Origin: Antechinus flavipes
Lineage: Eukaryota
Length of the DNA stretch: 64,000 bases
Reading direction: 5' to 3'
Assembly (NCBI RefSeq): GCF_016432865.1
Contig: NC_067400.1
Coordinates: 442,680,001 to 442,744,000, forward strand
A model generated the notes under the pieces. It had not been told where the DNA came from and did no database searches. It saw nothing but the letters and a program-made list of their open reading frames with translations. This document shows positions 1 through 64,000 of the stretch, one piece after another (positions within the stretch are counted from its first letter, which is position 1; every line of letters starts with the position of its first letter). The position numbers were made by a program, and so were the translations under genes.

Positions 1-235
1 ATATAGTTTGGCATTTCTTTTTCCTGTAGTTGAAAACTCTCACTCAGCATCATAGAAATCATCATCCATACTAGATCTGTAGAGGAAGAGGTTTTCTCTA
101 GGGCTTAAGACTCCCAAAATCACAATCACTATCATTGAAAACCATATATATTTAGTTGTTATATTTTGATTGTTAATTTGATTGTTAAATTCCTTGCTTA
201 TGGGACTTCAAGAAGAAGATATAAAGCTCCCTCTG

Positions 236-714
236 GACTGGTGAGACTTACATGAACTGATGCTAAGTGAAATGAGCAGAACCAGGAGATCATTATATAC
301 CTCAACAATGATACTATTTGAGGATGTAGTCTATGGAAGTGGATCTCTTCGATAAAGAGAGCTAATTCAGTTTCAATTGATCAGTGATGGACAGAAACAG
401 CTACACCCAAAGAAAGAACACTGGGAAATGAATATAAACTGTTTGCATTTTTGTTTTTCTTCCCGGCTTATTTATACCTTCTGAATCCAATTCTCCCTGT
501 GCAATAAGAGAACTGTTCATTTCTGCACACGTATATTGTATCTAGGATATACTGTAACCTATTTAACATGTATAGGACTGCTTGCCATCTGGGGGAGGGG
601 ATAGAGGGAGGGAGGCGAAAAATCGGAACAGAAGTGAATGCAAGGGACAATGCTGTAAAAAATTACCCTGGCATGGGTTCTGTCAATAAAAAGTTATTTA
701 AATAAATAAATAAA
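236..714 (+). mobile_element. 5'-truncated L1 3' end (last ORF2 codons + 3'UTR + A-rich tail) with 15-bp TSD
   Basis: ATAAAGCTCCCTCTG at 221-235 and 715-729. Body starts GACTGGTGAGACTTACATGAACTGATGCT, contains a G-rich tract and ends AATAAAAAGTTATT plus A tail. About 93% identical by eye to the copy at 21395. Confidence 0.92.
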
Positions 715-964
715 ATAAAGCTCCCTCTGCTTCCCTGCTTAGTAAAGATGATGACATGTAATGAGACTCCTGAAATAAAGTTCTTATCTTGATGAGAGTT
801 GGGAGAACCATAACTTTCAAAGGCAGTTCTGGTGAATTCCTAACTCTTACAAATCCTACTACACCAGGAAAATCTTCAAATCTACATATAGTAACAAATT
901 ATATGCCTATTGTCCAAACACAACTCTAATTCAGAGAGTAGGTATTTGGTACAAAGATGGATAC

Positions 965-970
<6 letters not shown>

Positions 971-1000
<30 letters not shown>
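971..1000. repeat. (TG)15 microsatellite
   Basis: Direct reading of the sequence. Confidence 0.97.
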
Positions 1001-1004
<4 letters not shown>

Positions 1005-1109
1005 ATATACATGCATACACACACACACACATATTTGGAGGAAAGTGGTAATAAAAATGCCAAAAAATACAAAATGACTCTTTTGCCCTTAAGCAACTCT
1101 TGTAGATAA

Positions 1110-1250
1110 CATTTACTTTTCCTATTTACATGTAAATACAGTTTTTAACATTTTTAAAAATTTGAATTCCAAAATCTCTCCCCCACCCTTCCCTCCTTCC
1201 TTCTTCTTGATTTAGCAAACAATTTGACATGTTATACATGTACAATTGAA
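1110..1250 (-). mobile_element. Old L1 3'UTR terminal fragment
   Basis: T-rich start and CCCCACCCTTCCCTCC tract, the reverse complement of a marsupial L1 3' end. Confidence 0.6.
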
Positions 1251-1559
1251 GCAATCTTAGTAAGAAGCCCTAAAAAAACAAAGTTTTAAAATGCTTTATA
1301 AATATACAAATACTCTCTCATACAATCAATATTCAAGGACCAATGAGCGGGCTTACTTCTAAGAAAAACTGATCAATAGGCATATTGACATTCATACTAC
1401 ATATAAGACAAGATGATATGAAGCAGTTACAGATAAAGGGATTTGATAGATCACAGATTTTCCTGTACAGAAGAATAAAGAAGTGAAATGATCAGGTAAC
1501 CAAAAGCAATCAAAAACTTGTTATATATGGAATACTTGATCACATCTCATTTTAGTATT

Positions 1560-2160
1560 TAAAATGATTTAAACAAACAGTCCCTGATAAACAATAATAC
1601 AATTTACACACTGAAGTAAGAGAAATTTATAATTTGACCATTGGTGAATTAATAAGAAAGTGGATATTGAGAAAGACAGCAAAAAAATGAAGTTGCAGAC
1701 TATTGCTTTTGAGAAATAATGAAAGAGACTAGAGAGAACTCAAAAACATCCCAGATGTGTTCACTATAAACATTTTATTAAAGAAGAAAGTAAGAAGGCA
1801 CTGGATGAAACAAACACTGAATGACACAATAAAAAATGGAACAAACAAGGAAAGTTACCAGTTACAAAGAAGTCATTTCAGAGTCAGCTGTCTATTTGCA
1901 GTCAGACTACCATCTGGTAAAAGCAGATGTTACAGTTAATACCAGATTAGAAGAAAAGATAAAGATAAAAAAAGAAAAGTATTACATAGGATTATAGCAG
2001 CTCTAACCCAACTGGTTTCAACAATCTATCAATTTTGAAAAATGGGAAATGGATAAAAGTAAAGGCAATGACTCTGAGTCTAACCATTTCCTAGTGAAAA
2101 TTTACTGATACAAAATCAGCCACAATGAGGAATTCAAAAGAGCCAAAAGTCTGCAAAAAG
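1560..2160 (+). mobile_element. Degenerate RTE-clade LINE, endonuclease/linker region
   Basis: From 1902 the sequence reads SDYHLVKADVTVNTRLEEK, resembling the SDHRLV motif at the end of RTE AP-endonuclease domains. Many stops; boundaries approximate. Confidence 0.55.
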
Positions 2161-2689
2161 ATTGGCATGCAGTATAGTTAAACCCAATTAGCCAAAGAAT
2201 ATTTATAGATACAACTGGGGGGAAAAAACTTATTTGGAAAAGCAATATAATTTTACATTTATGATTTTCATACACAACAATTTCATAAATTATCACATCT
2301 GTATGCTGTTACCTTAATGCTAAAGGTACTACATGAAGTACCAAAGATTATACTTGATTGTGATTGTACTAGAACATATGTAAGCAAAAGTAATCTGTTG
2401 GAAGAGAAATTATTTTAAGGGATTTAGGAACCAATTTTCAAAATTCTTCAAAAAAGGGAAATTTTCTAAAGAAAACATAAAATATTTTAAATGTCACTTT
2501 ACAAAAAAAAAAAAAAGAAAGGAAAATGACAAGATATTATCATAGAGCAAAAAATAGCAATTTTTACACATGGGACAAGAGACAAAAAAAATACTTACTG
2601 GGATAAAGAAGACAAAAACATTGAGACATTAACTCAAGGATGGAATTTAGTTTTACAGGTCACTTAATAACTTCTATCTTGTCCAATCT

Positions 2690-2750
2690 AATTCAACTAG
2701 CATTTATTTTGTGCTTATATTCTAATGGAAGGATACAACACATAAATATA

Positions 2751-2796
<46 letters not shown>

Positions 2797-3330
2797 TGTG
2801 TGTGTGTTTTCCATTTTAATATGGAAAGATAGCACCAACAACTAGAAGGATCAAGAAAGGCTTTTCGCAAGAAATGGCTGCTGAGCTTAACCTGGAAAGA
2901 AAGGTCCCAAATAATGAAGGGGAGGAAGCAGTAAATTCCAGGTATGTTGGACAGCCAGTGTCAAAGGGCAAGAGGGTTCAGGGAAGAGTAAAGATGATTA
3001 TTTCTCTAGAACTAAGATTAAATAAAGGGAAATAATATGAAACTGCCCTAGAAAGAGAGAGTGAAGCCAAACACTAATGGGCTTAAATGTCAAAAGGAAT
3101 TTTTATTTTGTCCTTATTTAGTGACTATGAAGTCAATAAAGGTTAATGAGCAGGGCAGTAACATGGACTGACTTGTACTTTAGGAAGGTTATTCCAGCAA
3201 CTGCAGGGAGGTTAGATTGTAAACAGAAGAGATCAGAAAGCGGGAGTCCAATTAGGAAGCTATTGCAAAAGTACAGGAAAGAGATAATAAGGGGCTGGAC
3301 TAGAGGGATAGCCTTTTAGGTAAAGAATAT
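2690..3330 (-). mobile_element. L2 3' fragment interrupted by a (TG)n repeat
   Basis: CATTTATT tail motif followed by purine-rich sequence typical of reverse-complemented L2. Confidence 0.6.
2754..2807. repeat. (TG)n microsatellite
   Basis: Direct reading of the sequence. Confidence 0.97.
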
Positions 3331-4169
3331 TTGGCAGGAAAAAGTTTGAATTTAGTGGGTATAATCTTGAGTATCCTCCCCTCTTAAAAGATAAGAAAAC
3401 TTGTTTTGCTTTACTATGCACATTTATTACAAATAATTTCTTTTCTTTTTGATGTGTTAGAAGGTGGGAAACAGAGAAAATATATTTTTGGTTTTGGTTG
3501 TCTTTTTAAAAAATTAATGTTGTTTTTATAAATGTTGTTATGCCATTTCAGATAAGGTCATTGTATTATTAGTTTTACTTAGTTGTTTTACCTTATTAGG
3601 AAACAACTTACAAAGTAGGAATTAATCTGAAAGTGTATGTAATATGAAAACACAACACAGCAAAGAGAGAGGTAAGAAAGTAGCTTTTTCTCCTGAGCCA
3701 ATCATGTCTCAAGAATAACAATATAGAAAGACAAATGATAGATGTACTTCTAGTCCAATATCCCTCAGAGACTGCAGAGTAGAACAGCCTTGTGGTCTTT
3801 TCTCCTGTGCCTCTCAAGACAGGAATCACAGCTTCTCTTGGAGAAAAATGGACAAGACTCCAGAGATATTTTTCAATGCCTCCTGTGAGCGACATTCAGC
3901 TAATGCATGCATATATATGTATATATTACAATGGAAGCACACAGGTTATACATATATGTAAGATTACATTATTAGGGAGAACCTTCCTATTGAGAATGGG
4001 ACTACCTTTACTTTACTTCTTAGAGCCCTAGGGTGACTGTCCAAGACTGTAAGTTGGAAAGAAAGGAAATAAATCACTAAGAGATTCCTTTCCCCATGAA
4101 ATAATAGGTCCAGGTTTGAGGTTGTTTTTTGTTGTTGTTGTTTGTTTGTTTGTTTTTTAAGTGAGGCTT

Positions 4170-4680
4170 CTACTAACTGCAGATGACACAATACTAATGG
4201 CATTAAACCTCCAAAGACAAAAAAAAAAAACCTTCACAGAAAAATCCACAGTAATGTAAAATAATTTTGTCTAACTAACCATCCACACAGGAAAAACAAA
4301 GCATGAAAAATGCATGTCGGCCAGATTATGAGTGCAGCTGAATGGGCAGCCCATCAAAGTATTACATTCATATGAATATCTCAGACAAGCACAGCAGATG
4401 AATAATGAGATGGGTCTAAAATGGAGTGAGAGGAAGAAATTGAACTAGATCACATTCAGGAAACTGTGTAGTGCTTCCAATGATTCCAAACTGCCTGTCA
4501 ATATATAAAGCCCATCTCTAACAGCAATGTTTCTCTGGGGGTACTACATGGTTACAAATCATTAAACACAATGACCTCCAAAGAATCAGAGTTACAAACG
4601 ACCTAAAGATCAAAGAAAAAGTGTATGGGGTCAGAAAAAGCTTGTAACATATTACCAGGGATAATTTTCAATCCAGAAAC
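4170..4680 (+). mobile_element. Degenerate RTE-clade LINE, RT C-terminal region
   Basis: 4176-4187 encodes TADD (the YADD catalytic position). It is followed by IHTGKTK and QLNGQPIKVLHSYEYL, matching the RTE pattern GLxINxxKTK...YxYLG. Confidence 0.7.
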
Positions 4681-5769
4681 AGCATAAAAGTAATTACTCA
4701 ATATGTCTAAAAGTGAACTCATCTTTTCCTCAAAAGATTTCCCTCTTCCTAACTTTCCTTTTATTGTCAAGGACCCCACCAAAATTGCTAGTTAGAAGCC
4801 TAGAAGAGCCAAAAAAGAATAAGAAAATAAACAATTTTGGCTTAACTTCCAAGCCCACTTCTAACTGCCCTCTTAAAAGGAAAATTAAACACTTGATTAT
4901 TTATTTCTTCTTTGTCAATACTAAGAACCAAATTCAGACCAGAAAGGTTTTAGAGTGACTAAACCAATGATCACCAATGAACATCATGTATTTCATAAGA
5001 TAACTTGATAGATAAAGTTCTTTTGGATAAATGGAAGATAATTTTTTCTTTGTCAGTATATTTATTTAGTTCTTATTCCTCCTATCAAGTCATTGCCTAA
5101 TAGCTCTATAATTGGCATAACCTAGCATCAGCCTACTTTGGCTACAAAATAAATATACTCCTTCTAAAGTCCATTATTAAACTGCTTTCCTTCTCAAGAG
5201 TGAGAGATAAACACAGAGTAGGATCCTCAAAGGACATGACTTTGATAGTTCCAATGGAGAATTGTAGTCCACACTTAACATATTGTCACATAATCTTGCT
5301 GTTTTCAAACTATTCTCTGAGATGAACAGATGCAAATTATCAAGGAGGATGTGAAATCTCTATATCCTAAGATTCATTTGCCTGTCATTTTTGAACTGAG
5401 TCCAAAAAATTGAGACTATGGGTTGGGGGTGGATAGAAGAAACCTAATGTGTCTGCTGGCATTGCTCCAACTTCTGTATCATCAGAACTGTATAACTATA
5501 TTGCTAGTAGATTCTACAGTAACTGAAGTTGAGAGAGGAAATTTATAGTTTGTTTCAGAGAATAAGAGCATAAAGGAAGAAAAGGGCAAGGTGTGGAAGT
5601 AATGTTTGAAATAGCCAAGAAATACTAATAAAATAGCACAGGCTTGAACAACAATGAAAAATCTCATGTCTGAAGCTAAAGAAAAAAGTTGGGGTCTAAA
5701 GGAAATTAGTTAAAGGATCCATTGCAAATTTAAGTTAAGGCATTTGTTGAAAAATACAAGATTTCTACT

Positions 5770-6760
5770 AGAGTCAAATGCAAACTTGGCATTTAAAGAT
5801 TTTCAAATCTGATTTCAGCCTACCTTCACAGTCTTATTATATAGAATTCCCCTTCATACAGTCTACAATCTAGCCAATTGGCTCTTTTGCTGTTTTCTCT
5901 ATCTTTTATATAGGTTGTCTAGGCCAAAAAATCCTCCAGAACTCTCTCTACTAAAACAATTCTGTCCCCTTAGAATCCCTAATTTCCTTCAAAGTTCATC
6001 TCAAACATAACCATTTACATAAAGACTTTATGGATTCCCGAGAGGCTTGGAAAGACCTACATGGACTGATGCTAAGTGAGATGAGCAGAACCAGGAGATC
6101 ATTATACACTTCGACAACGATATTGTATGAGGATGTATTCTGATGGAAGTGGATTTCTCTGACAAAGAGACTTAACTGAGTTTCATTGGAGAAATGATGG
6201 ACAGAAACAGCTACACCCAAAGAAGGAATACTGGGAAATGAATGTGAACTATTTGCATTTTTGATTTTCTTCCCGAGTTATTTTTATCTTCTGAATCCAA
6301 TTCTCCCTGTGCAACAGGAGAACTGTTCGGTTCTGCAAATATGTATTGTATCTAGGATATACTGCAACATATTTAACATATATAGGACTGCTTGCCATCC
6401 TGGGGGGGGGGGGAGGAGGAGGGAGGGAAGGGAAAAAACGAAACATAAGTGATTGCAAGGGATAATGTCGTGTAAAAATTATCCTGGCATGGATTCTGTC
6501 AATACAAAGTTATTATTAAATAAAATAAAATTTAAATTTAAAAAAAAAAAAAGACTTTATGGATTCCCTTAGCTGCTAAGTCTCACTCCAAAAATTATCT
6601 TATATTTATAAACTTGTGTTTGCAGATATTGTTTTCCATGGACAAAATTTAAACTCTTTGAGGGCAGGTGAGGCCTTCTTTTTATTTTACTATTCCCAGC
6701 ACCTAGTGGAAGCTAGCCCATGGTACATGTTTTGTAAATATCTCTTGATTGATTGCATGA
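5770..6760 (+). mobile_element. L2 3' region, split by a younger L1 insertion
   Basis: CTTGGCATTTAAAG ... CTTTGAGGGCAGG ... TTGATTGATTG terminal pattern, continuous across the TSD at 6021/6550. Confidence 0.7.
6040..6549 (+). mobile_element. 5'-truncated L1 3' end (different subfamily from the 236 and 21395 copies) with 19-bp TSD
   Basis: AAAGACTTTATGGATTCCC at 6021-6039 and 6550-6568. Starts GAGAGGCTTGGAAAGACCTACATGG and ends in poly(A). Confidence 0.93.
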
Positions 6761-7156
6761 GCCTTTTCCAATATACAAATTACTTATCTTAGATTAAAAT
6801 ATAGTTTTTTGATACATTCAGGTATTTCAAATATGTAAACATTTATATATTTTACACATGTAAATATTAAAAAACATCCCCCCACTTAATGTGCCTGCAC
6901 TTCTTGCATGTTGTATTCTTAAGTGGCTATGTTCCCTTTTCCTTGTCTTAATTCTGGCATAGTAAGTTAGATTAATTGAAAAATAAACCTTTTTGCCTTT
7001 CTAGCTTTTTTCTTGTGATTTCCAAGTCACAAGAACCAGAATTTTGGTTCTGTAAGGGTGGGAGAATTTAATAGTATGCTGAAGAAGCTTTGATAAGCCA
7101 GTGTTAAACTTTCACTGTAAGCCTTTATAACCTGAAAATTAATTTTTCAGCAAGTC

Positions 7157-7320
7157 CAACTCTTTGTGATCCCAATTAGGGTTTTCCTTTACAAAGATAC
7201 TGGAGTAGTTTGCCATTTCCTTCTCCAGTTCATTTTACAGATGAGGAAACTGAGACAAACAGGTTATAGTGACTTGCCCAGGTTGTATCTGAAGTCAAAT
7301 TTAGACTCTGGTCTGCCTGT
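7157..7320 (-). mobile_element. MAR1-like marsupial CORE-SINE
   Basis: GATACTGGAGTAGTTTGCCATTTCCTTCTCCAG plus CORE motif CATTTTACAGATGAGGAAACTGAG. Confidence 0.8.
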
Positions 7321-7759
7321 GGAGTGTCCACCATTCTATTTACAAAGCTATAAAAGCCCCAATAATCTCTACCCTGAAAGATTTCACATTCTCCAGAAAA
7401 ATAAGATACATAAAAGTCAGTAAATATAAGGTAATGAAGTGTTGGGAAGGAGTTCAAGGAAAGATGAAGAAAGATCTTGGTTAGCATTAGTAGCCTCACC
7501 ATAATGTGATGAAATATTCAAATACTGACTAAGTTCCTACAACTGGCATATCTGATAAAAAGTTGGCTTTCTATTCAGAAAGATGTGGATTAAAATCCTT
7601 ATTCTCACAAGTACTGGTTCTATAATTCTTGGACTGTCACCTAACCTTTTAGTGTCCCAGACCACCCCCTAAAATTGTGAATTAGAGGGCAGAAATTGAG
7701 TAGTAGGAGTTCTCCATACTACTACAAATTATAACAATAATAAATACATTATTTCTACT

Positions 7760-7998
7760 AATATAGATATAATGTGTTAAGGTATTCAAAGCACTTTATA
7801 GAATTATCTCATTTGATTCTCATAATAACCCTGCAACAAGATAGGTGACATTATTATCCCCATTTTACAATTATGGAAATTGAGGTAGATTGTGTTTAAA
7901 TGACTTGGCAAGCCATTGGCTAGTATCTAAGGCTGAACTTAAACTCAGGCCTTTCTTATGCCAGAGCCATGATTCTAACCACTGCACCACCTAGTCAC
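7760..7998 (-). mobile_element. MIR SINE
   Basis: ATTATCTCATTTGATTCTCATAATAACC ... ATTATCCCCATTTTAC ... AACTCAGG ... CCACTGCACCACCTAG. Confidence 0.75.
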
Positions 7999-9999
7999 TT
8001 CTGAATTAAATTGCAGATCTGATCAAAAAGCAAATACAAAGTTTTGGAGGTGTAAAGACAAAAATGAAAAGCTTACTAAAGAGACAACATGTATACAAAG
8101 AATTATCATGCAAAATACTAAATAAAGAAAAGAGAAATCAGCCAAAGTGCTTCAGGAAAATTTGAAAAGGGAGAGAACATTACAACAGCAGGGGATTTGG
8201 AAGATTTCAAGGAAGGGCTGTCACCAGAGTATTGGAAGAAGATGTAACATTCTTCCCTACCACAGGCACTAATGAGGCTGAGATTGTGGGTTTAAACTTC
8301 TAATTGGCCAATTAACATCAAAGAGAGAAAAACTTGTTCTCCATATATAATACACCCTTATCTCAGAGATGCTATTTTGTAAATATATATATGATATACA
8401 TTTTGTCAGCAGAGGAAGGAATGTGAGACAATGTAGATGGCTTTTTGACATTCATCAATATTCATGAGTTAGTCTAATGAGAAATGAAAACACTGAATCT
8501 TAAAAATCTCATGCTATTTTGTTTTGGGTTTTTTGTGGATGTGTGTGTTTTTTGCTTTAGCTTTTTTTGGTACCAGAATCATTTAGATCAGCAACTCCTG
8601 ATTCTGGCTGAGGGTTCTTGATATTCCTCATCTTATGCAATTGTAAAAATAGAACCTTCCCCAAATCTTATTGAAGTTCTGAAATATCTTTTTGCATGCC
8701 TTTCCCTTGAATTACAGTAATCACTAGCAGATAAACAACACAGGAGTTCTGCCAGATGATCTGCGTCTGCTAACTGACAGGCACACACAGTAGCCACAAA
8801 CCTCCTTAATCCCGTACCTAATTGTGGAAAAGCCAAGGTTATCTGACTTTCTTGGATAACTGAAGCAGAGAGTAACCTTAAAAGTGGCTCTCAGTTCCTT
8901 GAAGTATTTAGAGATTGTGTTGAAGAGCTGGCCCATTCCATGCAACTGCTGCTGTAGTTAGAAATTCTCCAATGTGTTTAGTCACACATCTGTATTGTTT
9001 TCATCTTAGTTTCTGAGGGTTTTCTGATGGATTTCAATGCAGCTTAAGTTGTAAATGAGTGATTCAAAGACCTGGAAAGACATCTGGTCTCCAAATACTG
9101 ATGGCTTTAAAATTAAAATTAGGAGGCATTATTTTCTGATTGACCCACATTGAACAAGTGCTAGCTATACTTCTATAAAGTCATTAACAGAACAGATAAT
9201 ACATGTAGCATTTTTAAAACTCTTCAGACTTGTGATAAGGGCAAAAATAAAAACTGATTAAATAATTAAGGGTGGGCAGCATGGATTTTTTCACCCCCAA
9301 AAAATTACTTAGAGGAAATCTGATTGATTGATTTACATGGTGGAAGAAAGGTGACTGATTGCCACTGATAACTGATATGTAATTTATCTGCTCTTTAGAA
9401 AAGGATCCTGATTGAATGTCAAGGTAAGGACCTGCCCATGGAGTTAAATATGGTCTTGGGAATATACTTGGTTTGATATCAAACCAACCTTGGCAAAGGG
9501 ATGAAGGTGAATGTGTTGTTCAGAATAGAGAGGAATAATCAATCAAATGTCACATACTTCAATATTAAAACCTGTTTGGCTGTTCATTTGATGGATTTTA
9601 TCTTTAAATGAAAAAAAAAAACCAAAGGTGAGATAGGATGACATTTTCCGATATAAAGATAGGAAGAAATTTTCTTCGATACAAAGGAACAATAACAATC
9701 CAGTTTCCTTGCCATGGAAGAGAGATGAAGGATTAGGTCCTTTGGCACCTAGCAGTGTTTTCATATAGTATATGCACATAAGCTTGTTAAAATATTGAAA
9801 GTGGATATTAATAATAATATCAATACTAACAAGATATAAGTATTTACTCTTTGAAGTTGGCAAAGATGTCCCAAAACTCTTAGTGCAATTTTATTTGTTA
9901 AAGCTTAAAAGCAAGGCAATTACTTAGGTGATTCTCATACTTTAACAACTTTAAATTGAATTAAGACTTTTTCAGACACCCTGTATATTAGCTAATTTA

Positions 10000-10350
10000 C
10001 TCTTCAAAATAACACTATGAGATAAGTGCTAGTCATTATTATCCTAATTTTGCAAGTAAGAAAATAGATTCAAAGAGGTTGTAACTTAGTGATAGTCATA
10101 CTATTAAGTGCCAAAGAAAGGATTTGAACCTGAATCTCTGTGCAGCACTCTTTCCAAAAAGAAAGCTATTTGAAATAAAAAAGGCCACTGCATTTGGTGC
10201 AAAAACATGTGATACTGAAGCCCAGCTTTATCATTTACCACTAGCATGACTTTGGGCAAGTCATTTAACTCTGAATGTCAGTTTAACAGGCAAAGTAGAA
10301 GGGATTAATAACATGATTATTATAAAGCCTCCTCTAATTCTTAGGATTCT
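10000..10350. mobile_element. Two adjacent MIR-like SINE fragments in opposite orientations
   Basis: Minus-strand CORE at ~10000-10160 and plus-strand TGACTTTGGGCAAGTCATTTAAC at ~10250. Confidence 0.6.
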
Positions 10351-11450
10351 TTGTATCTGAAGAGCATGGTGGAGGGATCGTAAAAGTATGTGAAGAAAAA
10401 AAGTATAGGACTGGAAAGGAGGAGTGACACCAGAATGTTGAGGGCCTTGAAGTCTGGGTAATGGATTTTAACCCTTTTGTTATCATTCTCTCCTTTCTGT
10501 AATCATTTTGTATCTATTATATACCATATGCTCATAAGCATATTGTATTCTCTAGTAAAATGGAAGATCCTTAAGGATAGGATCCATTTCATCCTTGTCT
10601 TTATACTGTCAACTCCTACACAGTACCTTCCATATAAACATTTTAAAATGTTTGTTTAATTGAATCAGATGAGTAAGATTAGCATGACAACATCAGAAGG
10701 ATTAGAGGGCCAGGGAAGGGTGGAGGTAGGAAAATATTGGGAGTTTATTGAAGAAATAAATGCAAAAGATGGTGGAGATGGAATCAACAGTATATAAAAA
10801 AGGGAAGCGTCCAAACAAAAGAAATCGGGAAACTGGTGATATCAGAAAAATAATGAAATCAGAAGTTGGTACAGGTTTAGAATCAAAGATAATAAATTTT
10901 GTTGTGAAATGTTGAATTTTATATATCAGAGAGAACATCCAGATAATGATGATATATGTAAGAAGTTAGAATTGCAGGAAGGTTTGAATGTTAGAAGAGA
11001 GGTCAGGACAGGAAATAAAGATTTGGAAGTCATTAGCAAAATAGAATAGTTGAACTGATGGGAGTAAATGAGATTCATGGAAGAAAGTATAGAGAGAGAA
11101 AGGAAAAAAAAAAAAAGAGGACCTCAAACAGAGTCATGGGCCACCATAAGCTATTGAGAAGAAAAAGAGGAAACAACATTCAAAGAAGTCAGAAAAGGAA
11201 TAATTACAGGAATAGGATGAGATCAAGATGATGGGATATAGACAAAACTAAAGGAAGAGAATACAGAGAAGAAAATGGTTATCAACAGTGTCAGATATTT
11301 GAAAAGGCTTAGGAAAGATTACTATTGAAAAAAATGACACTGAATTTTGTGATTGTAAGTTTGATGACCTTTAAATAGTTTCAGTAGAGGTATGGGGACA
11401 GAAAGGGATAGAAGTATTGAGCGAATTGAGTGTTAGCAAAGTAGAGTTGT
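10350..11450 (-). mobile_element. L2 fragments
   Basis: Purine-rich reverse-complement L2 pattern (GAAATAAAGATTTGGAAGTCATTAGC, TGACCTTT...TTTCAGTAGAG). Confidence 0.55.
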
Positions 11451-11730
11451 TGGGCAAAACAACTTTTTGAGAAAGTTTGACAGTAAAAAAAAAAAAAAGA
11501 TATTAAAATAAAAAAAAAAACTTTTTTAGCAGAGTGGAATCCTGATTACATTTATTAACAGATGGGAAAGCGGTACTAAGTAAATTAAAGATCTATTAGA
11601 ATGAATTACATTACCTCCATTAGAATGTAATATCCTTAAGAATAGGAATTGTTTCATGCTTTATCTTTATATAGAGCCTAGCATGGAGTCTGGTATACAT
11701 CTGGTACTTAATAAATGTCTATCAAATGAT

Positions 11731-11879
11731 TTTTTGTTTTTTTGCTGTGGCAATTAGGATTAAGTGACTTACCCAGAGTCACACAGCTAGGAAGTGTTAA
11801 GTGTCTGAGATCACATTTGAACTCAGGTCCTCCTGACTTCAGGGCTGGTGCTCTATCCACTGCACCACCTAGCTGGCCC
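11731..11879 (-). mobile_element. WSINE1 (tRNA-derived marsupial SINE), full length
   Basis: Reverse complement reads GGGCCAGCTAGGTGGTGCAGTGGATAGAGCACCAGCCCTGAAGTCAGGAGGACCTGAGTTCAAAT...AATTGCC plus A tail, with A/B boxes. Short TSD AATGATT at 11725 and 11882. Confidence 0.92.
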
Positions 11880-12170
11880 TGAATGATTATTTCTAAAAAT
11901 AAAATTCTTGAAGGAAGAGAAGAGATGAACTCAAGGGAGCAAATAGAAGGAATCACCTTAACAAGTAGATATATCTCTTCCCCTAAGACAGTAGGAAACA
12001 TAGTACTTATAATAATATTGAGATGTTTTAAGAAGAATACGAAGGAAGCTATGTGAATTCACTTCATAAGACCTCAATTTTTTTAATGAAGTAATGACAC
12101 TCCAATCAAGTCATCTGCTATAAAAGTAAAAATTATATTATGGTTTGGGCTTAAGGAAAAAGAAGTTTTA

Positions 12171-13762
12171 CTGCTGGAAAAATTGAAAATTAGTATGGCA
12201 GAAACTAGGCATTGATCCAAACTTAACATCATATACCAAGATAAGGTTAACATGGGTTCATAATTTAGGCATAAAGAATGAGATTATAAATAAATTAGAA
12301 AAACATAAGATAGTTTATTTCTCAGACCTGTGGAGGAGGAAGGAATTTGTGACCAAAGAAGAACCAAAGATCATTATTGATCACAAAATAGAAAATTTTG
12401 ATTATATCAAATTGGAAAGCTTTTATAAAAACAAAACTAATGCAGACAAGATTAGAAGGGAAACAATAAACTGGGAAATCATTTTTACATTTAAAGGTTC
12501 TGATAAAAGCCTCATTTCTAAAATATATAGAGAATTAATTCAAATTTATAAGAAGTCAAGCCATTCTCCAATTAATAAATGGTCAAAGGATATGAACAAT
12601 TTTCAGATGAAGAAATTGAAAGTATTTCTAGCCATATGAAAAGATGTTCCAAGTCATTATTAATCAGAGAAATGCAAATTAAGACAACTCTGAGATATCA
12701 CTACATACCTCTCAGACTGGCTAGGATGACAGGAAATGATAATGCAGAATGTTGGAGGGGATATGGGAAAATTGGGACACTGGTACATTGTTGGTAGAAT
12801 TGTGACCGGATCCAACCATTCTGAAGAGCAATTTGGAACTATGCTCAAAAAGTTATCAACATGTATAGGACTGCTTGCCATCTGGGAGAGGGGGTGGAGG
12901 GAGGGAGGGGAAAAATCGGAACAGAAGTGAGTGCAAGGGATAATGTTGTAAAAAATTACCCTGGCATGGGTTCTGTCAATAAAAAGTTATTAAATAAAAA
13001 AAAGTTATCAAACTGTACATACCCTTTGATCCAGCAGTGTTACTACTGGGCTTATCTCCGAAAGAGATCTTAAAGAAGGGAAAGGGACCTGTATGTGCAA
13101 AAATGTTTGTGGCAGCCCTCTTTGTAGTGGTCAGAAACTGGAAATTGAATGGATGCCCATCAATTGGAGAACGGCTGAATAAGTTGTGGTATGTGAGTGT
13201 TATGGAATATTATTGTTCTGTAAGGCCTGGAGAGACTTACATGAACTGATGCTGAGTAAGATGAGCAGAACCAGGAGATCAATACTTCAACAACACCACT
13301 ATATGATGATCAATTCTAATGGATATGGCTCTCTTCAACAATGAGATGAACCAAATCAGTTCCATTTGTTCAATAATGAAGAGAACCAGCTACACCCAGC
13401 AAAAGAACTATGGGAAATGAGTGTGAACCACAACATAGCATTTCCACTCCCTCTGTTTTTTTCCATTTGCATTTTTGTTTTCCTCAGGTTATTTTTATCT
13501 TAGTTCTAAGTCCATTTTTTTTTTTTTGCGCAACAAAATAACTATATGGATATATATACATATAATGTATTTAACATATACGTTAACATATTTAACATGT
13601 ATTGGTCTACCTGCCATCTAGGGGAAGAGGTAGGGGGAAGGAGGGGAAAAGTTGGAACAGAAAGTTTTACAAGGGTCAATGCTGAAAAATTACCCATACA
13701 TATATTTTTTAAATAAAAAGCTATATTTAAAAAGGGGAGGGGGGACATCAGTAAAAAAAAAG
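12171..13762 (+). mobile_element. 5'-truncated L1 (ORF2 C-terminal part + 3'UTR), inactivated, carrying a nested L1
   Basis: ORF-track fragments such as KTTLRYHYIPLRLARM...CWRGYGKIGTLVHCW and GCPSIGERLNKLWY are L1 ORF2 motifs. Frameshifted. Imperfect TSD AAAAAGAAGTTTTA (12157) / AAAAAGAAATTGTA (13763). Confidence 0.92.
12860..12998 (+). mobile_element. 139-bp young L1 3' terminus nested in an older L1, 13-bp TSD
   Basis: AAAAAGTTATCAA at 12847-12859 and 12999-13011. The host L1 reads continuously once the insert is removed. Confidence 0.92.
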
Positions 13763-13794
13763 AAAAAGAAATTGTAAAATAACTATTCTGGGAA

Positions 13795-14045
13795 ATGTTG
13801 CTATTCAATCATCCAATTTCTCATGATTTGATTTGACCATGTGGGCTTTTCTTGGTGAAGATACTAAAATTGTTTGCATTTCCTTCTCCAATTCATTTTA
13901 CAGATGAGGAAACTGAGGCAAAAAAAGGTTAAATGACCTGCCCAGGGTCATACAGCTATAAGAAATTGAAGACAGATTTGAACTCAAGAATTAATTTTCC
14001 TGACTCCATGCCTGATACTCTACCTATTACACCTCTAAGCTGCCC
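13795..14045 (-). mobile_element. MAR1-like CORE-SINE
   Basis: TTTGCATTTCCTTCTCCAATTCATTTTACAGATGAGGAAACTGAGGC...TGACCTGCCCAGGGTCATACAGC. Confidence 0.8.
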
Positions 14046-14769
14046 TATGAGATGAAAAAGATGTATTCAGTGGAAGAATTACTGTAAAGCAATGACATCT
14101 AGATAAGGCTGAATATCATAGTTGCTATGCAGGGTGAAATCCATTTAATTTCCTGATTTTCTCTGTAATACATAGCACCCCAGACTAGATGCAGAAATAT
14201 CAGATTGAATCCTGGGGGAAGACTTAGGAAGTGAGAAGCAGAAGATTCTAGGGCAATGAGTGCATAAAGAGTAAATAAATAAATGAGAGAAAAAGACTTT
14301 TGGTTCAGATGGCAGCATGAGATCCTAGAGAAACCCTTCTCCCAGAAACAAAAAGTCTATTCACAATTACTATAATATTGCAAAGTAAAATAACTTGAAA
14401 AAACTTAATTGATCAGTGACATAATTGATCTTGATAATAGAAAACTGTTGATGGAGCATATTTCCTGCTTTTAGGCAGAGAGGTTGCAGAATGTGATAGA
14501 TATTTTTAGACTTTAGTAGGATAAACTTGTTTTTTATAAGAGAGAGCTGGTACATGGAGTAGGGTAGAAGGGCAGGAAAGAATTACGAGGTTCAATAACA
14601 AGACAGTAATAATGATGCAAAAGGAAAAAAGAGCATTAGTGAAACATTTTTAAAACACACAGGAGAGAACAGAAGGAACAGAATGAGACACAGACAAATG
14701 TTGATATTATTGTATTAAATGCAATATGTACTTAGATAAGAAATAAGCTTGTTATGTAATGATGGTGAT

Positions 14770-15010
14770 GATGATACTTAACACATATAGTACAATGTGC
14801 CAATGCTTTGACATTTGTCTTATCTGAGTCTCACAACAACCTTAAAAGATAGGTGCTTTTATTATCCCCTTTTTTGCAAAGGAGATAACTGAGACAAAAT
14901 AAAGATTAAATGATTTGTTCAAAGTCACACAGCTACAAAACATCTGGGTTCAAATTTTAATTCAAGTCTTCCAGAATTCAAGTCCAATATTCTATATACT
15001 CTGCCATTTA
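14770..15010 (-). mobile_element. MIR SINE
   Basis: CTCACAACAACC ... ATTATCCCC ... AAATGATTTGTTCAAAGTCACACAGC. Confidence 0.7.
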
Positions 15011-15081
15011 ACTGCAAAAGAAATTCACCATTTCATGAATAATCTGTGTTTCTTTTTTAATATGGAGGTATCCATTTATGG

Positions 15082-15408
15082 TAATATTTGCCATTTATAA
15101 TTTTAAAAATATAAAATGAGTTAACAAAAAACAAACATTTATTTATTATTTAGTATGTGCTAGGTCTTGCACTAAGAGTTAGGAATAAAAATGAGAAAAA
15201 GGAGCAGCTTCTGCCAAGCAGCTTATATTCTTTTGGTTCAACTAATATGATAATACTTGTCCTGTTTATAATTTTAAAAATATAAAATAAATGAAAAAGG
15301 CATTTATTTATTGTTTAGTATTGCTAAGTCCTTCACTAAGAATTGGGAATAAAAAAGAAAAAGGAGGCTCTGCCAAATAGCTTATATTCTTTTAGTTCAG
15401 ATAATATG
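15082..15408. repeat. Two-copy tandem duplication, period 171 bp, of an L2-tail-like segment
   Basis: TTTATAATTTTAAAAATATAAAAT at 15094 and 15265, with GCTTATATTCTTTT(G/A)GTTCA in both copies. Confidence 0.85.
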
Positions 15409-15630
15409 TCAGTGTGAATGGCAGTTAGGGAAGGGAATGACTACAGAGATAGTTACATGGCAGCTATGTCAATCTATAGAGCAAGTAAGTGACACAACCA
15501 ACAGCTTCTGGAGCAAAGACATTATGGTAGTATTCCTCTGATTAGTAAACCTAAAGAAAGTGGTAGAAGGATGTAGAAAAGTTCAATCAGATCAGACAGC
15601 AAAATAACCTGGATGAACTACTGACTGGAT

Positions 15631-16131
15631 TGTAGTGTTCTTCTCTAAAATATAATGTTTTCTGGAGGCAGGTTTCTTGGGGAGCTTCTGGAGGCAGCCT
15701 TAGTTTCAGTTCAGATAATCACCTCAAATGTAGCCAGGAGTTAAAGTCCAAATCCTTTATTTTCTCTTTCAAGTATTGTCTCCTTCCTTGGGCCAGTTAG
15801 CTTTCTTAGAGGCCTATCTCTCTCCTTGAAAGAGCTTCTCCAGCTTCAGCCTTCAGCCAGCACAAAGGTGGAATATGGAATGAATCTGACTCCGCCTCCA
15901 AGAGTGGGTTTGCATCTTCTGACTTGTGAATCTCCTGGACTCAATCCTGGTTAAGGCTCCTAGCTTATATATGCTCTCTTAAAAGTGTGAATCTTAAAGG
16001 TGTTAAAGGTGTGAACTCTAATAAGTACTAAGTACATTAGTGAACTAGAGAACTGTTAAATACCATACTAAATTAGATAATTATTGTCTCTTTCAATTCC
16101 AGTGACTTAGCACCTTGTAAGAATTCTAACA
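15631..16131 (-). mobile_element. Solo LTR (501 bp), ERV2/betaretrovirus-type, related to the provirus LTR
   Basis: TG...CA termini and 6-bp TSD CTGGAT/CTGTAT (1 mismatch). Minus strand starts TGTTAGAATTCTTAC...TGCTAAGT, like provirus TGTTGGAATCCTTAC...TGCTAAGT. Has TATATAA and an AATAAA (TTTATT at 15756-15761). Confidence 0.88.
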
Positions 16132-18109
16132 CTGTATTGGCAACCACTGTCCCATTGGTGGCTGGGGAATAGCTAGATATAAAGGGATCTTTGAGTTTGT
16201 ACCTATTCACCAACTCAAGACTAGAGTTCTAAAGCTGTATGAATGAATACCCTAAGAGACTAGGGACATTTCTCCAGCAATTTGGTCTGCAGTGCTGCTT
16301 TAGATGGGAAGAAATGAGACAGCAGTAAAGTTGCTAAGATATCTGAGGAAGACAGCTAACTGGAAGGAGAAGACTATTCATACTTGAAATTATAAAGTGG
16401 TAGAATATGGACAAGGTCAAAGATAGAGGAATAAAATAGATGGATGCTCAGGAAATTAGGGAAGTTGAATGCACTTTTCATTGCCATTTTTCCTTTTGTG
16501 TTTTTGCTTTGCTGTAGAGTCTAAGTTCTTTAGATAAATTTTTGTTAGTGACCTATATTTCCTATCCTCATCTTGGGTGAATTAGATCACTGACAGAGAC
16601 TATAATTTATGCTTCTTCCAGATCTCATCCAACTCTAATTGATTATGACTATAGTCAGGTGAGACATAAATTAGTGGTCTCAATCTAAAGCTCATCATTA
16701 CTATGTCACATTAATTAGTGTTTAGTCTAGCTAGTAATGGATTAACTTTAAGTGCTTCAATGAGGAAATCTATTGCAGATGAGTCAAGAAGATATGGGTG
16801 CAATTTGAGATCTTAGAAACAAGAAAAAGCATATGAGTCTCTGCAAAGTCCTTGAGGCAAAAGTTCACAAAGATTCACAGAAATGGGGAACTAAATGAAA
16901 GCACAGTGGACAAATGCACCACAATTAGGGAGAGGATGCAGGTGATGATCCAGTAAAGGATTTTGAGAAAAAGAAGTCAAAAAGACAGAAGAACTGAGAA
17001 TGAGTAGCATTTCAAAAACTCAAAGAAAGAACAGATAAGGAGAAAGGGATGATCAAAATGGTTAGGGCCAAAAATGATAAGATTTTGAATATATACCATG
17101 GGGTCTATGGAATAACATTGTCAAATTCATCCATCAACAAGGTATTACTGAGCACCAAAGAACAGGCAATGCTATGATAAATATTTTCCTTTTCATCTTT
17201 AGCCTTAAACATACTTCATCCATTAAGCCATTCATTCTCAAATCTCTCATACCAGATATTTTTCAAAATTTGGCTAAATCTGAACTTAGCAGTCTTTGCC
17301 CTGACATACAGCATTTTATAGAGAAGATAAGAAGTTGAGAAGAGCTTTGACATGCATGGCACTATTTCTTCTTCATTTAGGCCAGACTGACATCTCCCCT
17401 TCCATTCTAGTTCCATATGCCAATTAAGATACTCTCATCACTGGACATGCTAAGATCATTATTTTTGGTGTCTACACAGAAGATTCCTAGGAGTATTTTG
17501 GATTTCTCATTTCATGCCCACTTTGGACAAGGTTTATATTGATAGGGAATACTGGTTTTCCAGATGCTGTAGTTTCTTAATCATAAATGAGTCTAACTTA
17601 GAAGACAGTTTTTTTCTCATAATCATGATATGATGATGTTTCAAAGCCAACTGGCAATTCAGCTTCTCCTTTCCAGATAAAAAGGGATGAGACTGACAAA
17701 TAGTCATGTTGAAATAACAAGCAATTACTGTACATTTTGTCCTAATTCTAAAGGTAGAAGAATGATTGCAGCAGCTATAAAATGACTCCGTAACTTGACC
17801 TCGTAAAGTAAAAATGCAAAACGATTTGAAGCACACATGAAATTGGAAAATCAGCATTTGCTTTGCTTAGCATTAGCTGAAATCACCTACACTGCTGAAA
17901 GACAATCCTAAAATCCTTGAAATGGCTGCTCTTGTGGGACACAAAAGATTAAATCCATGGTCGATTTCAGTGTGTTGGGTATTATAATACCCTGGATATA
18001 GTGAATAAGTGCTTTATAGATTGTCAGAAATCAAATGAGAAACATGGTTTGGACTTCAAGTGCTAGAGGGATTTTTGGGGGGAGGGAGAGGGAGTGATGG
18101 TCAAGACTG

Positions 18110-18290
18110 TGGGGGTAAATTCCCTCAACCAAAGTGCTCTTCTGCTTATAGTTATTTGGGGGTGAATGAAAGGTTAAGAAACTTGTCTCAAGTCCCACAA
18201 CCAGTGGAAGTCAGGGACAGGTCTTAAATTCACATCTCAGACACAAGTCTCTTGGACTCAGACCAGTTTTCTAAATACTACTGAACATTG
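18110..18290 (-). mobile_element. Marsupial CORE-SINE fragment
   Basis: AGGTTAAGAAACTTGTCTCAAGTCCCACAACCAGT CORE-like motif. Confidence 0.5.
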
Positions 18291-20214
18291 ACTTCATAAA
18301 GGTATTGCTCCAAGACCTAGATTGACATAAGAATTTTCTTGTCTAGATTTCATTAAGACTTTATAGTTCCTTAAAACTATATTGCAGCAGATTCAACTCA
18401 CAACATTTTCTCAGAACAAAATTCAACTTAAGTAAGCATTTATTAAGTACATGCAATGTGCAAGACATCACCTTACTTACTAAGAATAGAGATTGTCCTT
18501 GCCCTCAGGGAGCTTAGATTCTAACAAATAAATAACTAGACAGATAAGTAAATAAATAAATGGATGGATGGATTAATTAATTAATAGAAATTTTAAAAAG
18601 ATAATGGTGAAGAAGGCGCTTCAAAAGAACTCAGATGCAGATTCCAGTAAGCTTTTCAAAAAAAGAATTCCTAGGCAAACATTAAGACAACAAATGATGA
18701 GTCTTTTTTATTAATCTGGGTGCTTAGAGGCCTAAGCAACATTGATTTTTTTATGGGTGAAAATTCTAGTTCACAGTACATATATATAGCACTTTACAAA
18801 GTCCTTTCTTTATTTTAATCCTATAAGGAAAAGAAAAACAAATAAAAACAACAAAGTTCATTTAAAAGTGTGATTCCTCTATTTGTGCATGTCAATCACA
18901 AAATTGTCACTGTGTTCTTCAACCAATACATAAATTGAGAATCCATAAAATTCTTTAACTTCTGATTGATAGTTTCTATTCCCTTAGGAAGAAGATAGGG
19001 TATATTGGTTTTTCAGATGCTGTAGTTTCTCAGTTATAAATGATTCTAATCCAAAAGGCAGATTTTTTTTCTCATAACCACAATTTGATGTCTAAAAGCC
19101 AATTGGCAATCCAGCTTCAAGGAAATATGTGAAAATAAAGTATGGCTCTTGCTCACATAATTTATAATCCACAAGAAAGGAAACATACTCACAAAGAAGC
19201 ATCAATAATGTATGTATGTGTATATACATACACATATATATAACTTTGATATTGCATCCAAGTTTTAGCACCTATCCCCATCTCTTCTTCATTTTCACCT
19301 TAAAGCCTGCATATACAGGAATGTCCATACTCTATCACCAGCTTGAAAATTCTTTCAATATAATCCTAGGCACCACCTAATTTGTCTTGTTCCTCACTGC
19401 AAATATAACATGCAAGCTTCAGTGAAAAAAAAAAAAAAAAAAAAAAAAACATTGGACTAGAAATCCAGAGACCCAGCATCCAGCCTGTTTTAAGATTAAC
19501 TGCTATTAAGAATTTTCAAAAAGCTAAATTAATATCCCTAAACTTTCTGAGTTTCTTCCTTTATCTAGAAAAGATGTTTGAACTTGATAATCAATAAGAT
19601 TCCTTCTAGTTTTAATATTCTAGGATTGAAATTTATTCTGTGTATACATATGTACATATACTAATGATGTTCCACTACATTCTTTAACCAACCAACACTG
19701 TTTTGTGTTAAATATCCTGTTTACTTTAACTAAAATCTTACTTTCTCCTTGCAATCTTTCCCACTGAAGACTAGTTTATTACATTTTCCTATGTTACATA
19801 TGGAGATAGCAAAGGATTAATATAATTTTTATTCTCCACTATCACCTTATACAGAGGGTACTTTTACCGTATCTCCATTCCTCAATATGCTTGTCAGTTC
19901 ATGCAATGCATCCATCATAAAGAACTAGACACATATGACTGTTATGTTTGTGCTGGTCAGATTCTCCCCATCCTCATGGTTGTCATTTACTGACTTCCAA
20001 GTCACTCTCCCATTTTCTCAATTTCTTTGTCAACTCTTTTGTTGTCCTCTTCTTCCATTGATCCCATACCATAACCTTTACCACATTCACAACTTTGCTA
20101 AGATCCTGATCATACCATTTTTCAAATTCCACTCTCTAATGCCCTCATCATTTCAACACCATCAGCCGGTGCAACAAAAAGAACAGCTACTATAACCACC
20201 AGCAGCAACCCCAA

Positions 20215-20450
20215 CTAATATTTATATAACACTTTAAGGTTTGCGAAGTATTGTACAAGTATTATCTCATTTGGTCCTCACAACAACTCTAGGACATAGA
20301 AGCTATTATTTCCTCATTTTAAAGATAATAAAACTGAGAGACATAGACTAAATAGCTTACCCAACGTAACACAATTAGTAAGCTCAGAGAGGAGATATTT
20401 TTTTCTCATCTTTAGATCCAGTATTCTATCCATTGTGCCACCTAGCAGCA
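20215..20450 (-). mobile_element. MIR SINE
   Basis: ATAACACTTTAAGGTTTGC...ATTATCTCATTTGGTCCTCACAACAAC...CCATTGTGCCACCTAGC. Confidence 0.8.
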
Positions 20451-20519
20451 CCATGTTCAAAATCTTGAACTTCCTATCCATATTTTCTCATTATTACATT
20501 TAACTTCTTATTCAACATC

Positions 20520-20720
20520 ATCAAAATGTAACCAAAATAGGTGCCACACTTTAAAAAGAATATTGATAAGTTTAAGAACATCCAAGAAAAGCAGCATGAT
20601 TAGTAGAAAGTTGTGTCATATGAAGAATAATTGAATATATTCAAGGATACATAGCAATATTTGAGATGTGGAAAAGGGAGCAGACTAACCTGCTTGGCCT
20701 GAAAGGATAGATGATGCATA
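20520..20720 (+). mobile_element. CR1/L3 3' fragment
   Basis: GTGCCACACTTTAAAAAGAATATTGATAAG...CATCCAAG resembles the CR1 WAPHFKKDIDKLE motif. Highly degenerate. Confidence 0.55.
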
Positions 20721-20949
20721 ACAGCTCATTGATTTATTCATTTTCCAATATTCAAAAGCTGTTGTTGTTTTTGATTAATCACTGTCATTCACCCTTCACA
20801 TTGATAACAAAGTCATAACTATTCTAATATCACGTTGTCTCTTGAATCCACCTCTTCTCCTTTGTTCTCATTTCCCTCATTCAAAGCGAGAGCCTTATTA
20901 TTACCCAAAAGTTCTCCTAAAAATCTCCTTTAAAAAATTGATCTTTCCA

Positions 20950-21180
20950 CTTTTGTTGTGTTGTCCAGTTATGTGAGACTTTGTGACTCCATTTGGAAGT
21001 TTCTTGGCATAGAGGCTGAAGTAGTTTATGATTTCTTTCTCTGGCTCATTTTACAGATGAGGAAAGTAAGGCAAAAACAGTCAATTGTTTTGTCCAGCTA
21101 ATAATGATGTGAAACTGGTTTTGAACTCAGATCTTCCTGATTCTAAGCCTGATACTCTATCCACTGTATCCCCTAGCTTT
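20950..21180 (-). mobile_element. MAR1-like CORE-SINE
   Basis: GACTTTGTGACTCCATTTGG...TTTCTTGGCA...CTCATTTTACAGATGAGGAAAGTAAGGC. Confidence 0.8.
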
Positions 21181-21394
21181 CCACTTCTCCCTACCTATGT
21201 TTGATCAATCTTTGGTTTGCTGCCAGAATAATCTTCTGTAGTGGAATATTGATTTGGAGTTATAGGTGTACAAATGTAAAATTCAAAGGAACCTTAGAGA
21301 TCAGATATTTGAACTTACTTATTTGACAAGTGAAGAAATCAAGGTTAAGGAACATTAAATGAATTGTTCAAGTTCATTCAAGTAATAAATCCCA

Positions 21395-21896
21395 TGAATA
21401 CAGAGAGGACTGGCGAGACTTACATGAACTGATGCTGAGTGAAATGAGCAGAACCAGGAGATCATTATATACCTCAACAACAATACTATTTGAGGATGTA
21501 TTCTGATGGAAGTGGATCTCTTCAATAAAGAGAGCTAATTCAGTTTCAATTGATCAAGGATGGACAGAAGCAGCTACACCCAAAGAAAGAACACTGGGAA
21601 ATGAATATAAACTGTTTGCATTTTTGTTTTTCTTCCCGGGTTATTTATACCTTCTGAATCCAAATTCTCCCTGTGCAACAAGAAAACTGTTTGGTTCTGC
21701 ACACATATATTGTATCTAGGATATACTGTAACCTATTCAACATGTAAAGGACTGCTTGCCATCTGGGGGAGGGGGTGGAGGGAGGGAGAGAAGGGAAAAA
21801 TTGGAACAGAAGTGAGTGCAAAGGATAATGCTGTAAAAAATTACCCTGGTATGGGTTCTATCAATAAAAAGTTATTAAAAGTAAAAAATAAAAAGT
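21395..21896 (+). mobile_element. 5'-truncated L1 3' end with 12-bp TSD, inserted in a MIR-like element
   Basis: TAATAAATCCCA at 21383-21394 and 21897-21908. Starts TGAATACAGAGAGGACTGGCGAGACTTAC. Confidence 0.92.
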
Positions 21897-24839
21897 TAAT
21901 AAATCCCAGAGGGGGATTTTTGAAATCAGGTCCACTGGCCCTTTCCACAATATTCCACTAAGAAACTAGAGATTATATATGCATGAGGAACTCTGGGTAG
22001 AGTCTATGGGCATAGAACCCCACCAATAAAAAAGTTCCTTACTAATGAATTTGGGATCAGTATCATTCTGTGATAAATCTGCATATGCCATAAATCTGAT
22101 CATGTCAATCTTCCTCACAACCTAATGCTCAAATGCTACCTTTTCTATAATTCTTTAGAAAGCAGTTTTTCAAAGTTTTAAGAACATTTTTCATATGTTA
22201 AATTATAAGGTTCATGTTTTCCTTCATGTTATTGTCTATTTCTGAATAGGCAATCATTGTGGTTCTCTTCACACAGAGCTTCTAAAAGCTTGGGATGAAA
22301 TTATGAAGCTCTGTTTACAAAAACACTTCATTACTGTGCTATTTTTAGAAGTACGTTGCTGCGTCCAGCACCCTATACCAGCAATAGATTACAAGGCCGT
22401 TTAATGTAGCATATTATAATTATTTGTGACAAAGTGCTTCTATGTGTCAGTCCCATGCAGCGTTATTTCCCAGAACAATTGATTTTAGAGGAGAGTGGCT
22501 GAATTTGTGCCACAGTAGCTATGAGGATGATATTTCTAGTTTAATATCACCTCCCAGCAAACTGTCTTTTCCACTTCCAGTCATGAGGAAGGTGCTAAAG
22601 ACTTCTTTTTAGAGCCATGTTTGATGGGTGTCATACATCATCTGTGACTTGTTCTCTTGACAAGGAAAATGTTATCGTCTCCTAACAAGAATGGGATAGA
22701 TTCTTTGTAGCTTATTCTACCAAAGCCCACCAAATCTGGGATTTTGCTAGTGCTGAGAGTTACTTTCAGAGTTCCTGGTCTCTTTTTCCCATTTCCACGG
22801 GCTATAAAACAAAAATGACCCAAACTACATTGTGAGGCATTTCATACTACAACCGAAATCTATCCCAAGACAAATCCTGTTTCCGTTTTGGAGTCAGGAA
22901 GTTTAGCATTCAAATCCCACCTCAAATACTTAATATCTGACATTGCTATCTTGAGATAAAATCTTTTCTCTGAAACCCTCATCTTCTAATTGATGACTCA
23001 GTCCTCAAAACCAGGATTTTAGGAAAGAATCTCCATGCCTGAATTTTTATTTCTTATTTTTAGCTTGACCTGCTGCATTGTTCTTTTCCTCTCCCTATCC
23101 CCTTTCCAGTTCCCTTTTACTCATTATCTTCAGGAATTTGAATGTAATCTTGTTGAGGGCAGAGACTGACTTTTTTTTTTACTCACATCTATACCTTCAT
23201 CTGTTAGAATAATACTCATGCACCGTGTGGTTAACAGATGTTCATTTGTTCTATCTATTTATCTATCTGCTAGTTTTCATATAGAGAGTTCCTCACACAG
23301 ATACAATCAAAATTCCAGGCCAAAAAACAAAATAAAATGATGTTAATTATTAGATACCAGTAAATATTTTACTTCTTACATTACAGATCCTTGAAGTATT
23401 GAGGTATATTGAAGTATTGACTTTTTAAGTGCATTTTATGGTATGATATTCTAATGTGTTGAAAGTTAGTGATGGAGACTAACTTTTTAATGGCTAGAAT
23501 ATTTGACTAAGAGAACATTCCACTCATCTGGATCATCCAGTTTCTGAGGAACACTAATGGAACATCAGACAATCCAATTACCCTAGACAATATGACCACC
23601 CCATACATGTATCTTTTGCAACACTGAAGAGCATTTTACAGGATGATAAATACTTTACATGACTACATCCATTTTCCATACTGAGCAGCCAGACTTCTGC
23701 TTAAACTAATTATGGTTATCAGATTAATGACAAAATAGTCCTTGAATCCCACTATCCAAAACTGAATTTTTCATTTTTTTCCTTCCATTATGAAAAGATA
23801 ACTACATAGACTTTATTCCATAAAAACAAGTTTTCTGCCGTCATCACTTCCAATATATTTTCTTCATGAAAAGGTGATTATTCTCTTGGCAAAGATCAGA
23901 ACATCAGCTGAGTCACAAGTAACCTGACATTTTTTTCCAAGAGTTTATGCTACAAATGCCAGCAAGAATTAATCATCCAGTGTACTTCTGTTTGCTCTCA
24001 GACAATGTTCCTAAATTAGCAGCCTTTATGCTTTAAATTCTTTTGACTTAATTGATGAATGTAATAATTAAATGCAGACTATGGGCAGAGCATACTGTGC
24101 TATAGGAGATATAATAAAGTTCCTGAGAACATGAGGTCAGCCTAAAATGGAACTAAGGCAGGCTTCAGAGCAAACACTCTTAAAATGTCTAATAAGAGTT
24201 TCTTTTCCTTTCTAGGTTATCTTCAGTCTTCAGATATTTATACATGTTTCCTCAGTCTAGTAACACAAATAGGACAAGAAGGATTGTGTTTGTTGAGACA
24301 GAAGGAAGTAGGTCCACTAAACCCAAACAAATTCATGATACCTGGTGGACATTTCAATGTGTGATTTGCCAGCTATGGAGGAAGAAGGAAAGCTGGGCAC
24401 CAATTAAATGTAACTTTCTCCATAGAGCGGATAGATTTCTGAAATAGTGGTCATAAAATAGATTTCTGTACAATTAAGTGAGTTTCCTATTGATTTCCCT
24501 TACAAAGAAAGAGATAGTTAAATAGGTGCTGATTATATATGCCAAGAGAAGAATAGAAGCTGATCTGAGCTGTGACAAACAACCCTTGGCAGGAAATTTT
24601 TTTCCATTTCTTGTGACTGCACTTTGCCTCTGATGACAGAGATTAGAGTAACTAGAGATGGGAACAGCTGCTGTTTGCAATTCTCCATCATGACAACTAT
24701 TCTTCTTCCAGCATCTCCTCGGTCTCTTCTTCTCTGCATCCTTTCTATTAAATGATGACCTTATGAAGAAAAGGATGTAAGAGATGCAAGCCATAACTAT
24801 GTAAACTATCCATCTTTCAAAAGCTCTATTTCTTCAAAT

Positions 24840-25260
24840 AGAGGCACTTTATGGACAAGTGGATAGAATATTAAGTTTGGGAATAGTGCAAGGGAAAAGA
24901 ATATTAAATTTAGAGCCAGAGCACTTGGGTTTGCATATTACTTCTGACACTTACTGCCTGTGTACTCTTGGACAAGTCATTTAATCTCTCTTGACCTCAG
25001 TTTCCTCAAATGTAAAATTCAAAAGTCGGAATGGAAGACTTCAAAGTTCCCTTCCATTTCTAATTCTGTAATCCATTATTGATCCTTACTTAGCTGTGTG
25101 ATCATAAACCAAGCATTCAACCTTTCTGAATTTCCTCATCTACAAAATTATAACGAAATATGCCTTACACAGTTGTGAGACTCAAATGAGAAGATATATG
25201 AGATGTGTTATTAACTTTAAAGTGTTATAAGAATATCAGTTAATATTCAGTGCTCAAAGA
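24840..25260 (+). mobile_element. Tandem MIR fragments
   Basis: CTTGGACAAGTCATTTAATCTCTC...CCTCAGTTTCCTCAAATGTAAAA and a second CORE at ~25090-25150. Confidence 0.7.
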
Positions 25261-27809
25261 AGATAGGGAAGAAAATTATTTGTTAGCTTAATGAGACAAT
25301 TGTGAGATACATTCAGTTAGGAAGCACATTTTGTTAACATGTTCCTAGGATCCTTTCGACTATGATGATTTTCCAGAACCATGTATCCAATTTCTTCCTG
25401 ACTTTATTCATCCCTTTGTTTATTGTAAATTTTCGTGTAGTGAATCACTACATGATCAGTACAAGGTGGGTATGCCTGGGCAATGCTTATTTTTCTTTGT
25501 TATTTTGTCTACATAGAGAGGTATCTATTGATTACAAAGTTAAAAAATAAAGCATTAATTGGTTAGATATCATTCTATGATTAATTAAGGCCCCAAAGTC
25601 AATTTTTTGGTTTTGATTACAGAATTTGGCTCTCTATTGCTTGAAATTAACATTGAAGTTACCAAATTTCTGCTCTGAGTTCCATCAGCATAATACTTGT
25701 TTTCTTATCTTTCTATAGCTTTATTACTATTATACATAAAATGAAATAGATATGCTTTTCATAAAAGATTTTTTGGGGGATACTTTAAGCTTCAAGATGC
25801 AATCAAATACAAACATACATATATATGTATATGCATATACATATATATAATATACATACACATAAAAAGATTATATAGAGACTATATATAGGTAAGTAAA
25901 TATATATATATGCATATACATGTATATACACACATACACACACATATCCAAACCAATGAAATATGTGCTAATCTTGATCTCTTTTTCTTGCTAGTTATTT
26001 GAATTCTTCAAGATACCTATACCAATTTTTGAGAGAGGTTAGGATGTTATTCATTTCTGATTGCTTTAAAAGTCTTCAAAAAATAAAGCTAATAAGTACA
26101 TGGGCTGCATAATAAAAGTGGAAGCTGTTTTAGTTGCCTCTGACCACACCATCATTATTTTTCATCATAATACATCAAACATTTAAAGGTCTGAACAGTC
26201 TCAGGCTTTTTTTTCTTTCTTTCAGATATCAATTGTCCTCACCTATGTAATCTCATTTCTAATGAGTTCTTTGGTTACACTTATCACTCAGCGTTAGGAA
26301 AACAAATTCCCATACAGATGACCCTCATTAAGCTGCTGTTACCATTATAATTTCAATTCATAGGACCATTTCTCTGGCACTATAGTGAACTAGGACAAAG
26401 AACTATGACAAGAGTAGTTAGACAAGATGACCAACTTTGTTAGCAATCTAAAGCATCTAAATATTACCATGTAACCTTAGGTTCCCCAATATTTTCTTTG
26501 ATTAAAACTGTGAGGTATATCCTATAAAAATTAAGGCCCACAATTAGAAGAAAGGAGATATTATTGGTCCATATATAATTCTGCAATAGCAGAGGAAAAG
26601 ACTAAATGAATCCGAGCATAGTCTAAATCTAAAGTATTTATATGGGGAAAGAAAAAAGACTTCCTAGAGAAAGTTCATGTTGTCACCTCAATTAAGTATA
26701 AGTTCCTTGAGGGGCAGGGCCTGTTTCACTTTTGTCTTTAAGCCTTAAAAGAGTGTCTGGTATGTTGTAGTTATTTAATAAATGATTATTCATTAATTGA
26801 CTGATTATATGATGTTTCTCCAGCTTCCAGTGATTTCTTTCTCATCTGAATTCCTATGATCTATAAGTTCTTCTCATACACAATGATCATAGTTTGAGTT
26901 TATCTTGTAATTATGGGTATATATCAAATTGGCTGTCAGCTCCTAGAAGATAGGAACTGAACCTTACTTAATTGTCATTTCTATAGTACCTCATACATAA
27001 CAAATATATCGAAAAAAGATATGACTTTAATAGGTATGAAGATATCACTTTGAAAGTTTTGTGAGCTACATAAAAGTGAAAAGTTTTGCTCATGGTCACA
27101 TAGGTAGTATCATGTATAAATCTTAAGTCTAAATTTTTCAGATTAAGAATGTAGCATATGGACCAATACAATTCTCTTTCATGTCTTGTACATAATTAAT
27201 GTTTAATGAATGTTAGTTAAAGCTTGAATAATTTGTGAGATATTCCATTAGTTTCCATTTTTTACCACCACAAAAAGAGTTGCTATAAAGATTTTTGTAG
27301 ATATAGGACATTTTCCTCTTTAATAATAGTTAATATTTACATATTGCTTTAACATCTGCAAAGTATTTACACTTTGTTAAATGAATGTTAATTCATTTGA
27401 TCACCACAATAACCCCATCTTCACAGATAGGTACTATTATTATTCCTATTTTGCTCAGTCATAAAGCAGTTGAGGCAAAATTTGAATTCAAGTCCTATGA
27501 TCTATCCAACACTGTACCACTTTGCTATCTCCTAAGAGCTTTCACCAACTTCAACTAGGGAATGGTTGAACAAATCAGCATAAATAAGTATCATAACATA
27601 TTACTGTGTTGTAAGAAAAGAAGACAAAGATGATTTCAAAGAGACATGAAAAGATGTATATGAATTGATGCAAAATAAAGTGAGAAAACCAAATAATTTA
27701 TTGATATTATATTGGCATTATAAAAATGAATGATTTTGAATGCTTGTATGAGCTAGTGAACAATGAAATGAGCAAAGGCAGAATATATTGCATAACCATA
27801 ATATTAATG

Positions 27810-28200
27810 ATAGCTAATATTAATATAGTGTTTACTATGTGTGCACTACGCTCAGGCCTTTACAATTGTCATTTCATTTGACCTTTAAAACAACCCTGCG
27901 TGGTAGATGTTATCATTATCCCCATTTTGCAGATAAGGAAACTAAGAAAGAGGGTAATTTTTTTTGTTCAGTTGTATCAGTTCTTACTCTATTTGGGGTT
28001 TTCTAGACAGAAATACTGGAATGGCTTGCCATTTTCTTCTCTTGCTCATTTTATGGATGATGAACTGAGGCAAAGGGATTAAATGATTTGTCACCTAGCT
28101 AATAAGTGTCTGAGGCCAGATGCTAGCAAGAATCAGATTTGAGGATTGAAACCAAATCTTCATACTACAAAACTAATGCTCTTTCCATGACATCATAGAG
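27810..28200 (-). mobile_element. MIR with a nested MAR1-like fragment
   Basis: ATTATCCCCATTTTGCAGATAAGGAAACT followed by ATACTGGAATGGCTTGCCATTTTCTTCT. Confidence 0.65.
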
Positions 28201-30959
28201 GCAGGCTATGTAAGTTATTCAATATTTTCTTTGTCAATGGCTATGAAAAGTTAGTGTTCTAATTTATACAAAGGTAAGTTCACAGAATCATAAGTTTGGA
28301 GGATAAAAAAGGGAACATCTAGTTCCATTTGCTCATTTTATAGATTCAGAATCTGAGACTCAGAAATGACTTTCCCAAGATTCTCACAAAAATTAAATTA
28401 AGACCTAAAAAGGTTTGGGAATCAACAAATCAAAGGATATAATAATATAATGTCTTGCCAATTGTTAATACTTCTTTTAATACTTCCTTTCAAGGCATCA
28501 CTTTGGAATATTTTACTCAAGCCATAAATTCAGTCAAGGAAATTAATGAAAGAACATTTTGTCAAATAACCCCCTTCCCAGAACTGTTTAACAAGGTGCC
28601 CTGATTCTGAAAGGGAAAGAAGTGAGGGCAGGAATTGCTTGACTTGGAAGAGACAATATTAATTTGGAGGGTCATTTTGGGTACCACAAATAGAAAACTA
28701 TAAGAAGTAATTTACTAATTGAAGTCTAAGTGAAATAAAAGATTAAATTCTCATATATACCTTCCCAAAACAATTAACCTCCTTCTCGGTGGTTGGATCA
28801 AAATCAAAGCATGAAATTGATGTTGTCTAAGGAGGAAGTCCACTAAAAGGCTCAGTGGCCTCAGCTCTAATGAAAAAAGAGTAGGGGGAGAAGGAGGAAG
28901 AAGTCAATATTTGCTCATTTGAAGAGAACCATACCAACTGAAATCATTCCCTGTATTTTCTCTAGATGAAAACAAAGAATGTATGTATTGATTTTTGTTA
29001 GCACATTATTAAAGAATGATAACTGAATCATTTCAAAAGGAGGGGGAAAGCCCTCTAAAACATCACCATAAGAAGGAAACAAATTCAATAACCATTGTCC
29101 CTAAACTGAATTCCAAATGTAGTATTTTAATATGCCATTGGTTTAGAGGAAAGATGTATTTATCAAAGAAGAACATTTGGTTGAGGTAAAGAGAATCCCC
29201 TAAAGACACCAATTATATATCGTAGATATCATCTTATTTTTCAGACATAAAAAAAAAATAAATCCTTCCCTTTTTTCCTAATCAAAGACATACTTACTGT
29301 GCTTTATGTATAAGTATTCAGCATATCAATGAGTTATTTTCCTTCTGTCTTCTGCCTTCTGCCTTCCTAGTAGTGGTCATGGGCTACAAAAAATAGTATT
29401 TTCCTATCCTTATGCCAGGGTTTCATATATGGCAGTAAAATAATTTGTCTCTGAAAAGCTAAAACTCACCTGAGCCAGTCATGCTACTAAATTTGCCTTT
29501 GTAAAATTAACCATTTAGTGATGAAATTTCATCCTTTGTCTCATTGACACCATATCCGAACCCAACTTTCCAATATTTAATTCTTTTACATACATTTCTA
29601 AATTTGTCATGTCATGTATGAAAGAAAGGCAGGAAGTTAAATAGATATTTTATAAAGGGTACTAAGATGCAACATAAAGATCTTATTTAAAGAAAATAGG
29701 ATTCAACCAAGGGTTGGATTACCTAAAGTCTTGTTCTCGTGGTTGCCACTAGTAATATTGCTGAGACCTAAGTACTTTTGTAGCAAAAAACAAAAACAAA
29801 CTTGTTATATTAAAAGACTTCCCATCTATCCTTTAGCTGTCTACTGATAAACAATATAACATTTGCCAGGGAATGAAAAGTGGTGAAGGCAGTTGAATGG
29901 ATCTATGACAATGTAAAGGAAAAAAGTGGGGTCTGAGAGGAAAGACACCATAAGGCATTATGAAGTTGGGAGAGATATCGCGTGACATGGAGGAGGAAGG
30001 GAGGGAAAGACACCATAGGATAGTTGGCATAACTTGGATTTCTTGGCTGGACAAAGCAAGGGGGCGGTTCTCCGACAAAAGAAGAGGTACCTCCACACAG
30101 GGTGAGACCACTAAGCTAAACTGATCTTTAGCTTCCCTGGCTCAGGAAATAATTCCATTGATGTTCCAGTTTCTCTCTGGAGAAACCTACCCAAGGACCT
30201 GGATAGGTTACTATATTGGCTTAAGTGGATGAAAATGATAATTTAAATAAAGTCTATGGCAGTATAATTTTAGAGGAGTGGATAGATTCACAGGATTCAT
30301 GAGATCTTATTGTGATAGAATCAAGAAGACAGCAATTAATTGGACAAGAAAAAGGTGAGGGAAAAGAAAGAAAGAAAGATAATTCTGAGCTTTTAAATTT
30401 GAGTGTCTAGAAGGAGTATCGCTAACAAAAGAAATAGTGGAAGGTTGTTATTTTGACTTTTTTTCTTTTTCAACCTATTTAAGGAATATTTATTGAGCAC
30501 TTGCTATGTCCAAGGCACTGTACTAGTCATCATGGGAAATACACAGATAAATAAACAAACAAACAAATGAATAAATAAATAAATGGATGAATGAATGAAT
30601 AAATAAATGAAGCATAAACTTTAAGAAGTTTATGATCCAGTAACCATATTTTCTGCTGGTCTTTTGCCTCAAACAGACTTCTCAGAACTGAGGATCATCT
30701 ATATCTAATCTGTACATTAGTTTATTCATTCCACTGGAAAAAATTGTATTTAAGACAATCCTGAATGTGCTCAATATGAGCAAACTCACCCAGTCAAGAG
30801 TAACCAAATTGATTTAAGTGCAGAATCCCAGGGTCTCTTTTCTGAAGTTTTGCAGAAGTAAAAATCCAACCTCAGAGAGAGAGAATGAAATCCAGTACTA
30901 GATATGTGAATAATACTTTTTATACTGCAATGCTAGTAAACCAGAGAGACTTCAGAAGA

Positions 30960-32680
30960 AAACTGCAATTTTTTGGATCTGTAGCTTTCCATTTGCAAAC
31001 TATTCCCCATGTCCAAGCTGTTATCAAGATCTGATAATTTCACCTTCGTATCTTTTCTCAAATACTTCCCCTTTTCTTCTCTAACGCAGCTACCTCTCTG
31101 GTCGAAGTCCTGTTCTTGTCATACCTTGTTTGTAACAATACCCTGCTGGTGAGTTAGCCTGCCTCAAGTCCCTTCCCACTCCAATCTGTTCTCTATTCAG
31201 CCACTAAGTGATTTTCCTATTTCCTATATTTGCTAGAGCTGCTTCTTCCCAGTCCCCAATTTAATAAATTCCAGAAACTTCCTCTTACCTCAAGGAGCAA
31301 ATACAAAATATTTTTCTGGAGATTGAAAGCCCTTCATAACCTAGCCCACCCCTACTGTTCCACTCCCTTACACCTTACTCCCCAACATATACTTATATCC
31401 AGTACTTTATTGTTTTACAAACTTTTTTACAAACAAGACACTTCATCTCTCCACTCTGGGCATTTCCTGTGGCTATCCCCCAAGCCTGAACCCTCCCTCC
31501 TCTGCTCTGATTTCTGATTTTCCAGGTTTTCTTTGTTCAGTTGTTTTTCTCTTTGTTAGACCCTTTGCAACCCCATTTGGGTTTTTCCTTTGCCAAGATA
31601 TTGGGGTGGTTTGCCATTTCCTTCTGCTCATTTTACAGATAAGGAAGTTGAAGCAAACAGGGTTAAAGTGACTTGCTAAGGGTCACACGGAAAAGTGACT
31701 ACAGCCAAATTTGAATTTAAGTCTTCTTGATTCCAGGCTTGGAGATCTATCTAGTGGACCATACAACTAACTGGCTTCCTTTAATTCCCAACTAAAATCT
31801 CATTTTCCTCAGGTATCCTTCCCTAACCCCTCTAAATTCTAATGCTTTCCCTCTTGTAATTACTTATTTGTTCTCTGTATAGCTTGCTTTGTACACAAAC
31901 CCTGCTCCCACATATCCTGCCCCCAAGCTCCTAAAGGAGAGGTACTGTCTTTTGCCTCTTTTTGTTTCCCCAGAGTTTAGCACAATGCTTGGCATATGGT
32001 TGGCGATTAATAGGTTTATTGATTGATGGATTGATCTCAGTAGTTCAACTATGAGAACTAGCTTCTATCTTTAGATCACCGTTCTTCAAATTCCCTTTCA
32101 TTATGTACCCAAAAGGTATTTTTTATTTATACGTATTGGGTGGAGCATGCAACTTTGCAAATGACATTGGTGGAGCGGCAGCTGTAAGTTCCTTTTGGGA
32201 ATTAGGTTATAGCTAATGAATCCAATGACACTGGTTTCTTCTGTTCCTCCTCTCTCCAAACTTCTTAGATATTGCTCCCTTCCACACACTTTACAATCCA
32301 GTGACTCCAGACTATTTGTTATTCCTCCCACAGAACACCCCACTTGTTGAAAATGTGCTTTTTCACAGGCTGTCCCTATCTCTAGAATGCTCGGCTGCTC
32401 CACAGCTGCTTCCTGGTTTACCTGCCCACCTTCAGTTCAAATCCTACCTTCATGAGGAGGTCTTCCTAGGTCCTAATGTTAGGACCCCTGAGAGCAGCCA
32501 TATGTATGCATGTATTATAAGTACATATTGTTTGCTTACTGTAACCCCCTGTTCAAAAGTGAGCTCCTTGAGGGCAGACCATTTTTAGTCTTTCTTTGTA
32601 TCTTCAGTGCTTAGCACAGGGCCTGGCACATAATAATTACTTAATAAATGTTTCACTGATGGTCTCACTGCCTCAGCAAC
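30960..32680 (+). mobile_element. L2 3' regions (at least two termini, ~32030 and ~32660) with a MAR1-like SINE at ~31530-31770
   Basis: Pyrimidine-rich L2 body. Termini CTTAGCACAGGGCCTGGCACATAA...CTTAATAAATG and TTGATTGATGGATTG. Confidence 0.7.
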
Positions 32681-33310
32681 CATTGCCAGCTCAGAAGTGA
32701 GACCTTCAATAGCTATGGGAGCAGCTCAGAGGAAGAACATTGGATTATAAGAGGTGAAAGATAGATGTTGTTAGATTGGAGAGAAACTCCATAATTGGCT
32801 ATTGAGAGAAGGTGAGATACAACCCATCTTCTCACCTAGACCCATTGCTTGATTACACACCTTGATGAGGGGTAGGGCAGAGATCCCCAATTTGGAGATC
32901 ACTGATATGTATTTGAAGAGACAAGTTGAGAGAGAAAGCAAATGATGACAGAACCTAAACTTAGGATGGGGGAGGGAGGGTTGAAGCACAGGGACAAAAA
33001 CAAGTCATGAGGAGTGAATTTACCTAAGAAATTAGGACTGACTCAGAAGAGCATTAGAGGGAAACAGAACTTTTCATTAACTAGTAAAGAAACAGATGTT
33101 CTTCCCATATGCTTCCTACAATTTATTCAAAGTTTCTAGACCTTTCTATTCTCCTCTTCTAACCCACTTCTGCTCCTATCCTCCTCAACCCCAGGCAAAC
33201 CCTTTATTTACAATCTAAGATTCTGAAGTTATTGATCTAAAATTTAATTTTAGCCTCACAGGCATTCTTGCTTCAGACTGAGATCAATAATAGCATAAGA
33301 ATACATAATG

Positions 33311-33314
33311 CACA

Positions 33315-33354
<40 letters not shown>

Positions 33355-33361
33355 CATACAC
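33311..33361. repeat. (CA)n microsatellite
   Basis: Direct reading of the sequence. Confidence 0.97.
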
Positions 33362-34577
33362 CCCACGTACTCATTCTATCTCTTGTAATATTGTCAGTCA
33401 AAATAAGAGAAAAGGACATCTTAGCACAAATAACAGCAGATTTTGGATCTATTCCTTCTAAGAAGAGAAAACCAGGGTGCCCTGAATTTTCTTTAATGAC
33501 AAAGAACTTTATTAAGAAGAATTTTGTTTTCACCTGGGATGTTTACATTTTTGCCTAATACAATAATATAAAATCATTATCTCCAATCTGTAAAGACCTT
33601 CTCAGACTTCAAACTGCATGTTCCTTCCATCTTTCTTGGTACTCATGCATTATTTTGTAATGTAGCTATTTGTGAATGTGTATATCCATCAGTTTTTTTG
33701 CTAGATTATAAACTCCACGAATGCAAGAGCTATATCTTATCTGAACTTTGTATTTTACCTCACCACCTAGCACAAAATGCTTTCCAGAATATCTGCTTAA
33801 TAAATGTGTACTGAATGGAATTGAAGCACATAGATAGAGGCAAGAAGTGGGAAGGAAACTATAGCCTCTCTTTAGAAAATGACTCCCCATTACTGCATTT
33901 CTAGAAAAAAAAAAAACTAATCATCTAATATCTGAGTCACAGAATCTTTGACCTAGAAGGAGCCAGTAATTCATAACTTAATCAATTAAAAAGAGTTCTA
34001 TGTGGTAGGTATTGTGTCATACTGGTAATACAAAGACAAGCTTGAAAAAAAAATTTTCCCTTGATGAAATAAGATTCTAAAAAGGGAAACAACTATGCAA
34101 CATGCACATGTACAAGTATATAGCAAAAGAAAAAAACCGTAGGCTAAAATTTTTCCACCTTTTTGTCCAACCTATCCAAGAATCCCCTGTACAAGAATCC
34201 AGAAAAGTAGTAACACATCCTACACTTGAAAATCTTCATTGATGGTGAAGAAAACACTAACTTCTGAGACAAATCAGGACTTAATTAGCTATTTCTTTTT
34301 TACTGTCTAGACTTAAGAAAGTGATGGATAAAATTACATTAATGCAGATTAAACTGAAATGTCTATCCTGTGTACACTTTCCCTTCTGGAGATTGTTTTC
34401 TTGTCCCAGCCATGGAGCTAATTAATTGTAGTTGTCTCAAACCCAGATGTGGTCCCCAGTTCAACACTTTCTACAAGATCATTAAGAAAGAAAGAATTTT
34501 GTGACTGGCTCCTGTCCAACAAACTTCAATGATAAAGAGCCACATTAAATCAATCAACAATTATCTCTTGCAGACCT

Positions 34578-34580
<3 letters not shown>

Positions 34581-34653
<73 letters not shown>
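34581..34653. repeat. (AT)n microsatellite, ~36 units with one interruption
   Basis: Direct reading of the sequence. Confidence 0.97.
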
Positions 34654-34657
<4 letters not shown>

Positions 34658-35256
34658 GTCTTTTACCTCTTTTATAGTCAAATATGTAACTTTTCAAAAT
34701 AAAAACAACTAAAAATGTTTTTAAAACATCATCATACTGCCTTTGGAGGCCCTTCTAAGCATTGATAGGACACAAGTCAATGCAATAAAAATTGATAGAT
34801 TATTTATCTACTATGTACTAAGCACTAGAGAAGGAACAGGAGGTTCATCTTCATGGAAGAAGGTCTTCAGAGGGCACAACCCAGCCATGGAGAGAGTCTT
34901 AAGGCAGATCACCACTGAGGTGGGAAATAGGTTCTTGCCTGGCATAGGCCTAGGAGATGGCCCAGGAAACCTGAAAGTCCAGACAGTGAGAAGTCTTCCC
35001 TTGGTATGAAAACCAATATTGGAATTAGTCTTAAGTCAAGGACTGACATGGGCCTATTAACACGGTCCTTTCAACTCTATGCTAATCCCCTTTGATTTTA
35101 AACAATTTGGCATAGCTTTAGGATACATTGAAAATATGCCTACTTGTTTTAGCAAAATAGAAAATGACTACAATCCTGACAGAGGATGAAATTTTCATTA
35201 ATTAAACAAGGAACAGATTTAAAAAGCAGGTGGACCTACTCATCAATTATTGCTTG

Positions 35257-35292
35257 AAAGAATGGCTTAAAAAAAAAAAAAAGAATGGCTTA
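35257..35292 (+). mobile_element. Poly(A)-only insertion flanked by a 13-bp direct repeat
   Basis: AAAGAATGGCTTA (35257-35269), then A10, then AAAGAATGGCTTA (35280-35292). Confidence 0.7.
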
Positions 35293-37818
35293 CCCTCAAT
35301 TATATGGTTACTTGCAAATATCTGTGATTTCCTCAGTGCAGGGAACTGCCTGTATAGGAAACTCTATACATCAATGCAGAACCTTATACATAAAAGATTC
35401 ATCAAATGAAATCTAGGAAGCTGTCCAAGACAAAGAGAATCCCACAACTGGTATCAAATACAGAGTTTGAAGCTCAGTTATTTCTTTCTAACTTCAAGCA
35501 TAACACAGAATCCAATATATCATATCACTTTTATGGCCTCAAATATAATAAAAATAAAATTATTGGATTAACCAAACATTTTGTAACACATATCAACAAT
35601 ATGAAATAATCTCATCTAAGAAGGTAGTTGGATCAATTACTTGAAGGGCCCTTTTGACATGAACTTCATTGTTAGATGAAGATACAATATGATTTGAAAT
35701 CAGAAAGTCTAGTGAGGCTGCATTAATACATTCTCATATGGTCAGTACAATCAATTTGTAGCACCTGTTCTTAAATTTTTTCAAGCTTTTTCCTTTCCAT
35801 GATATAAATCTCTAACAATATTTATTACCCAAATTCTTGAATAGATGCTAAGCTCCTTTTTTGAGAGGAGAAGTGGATCTAGTTAAAGGAATTATTATAA
35901 CCTATTTTCCTGGAAAAGTGATATGGGCCTCGTTCTTGGTAAAAATAAAATTGAGGTAGCAATGTAGCACAGGCTTCATTGAGACTTCTGATAAAGAAAA
36001 ACAGTCATCTGAATATATAATCATTGCTTCTTCTAGTTTCTTTTAGCGCTAGCTCTTATATTTTTAGAGTTTCAAAAATCAAAGAAATTTTTCTAGAGTA
36101 CATTATCTTAATTTCCCAAAGAAATGCTTTCACTAACTTAATAATGTCACTCTCTCTTTATTTACAGATGATCAATATATGAACTATTCATCGAAGAATA
36201 TTACTATTTCTTTTTCAAAATTGTACTTGTACATTATGGTGATATATGATTTATAAACCATCAATTCCTATAGAAATACCAGTTATTATTCTGATGATTA
36301 ATCATGTGATCCATTCATCTCAGATGTCTAGTAACATCTATTTATTTGTTCCCTTTAAATGTCTTCTGTTTTATTACTTGGTCTTGAATATAATTGTCTA
36401 AAAGTCATCTCAATTTTTAAAATCAATTAATCAATAAACATTTATTAATTTTTTGCTATGTACTAAGTTTTGTACAAAAGTTGGAGATTCTCCATGAAGG
36501 TTCCTCAACTGAGCAACTGTCTGAGGTAAATAGGTGGATCCTAGGGAAACATGCAGAACACAGAAAGCTTAAATTAACCTTCCCAGAGACTCAAGTGTAA
36601 TAAGTATCAAGGGAGTGATTTGAATCCAAGGCTTCCTGATTCTAATCCCAGGATTCTAGTCACTAAACAAACTACTATTTTTTGGATGTTGAAATTAATT
36701 AATTAATTAGTTAATTAAAAGAAACAATCACAACAAAAATCTTTGATTTGGGTGGTTTTATAGCTGAATGAGACTTTAGTGGTTATCTAGTCCATTCCCT
36801 TTATCAATCTTAGAAAACATATACAAGGAGGTTATATGGCCACATAAGTAATAAGTAGATGAACTAGTATTATAACTCAAGTCCAGATCCATTTTTTTTG
36901 TTTTGTACTATGAAGATCTTGATTTAACCTTGCTAAAATGATGTTGTCTTCTAACAATGTAGAAGCTTTGCGTCTCTAATCACTATCTTCAACATTTCCA
37001 ATGTGAATATGATTGGCTTCTACAAATTAGGTACAGCTATAATTATCCATTTTACCTAATTAGATTGGTTTTATTTCAACAAACATGACAATTAAGTAAC
37101 TGAGAACAAACCTGATGTTCAAGTCTATTTTTGGAATGTGGCATTTACATACATTCTCATTTTAGACAATGAGATACAACTTCACAAACTAATGGGTCAA
37201 AGAACATTAGGATAAAAAACCTTGGGGTGGTAGCTATTTTCTTTCTTGAACAAAGCCTTGGCTTAAAAAGCCAAGGCTAAATTGATTCCCACATGGAATC
37301 CATGAATCTGAAAGTTTGGGCATGCCTTTAGTTCAGTGACATCAAAGTGAAAATCACCTCAAGCCACTGAGAAATGATTTTAAAAATCAAGGGAACAAGA
37401 AAATGATTTTCATTAGCCTACTTGGTAAATTTGCTTATATAGTTTGTTTTGTTTTGCTTTTCGTAAATGCTAAATTGCTATGGGGTATGCTGGAACAAGA
37501 AAGAAGGCTTAAATAAAGTCATGCTTCATTTTCTACTTAATAATGTTATTATGTAAAAAAAAAAATCTAGGATAAGTAAAAACAGAATCATTGAATGAAT
37601 GAAATGTTATTTTGGATACACAAAAACCCCTGTTTGATTATTTGATCAGAAATGTTCCAGCTATGGGATAGAAGTAGTGGTAGCAATACATTGTGCAGAA
37701 GCATTTCTTTCAGGAATTTGCAGGGTAGACAAAAAACTCCTGATTTCCAGATTATTTTATGACATTCCAACAATTTCTCATTCAAAAAAAAAAAAAAAAA
37801 AAAAAAAGGAAGAGTTTG

Positions 37819-37875
37819 TATCCTTGGACAAGTCATTTAACCCCAATTGCCTTGAAAAAAATAAAGAAAAAGAAA
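37819..37875 (+). mobile_element. WSINE1 3' fragment
   Basis: TCCTTGGACAAGTCATTTAACCCCAATTGCCTTG plus A-rich tail. Confidence 0.7.
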
Positions 37876-38373
37876 CCACAAAAGGTAAAGTCTATCAGGC
37901 TGTTTATATATCCATCTATTTATCTATATATCATCAATTCCTTGACTCTGGGCATTTTTCTCTGGCTGTCTCCCACCCCTGGAATGTTTTCTCTTGTCAT
38001 CTCTATCTATTGACTTCTCTAACTTCCTTTTTGTTCCAGCCAAATCCCATCTATTTCAAGAAGTCTTCTCCAATTCTTAATTCCAATGCCTTCCTTTTGT
38101 TAATTCTTTCTTATTTATTCTACATATAGCATTTTGTGTTTATTTGTTTGTACATTTGTATTTATTTTTATGTATATTGCATACTTGAAAGCAATGACCA
38201 TCTTTTGTCTTTTGGTGTTTTTTTTTTTTTTGCTATTATCAGTCCCTAGTACAGTACCTGTACATAATGGGTACTTAATAACTGCCTATTTATTGATATC
38301 TATCAGTCAATTACTCTAAAATTTCATTTATCAATGTAGTGCTTAATCTTTGCATCCCAAAATATCTCCTTAT

Positions 38374-38711
38374 TGTGATGACCACGTGTTTTAAAATCAG
38401 CCAAAGTCAGGAATTCAGGTTAAGGGAAAATCTTCAATCTTTATTCTTTGTGGAGGTGAAGGGGGATCGCAATAGCAATGTGAGCAGCTGTGACAGGAAC
38501 CAGCCAGCAGTCTCTCTTTCCCCCTCTCTCTCTGCCCCTCTGCCTCCACCCACCAAAATCATCATTTCCTATACAACACATCAGGACTTGCACAGAGTGG
38601 GTGGGGCCATTCTTTCTCCAAGCATATATATTAGTAGAGTATGTTCTAATTACTATTTAGCCTCAGGTGCTTGGGACCTCAGTGCATCAACTAGGGCTTC
38701 GGCCCACTACA
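38374..38711 (-). mobile_element. Solo LTR (338 bp), ERV2-type, unrelated in sequence to the other two LTRs
   Basis: TG...CA termini and perfect 6-bp TSD CCTTAT at 38368-38373 and 38712-38717. TTTATT (minus-strand AATAAA) near 38430 and TATATAT box near 38625. Confidence 0.9.
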
Positions 38712-38743
38712 CCTTATACTCACAAAATAAAAATAATATCCGG

Positions 38744-39596
38744 TCTCAGATTGGCTATGATGGCAGGCAAAGATAATGACAAATGTTGGAGGAGGTATGG
38801 GAAAATCGAAACAATAATACATTGTTAGCGGAGTTGTGAACTAATCCAACCATTCTGAAGAGCCATTTGAAACTCTGCCTAAAAGACTATCAAACTGTGC
38901 ATACCCTTTGATTCAGCAGTGTCTCTACTGGACTTGTGTTCCAAAGAGATCATAAAAAAGGGAAAAGGACCCACATGTGCAAAAAAATGTTTGTAGCAAC
39001 CCTTTCTGTAGTGGCAAGGATCTAGAAACTAAGTGGATGCTCATTGGGGAATGGCTGAATAAGTTATGGTATATAAATATAATGGAATATTATCATTCTA
39101 TAAGAAATGATCAGCAGGCCGATTTCAGAAACAGCTGGAGAGACTTACAAGAAATAATACTAAATGAAGTGAGTAGAACCAAGAGAACACTGAACACAGC
39201 AAAAACAATATTATGTGATGATCAACTGTGATGGACCTGATTCTTTTCAGCAACAAAGTAATTCAGGGCAAGTCCAGTAGATTTGCGATGGAGAGAGCCA
39301 TGCATCCAGAGAGAGAACTATGAGGACTGAATGTAGATCACAACATAATATTTTCACCTTTGTTGTTATTGTTATTGCTTTCTCATTTTTTTCCTTTGAT
39401 CTTATTTTTTTGTGCAGCATGATAAATGTGGAAATATGTTTAGAAGAATTGCACATGTTTGACCTATATTGGATTACTTGCTGTGTAGAAGGAGGGAAGG
39501 AAAGGGAGGGAGAAAAACTTGGAACATGTAATTTTGCAAGAGTGAATGTTGAAAACCATTTTTGCACATATTTTGAAAAATAAAAACTATTTTAAA
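38744..39596 (+). mobile_element. 5'-truncated older L1 (ORF2 end + 3'UTR)
   Basis: CAGATTGGCTATGATG... start, ORF fragment GEWLNKLWYINIMEYY, 3'UTR ending AATAAAAACTATT. Confidence 0.9.
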
Positions 39597-41106
39597 AGCC
39601 AGTATCTTGTGAAAATCCATATGATATAGTGACCAAAGTGTTGGATCCAGAGTCAGCAAGAAATGGATTGAAATCTTGCTTCCAGTTCTTCTTAGCAATA
39701 TGACCATAGGCAAGTCACTTAATTTCCCTAAACCTCAGGAAACTTTATGCAATATGTCTACTAAATTATAGAAAAGATTTTATCTGCATTTATTAAGAGA
39801 GTTCCCACACCAACAAAATCAAAAATCCTCGGCATCATGACATTCCTATCTAATGGATGGAATCATTTAATAATGTTATATGATTGCAAATCATATAATA
39901 ATACAATCAGTTGACTTCAAGAAACCTGCACAAGGCTCATACTAAGTACAAGACAATATTTTTGAATAAAAATTACAACGACTAAAAGACCAGTGAAAAA
40001 ATATACCATATACACTGGATATGTGGAAAGATACTCATTAGCTTTTATACAAAGTTTACTGTTCATCTGTGTCCCATGGGTGGAATTTTATTAATCACAT
40101 AATAAAATCAGATAGTGTAAACCCAAAATGGTATCCAATTCACTTTACAGCTTTTTTTTTCCTTTTCTCATTTTCCAAATGTGATACAAAAAAAAATCTA
40201 ATAAATATATGATCGGAAAAAGAGGGAGGTCAATCATGTTCCATTCTAGATTCTAGATGACAAGTAAGAAGTGACTGTGAAAGTCAGTCAATATTGGTGT
40301 TTTTAACGAAGTCAGCTAACAGGAATGGCTACAAAGACACCATATATAAAAATCTCATTAGCTAGTAACTGTCTCCTTCTCTGCCTAGACTTTCCCAGTT
40401 ATCAATCTTGATCTTGTCCACTCTTTCCAACTATACCCAATCCCCAAACTGAATCACATTCCCTCAAATGTAACGGACTCAGCTCCGCTGGAGAAGAATT
40501 CTTATTACCTGGGACAAAAATAAAAGTGGAAAAATGGGTCTATCCCTTCCATTTTACAATATGATAGACAACAAGGCAAGTAGTTTTTAATCTAACACAT
40601 TTTATTTAATATCTTTGGTATTCTAATATTGAGCTTTAAGTAAAGCTTTTTGGATAGTTAAGGCTGATGGGTTTTTCATGATAAGGATTTTTGTTTTTGG
40701 CTTTTCACTGCTATTTAATTTTAAGAGAAAAAAAACCAAGAATCTAAAATATGTAATTCAAGCATTTTCCTTTTTCTCTCCCAACTACCTCATTAGGAGC
40801 TTAATGATGGCTTTAAGATATTTAGAGACAGAACATTTACAAACCTGAACTAAATGGGGATAAACCATATATAATAGAAGAATCATGGCTGCATATAAGC
40901 AGGAATTGAATCCCCTTATGTACATAAACAATTGAGACATTCATCCTACAATAGTTTTTCTTATAATATTACTGGACTGCCTCTCCACCAAGAATATTCT
41001 TCCATAAAGAAATAATAAAGAACAAATTTGAATAACTAAGTCAATTTGAATTGAACCAAGTTAATATTTTAATAATATTGAAAATATAAACGTTTGAATT
41101 AACTAC

Positions 41107-41239
41107 NNNNNNNNNNNNNNNNNNNNNNNNNNNNNNNNNNNNNNNNNNNNNNNNNNNNNNNNNNNNNNNNNNNNNNNNNNNNNNNNNNNNNNNNNNNNNN
41201 NNNNNNNNNNNNNNNNNNNNNNNNNNNNNNNNNNNNNNN
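41107..41239. other. Assembly gap (133 N)
   Basis: Run of N. Confidence 1.
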
Positions 41240-43221
41240 TGGGAAAAAGGGAGGAAGAGAAAAAATATAAATAGTTCACAGCAGAAAATGTAAAAAGTAT
41301 AGAAGGAAGCATAGAAAGCAAAGTAGCTTTGAAAATGATGAGTAATTCTCATTACAAAGTTTTTCCAAAAAATAGTGTGAAACATAAATTCATTGTTTTA
41401 TAGTAAATCCTCTTTTTAGGTTGTGCTGTGTACATGAAAATGTTCTTTTTTGTCTTTAGGTATTTCAATTCAAAATGAATTTAAAAATTTAAAGTAATAG
41501 TTTTGGTAGAAAAAAATAAAAATTATTAAAAATAAAAATACCAAAGTTGACACCATGGTAACTAATTAGAATAGAATCTGGATCTGTGATTACCTTAGTA
41601 TACAGATCTCCCAGATGAGAAAATTTCTTTTACCAATGCATGTTGGCATATCCTCTATAATTATTATTCTTAGAGTTGATTAGAGAACTGATTCAGTGAT
41701 TTGTCCTTGGTTGTACAGACAATATATAGCAAGGCTTGAATCCAGCTTTTCCTAGCTCTGAGGCTAGTTCTCCTTCTCCATTATACCCCATTACTCTGAT
41801 TATTGGAACAAAATTAAATTCTGTCTAATATGTTCTAACCTTAAAATTTAACTTCATGTCCTAAGGCTTCGTATTTTGTTCTCTTTAAGTATCAGCACTT
41901 ACACATTATTCACAACTTTTGTCATAAGACATAATGGGAAATGAATATAGCCCATACAAAACAGCTTCTGTTAAGATAGAAGACAAGGTGTCAGTCTCTG
42001 TCAATCCATGGTCTGCATAAAAAATTTGACAGCTAAAATTTAGTTCAAATAAAAGCTATTGCCAGAGAGCATAAATGAAACTGTGCTTACTCAGAAACAT
42101 TTCCAAATGTTAGCTATAACCAATCCCCTCTTATATACACACAAAAATGTCACTAAAGTCTTCCAAATATAAGTTGGCATAAATAAATCTGATTTTTTGT
42201 ACCTTCATGTAGATTTGGGACTAAGATAATTTTGCTTTAATAAAAATACCTTGCACAAAAGCAAAACTCCGATATTCATTGCATCACAGATATTGTTACA
42301 CTATAGATCAAGTCATTATATATAAGAAGTGTGTAGTGCATTTTCTTCCATATACTACAGAAAGTTGATAGCATGATATTGTCCTTGACTTCCAAGATAT
42401 GTGTAAGAAGCTTCTACTAGATGGCAGATCATGCAAATATAGTAGGATAATTTAGTATAATTTAAAGATATGCCAATTCTGTGTCCTCTGGGCTTTTCAG
42501 CACACTTTCCCCAATTTTCTGCCTGGTAAGTTTACAACCCAAATGTATACCAGATGAATAAGTCAAGCTATTCTATAAACAAGCTATTCAAGGGAATAAA
42601 CTCAATCATGCCTGGAGTATTAGGGATATGAAGACTCCAAAATCTGATTAAATTCTGAAACCAATGAAAGAAGCATTCCCTGCTAATACCTTGAAAATCA
42701 CAACTGAGTCTCCATTCTAGAAAGACTAGTTTGCAATTGTGAGAGATAGATTGCAAAAGATTTGTAGATAAATTTCATCTGAAAAAGACCCCAAGAAGTC
42801 CAATCTAGTCTTGGTTCAGACAACCTCCAAAAGCTGAAATTGAGTCTGGGGGTACCTTCTAGGGAAGAAAGGGGATAGTCACTCCACTCAGAACCCCAAT
42901 ATGTTTGTCCAAAAGAAGTTAGTATATCCTTTTGTTTGTTATAAAGGAAAATTTATTAAGTTTAGATTCAGAAAACTTGAGTTCAAAGCCTAACTCTGAA
43001 AATCATTACCTGTGAAACATTGGTTACTTGTTAGCCTTCTATTTGATCTACCAGCTTCCACTGTCTTCCCTCCCTCACCCATCCTCCACATAGTTGCCAA
43101 AGTAATCTTCCTAAGGCATGGATATAACTATATCATTACCCTGTTCAAAATCCTTCAGCATTACTTCCAGTTGCCTCAACATAGTATTTGAGACAATTTG
43201 CAATCTGGTTCCAAACTTCTT

Positions 43222-43245
43222 TGTGTATGTATGTATGTATATGTA

Positions 43246-43297
<52 letters not shown>

Positions 43298-43306
43298 CAT
43301 ATATAC
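43222..43306. repeat. Compound (TATG)/(TG)/(TA)n microsatellite
   Basis: Direct reading of the sequence. Confidence 0.95.
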
Positions 43307-43309
43307 AGA

Positions 43310-44580
43310 TTTAAATTTTCACTTATTATTTATTTTTACATTCTCTTTTTTTTTATTTTGATACCAGATTTTCTCCCTCTTATATATCCCTCCCTCACCT
43401 ACTGAAATGGTAAACAATATAATCTCAATAATACATATGAAATAATATAAAATATGTTTCCATAGTAGCCATACCACAAAGCAAAGCAATATTAATTAGA
43501 GTAATGTAGAAAATTTACTTCAGTTTACACACAAAGCTCATCACTTCGGAAGTGGACAGCATTTTTTCTTCAAGTCCCTTGGAATAGTCTTAGATCATTG
43601 TATTGACGAAAGTAGCCAAATCTTTCACAGTTGATCCTCATTATGTTGGCATTACTGTGCACAATGATCTCCCAGTTCTCACTTTACTTTGTGTCAGTTC
43701 GTATGTGTTTTGTTATGTTTTTTTCTGAAACTCCCTTATCATTTCTTATAGCACAATAATACTCCATCATGATCATATGCCACAACTTGTCCAGCAATTA
43801 CCCAACTGATGAGCATCCTCTCAATTTCTAATTCTTTACTACAAGAAAACAATCTGCTATAAATATTTTTGTTCATATGCAAATATCCTCTTTTTCTTTG
43901 ATAGATTTAGTAGTAGTATTGTTCAGCCAAAGGGCATGCGTGGTTTTATAGTCCTTTGCGAATAGTTCAAGATTATTCTCTAGAATAACTCTCCAGTTGC
44001 CTGTATATTTAAGAAATGAAGACTTGATTAAAAAAAACTTACTGTAAATTTTCTTGATATCATTTCATTGTCTATGGTACCTTTTAGCAAAATGTAGTTT
44101 CTCTGATTATCTTTTAAAATTAAGTCTATTTTTCCTTTTGCTTTGTCTGAGATCAAGATTGCTACCCTTATCTTTTTTTATTTCAAGCATATAAGTTTCT
44201 GCTTTACCCCTTTATTTTAACTCTGTATCTTTCTGTTTCAAGTTTGTCTCTTGTATACAACATATTGTTCTTGTACTTCCTTGTGGAATCCATTTCATTT
44301 TTTGATTTAGCTCACCCCATTCTTATTTGTGGTTATGATTATTATATTTTCTTCCAACCTATTTTCTTCTGTTTATCCTTCTCCATCCTATCCCTCCTTC
44401 AAAACTCTGTTTTGTTTCTGATCACCGCCTCCCTTAATGTGCCCTCCTTTTTATCATCCCCACTCCCATCTAATCTCTTATTTCCCTATTGGTTAAGATA
44501 GATTTCCATGTGCAATTGAACATTTGCATATATATGTGTGTGTACATATATGTGTGCACATGTACATTCTTCTCTCATTG
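43310..44580 (-). mobile_element. Old L1: 3'UTR/ORF2 end (~43310-43987) abutting the endonuclease/inter-ORF region (~43990-44580)
   Basis: Reverse-complement 3'UTR motifs end near 43987. The sequence then switches to CATTGTCTATGGTACCTTTTAGCAA...GCTTTGTCTGAGATCAAGATTGCTACCC, which I recognise as the ORF2 5' endonuclease region. Confidence 0.7.
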
Positions 44581-45542
44581 AACCAATCTCAATAAGAGTT
44601 AAGTTCAAACATTGCCCACAACCCTCCATCCTTCATTTTCCTCTCCACTGTGTGCCTCTGAGTGATCTGTGGATTTTTTTTTTCAATGTCTTACTCTTTT
44701 TCAATGTCTTCTAGGATAGAAGAGCACTTTTCTTTGATAAAGAAAGTTAAGGTGCTTCCCATGAAATATTCCCTGATTGTCCTAGTCATTATTTTGGTCA
44801 TATATCTAATATGAGCTTGCATAAGTAAGTTATTCTGATCTGTAAACATGTCATATCCCTCTAGTAGAACATAAGCTCTCTGAGGGGAGTGATCAAATTT
44901 AGAGAGATATCAACTAAGTTTTTCAAGTCACATAATTTCAGTTAGAAAGGATCTCAGTAGCCATAATAAATTATGCATGCTCAAAAGGAGTTGCAACTAT
45001 AACGGACCCTTAAGTTGTCATCCAAATTCCACTTGAAGACGACCAATGAGAGAAAATTCATTTCTCTTTTGCACATCTCTAAGGAAAAAAATTTGTTATA
45101 TTGGAAAAAAATTCCCCCTCTAGCAATCAGGCCATTTGCTGGAGCTCCCTCTTCTTTCTTCATCTTCATTAGACTAACTCTTGTTATTTTCCTCCATTGT
45201 TTCCTCTTTGACTTTTCTCTCCAATAAAAATGTTTACCTTCTCACTAAGTCCAACTCTTCTATAGGTACCCTTGATCCTATCTCCTCTCATCATCTGATA
45301 GATTATCTCCACTATTTTCCTCTTCCACTCTCTTATTTTTGGTCTATTCTTATGACTACTTTCTACCTTGCTGCCTCCAGCACAATAATGTCTCTTTCAT
45401 CCTTAAAAAAAATATTAGAGATCTTACTATTCTTCAAAATTTTGTCCTTCATCTTTACTCTCTTTGTCAACCAAATTTCTAGAAAAAGTGCACATTGATT
45501 TTGCCTGAACTTCTTTGATTCTCTCTTTTATAAACCACCTGT

Positions 45543-45901
45543 TGTTGGAATCCTTACTAACTGCTAAGTAATTAGAGTTGATCTAATCTTACAAGAAGAT
45601 GTTTTGGGCAGAACCTGAAACAAGGTACTAAGTAGAACTACCCATAATCCCTCTCTCTGGAAGGAGCATAAATAGGCCAATGGGCCAGTCGGAGAGTTCT
45701 GGAGAGAGGAAGACGCTACAAGTCGAGATTTCACCGGAATGACATGAAGACTGGAGCTGGCTGGAGGCTGAAGAAAGCAGAGGCAGAGGCTGAAGGACAG
45801 AACCTTTGGATTTGGAGATATTCGGAGGGCTCTAAGCTAAACCGGCTTTGTTTTGAGAAGAACAAGAACAGATTCAGATCCATCTGAACTAGATCACAAC
45901 A
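45543..45901 (+). repeat. 5' LTR
   Basis: TGTTGG...CAACA, 358/359 identical to the 3' LTR. TATA-like CATAAATA at ~45667. Confidence 0.97.
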
Positions 45902-45904
45902 TTT

Positions 45905-45924
45905 TGGCGCCCTGAACGTGGGAC
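45905..45924 (+). promoter_or_regulatory. Primer-binding site, tRNA-Lys-like but imperfect
   Basis: TGGCGCCCTGAACGTGGGAC, 3 nt after the LTR. Compare Lys3 PBS TGGCGCCCGAACAGGGAC and Lys1,2 PBS TGGCGCCCAACGTGGGGC. Confidence 0.85.
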
Positions 45925-45947
45925 TAACAGACCCCTCAGTGGATTTC

Positions 45948-46009
45948 AGTGGAAAAGCTACGATCCTGATTCAAGTGGAAAAGCCTCTGATCCTGATCCA
46001 GTGGAAAAG
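45948..46009 (+). repeat. Three AGTGGAAAAG motifs at 26-bp spacing in the proviral leader
   Basis: Motifs at 45948, 45974 and 46000, with GATCCTGAT between them (45962, 45989). Confidence 0.9.
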
Positions 46010-46026
46010 ACTTCAACCCAGAAATT

Positions 46027-46035
46027 AGGGTGAGT
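46027..46035 (+). promoter_or_regulatory. Proviral major splice donor
   Basis: AGG|GTGAGT consensus 5' splice site in the leader upstream of gag (GT at 46030). Confidence 0.7.
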
Positions 46036-46083
46036 GCAACAAAGAAATTTTGTTAGAAGAGTTAAAGTAGAATTTCAGCTAAG

Positions 46084-47754
46084 ATGGGACAGATATTTAG
46101 AAAACAGCCTGTTTCTGTTCAAGGAAAATGTTTAGAGAGCATTGTCAAAGTTATGGAAAGCCAAGGTTTAATTATAAGTTTACAGCAAATCACTGAACTT
46201 TTACAAACTATAAAGGACATATGTCCTTGTTTCTCTCTTGATAAGGAATTAGATCTAAATGAATGGAAATTGGTTGGAGAGGATCTTTGTCAATTCTATG
46301 ATAAAAATGGGCCTAACTCAATAATTAATACATATAATGTAATACAATTGGCTATAAGAAGTTATTTAAGTGATAGAATGATGAAAAGGAAAGTACAGGA
46401 GGAAGAAATGCCAACTTTACTAGGTGAAAAGGAGGACGAATCAGATGAGAATGGAGTTAATTACAATTCTGAGTATGATACTTCACAGCAGGAGGAATTA
46501 GGTGATTCCACATCTCATGACCCTCCCCCCGCAATTAACCCTTCATGGGTGGAACAAGGGGGAGGGAGAGAGGCAGAAACACAGTCAGCTTCTCCTATAA
46601 AGCAGAATTTGAAAGCAAAAAATGAAGGAGAAGATATATCTGATTTTATAAATGCATATCCTGTGATTGAAAAGATTGACTCTTCAGCTCAAAAAGAGAG
46701 AAAATACACTCCTTTTAATTTGGAAAAAGTTAAAGATTTGAAAAAGGGTTGCACTCTTTATGGGGCTACATCATCTTATGTGAAGATGTTACTGGATAAT
46801 TTGTCTTATGAAATCCTAACCCCGAATGACTGGAAATCCATAGTGAAAACTTGTCTAGAACCGGGACAAAATTTATTGTGGCTTTCGGAGTTTCATGAAT
46901 TATGTAGGATTCAAGCCCAACGCAATAGGCAAACAGGAGCTATTGTACAAGTTGCTTTTAACCAACTAGCTGGTGAAGGTCAGTATGCAGAGAGTTCAGA
47001 ACAGATTTATTATCCCATAACAGTGTATGAGCAAATTTCTAAGGCTGCAATAAAAGCTTGGAATTCTCTCCCTGGACAGAAAGATGGAAATAATGTTTTC
47101 ACAAAAATAGAGCAAGGTCCCAATGAACCTTTTGCAGATTTTGTGGGACGTTTACAAACAGCTGTAATAAGAACCATTGGAGACAATGCAGCAACAGAAA
47201 TAATGACTAGACATTTGGCTAAGGAAAATGCCAATGAGGTTTGCAAAAGAATTATATGGGGGCTAGACAAAGATGCTCCTTTAGAAGAAATCATAAGATG
47301 CTGTGCCACAGTGGGCACAAATGCTTATTATGCCCAGACTATGATGAACATGGAAAGACAAGGTCCTTCTTGGCAGAGGAATTCTAGAGAAACTCGTCGA
47401 TGTTTTCATTGTGGAAAAGTTGGACATTTGAGAGCTCATTGTAGATATGGAGATAGAGTGAGAAGACAGGGTGAGAGAAAACCTAAAACCCCATGTCCAA
47501 AATGTACCCGAGGCTTTCATTGGGCCTCTAAATGTATATTGACCCAGAAGAATGAGAGGCAGGGCCCAGCTCCAAAGTATCAATCAAAGGACAGGTGGGG
47601 CATGATAGCAGCTGAGGTTACACCCAGAGAGACTTTAGAAATTCAGAACTCTGATGTCATCAACCAACAGAAAAGCAATCAGGATTACAGTTGGGAAGAA
47701 TACAGGCCTTTTAAGACAACAAGACAATATCCAATGCAAACAGCTCCAATGTAA
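46084..47754 (+). CDS. gag: Betaretrovirus-like Gag polyprotein, 556 aa, uninterrupted
   Basis: MGQ myristoylation start. Matrix-like CPCF...LDLNEWKLVG. Capsid LTPNDWK and MHR IEQGPNEPFADFVGRL (from 47104). Two intact CCHC knuckles: CFHCGKVGHLRAHC (47401-47442) and CPKCTRGFHWASKC (47494-47535). Confidence 0.96.
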   Translation: MGQIFRKQPVSVQGKCLESIVKVMESQGLIISLQQITELLQTIKDICPCFSLDKELDLNEWKLVGEDLCQFYDKNGPNSIINTYNVIQLAIRSYLSDRMMKRKVQEEEMPTLLGEKEDESDENGVNYNSEYDTSQQEELGDSTSHDPPPAINPSWVEQGGGREAETQSASPIKQNLKAKNEGEDISDFINAYPVIEKIDSSAQKERKYTPFNLEKVKDLKKGCTLYGATSSYVKMLLDNLSYEILTPNDWKSIVKTCLEPGQNLLWLSEFHELCRIQAQRNRQTGAIVQVAFNQLAGEGQYAESSEQIYYPITVYEQISKAAIKAWNSLPGQKDGNNVFTKIEQGPNEPFADFVGRLQTAVIRTIGDNAATEIMTRHLAKENANEVCKRIIWGLDKDAPLEEIIRCCATVGTNAYYAQTMMNMERQGPSWQRNSRETRRCFHCGKVGHLRAHCRYGDRVRRQGERKPKTPCPKCTRGFHWASKCILTQKNERQGPAPKYQSKDRWGMIAAEVTPRETLEIQNSDVINQQKSNQDYSWEEYRPFKTTRQYPMQTAPM

Positions 47755-47761
47755 TTACCAG

Positions 47762-47880
47762 ATGATGAGGAGAAATCCCAAAAGTGGTAAATAGAAGAGA
47801 ATTAGATAGGTTAACTGCTTGGGGAAGAGGATCTGCTTATATTTCCACAGGTGGAAAAGGAATCAGATGGCTAACAATGA
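47762..47880 (+). pseudogene. Integrase C-terminal remnant with a stop codon and a frameshift
   Basis: MMRRNPKSGK*K, then in the next frame ELDRLTAWGRGSAYISTGGKGIRWL, matching the betaretroviral IN C-terminal pattern WKGPD..WGRG(F/Y)AC(V/I)S....RW. Contains acceptor TATATTTCCACAG|G (AG at 47849-47850). Confidence 0.8.
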
Positions 47881-48274
47881 GACTGTCAAAAGAACTTTAA
47901 AATCTTCAGCTTTCAGTTCCTGAAAAACCAGCAAGAATCACTGGATTCCCTGAGATGAAAAATTGTTGATGAGACTTTTTGCAGTACTTCAGAGCTTACA
48001 GGAATTATTAGATTCCTGGCACATGAACTAATGGACAATGGAATCCTATTGGACTGTTTCTAGGACTTATGGACATGTGTAAATTTTCAGGATGATTCAT
48101 TTTATTTGTTACATTACTACTAGCCTGTGTTATATTGCTATGTGCTCATGTAAATTATGTATAATGCCTCCCATATTGATGGATTTATGTATACCATGTA
48201 TATCTGTTACAAAGTTCTGGCCCATATTGATGGATTTATGTGTACCCCCTCAGAAACCCCCTATGTTTTAAAAC

Positions 48275-48290
48275 AAAAGAAAGGGGGAGA
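48275..48290 (+). promoter_or_regulatory. Polypurine tract
   Basis: AAAAGAAAGGGGGAGA directly before the 3' LTR. Confidence 0.95.
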
Positions 48291-48649
48291 TGTTGGAATC
48301 CTTACTAACTGCTAAGTAATTAGAGTTGATCTAATCTTACAAGAAGATGTTTTGGGCAGAACCTGAAACAAGGTACTAAGTAGAACTACCCATAATCCCT
48401 CTCTCTGGAAGGAGCATAAATAGGCCAATGGGCCAGTCGGAGAGTTCTGGAGAGAGGAAGATGCTACAAGTCGAGATTTCACCGGAATGACATGAAGACT
48501 GGAGCTGGCTGGAGGCTGAAGAAAGCAGAGGCAGAGGCTGAAGGACAGAACCTTTGGATTTGGAGATATTCGGAGGGCTCTAAGCTAAACCGGCTTTGTT
48601 TTGAGAAGAACAAGAACAGATTCAGATCCATCTGAACTAGATCACAACA
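48291..48649 (+). repeat. 3' LTR
   Basis: Identical to the 5' LTR except T at 48462 versus C at 45714 (a CpG transition). Confidence 0.97.
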
Positions 48650-49395
48650 ACCTGTAATATGACATCTGATCTTATCTCTCAATTGAAATACTCTCCAAAA
48701 TTGGCATTGATTTTTTAATTGACAAACATAACTTTTCCTAACTCTTTTCCTTCTTGACTCCTCTAATTTATTTTAAATTGTTAGTACTCTTTTTCTCTAT
48801 ATACTTTTTAACCTCTGGGGTTTTGTGACATTGTTCTCTCTGATTCTCATATCTGTATGGCCCCTCCTCAATCTCCTTTGCTTGATTTTAATCTATGTCA
48901 TACTTAACTGTGAGTATAGCCCAAGACTTTATACTGAATCCTCTTCTTTTTTCTATTCTCTCAGAGATTTCATGGGTTTAATTCTCATCTCCATATCTCC
49001 ATGCTCAGATTCACAACTCCCTTCCGAGGGTCTCTTCAGATATTGCTCAGCTGTCATATCTGCCAGTTCTTTCATTACCCATGGAGATAGTTCATCTGAG
49101 TTGGGTGGTTATAATTCATCAAGAACAACTAGATACTTTTTTATCATCACCATACTTTTTTGGGTATCGATCCCAATTAGCAATTTTTGCTCTGTCTTTC
49201 CAGTGCAATAATGATAAAAGTAGCTTATTAGCTAAAACTGACCGTCTAGTTAGGAATATAGTTCAAGTTCAAACCTGGCTGAGTGACCTTAGGCACATTC
49301 AATCATTCAATGTTCTAACAAGTTTCAGGGAAGATGCTAATCTGTACCAAGGAATTTGAACAGAAGAATAACATAGTTATACCTATCACCTTAAT

Positions 49396-50332
49396 TATTT
49401 CTTTTTCAAAAAATATTTTATTTTTCCCAATTTCATGTAAAAATAATTTTAACATTTTTTTTGAAGTTTTGAACTCCAAATTCTATTCCTCTTTCTCTCC
49501 TCTGAGATGATGAGCAATCTGATATAGATTATACCTACACCATGTAAAACATCTCTTTATTAGTCACTTTATGGAAAAAAGAGAGAGAGAATTGGTATAC
49601 TTTGATCTGTACTCGGATACCAACAGTTGTCTCTCTAGAAGCAGATAACATTTTTTTGTCACGAGTCCTTTGGGATTGTCTTAGATCATTGCATTGCTAG
49701 TAATAGCTAAGTCGTTCACAGCTGTTTATCATATAATATAGTTGTTATTGTGCACAATGTTTTCCTGGCTCTGCTCACTTCACTCTGTCTATTCATATAA
49801 GTCTCTCCAAGTTTTTCTGAAATCCACTTGTTTGTCATTTCTTGTAACACAATAGTATTCAATTACATTCATATACTACAACTTGTTTAGCCATTATCTA
49901 ATTGATGGGCATCCCCTAAATTTCCAAATCTTGGGTATCTCAAAAAGAGTTGCTATAAATATTCTTGTTCAAATATTTCATTTTCCCTTTTTAAAAAATC
50001 TTTTTGGGATACAGACCAAGTAGTGATATTGCTGTGTCAAGTGATATATAAAATTGATTGCCCTTTGGACATAATTCCAAGTTGCTCTGCAGAATAGTTG
50101 GATCAATTTACAATTCCACCAATAATGTATTAGTGTCCCAGTTTTCCCACATCCCCTCCAATATTTATTATTTTTCTTTTCTGTATGTTAGCCAATTTGA
50201 TGGGTCTGATATAGTATCTCAGAGTTATTTTAATTTGCATTTCTTTAATCAATCGTGGTTTAGATCATTTTTTCCTAGATAGCTTTGATTTGTTTGAAAT
50301 GTCTGTTCATATACTTTGACTATTTCTCAATT
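49396..50332 (-). mobile_element. 5'-truncated older L1 (3'UTR + ORF2 end)
   Basis: T-rich tail at 49396. Reverse complement of GCPSI/CWRGC motifs (ATTGATGGGCATCCCC, CCCACATCCCCTCCAA). Confidence 0.88.
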
Positions 50333-51284
50333 TCACCTGGATTAGTTCAATAGCTTCCTGGTTGGACTCTGTCTCAAGTACTTCCACTCTGTTCCACTCA
50401 GATTTCAAGGTGATTTTCCTAAAGCATAGCCCTGATATGTAATTCCCCTCCCTCTCTCAACTTATTCCAGCAGCCTCCTACATTTCCTCTACAATCAAAC
50501 ATAAAATTTTCTGTTTGGCATTTGCTATTATTTCATGTTGTCTCCACCATTAGAATATGAATTGCTTCACAGCAGGAACCATGTTTTTGATTTTTTTTTT
50601 TCACATTTCCCTGCTACTTAGCATAGTGTTTGACACCTAGTACTGAACTTAATTCCACTGACCCTTCTGATAGAATCAAAACAGGGCTTTCTCCCATGAC
50701 TTCTCTCCAATATTCTCCAATTCCTTACTGTAGGAACTTTCATTAATTCAAAAAAGGCTAGGTCATGATTTATGACTGTGGTCAAGCTTCCAAGAAATGT
50801 GGACCACAATTCAATTTGGGTTATGGCCAAAAATACAATTTCTATCATGAAACCTGACAGGGACAAGGAAACAAGTAGATGGTAGAGAATTTATGTTTTA
50901 ACAAATTTTTCCTGCTAATTAGAATTTTATCTGTTCCAATTCTTATGATCTTCAAAGTCTTAGGTTTCTCATATGTAAAATGGGATAATAATTGCATGTA
51001 TGTCAGAAAGAAAGAAAAATGGGATAATGTATCAAGGCCCATGGCAAGTCTTGAATCATTACTCATGTCAAATATCATTATTCATGGCTTTAGTGTTGGC
51101 AGAAAGCCATGATATCTGAAAATGATATTATTCATAAAAAATCCAGGAAGTCCAATGAGATAATGTAAATGAATATACAGAAAAATATTCCATGTTCTGG
51201 GAAAGTAGAAGGATGAATCAGAGTACATGAACTAACTGGTGAAGAGTGCCTTCTGAGATCATTCTCAATGTGACTTGTCTAGAT

Positions 51285-51646
51285 CAAAGCTTGTGAAACT
51301 ATTAGTTTAAGTTAGAATCTTAAACTGAATTCCCATAACTGAATGTTATGTGGAGTCATGAAAAATCTGACAACATAAAAGGTTATTAAATAGCCTTTAA
51401 ATTTTTATGTAAAAATAAACAAGTACTTCCATCTTATTAATATGCAAATTTGCTTTCATCCTTAATCAATGATAAAATTATGTGTATACCTAAGAATTAT
51501 TTTAAAATAAATTTCTTTATGATTTACTACCAGTAAATATTTGATTTGTATATCTATTTATTTTATACACCTATACATTCCTGGGGTTATATAAAAATTT
51601 CTGAGGCAAAAAGGGGTTGTGAGTGGAAAATGTTTAAGAAGCTTTA
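51285..51646. mobile_element. hAT (Charlie-type) non-autonomous DNA transposon/MITE, 362 bp
   Basis: Exact 8-bp TSD GTCTAGAT (51277-51284, 51647-51654). Imperfect 16-bp TIRs CAAAGCTTGTGAAACT / TGTTTAAGAAGCTTTA (12/16 match). Confidence 0.8.
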
Positions 51647-53249
51647 GTCTAGATCCTAAGAGGTAACTGGTCATGAAGGCTGGATGTATAACTCAGGTAG
51701 CAGGGCCTATTAATCCTGCTATTCTTCCACTTCATTTAATTATTGCACAAACCAAAAAGTGATCCTTCACTTTTCTATTTTATCATTCTATGAAATCATT
51801 TCCTAGTTTAAGAAAGAAAGAAAGAACTATAGGCCCAGAGTTTGAAATTCTGTACAAAAAGCCTGGATAGTAGCAGTCAGCACTGAGGTCAAAGAGTTTT
51901 ACACAGAGTTTTACAGTCTCCCTGACTATATAGCCTGTGGTCCCAGGAGCCAGTAACTGTAATTGCTCCCCTAATGGCCAGAAGGCGTCAGCTTCTTTTC
52001 AAACTATAATTCAGGTTGACTTGTTAAGTTTCTGTGGGCCTAAAAAAGTCACTGGTTTCTGAGCTATTCCCTCAGACATCTCTAGATCTGAATATCCAGG
52101 AAAAATGAGGTAGGGTGGGAGTAATGGTTCTTAGCCTCAATGGTTTGAACTTCCAAGGTTTAGGAAGAGTTCCTGGTAACTAGATAACAATTGTATAAAT
52201 CTACATTTAAAAAAAAAATTCTCTCTCACTCCCTTCCAATAATTATCACCCAGACTGCCTGGCTTGTAAATTGCCAAGTTCTAAACAAAGACCTTCCCTT
52301 ATGGGACATCTTTTTCCTTTTATGAATATTCTAAAATGTACTTTTAATGTGACAAAACCTTTAAAATCATTTATATGGCAATTTATTTCCCACCAAATAC
52401 ATAATGTTCCCAATCATTAAAGAATGCTGAATTTAATTAACCAGAAAGAACATGACTTTACTTTGTTCTTCAAACATACTACGTTTTTCAAATTCATTTA
52501 TAGACTAGGAGAATAGCTGACAGTACTGAGAAGAGTGGGCCTTAGTGGACAAAGGATAGGACTTGATATCAAGAAGACGTAGGTTGCAAACATGCTAAAA
52601 GACCCTTACTAAATGTGTGACCTTAAATAAATCACTGAACTTTCTCCATGTCTCAATCTTCTTTTCTTTAAAAGGGAGAAAATAATAGCATCTATTTTTT
52701 AGATTTATGATGATAAAATAATATATTGTCCCCCACATCCCCTATGATTATTATCAGGATCAAGTGAGGTAATGTAAATAAAATGGTTTCCCTTTAAAGA
52801 TGAAAGAGAAATGTAATTTGTGGGACATAATTATTACTGGATTTGATGAACTATCTGGTTTTTGCCATGTTTGGTTTAAGAATACTGTATTTTATAGAGT
52901 GCCATATGTTTCTTTTTTAAGTGGATTTTATTAATCTTTTTTGGTTTACATTGCTTTAATTCTCCTTTATATACTCCTCTTCCTTAACTCTTTCAGAAAG
53001 CCACTCCTATGAGAAATAAAATTTTTAAAAGAAAAAGAAGAAAAAAAAAGTCAAACACAAAACTAAAAACACACAAACATCCAAAAAAATCTGAAAATAT
53101 GTGTACTCATGCAAAGGGGTAGAGAAAAGTATTTCATAGGTCAAAGGCAGCTAGATGGTACAGTGAAGAAAGTACTGGGCTTAAGGATCTCAAACTCAAA
53201 TGAAAGAGACAATACATACACATACCTGAGAAATTTGATGGAGATTTTT

Positions 53250-53945
53250 TTTTTCTTATTCAACCATTTCCCTTCTTAGTCTAAATGCCTTAATTTTGTT
53301 TGTTTAGAGACTTTTCAATTTCATATAATAAAAATTTTCCATTTTATCTTTTGTAATTGTCTATATTTCTTGCTTTATTTAGAATATGCCTTCTACTCAA
53401 ATATCTGAAAGAATAATTTTTTAATGACACAATCTTCAATTTCAAGGTAACATTGTTTTTGAATTTACTGTGGAATATAGCATAGGATGTTGCTCTAAGC
53501 CTAATTTCTGCCAGACAGTTTTCTAGTTTTCCCAGTTATTCTTATCCAATAGGCAGTTCTTTCCTAAGTAATTTATTATTTGGAGTTTGTCAAACATTTG
53601 CTTGTCGAGATGCATTATTTCTGCCCATTCTATCTTGTCTAGTTTGTTACATTTTTAACCAATTCCAAATGGTTTTCATAACACTCTTTATAGTCAAGTT
53701 TAAAGACTAGAAACTATATTTCTCCCTTCCTTTCTAACCTTTTAGATTACTTGCTTTGATATTCTACTTCTTTTATTTCTCCAAAAGGATTTTGTTATTA
53801 TTTTATTGATTCCTCCGATGCAAATTTTGATTGTTATAACTGAAAAATTGTAAATTAATTTTGATAGTATTGTCATTTTCTTTTATTGGCATAGCTCAGT
53901 CATGATCATTTTATAGTCTTCATTATTTAGGTTCCTTGTTTCTTT
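53250..53945 (-). mobile_element. Old L1 ORF2 internal fragment
   Basis: Reverse-complement motifs such as CTAAGCCTAATTTCTGCCAGAC...CTAGTTTTCCCAG (WENWxxxWQKLG). Confidence 0.75.
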
Positions 53946-54789
53946 AAAATCTTTGTGACTAGATTAATAGATCAAATATCTTCAAAATAGAAAATCTTAA
54001 AATGTGGCCCCTAATTCTCAATTACAAACAGCACATGAAATGTTGAATGCTTAGCACCAGTGACAAGTTATTTCACTTGGGTCAAAATTTCATTATCTAT
54101 AAAATGAAGAATTGATTAGGTTATATTTAATCTTTTATGTTCTCTGGGCCTTAGTTTATTCATCTACAAAGTGAAAGTTTGGGTTATGTTATAGTTAACT
54201 CTATTTTTCTATGATTCTTTTGCTTTTTAGATTTCTTTCCTTTTTTATCTAGGCTGGAAGTACAGCAACCTCTAAAAAGTCTGACCCTGTTGCTGATCAG
54301 CACAGAAACTTTTTCCTGCTTGTTTCTGATCTGGCCCAGGTTGCCCCTTCTTAGGCAGTATGGGGCCTCTTGAACATGAAATATTACTATATTGATGTCA
54401 GACTTTGTTGCACACCTACCTAATCTTCTTAGACTTACTGTGGTTTGAAACTCAAGCATTCAATAACCTTAGCCTCCCTAGAAGCCATTGCTCAGGGCAT
54501 CACACAGTGGGGTGACTTCTGGATATGGAACCATTCAGTAGCTTTAACACTTCTATCAAAGACCCACTATCTTTGGGACTCAGACTTACATGGAATTTTA
54601 GATCAAGCTAACTAGCATCAATTGGATGCTCTATCACACTTGACTGATTCTGTGACTATAATCTCAATCAATTAATATTTAAATGATCTCTTAAGGGTAA
54701 CACAACTTAAAATTGCTTTAAAACATTCAAATTAATTCTGTTCAACCAATAAGTACTTAAGTATTTACTATCTTCAAGGCATTGCTGTT

Positions 54790-55270
54790 TATTCTATGTT
54801 CTTGAAGACAACCAATGGTCTCAGGAGTAATGTTTTGACTTGCAAGTGAATTTGATTTAATTTCTGTGCAAAATTGTCGACTTTATTCTCCTCCAGGGTC
54901 ATCTGAATCCAGTGGTAAGACATAGGATGGAATGACTAGAAATGGCCCCATGTGCAATGGGAGACCTTGGCGTTTTTAAGATAAGGTCTTTCCTGGGTCT
55001 CAGTTTCTCCCATTCAGTGATTTAAAACTAGGTAAGAAATGAGGTAAGATATGGACTAGTTTATCTACTCACAAACAAAAAACAAAATCAAAGCATTTCT
55101 GACTAGAGTAGAAACAATTGCTATTTACCCTCACTCTGAGATACCAAAATCTAAACTATGCTCAAATGAGGTTTGGATTATTAACCAATCAGTGAAAGCC
55201 AAACTAAACTGGCTTTAGCATGATCAGGTAGCTCCATTTAAATTCCAATGAGCTTAATCAAAGTCTGTTT
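54790..55270 (-). mobile_element. Marsupial RTE-associated SINE-like repeat (WALLSI/RTESINE-type)
   Basis: TGCAAGTGAATTTGATTTAA...ATCTGAATCCAGTGG...GGGAGACCTTGGCGTTTTTAAG, matching a common marsupial repeat from memory. Family name uncertain. Confidence 0.55.
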
Positions 55271-55515
55271 TTTCAGAGCTGTATTTCAAGAAATTGTAAA
55301 TGAAACTAGATGGGGGGGGGGGGGAGGAAGACTTAATTGCCCTACTTAAAAAAAAAAAAAAAAAAAAAAAGAATGATACAATAAATAAGTAGGCACTGTG
55401 CTAGGCACTAGGGATATAAAGACCAAAAGGGCCTTGACTTGAAGGAGCTGAGGTGATATTGGGGAAAACATCATGAATATAGGGACAGGAAGTGGACTTA
55501 AGATTTATTGATCTA

Positions 55516-56024
55516 TGTGTTGCAGGAGAGTTCAGATGAAGAGCAGCAGAGTTTCATAGCAATAACAGTTAATAAAGATTTATTACATCTCACAAGAAGA
55601 GAAGAACAGTTGCCAACAGGGAACAATTTCCTTTGCCCCAAACCCCTTGCTGAGGGCATCACACAGTGGGGTGAATTCTGAATATGGAACCATTCAATAG
55701 CTTTAACACTTTTATAAAAGTCCCAGGTACCTTTGGGACTCAGACTTATATGAAGTTTTAGATCAAGCTAACCAGCATCAATAGGAGCCCGTGCTGTTAT
55801 TCAGAAGGACAGAGTCAGGATGAGTGAAGTGAAGGCATTTTCTAAATTACCTAATAAGGAATGAGGAAGGAGAAGCAGGGATATAGGGAACTTAGCTCTA
55901 TGCCAATCCATCAAGGGGCAAAGGAAAGAAGATAATGACCGTTTTTTGGGTTTATTAGCATTGGTGACCAAGCTTCTTGGGAGAATAAGTACTTTCTAGT
56001 CAAACTAGCTTTCACCAGCTCACA
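55516..56024 (-). mobile_element. Probable older solo LTR (~509 bp)
   Basis: TGTG...CACA termini, possible 5-bp TSD ATCTA/ATTTA, and AATAAAGATTTATT (a polyA signal on both strands) ~55 bp from the left end. Confidence 0.5.
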
Positions 56025-57354
56025 ATTTAATGAACTTATACATAAGAAAATTTCCTCTATCAATGCAATTTGACATCTTTTCTGCAACTAATAGTCTTGG
56101 AGATTTGCCTACAGTACTTTAAGGTAAAATAACTTGCCCAGGATTGCACAGTATGAGTCAGAGTTGAATTCAGATCTTGGCTTTATGTGCTCACTCTCTA
56201 CCATGTCATGCTGTTTTTCCTCATGCACATAGATTAAATAAATTCAAAGTATAAACACAAAGTGAATACAAAATAATACCATGGTACCTTAAGTGAAAAC
56301 TAGTACTAAGCCCTCACGTTGTAAAGGAAAAACTTCATATAGAAGTGGTACCCAAACTGTCTGACCCTATTCTACTGCTACCTGTCACTCAACACAATTT
56401 ATGACAGCTCTTTTAAAAAAATAGATCAGTCCAGTTACAAGGTCAGTCAATATGTTTTTTTTGTTGCCTAAAAACTGGCCTAACTTCCAGTTCTATTAAC
56501 ACCTTATTAATTGTTTCAATATCATCAAGATAACTTCACAAAATAGTTATGTATTCTCTTTTTATTTCTAGGAGAGAAATCATATGGTGTTCTACTTTCT
56601 AAGGGGTCTCTAAAGGAATCAGTAGAAATTCTTTCTCCATGGAAGAAAACACCAATGTGTCATCCTTTGATTTCATTTTATTCTGACAGAGAATTTTTTA
56701 AAATTAGACATGAAATGCATTTTACAAACAAGTTTTTCTCTAGTTTGAGGTGGTTCTCTGCAGCTGTTTAGGCCAAACTTTTAATTTGTCTTAGGCATGC
56801 TGTGAGTTTTCACAAATAATATCATGAATAATTTTTCATTAAAAATATTTTTAGCCCTTAAGGTTTCAATAGGGAAGCAAGAGTTATAAGGAATTTTATG
56901 GATATGTTTTGTTATGTTTTCATTTCTATTACACCATCATTTGCAAATTAGTTTTATCAAATGCATTCTCATAATGTATTAGACTTATGGGATCATAATA
57001 TTTAGGGCTTAAGAGATTTTAATGATCTAGACCATCCTCTCATTTTATAGAGAAAGAAGATGTCATAAGAGATCCCAGAGAAGTAATAAGGATCAAATAT
57101 TTAGAACTGAAAGAAAGTTCTTAAATGTAAAAGCTATATTAGTTCAGCTACCTCAATTAACCAATAAACTGAAACACAAAAAGCTTGAATTACTTAAGAA
57201 ATAAATTCAGTATCAGAATTGGGAGCTGAACTCAGGTTTTCCTAGCACCAAGTACTGTAACCCCACTGACTTGCCATATCACATGATACAATGGGATCAA
57301 GAATTGGATTTGGATTAGAGATATTGGCATATTATCATTAAGATATAATATCAT

Positions 57355-57505
57355 GGAGCAGTTAAATGATGCAATAAATTGAGCACCAATTTTAGAGTCA
57401 GGAGGACCTGAGTTCAAATCTAGACTTAGACACTTAATATTTATTAGTTGTGTGACCCAGAGCAAATCACTTAACTCCAACTGCCATAAAAAATAAACAA
57501 ATAAA
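57355..57505 (+). mobile_element. Diverged WSINE1
   Basis: GAGTCAGGAGGACCTGAGTTCAAATC (B box)...CACTTAACTCCAACTGCC plus A tail. Confidence 0.8.
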
Positions 57506-58934
57506 AGCTGTGATATCATAAGGATAAATTTAAATGTAAAAATAAGAGTATAAGTAAAATCTGGCATTAATCCTTTGTTACAAAGATTCAAATTACATTA
57601 TTTAAATTATAATTATTATTAATATACCATTTATGAGACTGACTAATTGAAATTTAATAGTGATAAATGTAAATTTCTGAAATTAGACTCAAAAAATCAG
57701 CTGCAGACACATAAGACAGAAGTATATGGCCTATAACCACAATTTATTTTATACTATTAATGTTCAGATTCTATGTATTCTGTGTTATTTCAGAGAAGAA
57801 AAGCAGAACCAATAGTGAAGAATTACCAAGAGGCAGACTGGTTCAATATGAAGATCTTCTTAACAATTAGAGCTTTCTTTAAATGGAATAAAGTATCTTG
57901 TAGTGAGTTCCTTTTCCAAAACCTTGATAACCAATTGTGGTCAAACATTCAACAACTATTGAAAACAATCATTGTCAGAAATTCTTTCAATCTAGTCCTG
58001 ATGAAGTACCTACTATGCAAAACACTGAGAATATTTTTAAAAATCATCTCTGCTTTCAAAGACCTTAACAGCCTACCTTGATTGTGTTCAAAATATGTAT
58101 TATGACATTGATTATATTTCTGCATGGAATAAGTAGTTGAAGTAGGTAATACCTGTGAGTCCCTTTCAAAGCTAAGAGTTTGAGTCTAAGTGCACAAATA
58201 GACATATGCCTAGTGGACATTTATCAATATTCCAGCATATGCCTCTAAGAACACATAGAGGTAAAGAGAACAGAGCTGACTCCATTGTTGACTATAAACA
58301 CTAGATGACCCTTTTCTCTGGAAGTTACCACAAGAATATTAGACAAGTAGTATTTTATGAAAATAAACAAAATTTTATTTGAATTTAAATTAACTTGAAA
58401 ACCCAATGCCAGCTAATCTCTCATGTTCCTTATCAGGCTTAACAACTGAGGGTACAATATGGATAAAAATATCAAGTGACATTAGAGCTCTCACCATTCC
58501 CATAAGGCCGGACACTTTGGTTATATTAATATGAAGGCTCACCAGAAAGCACAACAGAATACTGCTGAATCAGAAAGATGTTGTTCTGATGATTGAGTTG
58601 GGACCTAGTAACACATAGTCCAGATACCTGAGAAGCCAAGGAAATTAGAAATTATTTTCTTCCACTTCATCAAAATCTCTGATATCCAAAATTCTTTGCA
58701 TTTAAAGCTTTAGATATGAGAGTAGAGAGGGCCTTTTTTGTTTGTTGTTTTCTTTCTGCTCATAGCTGGTAGAACTTTTATTATGTGACATGCTATAGAA
58801 TTAATGTATAAAATCTGGTTGCTGACTTACCTTTCCTGGAATGTCTAATACTTATTAGCTGTATAACTATAGACTTGTCATTAAAGGTCTCTGAGCCTTA
58901 GATGGCCCTTTGAAAACAACATCCATGTCATGTC

Positions 58935-59665
58935 CAAATGGCAACCAAATTGTGTATACCCTTTGATCCAGCAAACACATTATTGGGTCTATATCCCAAA
59001 AAAAATCATTTAAAAAAAGGGGGGAAAGAAACTTCTACAAAAACTATGTTACAGTAGTTCTTTTTTGCAGTGGTAAAGAATTAGAATTTGAGGGTGTGCT
59101 CTCAATTTTCATTTGAGGAATGATTGAATAAGTCATGGTATATGAATGCAATAGAACACGAACCATTGTACTATAAAAACGATGAGCAAGTGAACTTCAG
59201 AAAAACCTGGAAAAGCTTATGTGAATCATTGAAAAATGAAGTGAGTAAAACCAGGAGAACATTGTACATAGTAAAAGCAAAATATGGTTGTGATGATAAA
59301 CTATGATTGACGTAATTCTTCTCAGCAATACAATGAACCAAGACAACTCCAAAAGATTTCATGATAGAAAATTCTATCCACACCGAGAGAAAGAACTGAT
59401 GGAGTCTGAATATAAATCAAAGCATATTATTTTCACTTTATTTTCATGGACTATTTTTCCTATTCTTCTGTTTCTTTTTTCACAATATGAGTAATAGGGA
59501 AATATTTTACATGATTACACATATATAACTTATACAAAATTGCTTCCTGTCTTAAAGAGAAGATGGAGGGAGAGAGAAAATTTAGAACTCAAAATCTATT
59601 TTTAAAAGAATTTTTAAAATTGTCTTTACATATAATTGGAAAAAATAAAATACTACTTTAAAAAA
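58935..59665 (+). mobile_element. Old 5'-truncated L1 (ORF2 end + 3'UTR)
   Basis: ATACCCTTTGATCCAGCA and ORF fragment KSWYMNAIE...KTWKSL...EVSKTRRTLY. Confidence 0.85.
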
Positions 59666-60609
59666 GAAAGTAATTATCGTATGACGACTATAACATTGTC
59701 ATATCATATTCACCTCCCCAAACCTTGGCTCTGAGCACCTGTCCTTTAAGAATTTCATCACTTGCAAATGGGTCATCAAATGGACATAACAGAGTGTCTG
59801 ATTCCTAAATAAGGGCTATTTAGGGTTTTGTAGAGTTTTTTTGGATCACAAATTAGTTTTTGTTTCTTATTTTCAAAACATCTTATATTAGCCAAAGTTT
59901 TCTAGAAACAGAAGCACTTGCTAGACAACTCTCTTGGCTATGCCTTATGTCTCAATTTTCTCTTTTAGCTTTAAATGTCACATCTTCCACCTATTCCACT
60001 TACTAAGAAGCCCAGTTATTTCATACTCTTATGAAATGAAGCAGGCACTTCACAGAGTTCCAAGAATAGTTTGTCCTATTTAAGAAACAACAGATGGAAC
60101 AGTTAATGCCTCTCATTGCCTCATGTGTATTTAGCTGTGCTGCAGCTTTTCCTTTCCATGAAGGCCAAAAACAACTTTGCCACAACATAAAGGAAAGGAG
60201 CAGAATGGATGCCAAATCAACTTCTTCCTGCCATAATTGGTTCATGATCTGGGGTCCTTTTGCCAAACATCATGATCTCACATAGAAACTCATCCCAGAT
60301 GTGCCAGTCGCTAACCAAGTGTCATACCTTGGCCAGTGACCTGGTTGACGGTGCTATGTTGGTAATTGAGTATGAGGCCATTGGCTCTTCTCTGATAGTT
60401 CTCAGAAGAGAAATGTGTCTGCAGAATCACAGATCCAGACGTTAATCTTGTCTGGTGGCATTCCTGATGAGGAGAATTGGTAGGGTAAGCAATACTGAGA
60501 GAAGTCAGTTGAATTGGGAAACTCAAAGAGGAATTGTAACCGAGACTATATATCCTTCAAGGAACTTACAGATTATTAAAGTACATAAAAGGGTAAATGT
60601 TACCCAAGT

Positions 60610-61300
60610 CAAACCAGCAATAAGCATTTATTAAGCACTTACTTTGTGGTCATAGTGCTGAACACCAGAGAAACAAACAAACAAAAAAAAGCAAAAATAG
60701 TCTTTACCCTTAAAGAACTTACATTCTAATTGGAAAGGCAACGTAAACAACTATGTATATACCAGATATGTACATGGAAAAATGGGAAGTTATCTCAGAG
60801 GAAAGGCATGTGGAAGGGACCAAAAAAAAAAAAAAAAAAAAAAGGTTTTTTACAGAAAATGAGATTTAAGTTGAATTTCATAGTCTATCAGGAAATAGAA
60901 GTGCACAGAAACAGACTTGGTAGGTAGAATCTTCATATGTGAAAAATAGCAAGAAGAATCATTTATATTTTATCTTAAAGACAATAAGGAATAACTCAAA
61001 GTTTCTGAAAGAGCAGTAATATCCTCAAACTCCTTTCACATTTACATAAGAAATGAGGGACAGGGTGAAGACAAAAAGAATGATTAGGTAACTACCAGAA
61101 TAATCCAGACAAAACAGCATGAAAGCCAGTATAGCTGGATTAGAGAGTACCTGGAGAGCAATAAAATTAAGAACACTAGAAAGATAAAAAGAGGACATTT
61201 TTGATGGGCTTTAAATCACTGCTATTTATTGAATAAAGGGAGTGACTGGGTCAAATTTGTACTTTAGGAAGATCGTTTTGGCAGTTGAGGTAGGGAACAG
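60610..61300 (-). mobile_element. L2 3' fragment
   Basis: AATAAGCATTTATTAAGCACTTACTTTGTG start followed by a purine-rich body. Confidence 0.65.
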
Positions 61301-64000
61301 ATTAGAATAGGGAAATTTGTTAGCTAGAGAGTAGACTAAATGACCTCTTAAGATCCTTTCTAGTTTTAAATCCATTATCTGATGAGTCCCACCATACCCT
61401 CACAAGCTTTTTGTGCAATTTCCTAACATGGAACTCTAGAAAAAATTTCCCAAGAAATATTATCATATTCCTAGAGAGTATAACAAAAGATAGAAGGAAT
61501 TTCTGATAGTTGAGAGCTGACCTGAAGGAGTAAGAAGAAGTAGAAGAGCAAAAGAGCCAGTCAAAATGATGTGTTGATTTTTAAAGTCTTCGTAATTGGA
61601 TTTGGGACTAATAGTGCTCTATTTTTCCTTAAGTGAGCTTCAGCCCTTCCTGTCATGAAGAGCTTACTAGCTGCTACTCCCAAGCAGATGGTAGCAAAGA
61701 GAAGCAGATGGTCCTGAAACGTTTGAGGACCAGCATGTTGTAGCAGAAAGCACCTTAGCAACCACAAAATCATCAGAGGTACCCAGAAGAGAGTAGATAC
61801 CACATTCAGCAGAGACACAGAGAAAGCATGATGACATCAGTAGCATATGCATAGGGTCAGAGGTGTGATTTACTTCAGTTACATATGTCCCTGACCACAT
61901 GTATACCCCATTCAAGCATGTTCCATGACATAACCCATATATGTGTGTGCCTTTCATTCAAGTTTCACAGACACATGTTTCTTTATATTTTTGCCCTCCC
62001 CTAACATTGTAATGGTCATCTGTGCAACAGAATATGCTATGTATGCATGTATGAAATATTTTCTTCTCACTTAATTTGTCACACCATTTGATTAAAAAGC
62101 TTTTGCTTTGAAGCAATTTATCTTTTATTTAGTTAACAAAAGTAAAAAAAAAACACACACATACACATGAGGGGATTCATAAGCTATATGAATAAGCTTT
62201 AAAGTATAAAAGGATTCAATAATGGAGCCACTTTCTAGAGATCCAGATGTGAAAGGGTTCCTAAATATCACACATAATTTATCTCCTATCTGTATTCTTG
62301 CCTTCCTTTAAGACTCAAAATCTTTCCTTATTACTCCAGCTATAAATGCCTTTTCTCTTTCTTCAAACTGCATTGTAGATGCCTATTTTATGCTTCTATA
62401 ACTCTCTAGTATCTACAGGGCCAAGGTTCAAGTGATATATACAGTAGGCACTTAATGAATGATTATTGGATTGAATTGAACAGTTGCACAACACCGTAAA
62501 TTTTACAGATTTGGAAATCAAGGCTCAGAGGGTCTTAGCCAAATGCCATATAACAAATAAGTTCTGGGATCGGGATCAGAATCTAGGTCTTTGGTTCCTA
62601 GTATAGGATTCGTTCCTATATATCATAGTTACACAACTCTGGAGCCCAATTTATAGATTGGACCTAGACATTTGTTAATGAAAATAACTAATTTTATAAA
62701 CTACTTTGAAATTTTTAACATGTGCTACATTCACTTTCTCACTTGGGCCCCATAATAACCCTATGAGGTAGGGGGTTTTTTGTTTTGTTTTGGTGGAAAT
62801 GTTGCAATGGTGTTTTGCAGAAGAGAATAATAAAACCATCAATTTCACTAGTGCAGAGAGTTAGTAATAAGAAAGTCAGCCTAGAGGTTGCAACTAATAA
62901 GTTTAGAACATTATATAGTCCACTGAAAATTTAAGTTACTTGTTCAAGGCAAGAGAAGAGGCCAGATGCTGGACTTAAATACAGGTTTTTCTGACTCCAA
63001 CTGCAATTCTTTATTCACTCTGTGATGCTTATTGCCTCTCAAGTTACCATAGGTGAGATAGATTGCTATAAATATTATCATACTCATTTTATAGAAATGG
63101 AAGTTGGCTGTGGTACCCATAGCCAGCAAGTAAGAGGTAGGGTTTGAATCCAGGTTTTGCTTCTTAACTCCAAGGCTACCATTCTATTAGCGCTATCCCA
63201 TTGTATCTCAGCATAGACTCTATCCATCTAAATGAATAAATCAGGAGAGTAAGAAGATTCTTCCTTTTTATATATCCTCTCTTCAGAATACTAAAACAGA
63301 GAGGGAGTTTTAATGGGAGGTACTTGATTTTAAAAGCTATAATTTCTAATTATTAGCCTTCCTTAAAAAGTTAGTAGAAGGGGAGTCAATAAGAGCAGCC
63401 AAATAGACCTGAGAAGACAGGAACAGTTCACATAGGGGAGAATAATGAACCATCCCTCCCACACCTACTCTAGAGGTGTTAATGAGAGTGACATGGCCAA
63501 ACAGTAGAGAGGACCAAAGGAAGGACCAAAGAAAGAGCAAAGAAAAGTCAAAGTTCTGGATAATTCATAAATTTAGTAATCATGCCCTTAACAATTGAAA
63601 TTTAACTATAAATTGCAAAAAAATTATATATATATATATATATCCCAAACATTGTCATTGCTCATATATATTGTTCATGTTCAAATACTAGAAGCTATCA
63701 TTCTAAGCTTAATGCATAATTTTCCCTAACTGCATTAGTGTTCTGCCTTTGTTCAATTACGATGTTTTGTCACCAGAATATTAACCATAACTTGCTATGA
63801 AAGGACAAATTTATGTTTGTCAAAAATATTCTGCTGTGTCATGGAAAAATGCAAATGATAAATTTTTTCATATTAATGGCAGTTATCCAAATCTCTTTTT
63901 CATAAATAACATAGCACTGATTACTTCAAGCCTCAGAACAACACAAACTTTCCTTAATGAAACTCAATCAGTTGAAAAAAAGCGACATAACTATTTATAC

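Follow-up and report, generated by a model that had tools for sequence, protein, structure and literature searches.

LTR elements in which gag is the only open reading frame are already known in plants and zebrafish; our literature search found none described for marsupials. Plant TR-GAG elements (PMC4350172) are multicopy, shorter than 4 kb and equipped with LTRs, PBS, PPT and TSD, as is the element described here, but they derive from Copia/Gypsy elements, have a 5-bp TSD and arose many times independently, and the TR-GAG1 helper was not found. Zebrafish BHIKHARI (Bik-1, Bik-2; PMC12067270) likewise combines LTRs with a single gag ORF, lacks pol and env, has been recently mobile and depends on a partner. 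It differs in being Lokiretrovirus-related, with 196 and 393 insertions, a Bik-1 partner that was not identified and a demonstrated host role; the term "purifying selection" is absent from the main text of that report.

In the studies consulted, most other mammalian non-autonomous ERVs are non-coding (ETn, bovine D-type, deer-mouse ERVK) or deletion forms of the helper's own family (I-delta-1). In cattle ERVK[2-1-LTR] D-type (PMC10924933) and mouse ETn/MusD systems the non-autonomous form outnumbers its helper and recombinants were taken as evidence of co-packaging, as here, whereas D-type elements have no intact ORF and supply no Gag. Mouse IAP I-delta-1, as reviewed in PMC6466679, is a very successful non-autonomous, class II, env-less element with an in-frame gag-pol fusion deletion; it differs in having lost part of gag, in needing Gag and Pol in trans and in being a deleted form inside the IAP family.

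For the env-less MEBrv3 family (marsupial endogenous betaretrovirus 3) of dasyurids, clades were built from ERVs >6 kb, and the main text of that study (PMC11334065) uses none of the terms "nonautonomous", "non-autonomous" and "in trans". The locus analyzed here lies in a 64,000-nucleotide stretch of Antechinus flavipes DNA (the window). It shares with MEBrv3 the dasyurid host, the lack of env and a homologous gag, IN end, PPT and 3′ region with an ISD trace; MEBrv3, however, has gag-pro-pol, a length of ~7-7.3 kb and another LTR. We consider it probable that the locus belongs to a gag-only LTR family of dasyurids that is old and high in copy number, has a selected gag, supplies its own Gag and takes protease, RT and IN from MEBrv3. 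This class II element has kept a complete gag under measurable selection, over a dS of ~0.5 and in two dasyurid lineages; a likely helper can be identified, and there are recombinants.

Architecture of the provirus

The provirus spans 3,107 bp (45543..48649) and consists of two LTRs and a gag ORF, flanked by a 6-bp TSD. Its features are as follows.

45537..45542, + strand: 5′ TSD ACCTGT, with its second occurrence at 48650..48655
45543..45901, + strand: 5′ LTR, 359 bp, ends TG...CA, seen directly
45905..45924, + strand: PBS, seen directly, which we take to be a Lys-type variant
46030..46035, + strand: splice-donor-like GTGAGT in the leader, also in the MEBrv3 relative, of putative function
46084..47754, + strand: gag ORF of 556 aa, encoding matrix, an MHR-bearing capsid and two CCHC knuckles, from ORF and Pfam searches
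47547..47553, + strand: position of the MEBrv3 gag-pro frameshift heptamer, which is absent in the window copy
47702..47883, + strand: integrase C-terminal remnant, ~185 bp, joined at the former stop of gag
47884..48274, + strand: 3′ non-coding region, homologue of that of MEBrv3 by sequence comparison
~48031-48075, + strand: decayed env ISD-like trace (ISD remnant described in PMC11334065)
48275..48290, + strand: PPT, the surrounding 34 nt being 91% identical to MEBrv3
48291..48649, + strand: 3′ LTR, 359 bp, one mismatch relative to the 5′ LTR (358/359), seen directly
48650..48655, + strand: 3′ TSD ACCTGT, seen directly

A preliminary description, made from the sequence alone, had claimed a complete provirus of 3.1 kb; its TSD, LTRs, PBS and PPT were all seen directly, and the LTRs differ at 1 of 359 positions. 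As in gag-only LTR elements, the length is below 4 kb, Gag is the sole ORF and no enzymes are encoded. The full set of gag, pro and pol ORFs and the ~7.3-kb length of autonomous MEBrv3 are not those of this 3.1-kb provirus, which is without RT. The provirus is a derivative of the MEBrv3 lineage and not an autonomous member of it. Env is absent and the ISD trace, recognized from the published description and by its motif, follows the end of pol as in the MEBrv3 lineage. An Rfam search of the window gave no match. Across the gag-only family LTR length ranges from ~360 to 570 bp, and three PBS types segregate.

Gag_p10, Gag_p24 and Gag_p24_C exceeded the Pfam cut-off on the ORF, with zf-CCHC_5 under it (E 9e-4), and the best PDB matches were betaretroviral and HERV-K capsids. 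These betaretroviral domains (p10, p24, CCHC knuckles) agree with membership of the element in the MEBrv3 lineage of class II ERVs. The 556-aa Gag with MHR and two zinc knuckles was thus correctly described. The proposed myristoylation Gly is present (Gly2), but residue 6 is Arg, which is atypical for a myristoylation signal. The window copy carries a private in-frame deletion of 8 residues in the pre-capsid linker, seen in none of the others among 68 aligned copies. Gag is complete up to the stop position of the helper and, unlike in I-delta-1, no part of it was removed. The frameshift heptamer was absent in all 72 copies matched by its probe (81 copies probed).

One deletion, from the gag stop codon to the end of IN, took out pro, RT and most of IN. 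It joins gag to pol in frame, as in I-delta-1: the first 17 codons of the remnant form the Gag tail, and the rest is broken by shared lesions. The remnant, put at ~120 bp in the preliminary description, measures ~185 bp and begins inside the ORF. It was matched by tblastn with the Pol of a relative (47805-47873, E 1.6e-5) and weakly by Pfam IN_DBD_C (E 0.14). The one stop and one frameshift reported in it were confirmed; because other copies share these lesions, they are older than the insertion, in agreement with the decay before integration proposed earlier.

Copies, age and selection on gag

Exact gag/IN junction matches number at least 1,973 in the genome (control 0), and a probe for a lesion in the IN remnant gave 2,037 matches. 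In a 60-copy sample, independent TSDs were found in 32 of the 40 two-LTR copies and the median LTR mismatch was 0.65%, as expected from the earlier proposal of many copies with the same junction and independent TSDs. In five Gag proteins of the fat-tailed dunnart, this 17-residue tail closes the protein at an identical position, and a sixth continues past it. The tail sits on full-length dunnart Gag proteins, and the lineage is therefore old. The window copy is a recent insertion of this old lineage: "young", as it had been called, holds for the insertion (LTRs 358/359) but not for the lineage, given the dunnart tail and a dS of 0.20-0.56.

The preliminary description had named disruption of gag in most copies as evidence against itself, and taken literally this is the case, with gag broken in 28 of 43 full-span copies. 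LTR divergence did not differ between open and broken copies (p=0.29). Most of the lesions are confined to single copies, with an excess at homopolymers; therefore, this proportion says nothing on selection during replication. The two thirds of broken copies would also suit an ordinary non-coding defective ERV with a gag left open by chance and youth. We regard that view as largely refuted and give it almost no credence, since a dS of 0.2-0.56 was gathered with the frame open while the adjoining IN remnant decayed, and one shared stop was seen when compared with ~13 expected.

Sequence variants were counted in 62 of 81 copies, after leaving out 13 that had no gag start or no junction and another 6 with poor alignment; L132 was additionally left out of the counts without helper-like alleles and of those under the replication mutation spectrum. 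Private variants were neutral (303 replacements, 104 silent changes and 21 stops; N/S 2.9 vs. a neutral 2.95). Variants in at least 5 copies comprised 61 replacements, 51 silent changes and no stop (p=1.4e-5; non-CpG p=6e-6; capsid p=1e-4). Under the replication mutation spectrum, variants in at least 3 copies comprised 90 replacements, 69 silent changes and 1 stop vs. 125, 45 and 13 expected (p=2e-7; transitions alone p=0.002), shared variants being non-independent events given recombination. The depletion was strongest in capsid, and it was not significant in matrix, linker, nucleocapsid or tail taken alone. All 4 indels shared in gag kept the frame, compared with 6 of the 17 shared indels of the 3′ non-coding part. 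Six older same-junction copies gave a capsid-nucleocapsid dN/dS of 0.28-0.51 at dS 0.20-0.56, compared with 0.93 for a helper copy vs. a decayed helper; the implied gag dN/dS of ~0.3-0.5 is moderate. Gag is under purifying selection in the amplifying lineage, most strongly in capsid, and the earlier claim that it stayed open while the deleted genome replicated is borne out by shared variants poor in replacements and stops and by these dN/dS values.

Selection could also come from the host, if it kept Gag for MEBrv3 restriction or development; a few source loci would then be selected and the copies would be a by-product. Zebrafish development needs the gag-only Bik-1 and Bik-2 Gags (PMC12067270), and here two dasyurid lineages have retained an open frame. 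We nevertheless find such host use quite improbable: domestication predicts one orthologous locus, or a small number of them, under selection after insertion, whereas there are ~2,000 copies and their private, post-insertion changes are neutral. In addition, subfamilies succeed one another in ladder fashion in the tree of copies, the pattern of a replicating element, and the helper amplified over the same period.

The likely helper and its recombinants

The helper is likely the published env-less MEBrv3 family. Helper copies L081-L091 resemble the published MEBrv3 Pro and Pol, judged by eye, and in 8 of the 11 the LTR pairs were measured and are 98.6-100% identical. The gag-only element has 73% identity to the helper in capsid/nucleocapsid (73-80% nt to L081-L091), and its capsid protein is 65% identical to that of the helper (143/220). 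Thus, unlike in I-delta-1, a complete gag has diverged from that of the helper under selection.

The preliminary description had proposed a helper with the same LTR. This was not observed: the MEBrv3 LTR differs, and none of 20 RT-thumb loci shared the gag-only LTR. A hybrid LTR/leader pattern was considered as a mark of such a helper (7 matches), and all 6 fetched loci were recombinant or rearranged. Recombinants with MEBrv3 exist. In L195, LTRs of the gag-only type (99.8% pair identity, with a 6-bp duplication) flank MEBrv3 internal sequence, and patches of helper sequence occur in L193, L132, L123, L061 and L130. For L069 and L076, sliding windows did not confirm the short helper-like patches, and these two copies were left uncounted, as was L127. 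The shared junction, the selection on gag and the MEBrv3 recombinants support the earlier view of a non-autonomous family with its own Gag and enzymes from a helper.

Since recombination with pol-bearing elements occurs, the signal in gag might be borrowed from an unseen autonomous family with a near-identical gag that donates alleles to deleted copies; the genome searches covered the first 100 matches or the best 150 candidates, which rare families could escape. This is very unlikely in our view. Heptamer-bearing helper-type gag gave at least 1,284 matches, and the first 100 listed were all MEBrv3-type; among 20 fetched loci with an unbroken IN motif, none combined pol with a gag close to that of the gag-only family; and the depletion of replacements persisted without helper-like alleles (p=1e-5).

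A 370-aa frame is common to 9 of 84 listed helper-type matches. A pol-defective helper sub-lineage (Pol in trans) was rejected, as 8 of the 9 breaks fall at a 5-base homopolymer, scattered over the tree, with no shared diagnostic change. We read this recurrent break as slippage or assembly error.

A possible two-part system and the capsid-deleted subfamily

In the proposed mechanism, the element RNA would be translated wholly into Gag. Inside the cell, this Gag would form joint particles with MEBrv3 Gag-Pro-Pol, with a preference for its own RNA. Helper protease would cut Gag at the Tyr-Pro capsid start, which 60 of 62 copies conserve; copying of the element RNA and its insertion would fall to helper RT and IN. 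A cis advantage of Gag, suggested because hardly any stops or frameshifts are shared between copies, would explain why such variants almost never spread. Against it, no cis preference is reported for the Gag of Ty1 or of HIV-1 (PMC3945221).

A subfamily whose capsid N-terminal domain lacks 66 codons (176 matches) retains the frame, which is open in 6 of 13 fetched full-span copies; selection within it was not significant (p=0.17, 17 copies). This subfamily spread as well; therefore, the whole capsid is not required in cis, and any cis advantage would not be absolute. Its intact frame would be expected if translation served to protect or route the RNA (decay escape, coupled packaging, or cis nucleocapsid as in I-delta-1) with helper capsids, and the I-delta-1 fusion protein is reported to act in cis (PMC6466679). 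We consider this unlikely, because replacements as well as stops are depleted, most strongly in capsid, MHR and capsid start are conserved, and identity to the dunnart gag-only protein is 76% in capsid vs. 37% in matrix and ~49% in linker.

Returning to a Gag that forms particles, we tentatively propose, at slightly less than an even chance, a stable two-part mammalian system: an enzyme-less satellite would have kept its own capsid lineage beside that of the helper since before the dunnart split, its particles would take up MEBrv3 Gag-Pro-Pol but prefer its own RNA, and it would now equal or outnumber the helper and carry a capsid-deleted hyperparasite. Such a system would be a natural test of whether, with Pol shared, a retroviral Gag prefers its own RNA, and of whether capsids 65% alike co-assemble. 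Dasyurids have a very large load of short ERVs, credited until now to MEBrv3 and discussed in connection with genome instability; part of this load may be satellite-derived.

The broken gag in 28 of 43 copies, the capsid-deleted subfamily, the moderate dN/dS and the different helper LTR count against the explanation by a gag-only family that makes its own Gag and uses MEBrv3 as helper, as does a capsid only 65% identical to that of the helper, which may hinder co-assembly.

RNA runs matching the element were only small-share runs from another organism. RNA contigs of relatives in another organism covered 29 of 30 bins, this being evidence from contigs only, with no raw reads or silent control. 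One RNA contig, also from another organism, spans the gag/IN junction and shows 17 differences over 165 bases.

Structure of the provirus and its deletion

The provirus is organized as the preliminary description had it:

5′ LTR, 45543–45901: 359 bp, 1 mismatch to the 3′ LTR
primer-binding site (PBS), 45905–45924: just downstream of the 5′ LTR
gag ORF, 46084–47754: 556 aa
integrase (IN) remnant, about 47702–47883: from alignment to a pol-bearing relative
polypurine tract (PPT), 3′ end at 48290
3′ LTR, 48291–48649: 359 bp, 1 mismatch to the 5′ LTR
target-site duplication (TSD): ACCTGT either side of the LTRs

The 556-aa ORF scored above cut-off for Gag_p10, Gag_p24 and Gag_p24_C and matched betaretroviral and HERV-K capsid structures; its nearest proteins are from Sminthopsis (dunnart) and Sarcophilus (devil), which points to a dasyurid marsupial as host. 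Besides the IN remnant, no retroviral enzyme sequence was found elsewhere in the window. This copy has a private 8-residue deletion in gag and is perhaps not a functional source. Also present in the window are a 150-aa stop-to-stop frame (12187–12639), by eye like the end of LINE-1 ORF2, and a run of 133 Ns (41107–41239).

Alignment to the pol-bearing relative placed the deletion join at the position of the relative's gag stop codon. Gag is fused there in frame to the linker preceding the IN C-terminal domain, so that the final 17 ORF codons are IN-derived. The lesions in the remnant are common to copies and are therefore older than the insertion, as had been proposed from this copy. The relative's gag-pro frameshift heptamer was absent from all 72 copies matched by the probe (81 probed), so all translation would give Gag. 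The remnant has a Trp-to-stop and other G-to-A changes. Gag-only gag (46084–47754) contains 37% A vs. 32% in the gag of genomic locus L086, and 9 CpG (measured on copy L064) vs. 17, a drift in the gag-only lineage toward more A and fewer CpG.

Amplification and selection on Gag

Searched with the 3′ internal region, the genome returned 2,628 candidates, and 40 of 40 scored were full length (97–100%). A 27-mer over an IN-remnant lesion gave at least 2,037 exact matches, and at least 1,973 were counted for a 23-mer spanning the deletion junction, both lower bounds (controls, 0). We fetched 19 of the top matches, 1 further close match, and 60 of the first 100 matches listed on contig C1 of the host genome. 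Two LTRs were present in 40 of these 60, with a median mismatch of 0.65% (range 0–2.7%), and the 6-bp TSD agreed in 32 of the 40; the common junction and independent TSDs anticipated for many copies were thus found. LTR length (about 360–570 bp) and PBS type vary in the family. Three PBS types segregate among copies L061–L160; the window PBS is the third, a longer hybrid, and the other two resemble the two tRNA-Lys isoacceptors.

Variants were analyzed in 62 of 81 copies (13 without start or junction and 6 badly aligned were left out). Private variants (303 replacement, 104 silent, 21 stop) fitted the neutral replacement/silent ratio of 2.95, and variants in at least 5 copies comprised 61 replacement, 51 silent and 0 stop. 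Private variants differed from those shared by at least 3 copies (p = 1.4e-5; non-CpG, p = 6e-6). When the null was instead drawn from the mutation spectrum seen among shared variants of the non-coding 3′ part, shared gag variants were 90/69/1 (replacement/silent/stop) vs. 125/45/13 expected (p = 2e-7; transitions only, p = 0.002). These p-values are indicative, since shared variants are not independent events. Shared indels (at least 3 copies) were in frame in 4/4 cases in gag vs. 6/17 in the 3′ part, and 51/66 private gag indels were frame-shifting. That gag is open by chance is hardly credible beside these figures. The signal persisted without helper-matching alleles (p = 1e-5), and we consider it very improbable that a closely related autonomous family, so far unseen, lent it to this one. 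By domain, the capsid alone was significant (p = 1e-4; nucleocapsid, p = 0.09), and matrix, linker and tail gave no significant signal in the 62 copies; a frame kept only for RNA handling, or for nucleocapsid acting in cis, is unlikely. Capsid-nucleocapsid dN/dS against six older gag-only copies was 0.28–0.51 at dS 0.20–0.56, values below 1, as had been anticipated, that include the older copies' neutral decay (helper copy vs. decayed helper, 0.93).

The claim that gag was held open as the family spread is borne out by shared variants poor in replacements and stops, but only 15 of 43 full-span copies have an open gag. LTR divergence did not differ between open and broken copies (p = 0.29). One-base indels fell in runs of at least 4 bases in 16 of 43 cases vs. 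10% of positions, so assembly error may account for some of the breaks. In one subfamily, with 176 exact matches across the genome (loci L077, L078, L079, L109, L146, L149 and L209–L228), the capsid N-terminal domain is short of 66 codons, the frame being kept. The subfamily's LTRs are young (median mismatch 0.47%) and gag is open in 6 of 13 full-span copies; selection among its members was not significant (p = 0.17). This subfamily may parasitize the gag-only element.

MEBrv3 as the likely helper

A search with the RT thumb yielded an env-less family, young and ~7 kb long. Of 20 loci fetched, 11 matched the window at the IN end (76–80%) and near the PPT (~90%), 10 of the 11 also in capsid-nucleocapsid (73%); the remaining 9 had no gag or IN match to the window. 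Loci L092–L096 and L098–L100 belong to further class II ERV families, also young, whose LTRs are near-identical and whose post-pol ORFs are long (possible env); they showed no gag or IN match to the element at the thresholds used. Helper Pro and Pol agree by eye with the published MEBrv3 record, and a pattern over the helper frameshift site had 1,284 matches, the first 100 listed being all helper-type. MEBrv3 is described in PMC11334065, in the available part of which no non-autonomous form was found. Helper LTR pairs are 98.6–100% identical (8 of 11 measured), and the two families were therefore active together. A helper with the same LTR had been expected; the MEBrv3 LTR proved unlike that of the window.

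In locus L195, MEBrv3 internal sequence lies between LTRs of gag-only type, which are 99.8% identical as a pair and flanked by a 6-bp duplication. L193, with a TSD, has a 95% IN-end patch from the helper, L132 a colinear 362-bp helper patch at 96%, and L123, L061 and L130 helper patches too. The joining of gag-only-type LTR sequence to MEBrv3 internal sequence in L195, L196 and L171 represents LTR swapping between families. The recombinants likely arose by template switching between co-packaged RNAs, as comparable ones have been read (PMC10924933). Gag-only and MEBrv3 matches cluster together on C1 (~64–70, 86–90 and 100–104 Mb), suggesting a common insertion preference or tolerance.

What the data show is the structure of the element, its amplification, selection acting on Gag, and recombination with MEBrv3. 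Amplification, selection and the recombinants support the original reading of a non-autonomous family with its own Gag, and the element probably takes its enzymes from MEBrv3. It would be translated into Gag only; this Gag would favour the element's own RNA, co-assemble with helper Gag-Pro-Pol and be cut by helper protease (60 of 62 copies retain the Tyr-Pro at which capsid starts); helper RT and IN would complete the cycle. Host co-option of Gag is quite unlikely.

Known systems and age of the lineage

The element belongs to the gag-only non-autonomous LTR elements, a kind already known from Bik-1 and Bik-2 (PMC12067270, which also covers chicken ENS-1) and TR-GAG elements (PMC4350172); further literature covered was PMC6466679, PMC10089650, PMC5538554 and PMC3945221. 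No published marsupial gag-only family was found among the open-literature matches listed; a Repbase or Dfam entry may exist. Within its class the element stands out by its age and copy number, by the selection measured on it, and by having a named likely helper and a candidate capsid-deleted sub-parasite.

Among 20 loci retrieved for carrying an intact IN motif, six are gag-only copies of greater age that share the window's junction and have 69–87% identity to the window. One of the six continues in frame through the end of IN, and in a tree the six branch off in succession between helper and young clade. Dunnart proteins P0001, P0014, P0016, P0020 and P0022, four of them 582–609 aa, all end at the same place in the 17-residue tail, and P0004 reads through it. 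The capsid tree sets P0001, P0003, P0004 and one devil protein with the window's family, apart from helper-type proteins, at a node that also takes in a distant turtle outgroup. The split from the dunnart lineage occurred tens of millions of years ago. A single deletion older than that split is the simplest reading, the dunnart evidence being at protein level. Dunnart P0001 and P0003/P0022 have a near-identical capsid but differ in matrix, where one type resembles the helper's and the other the window's, which suggests that dunnart gag-only proteins may have exchanged matrix by recombination.
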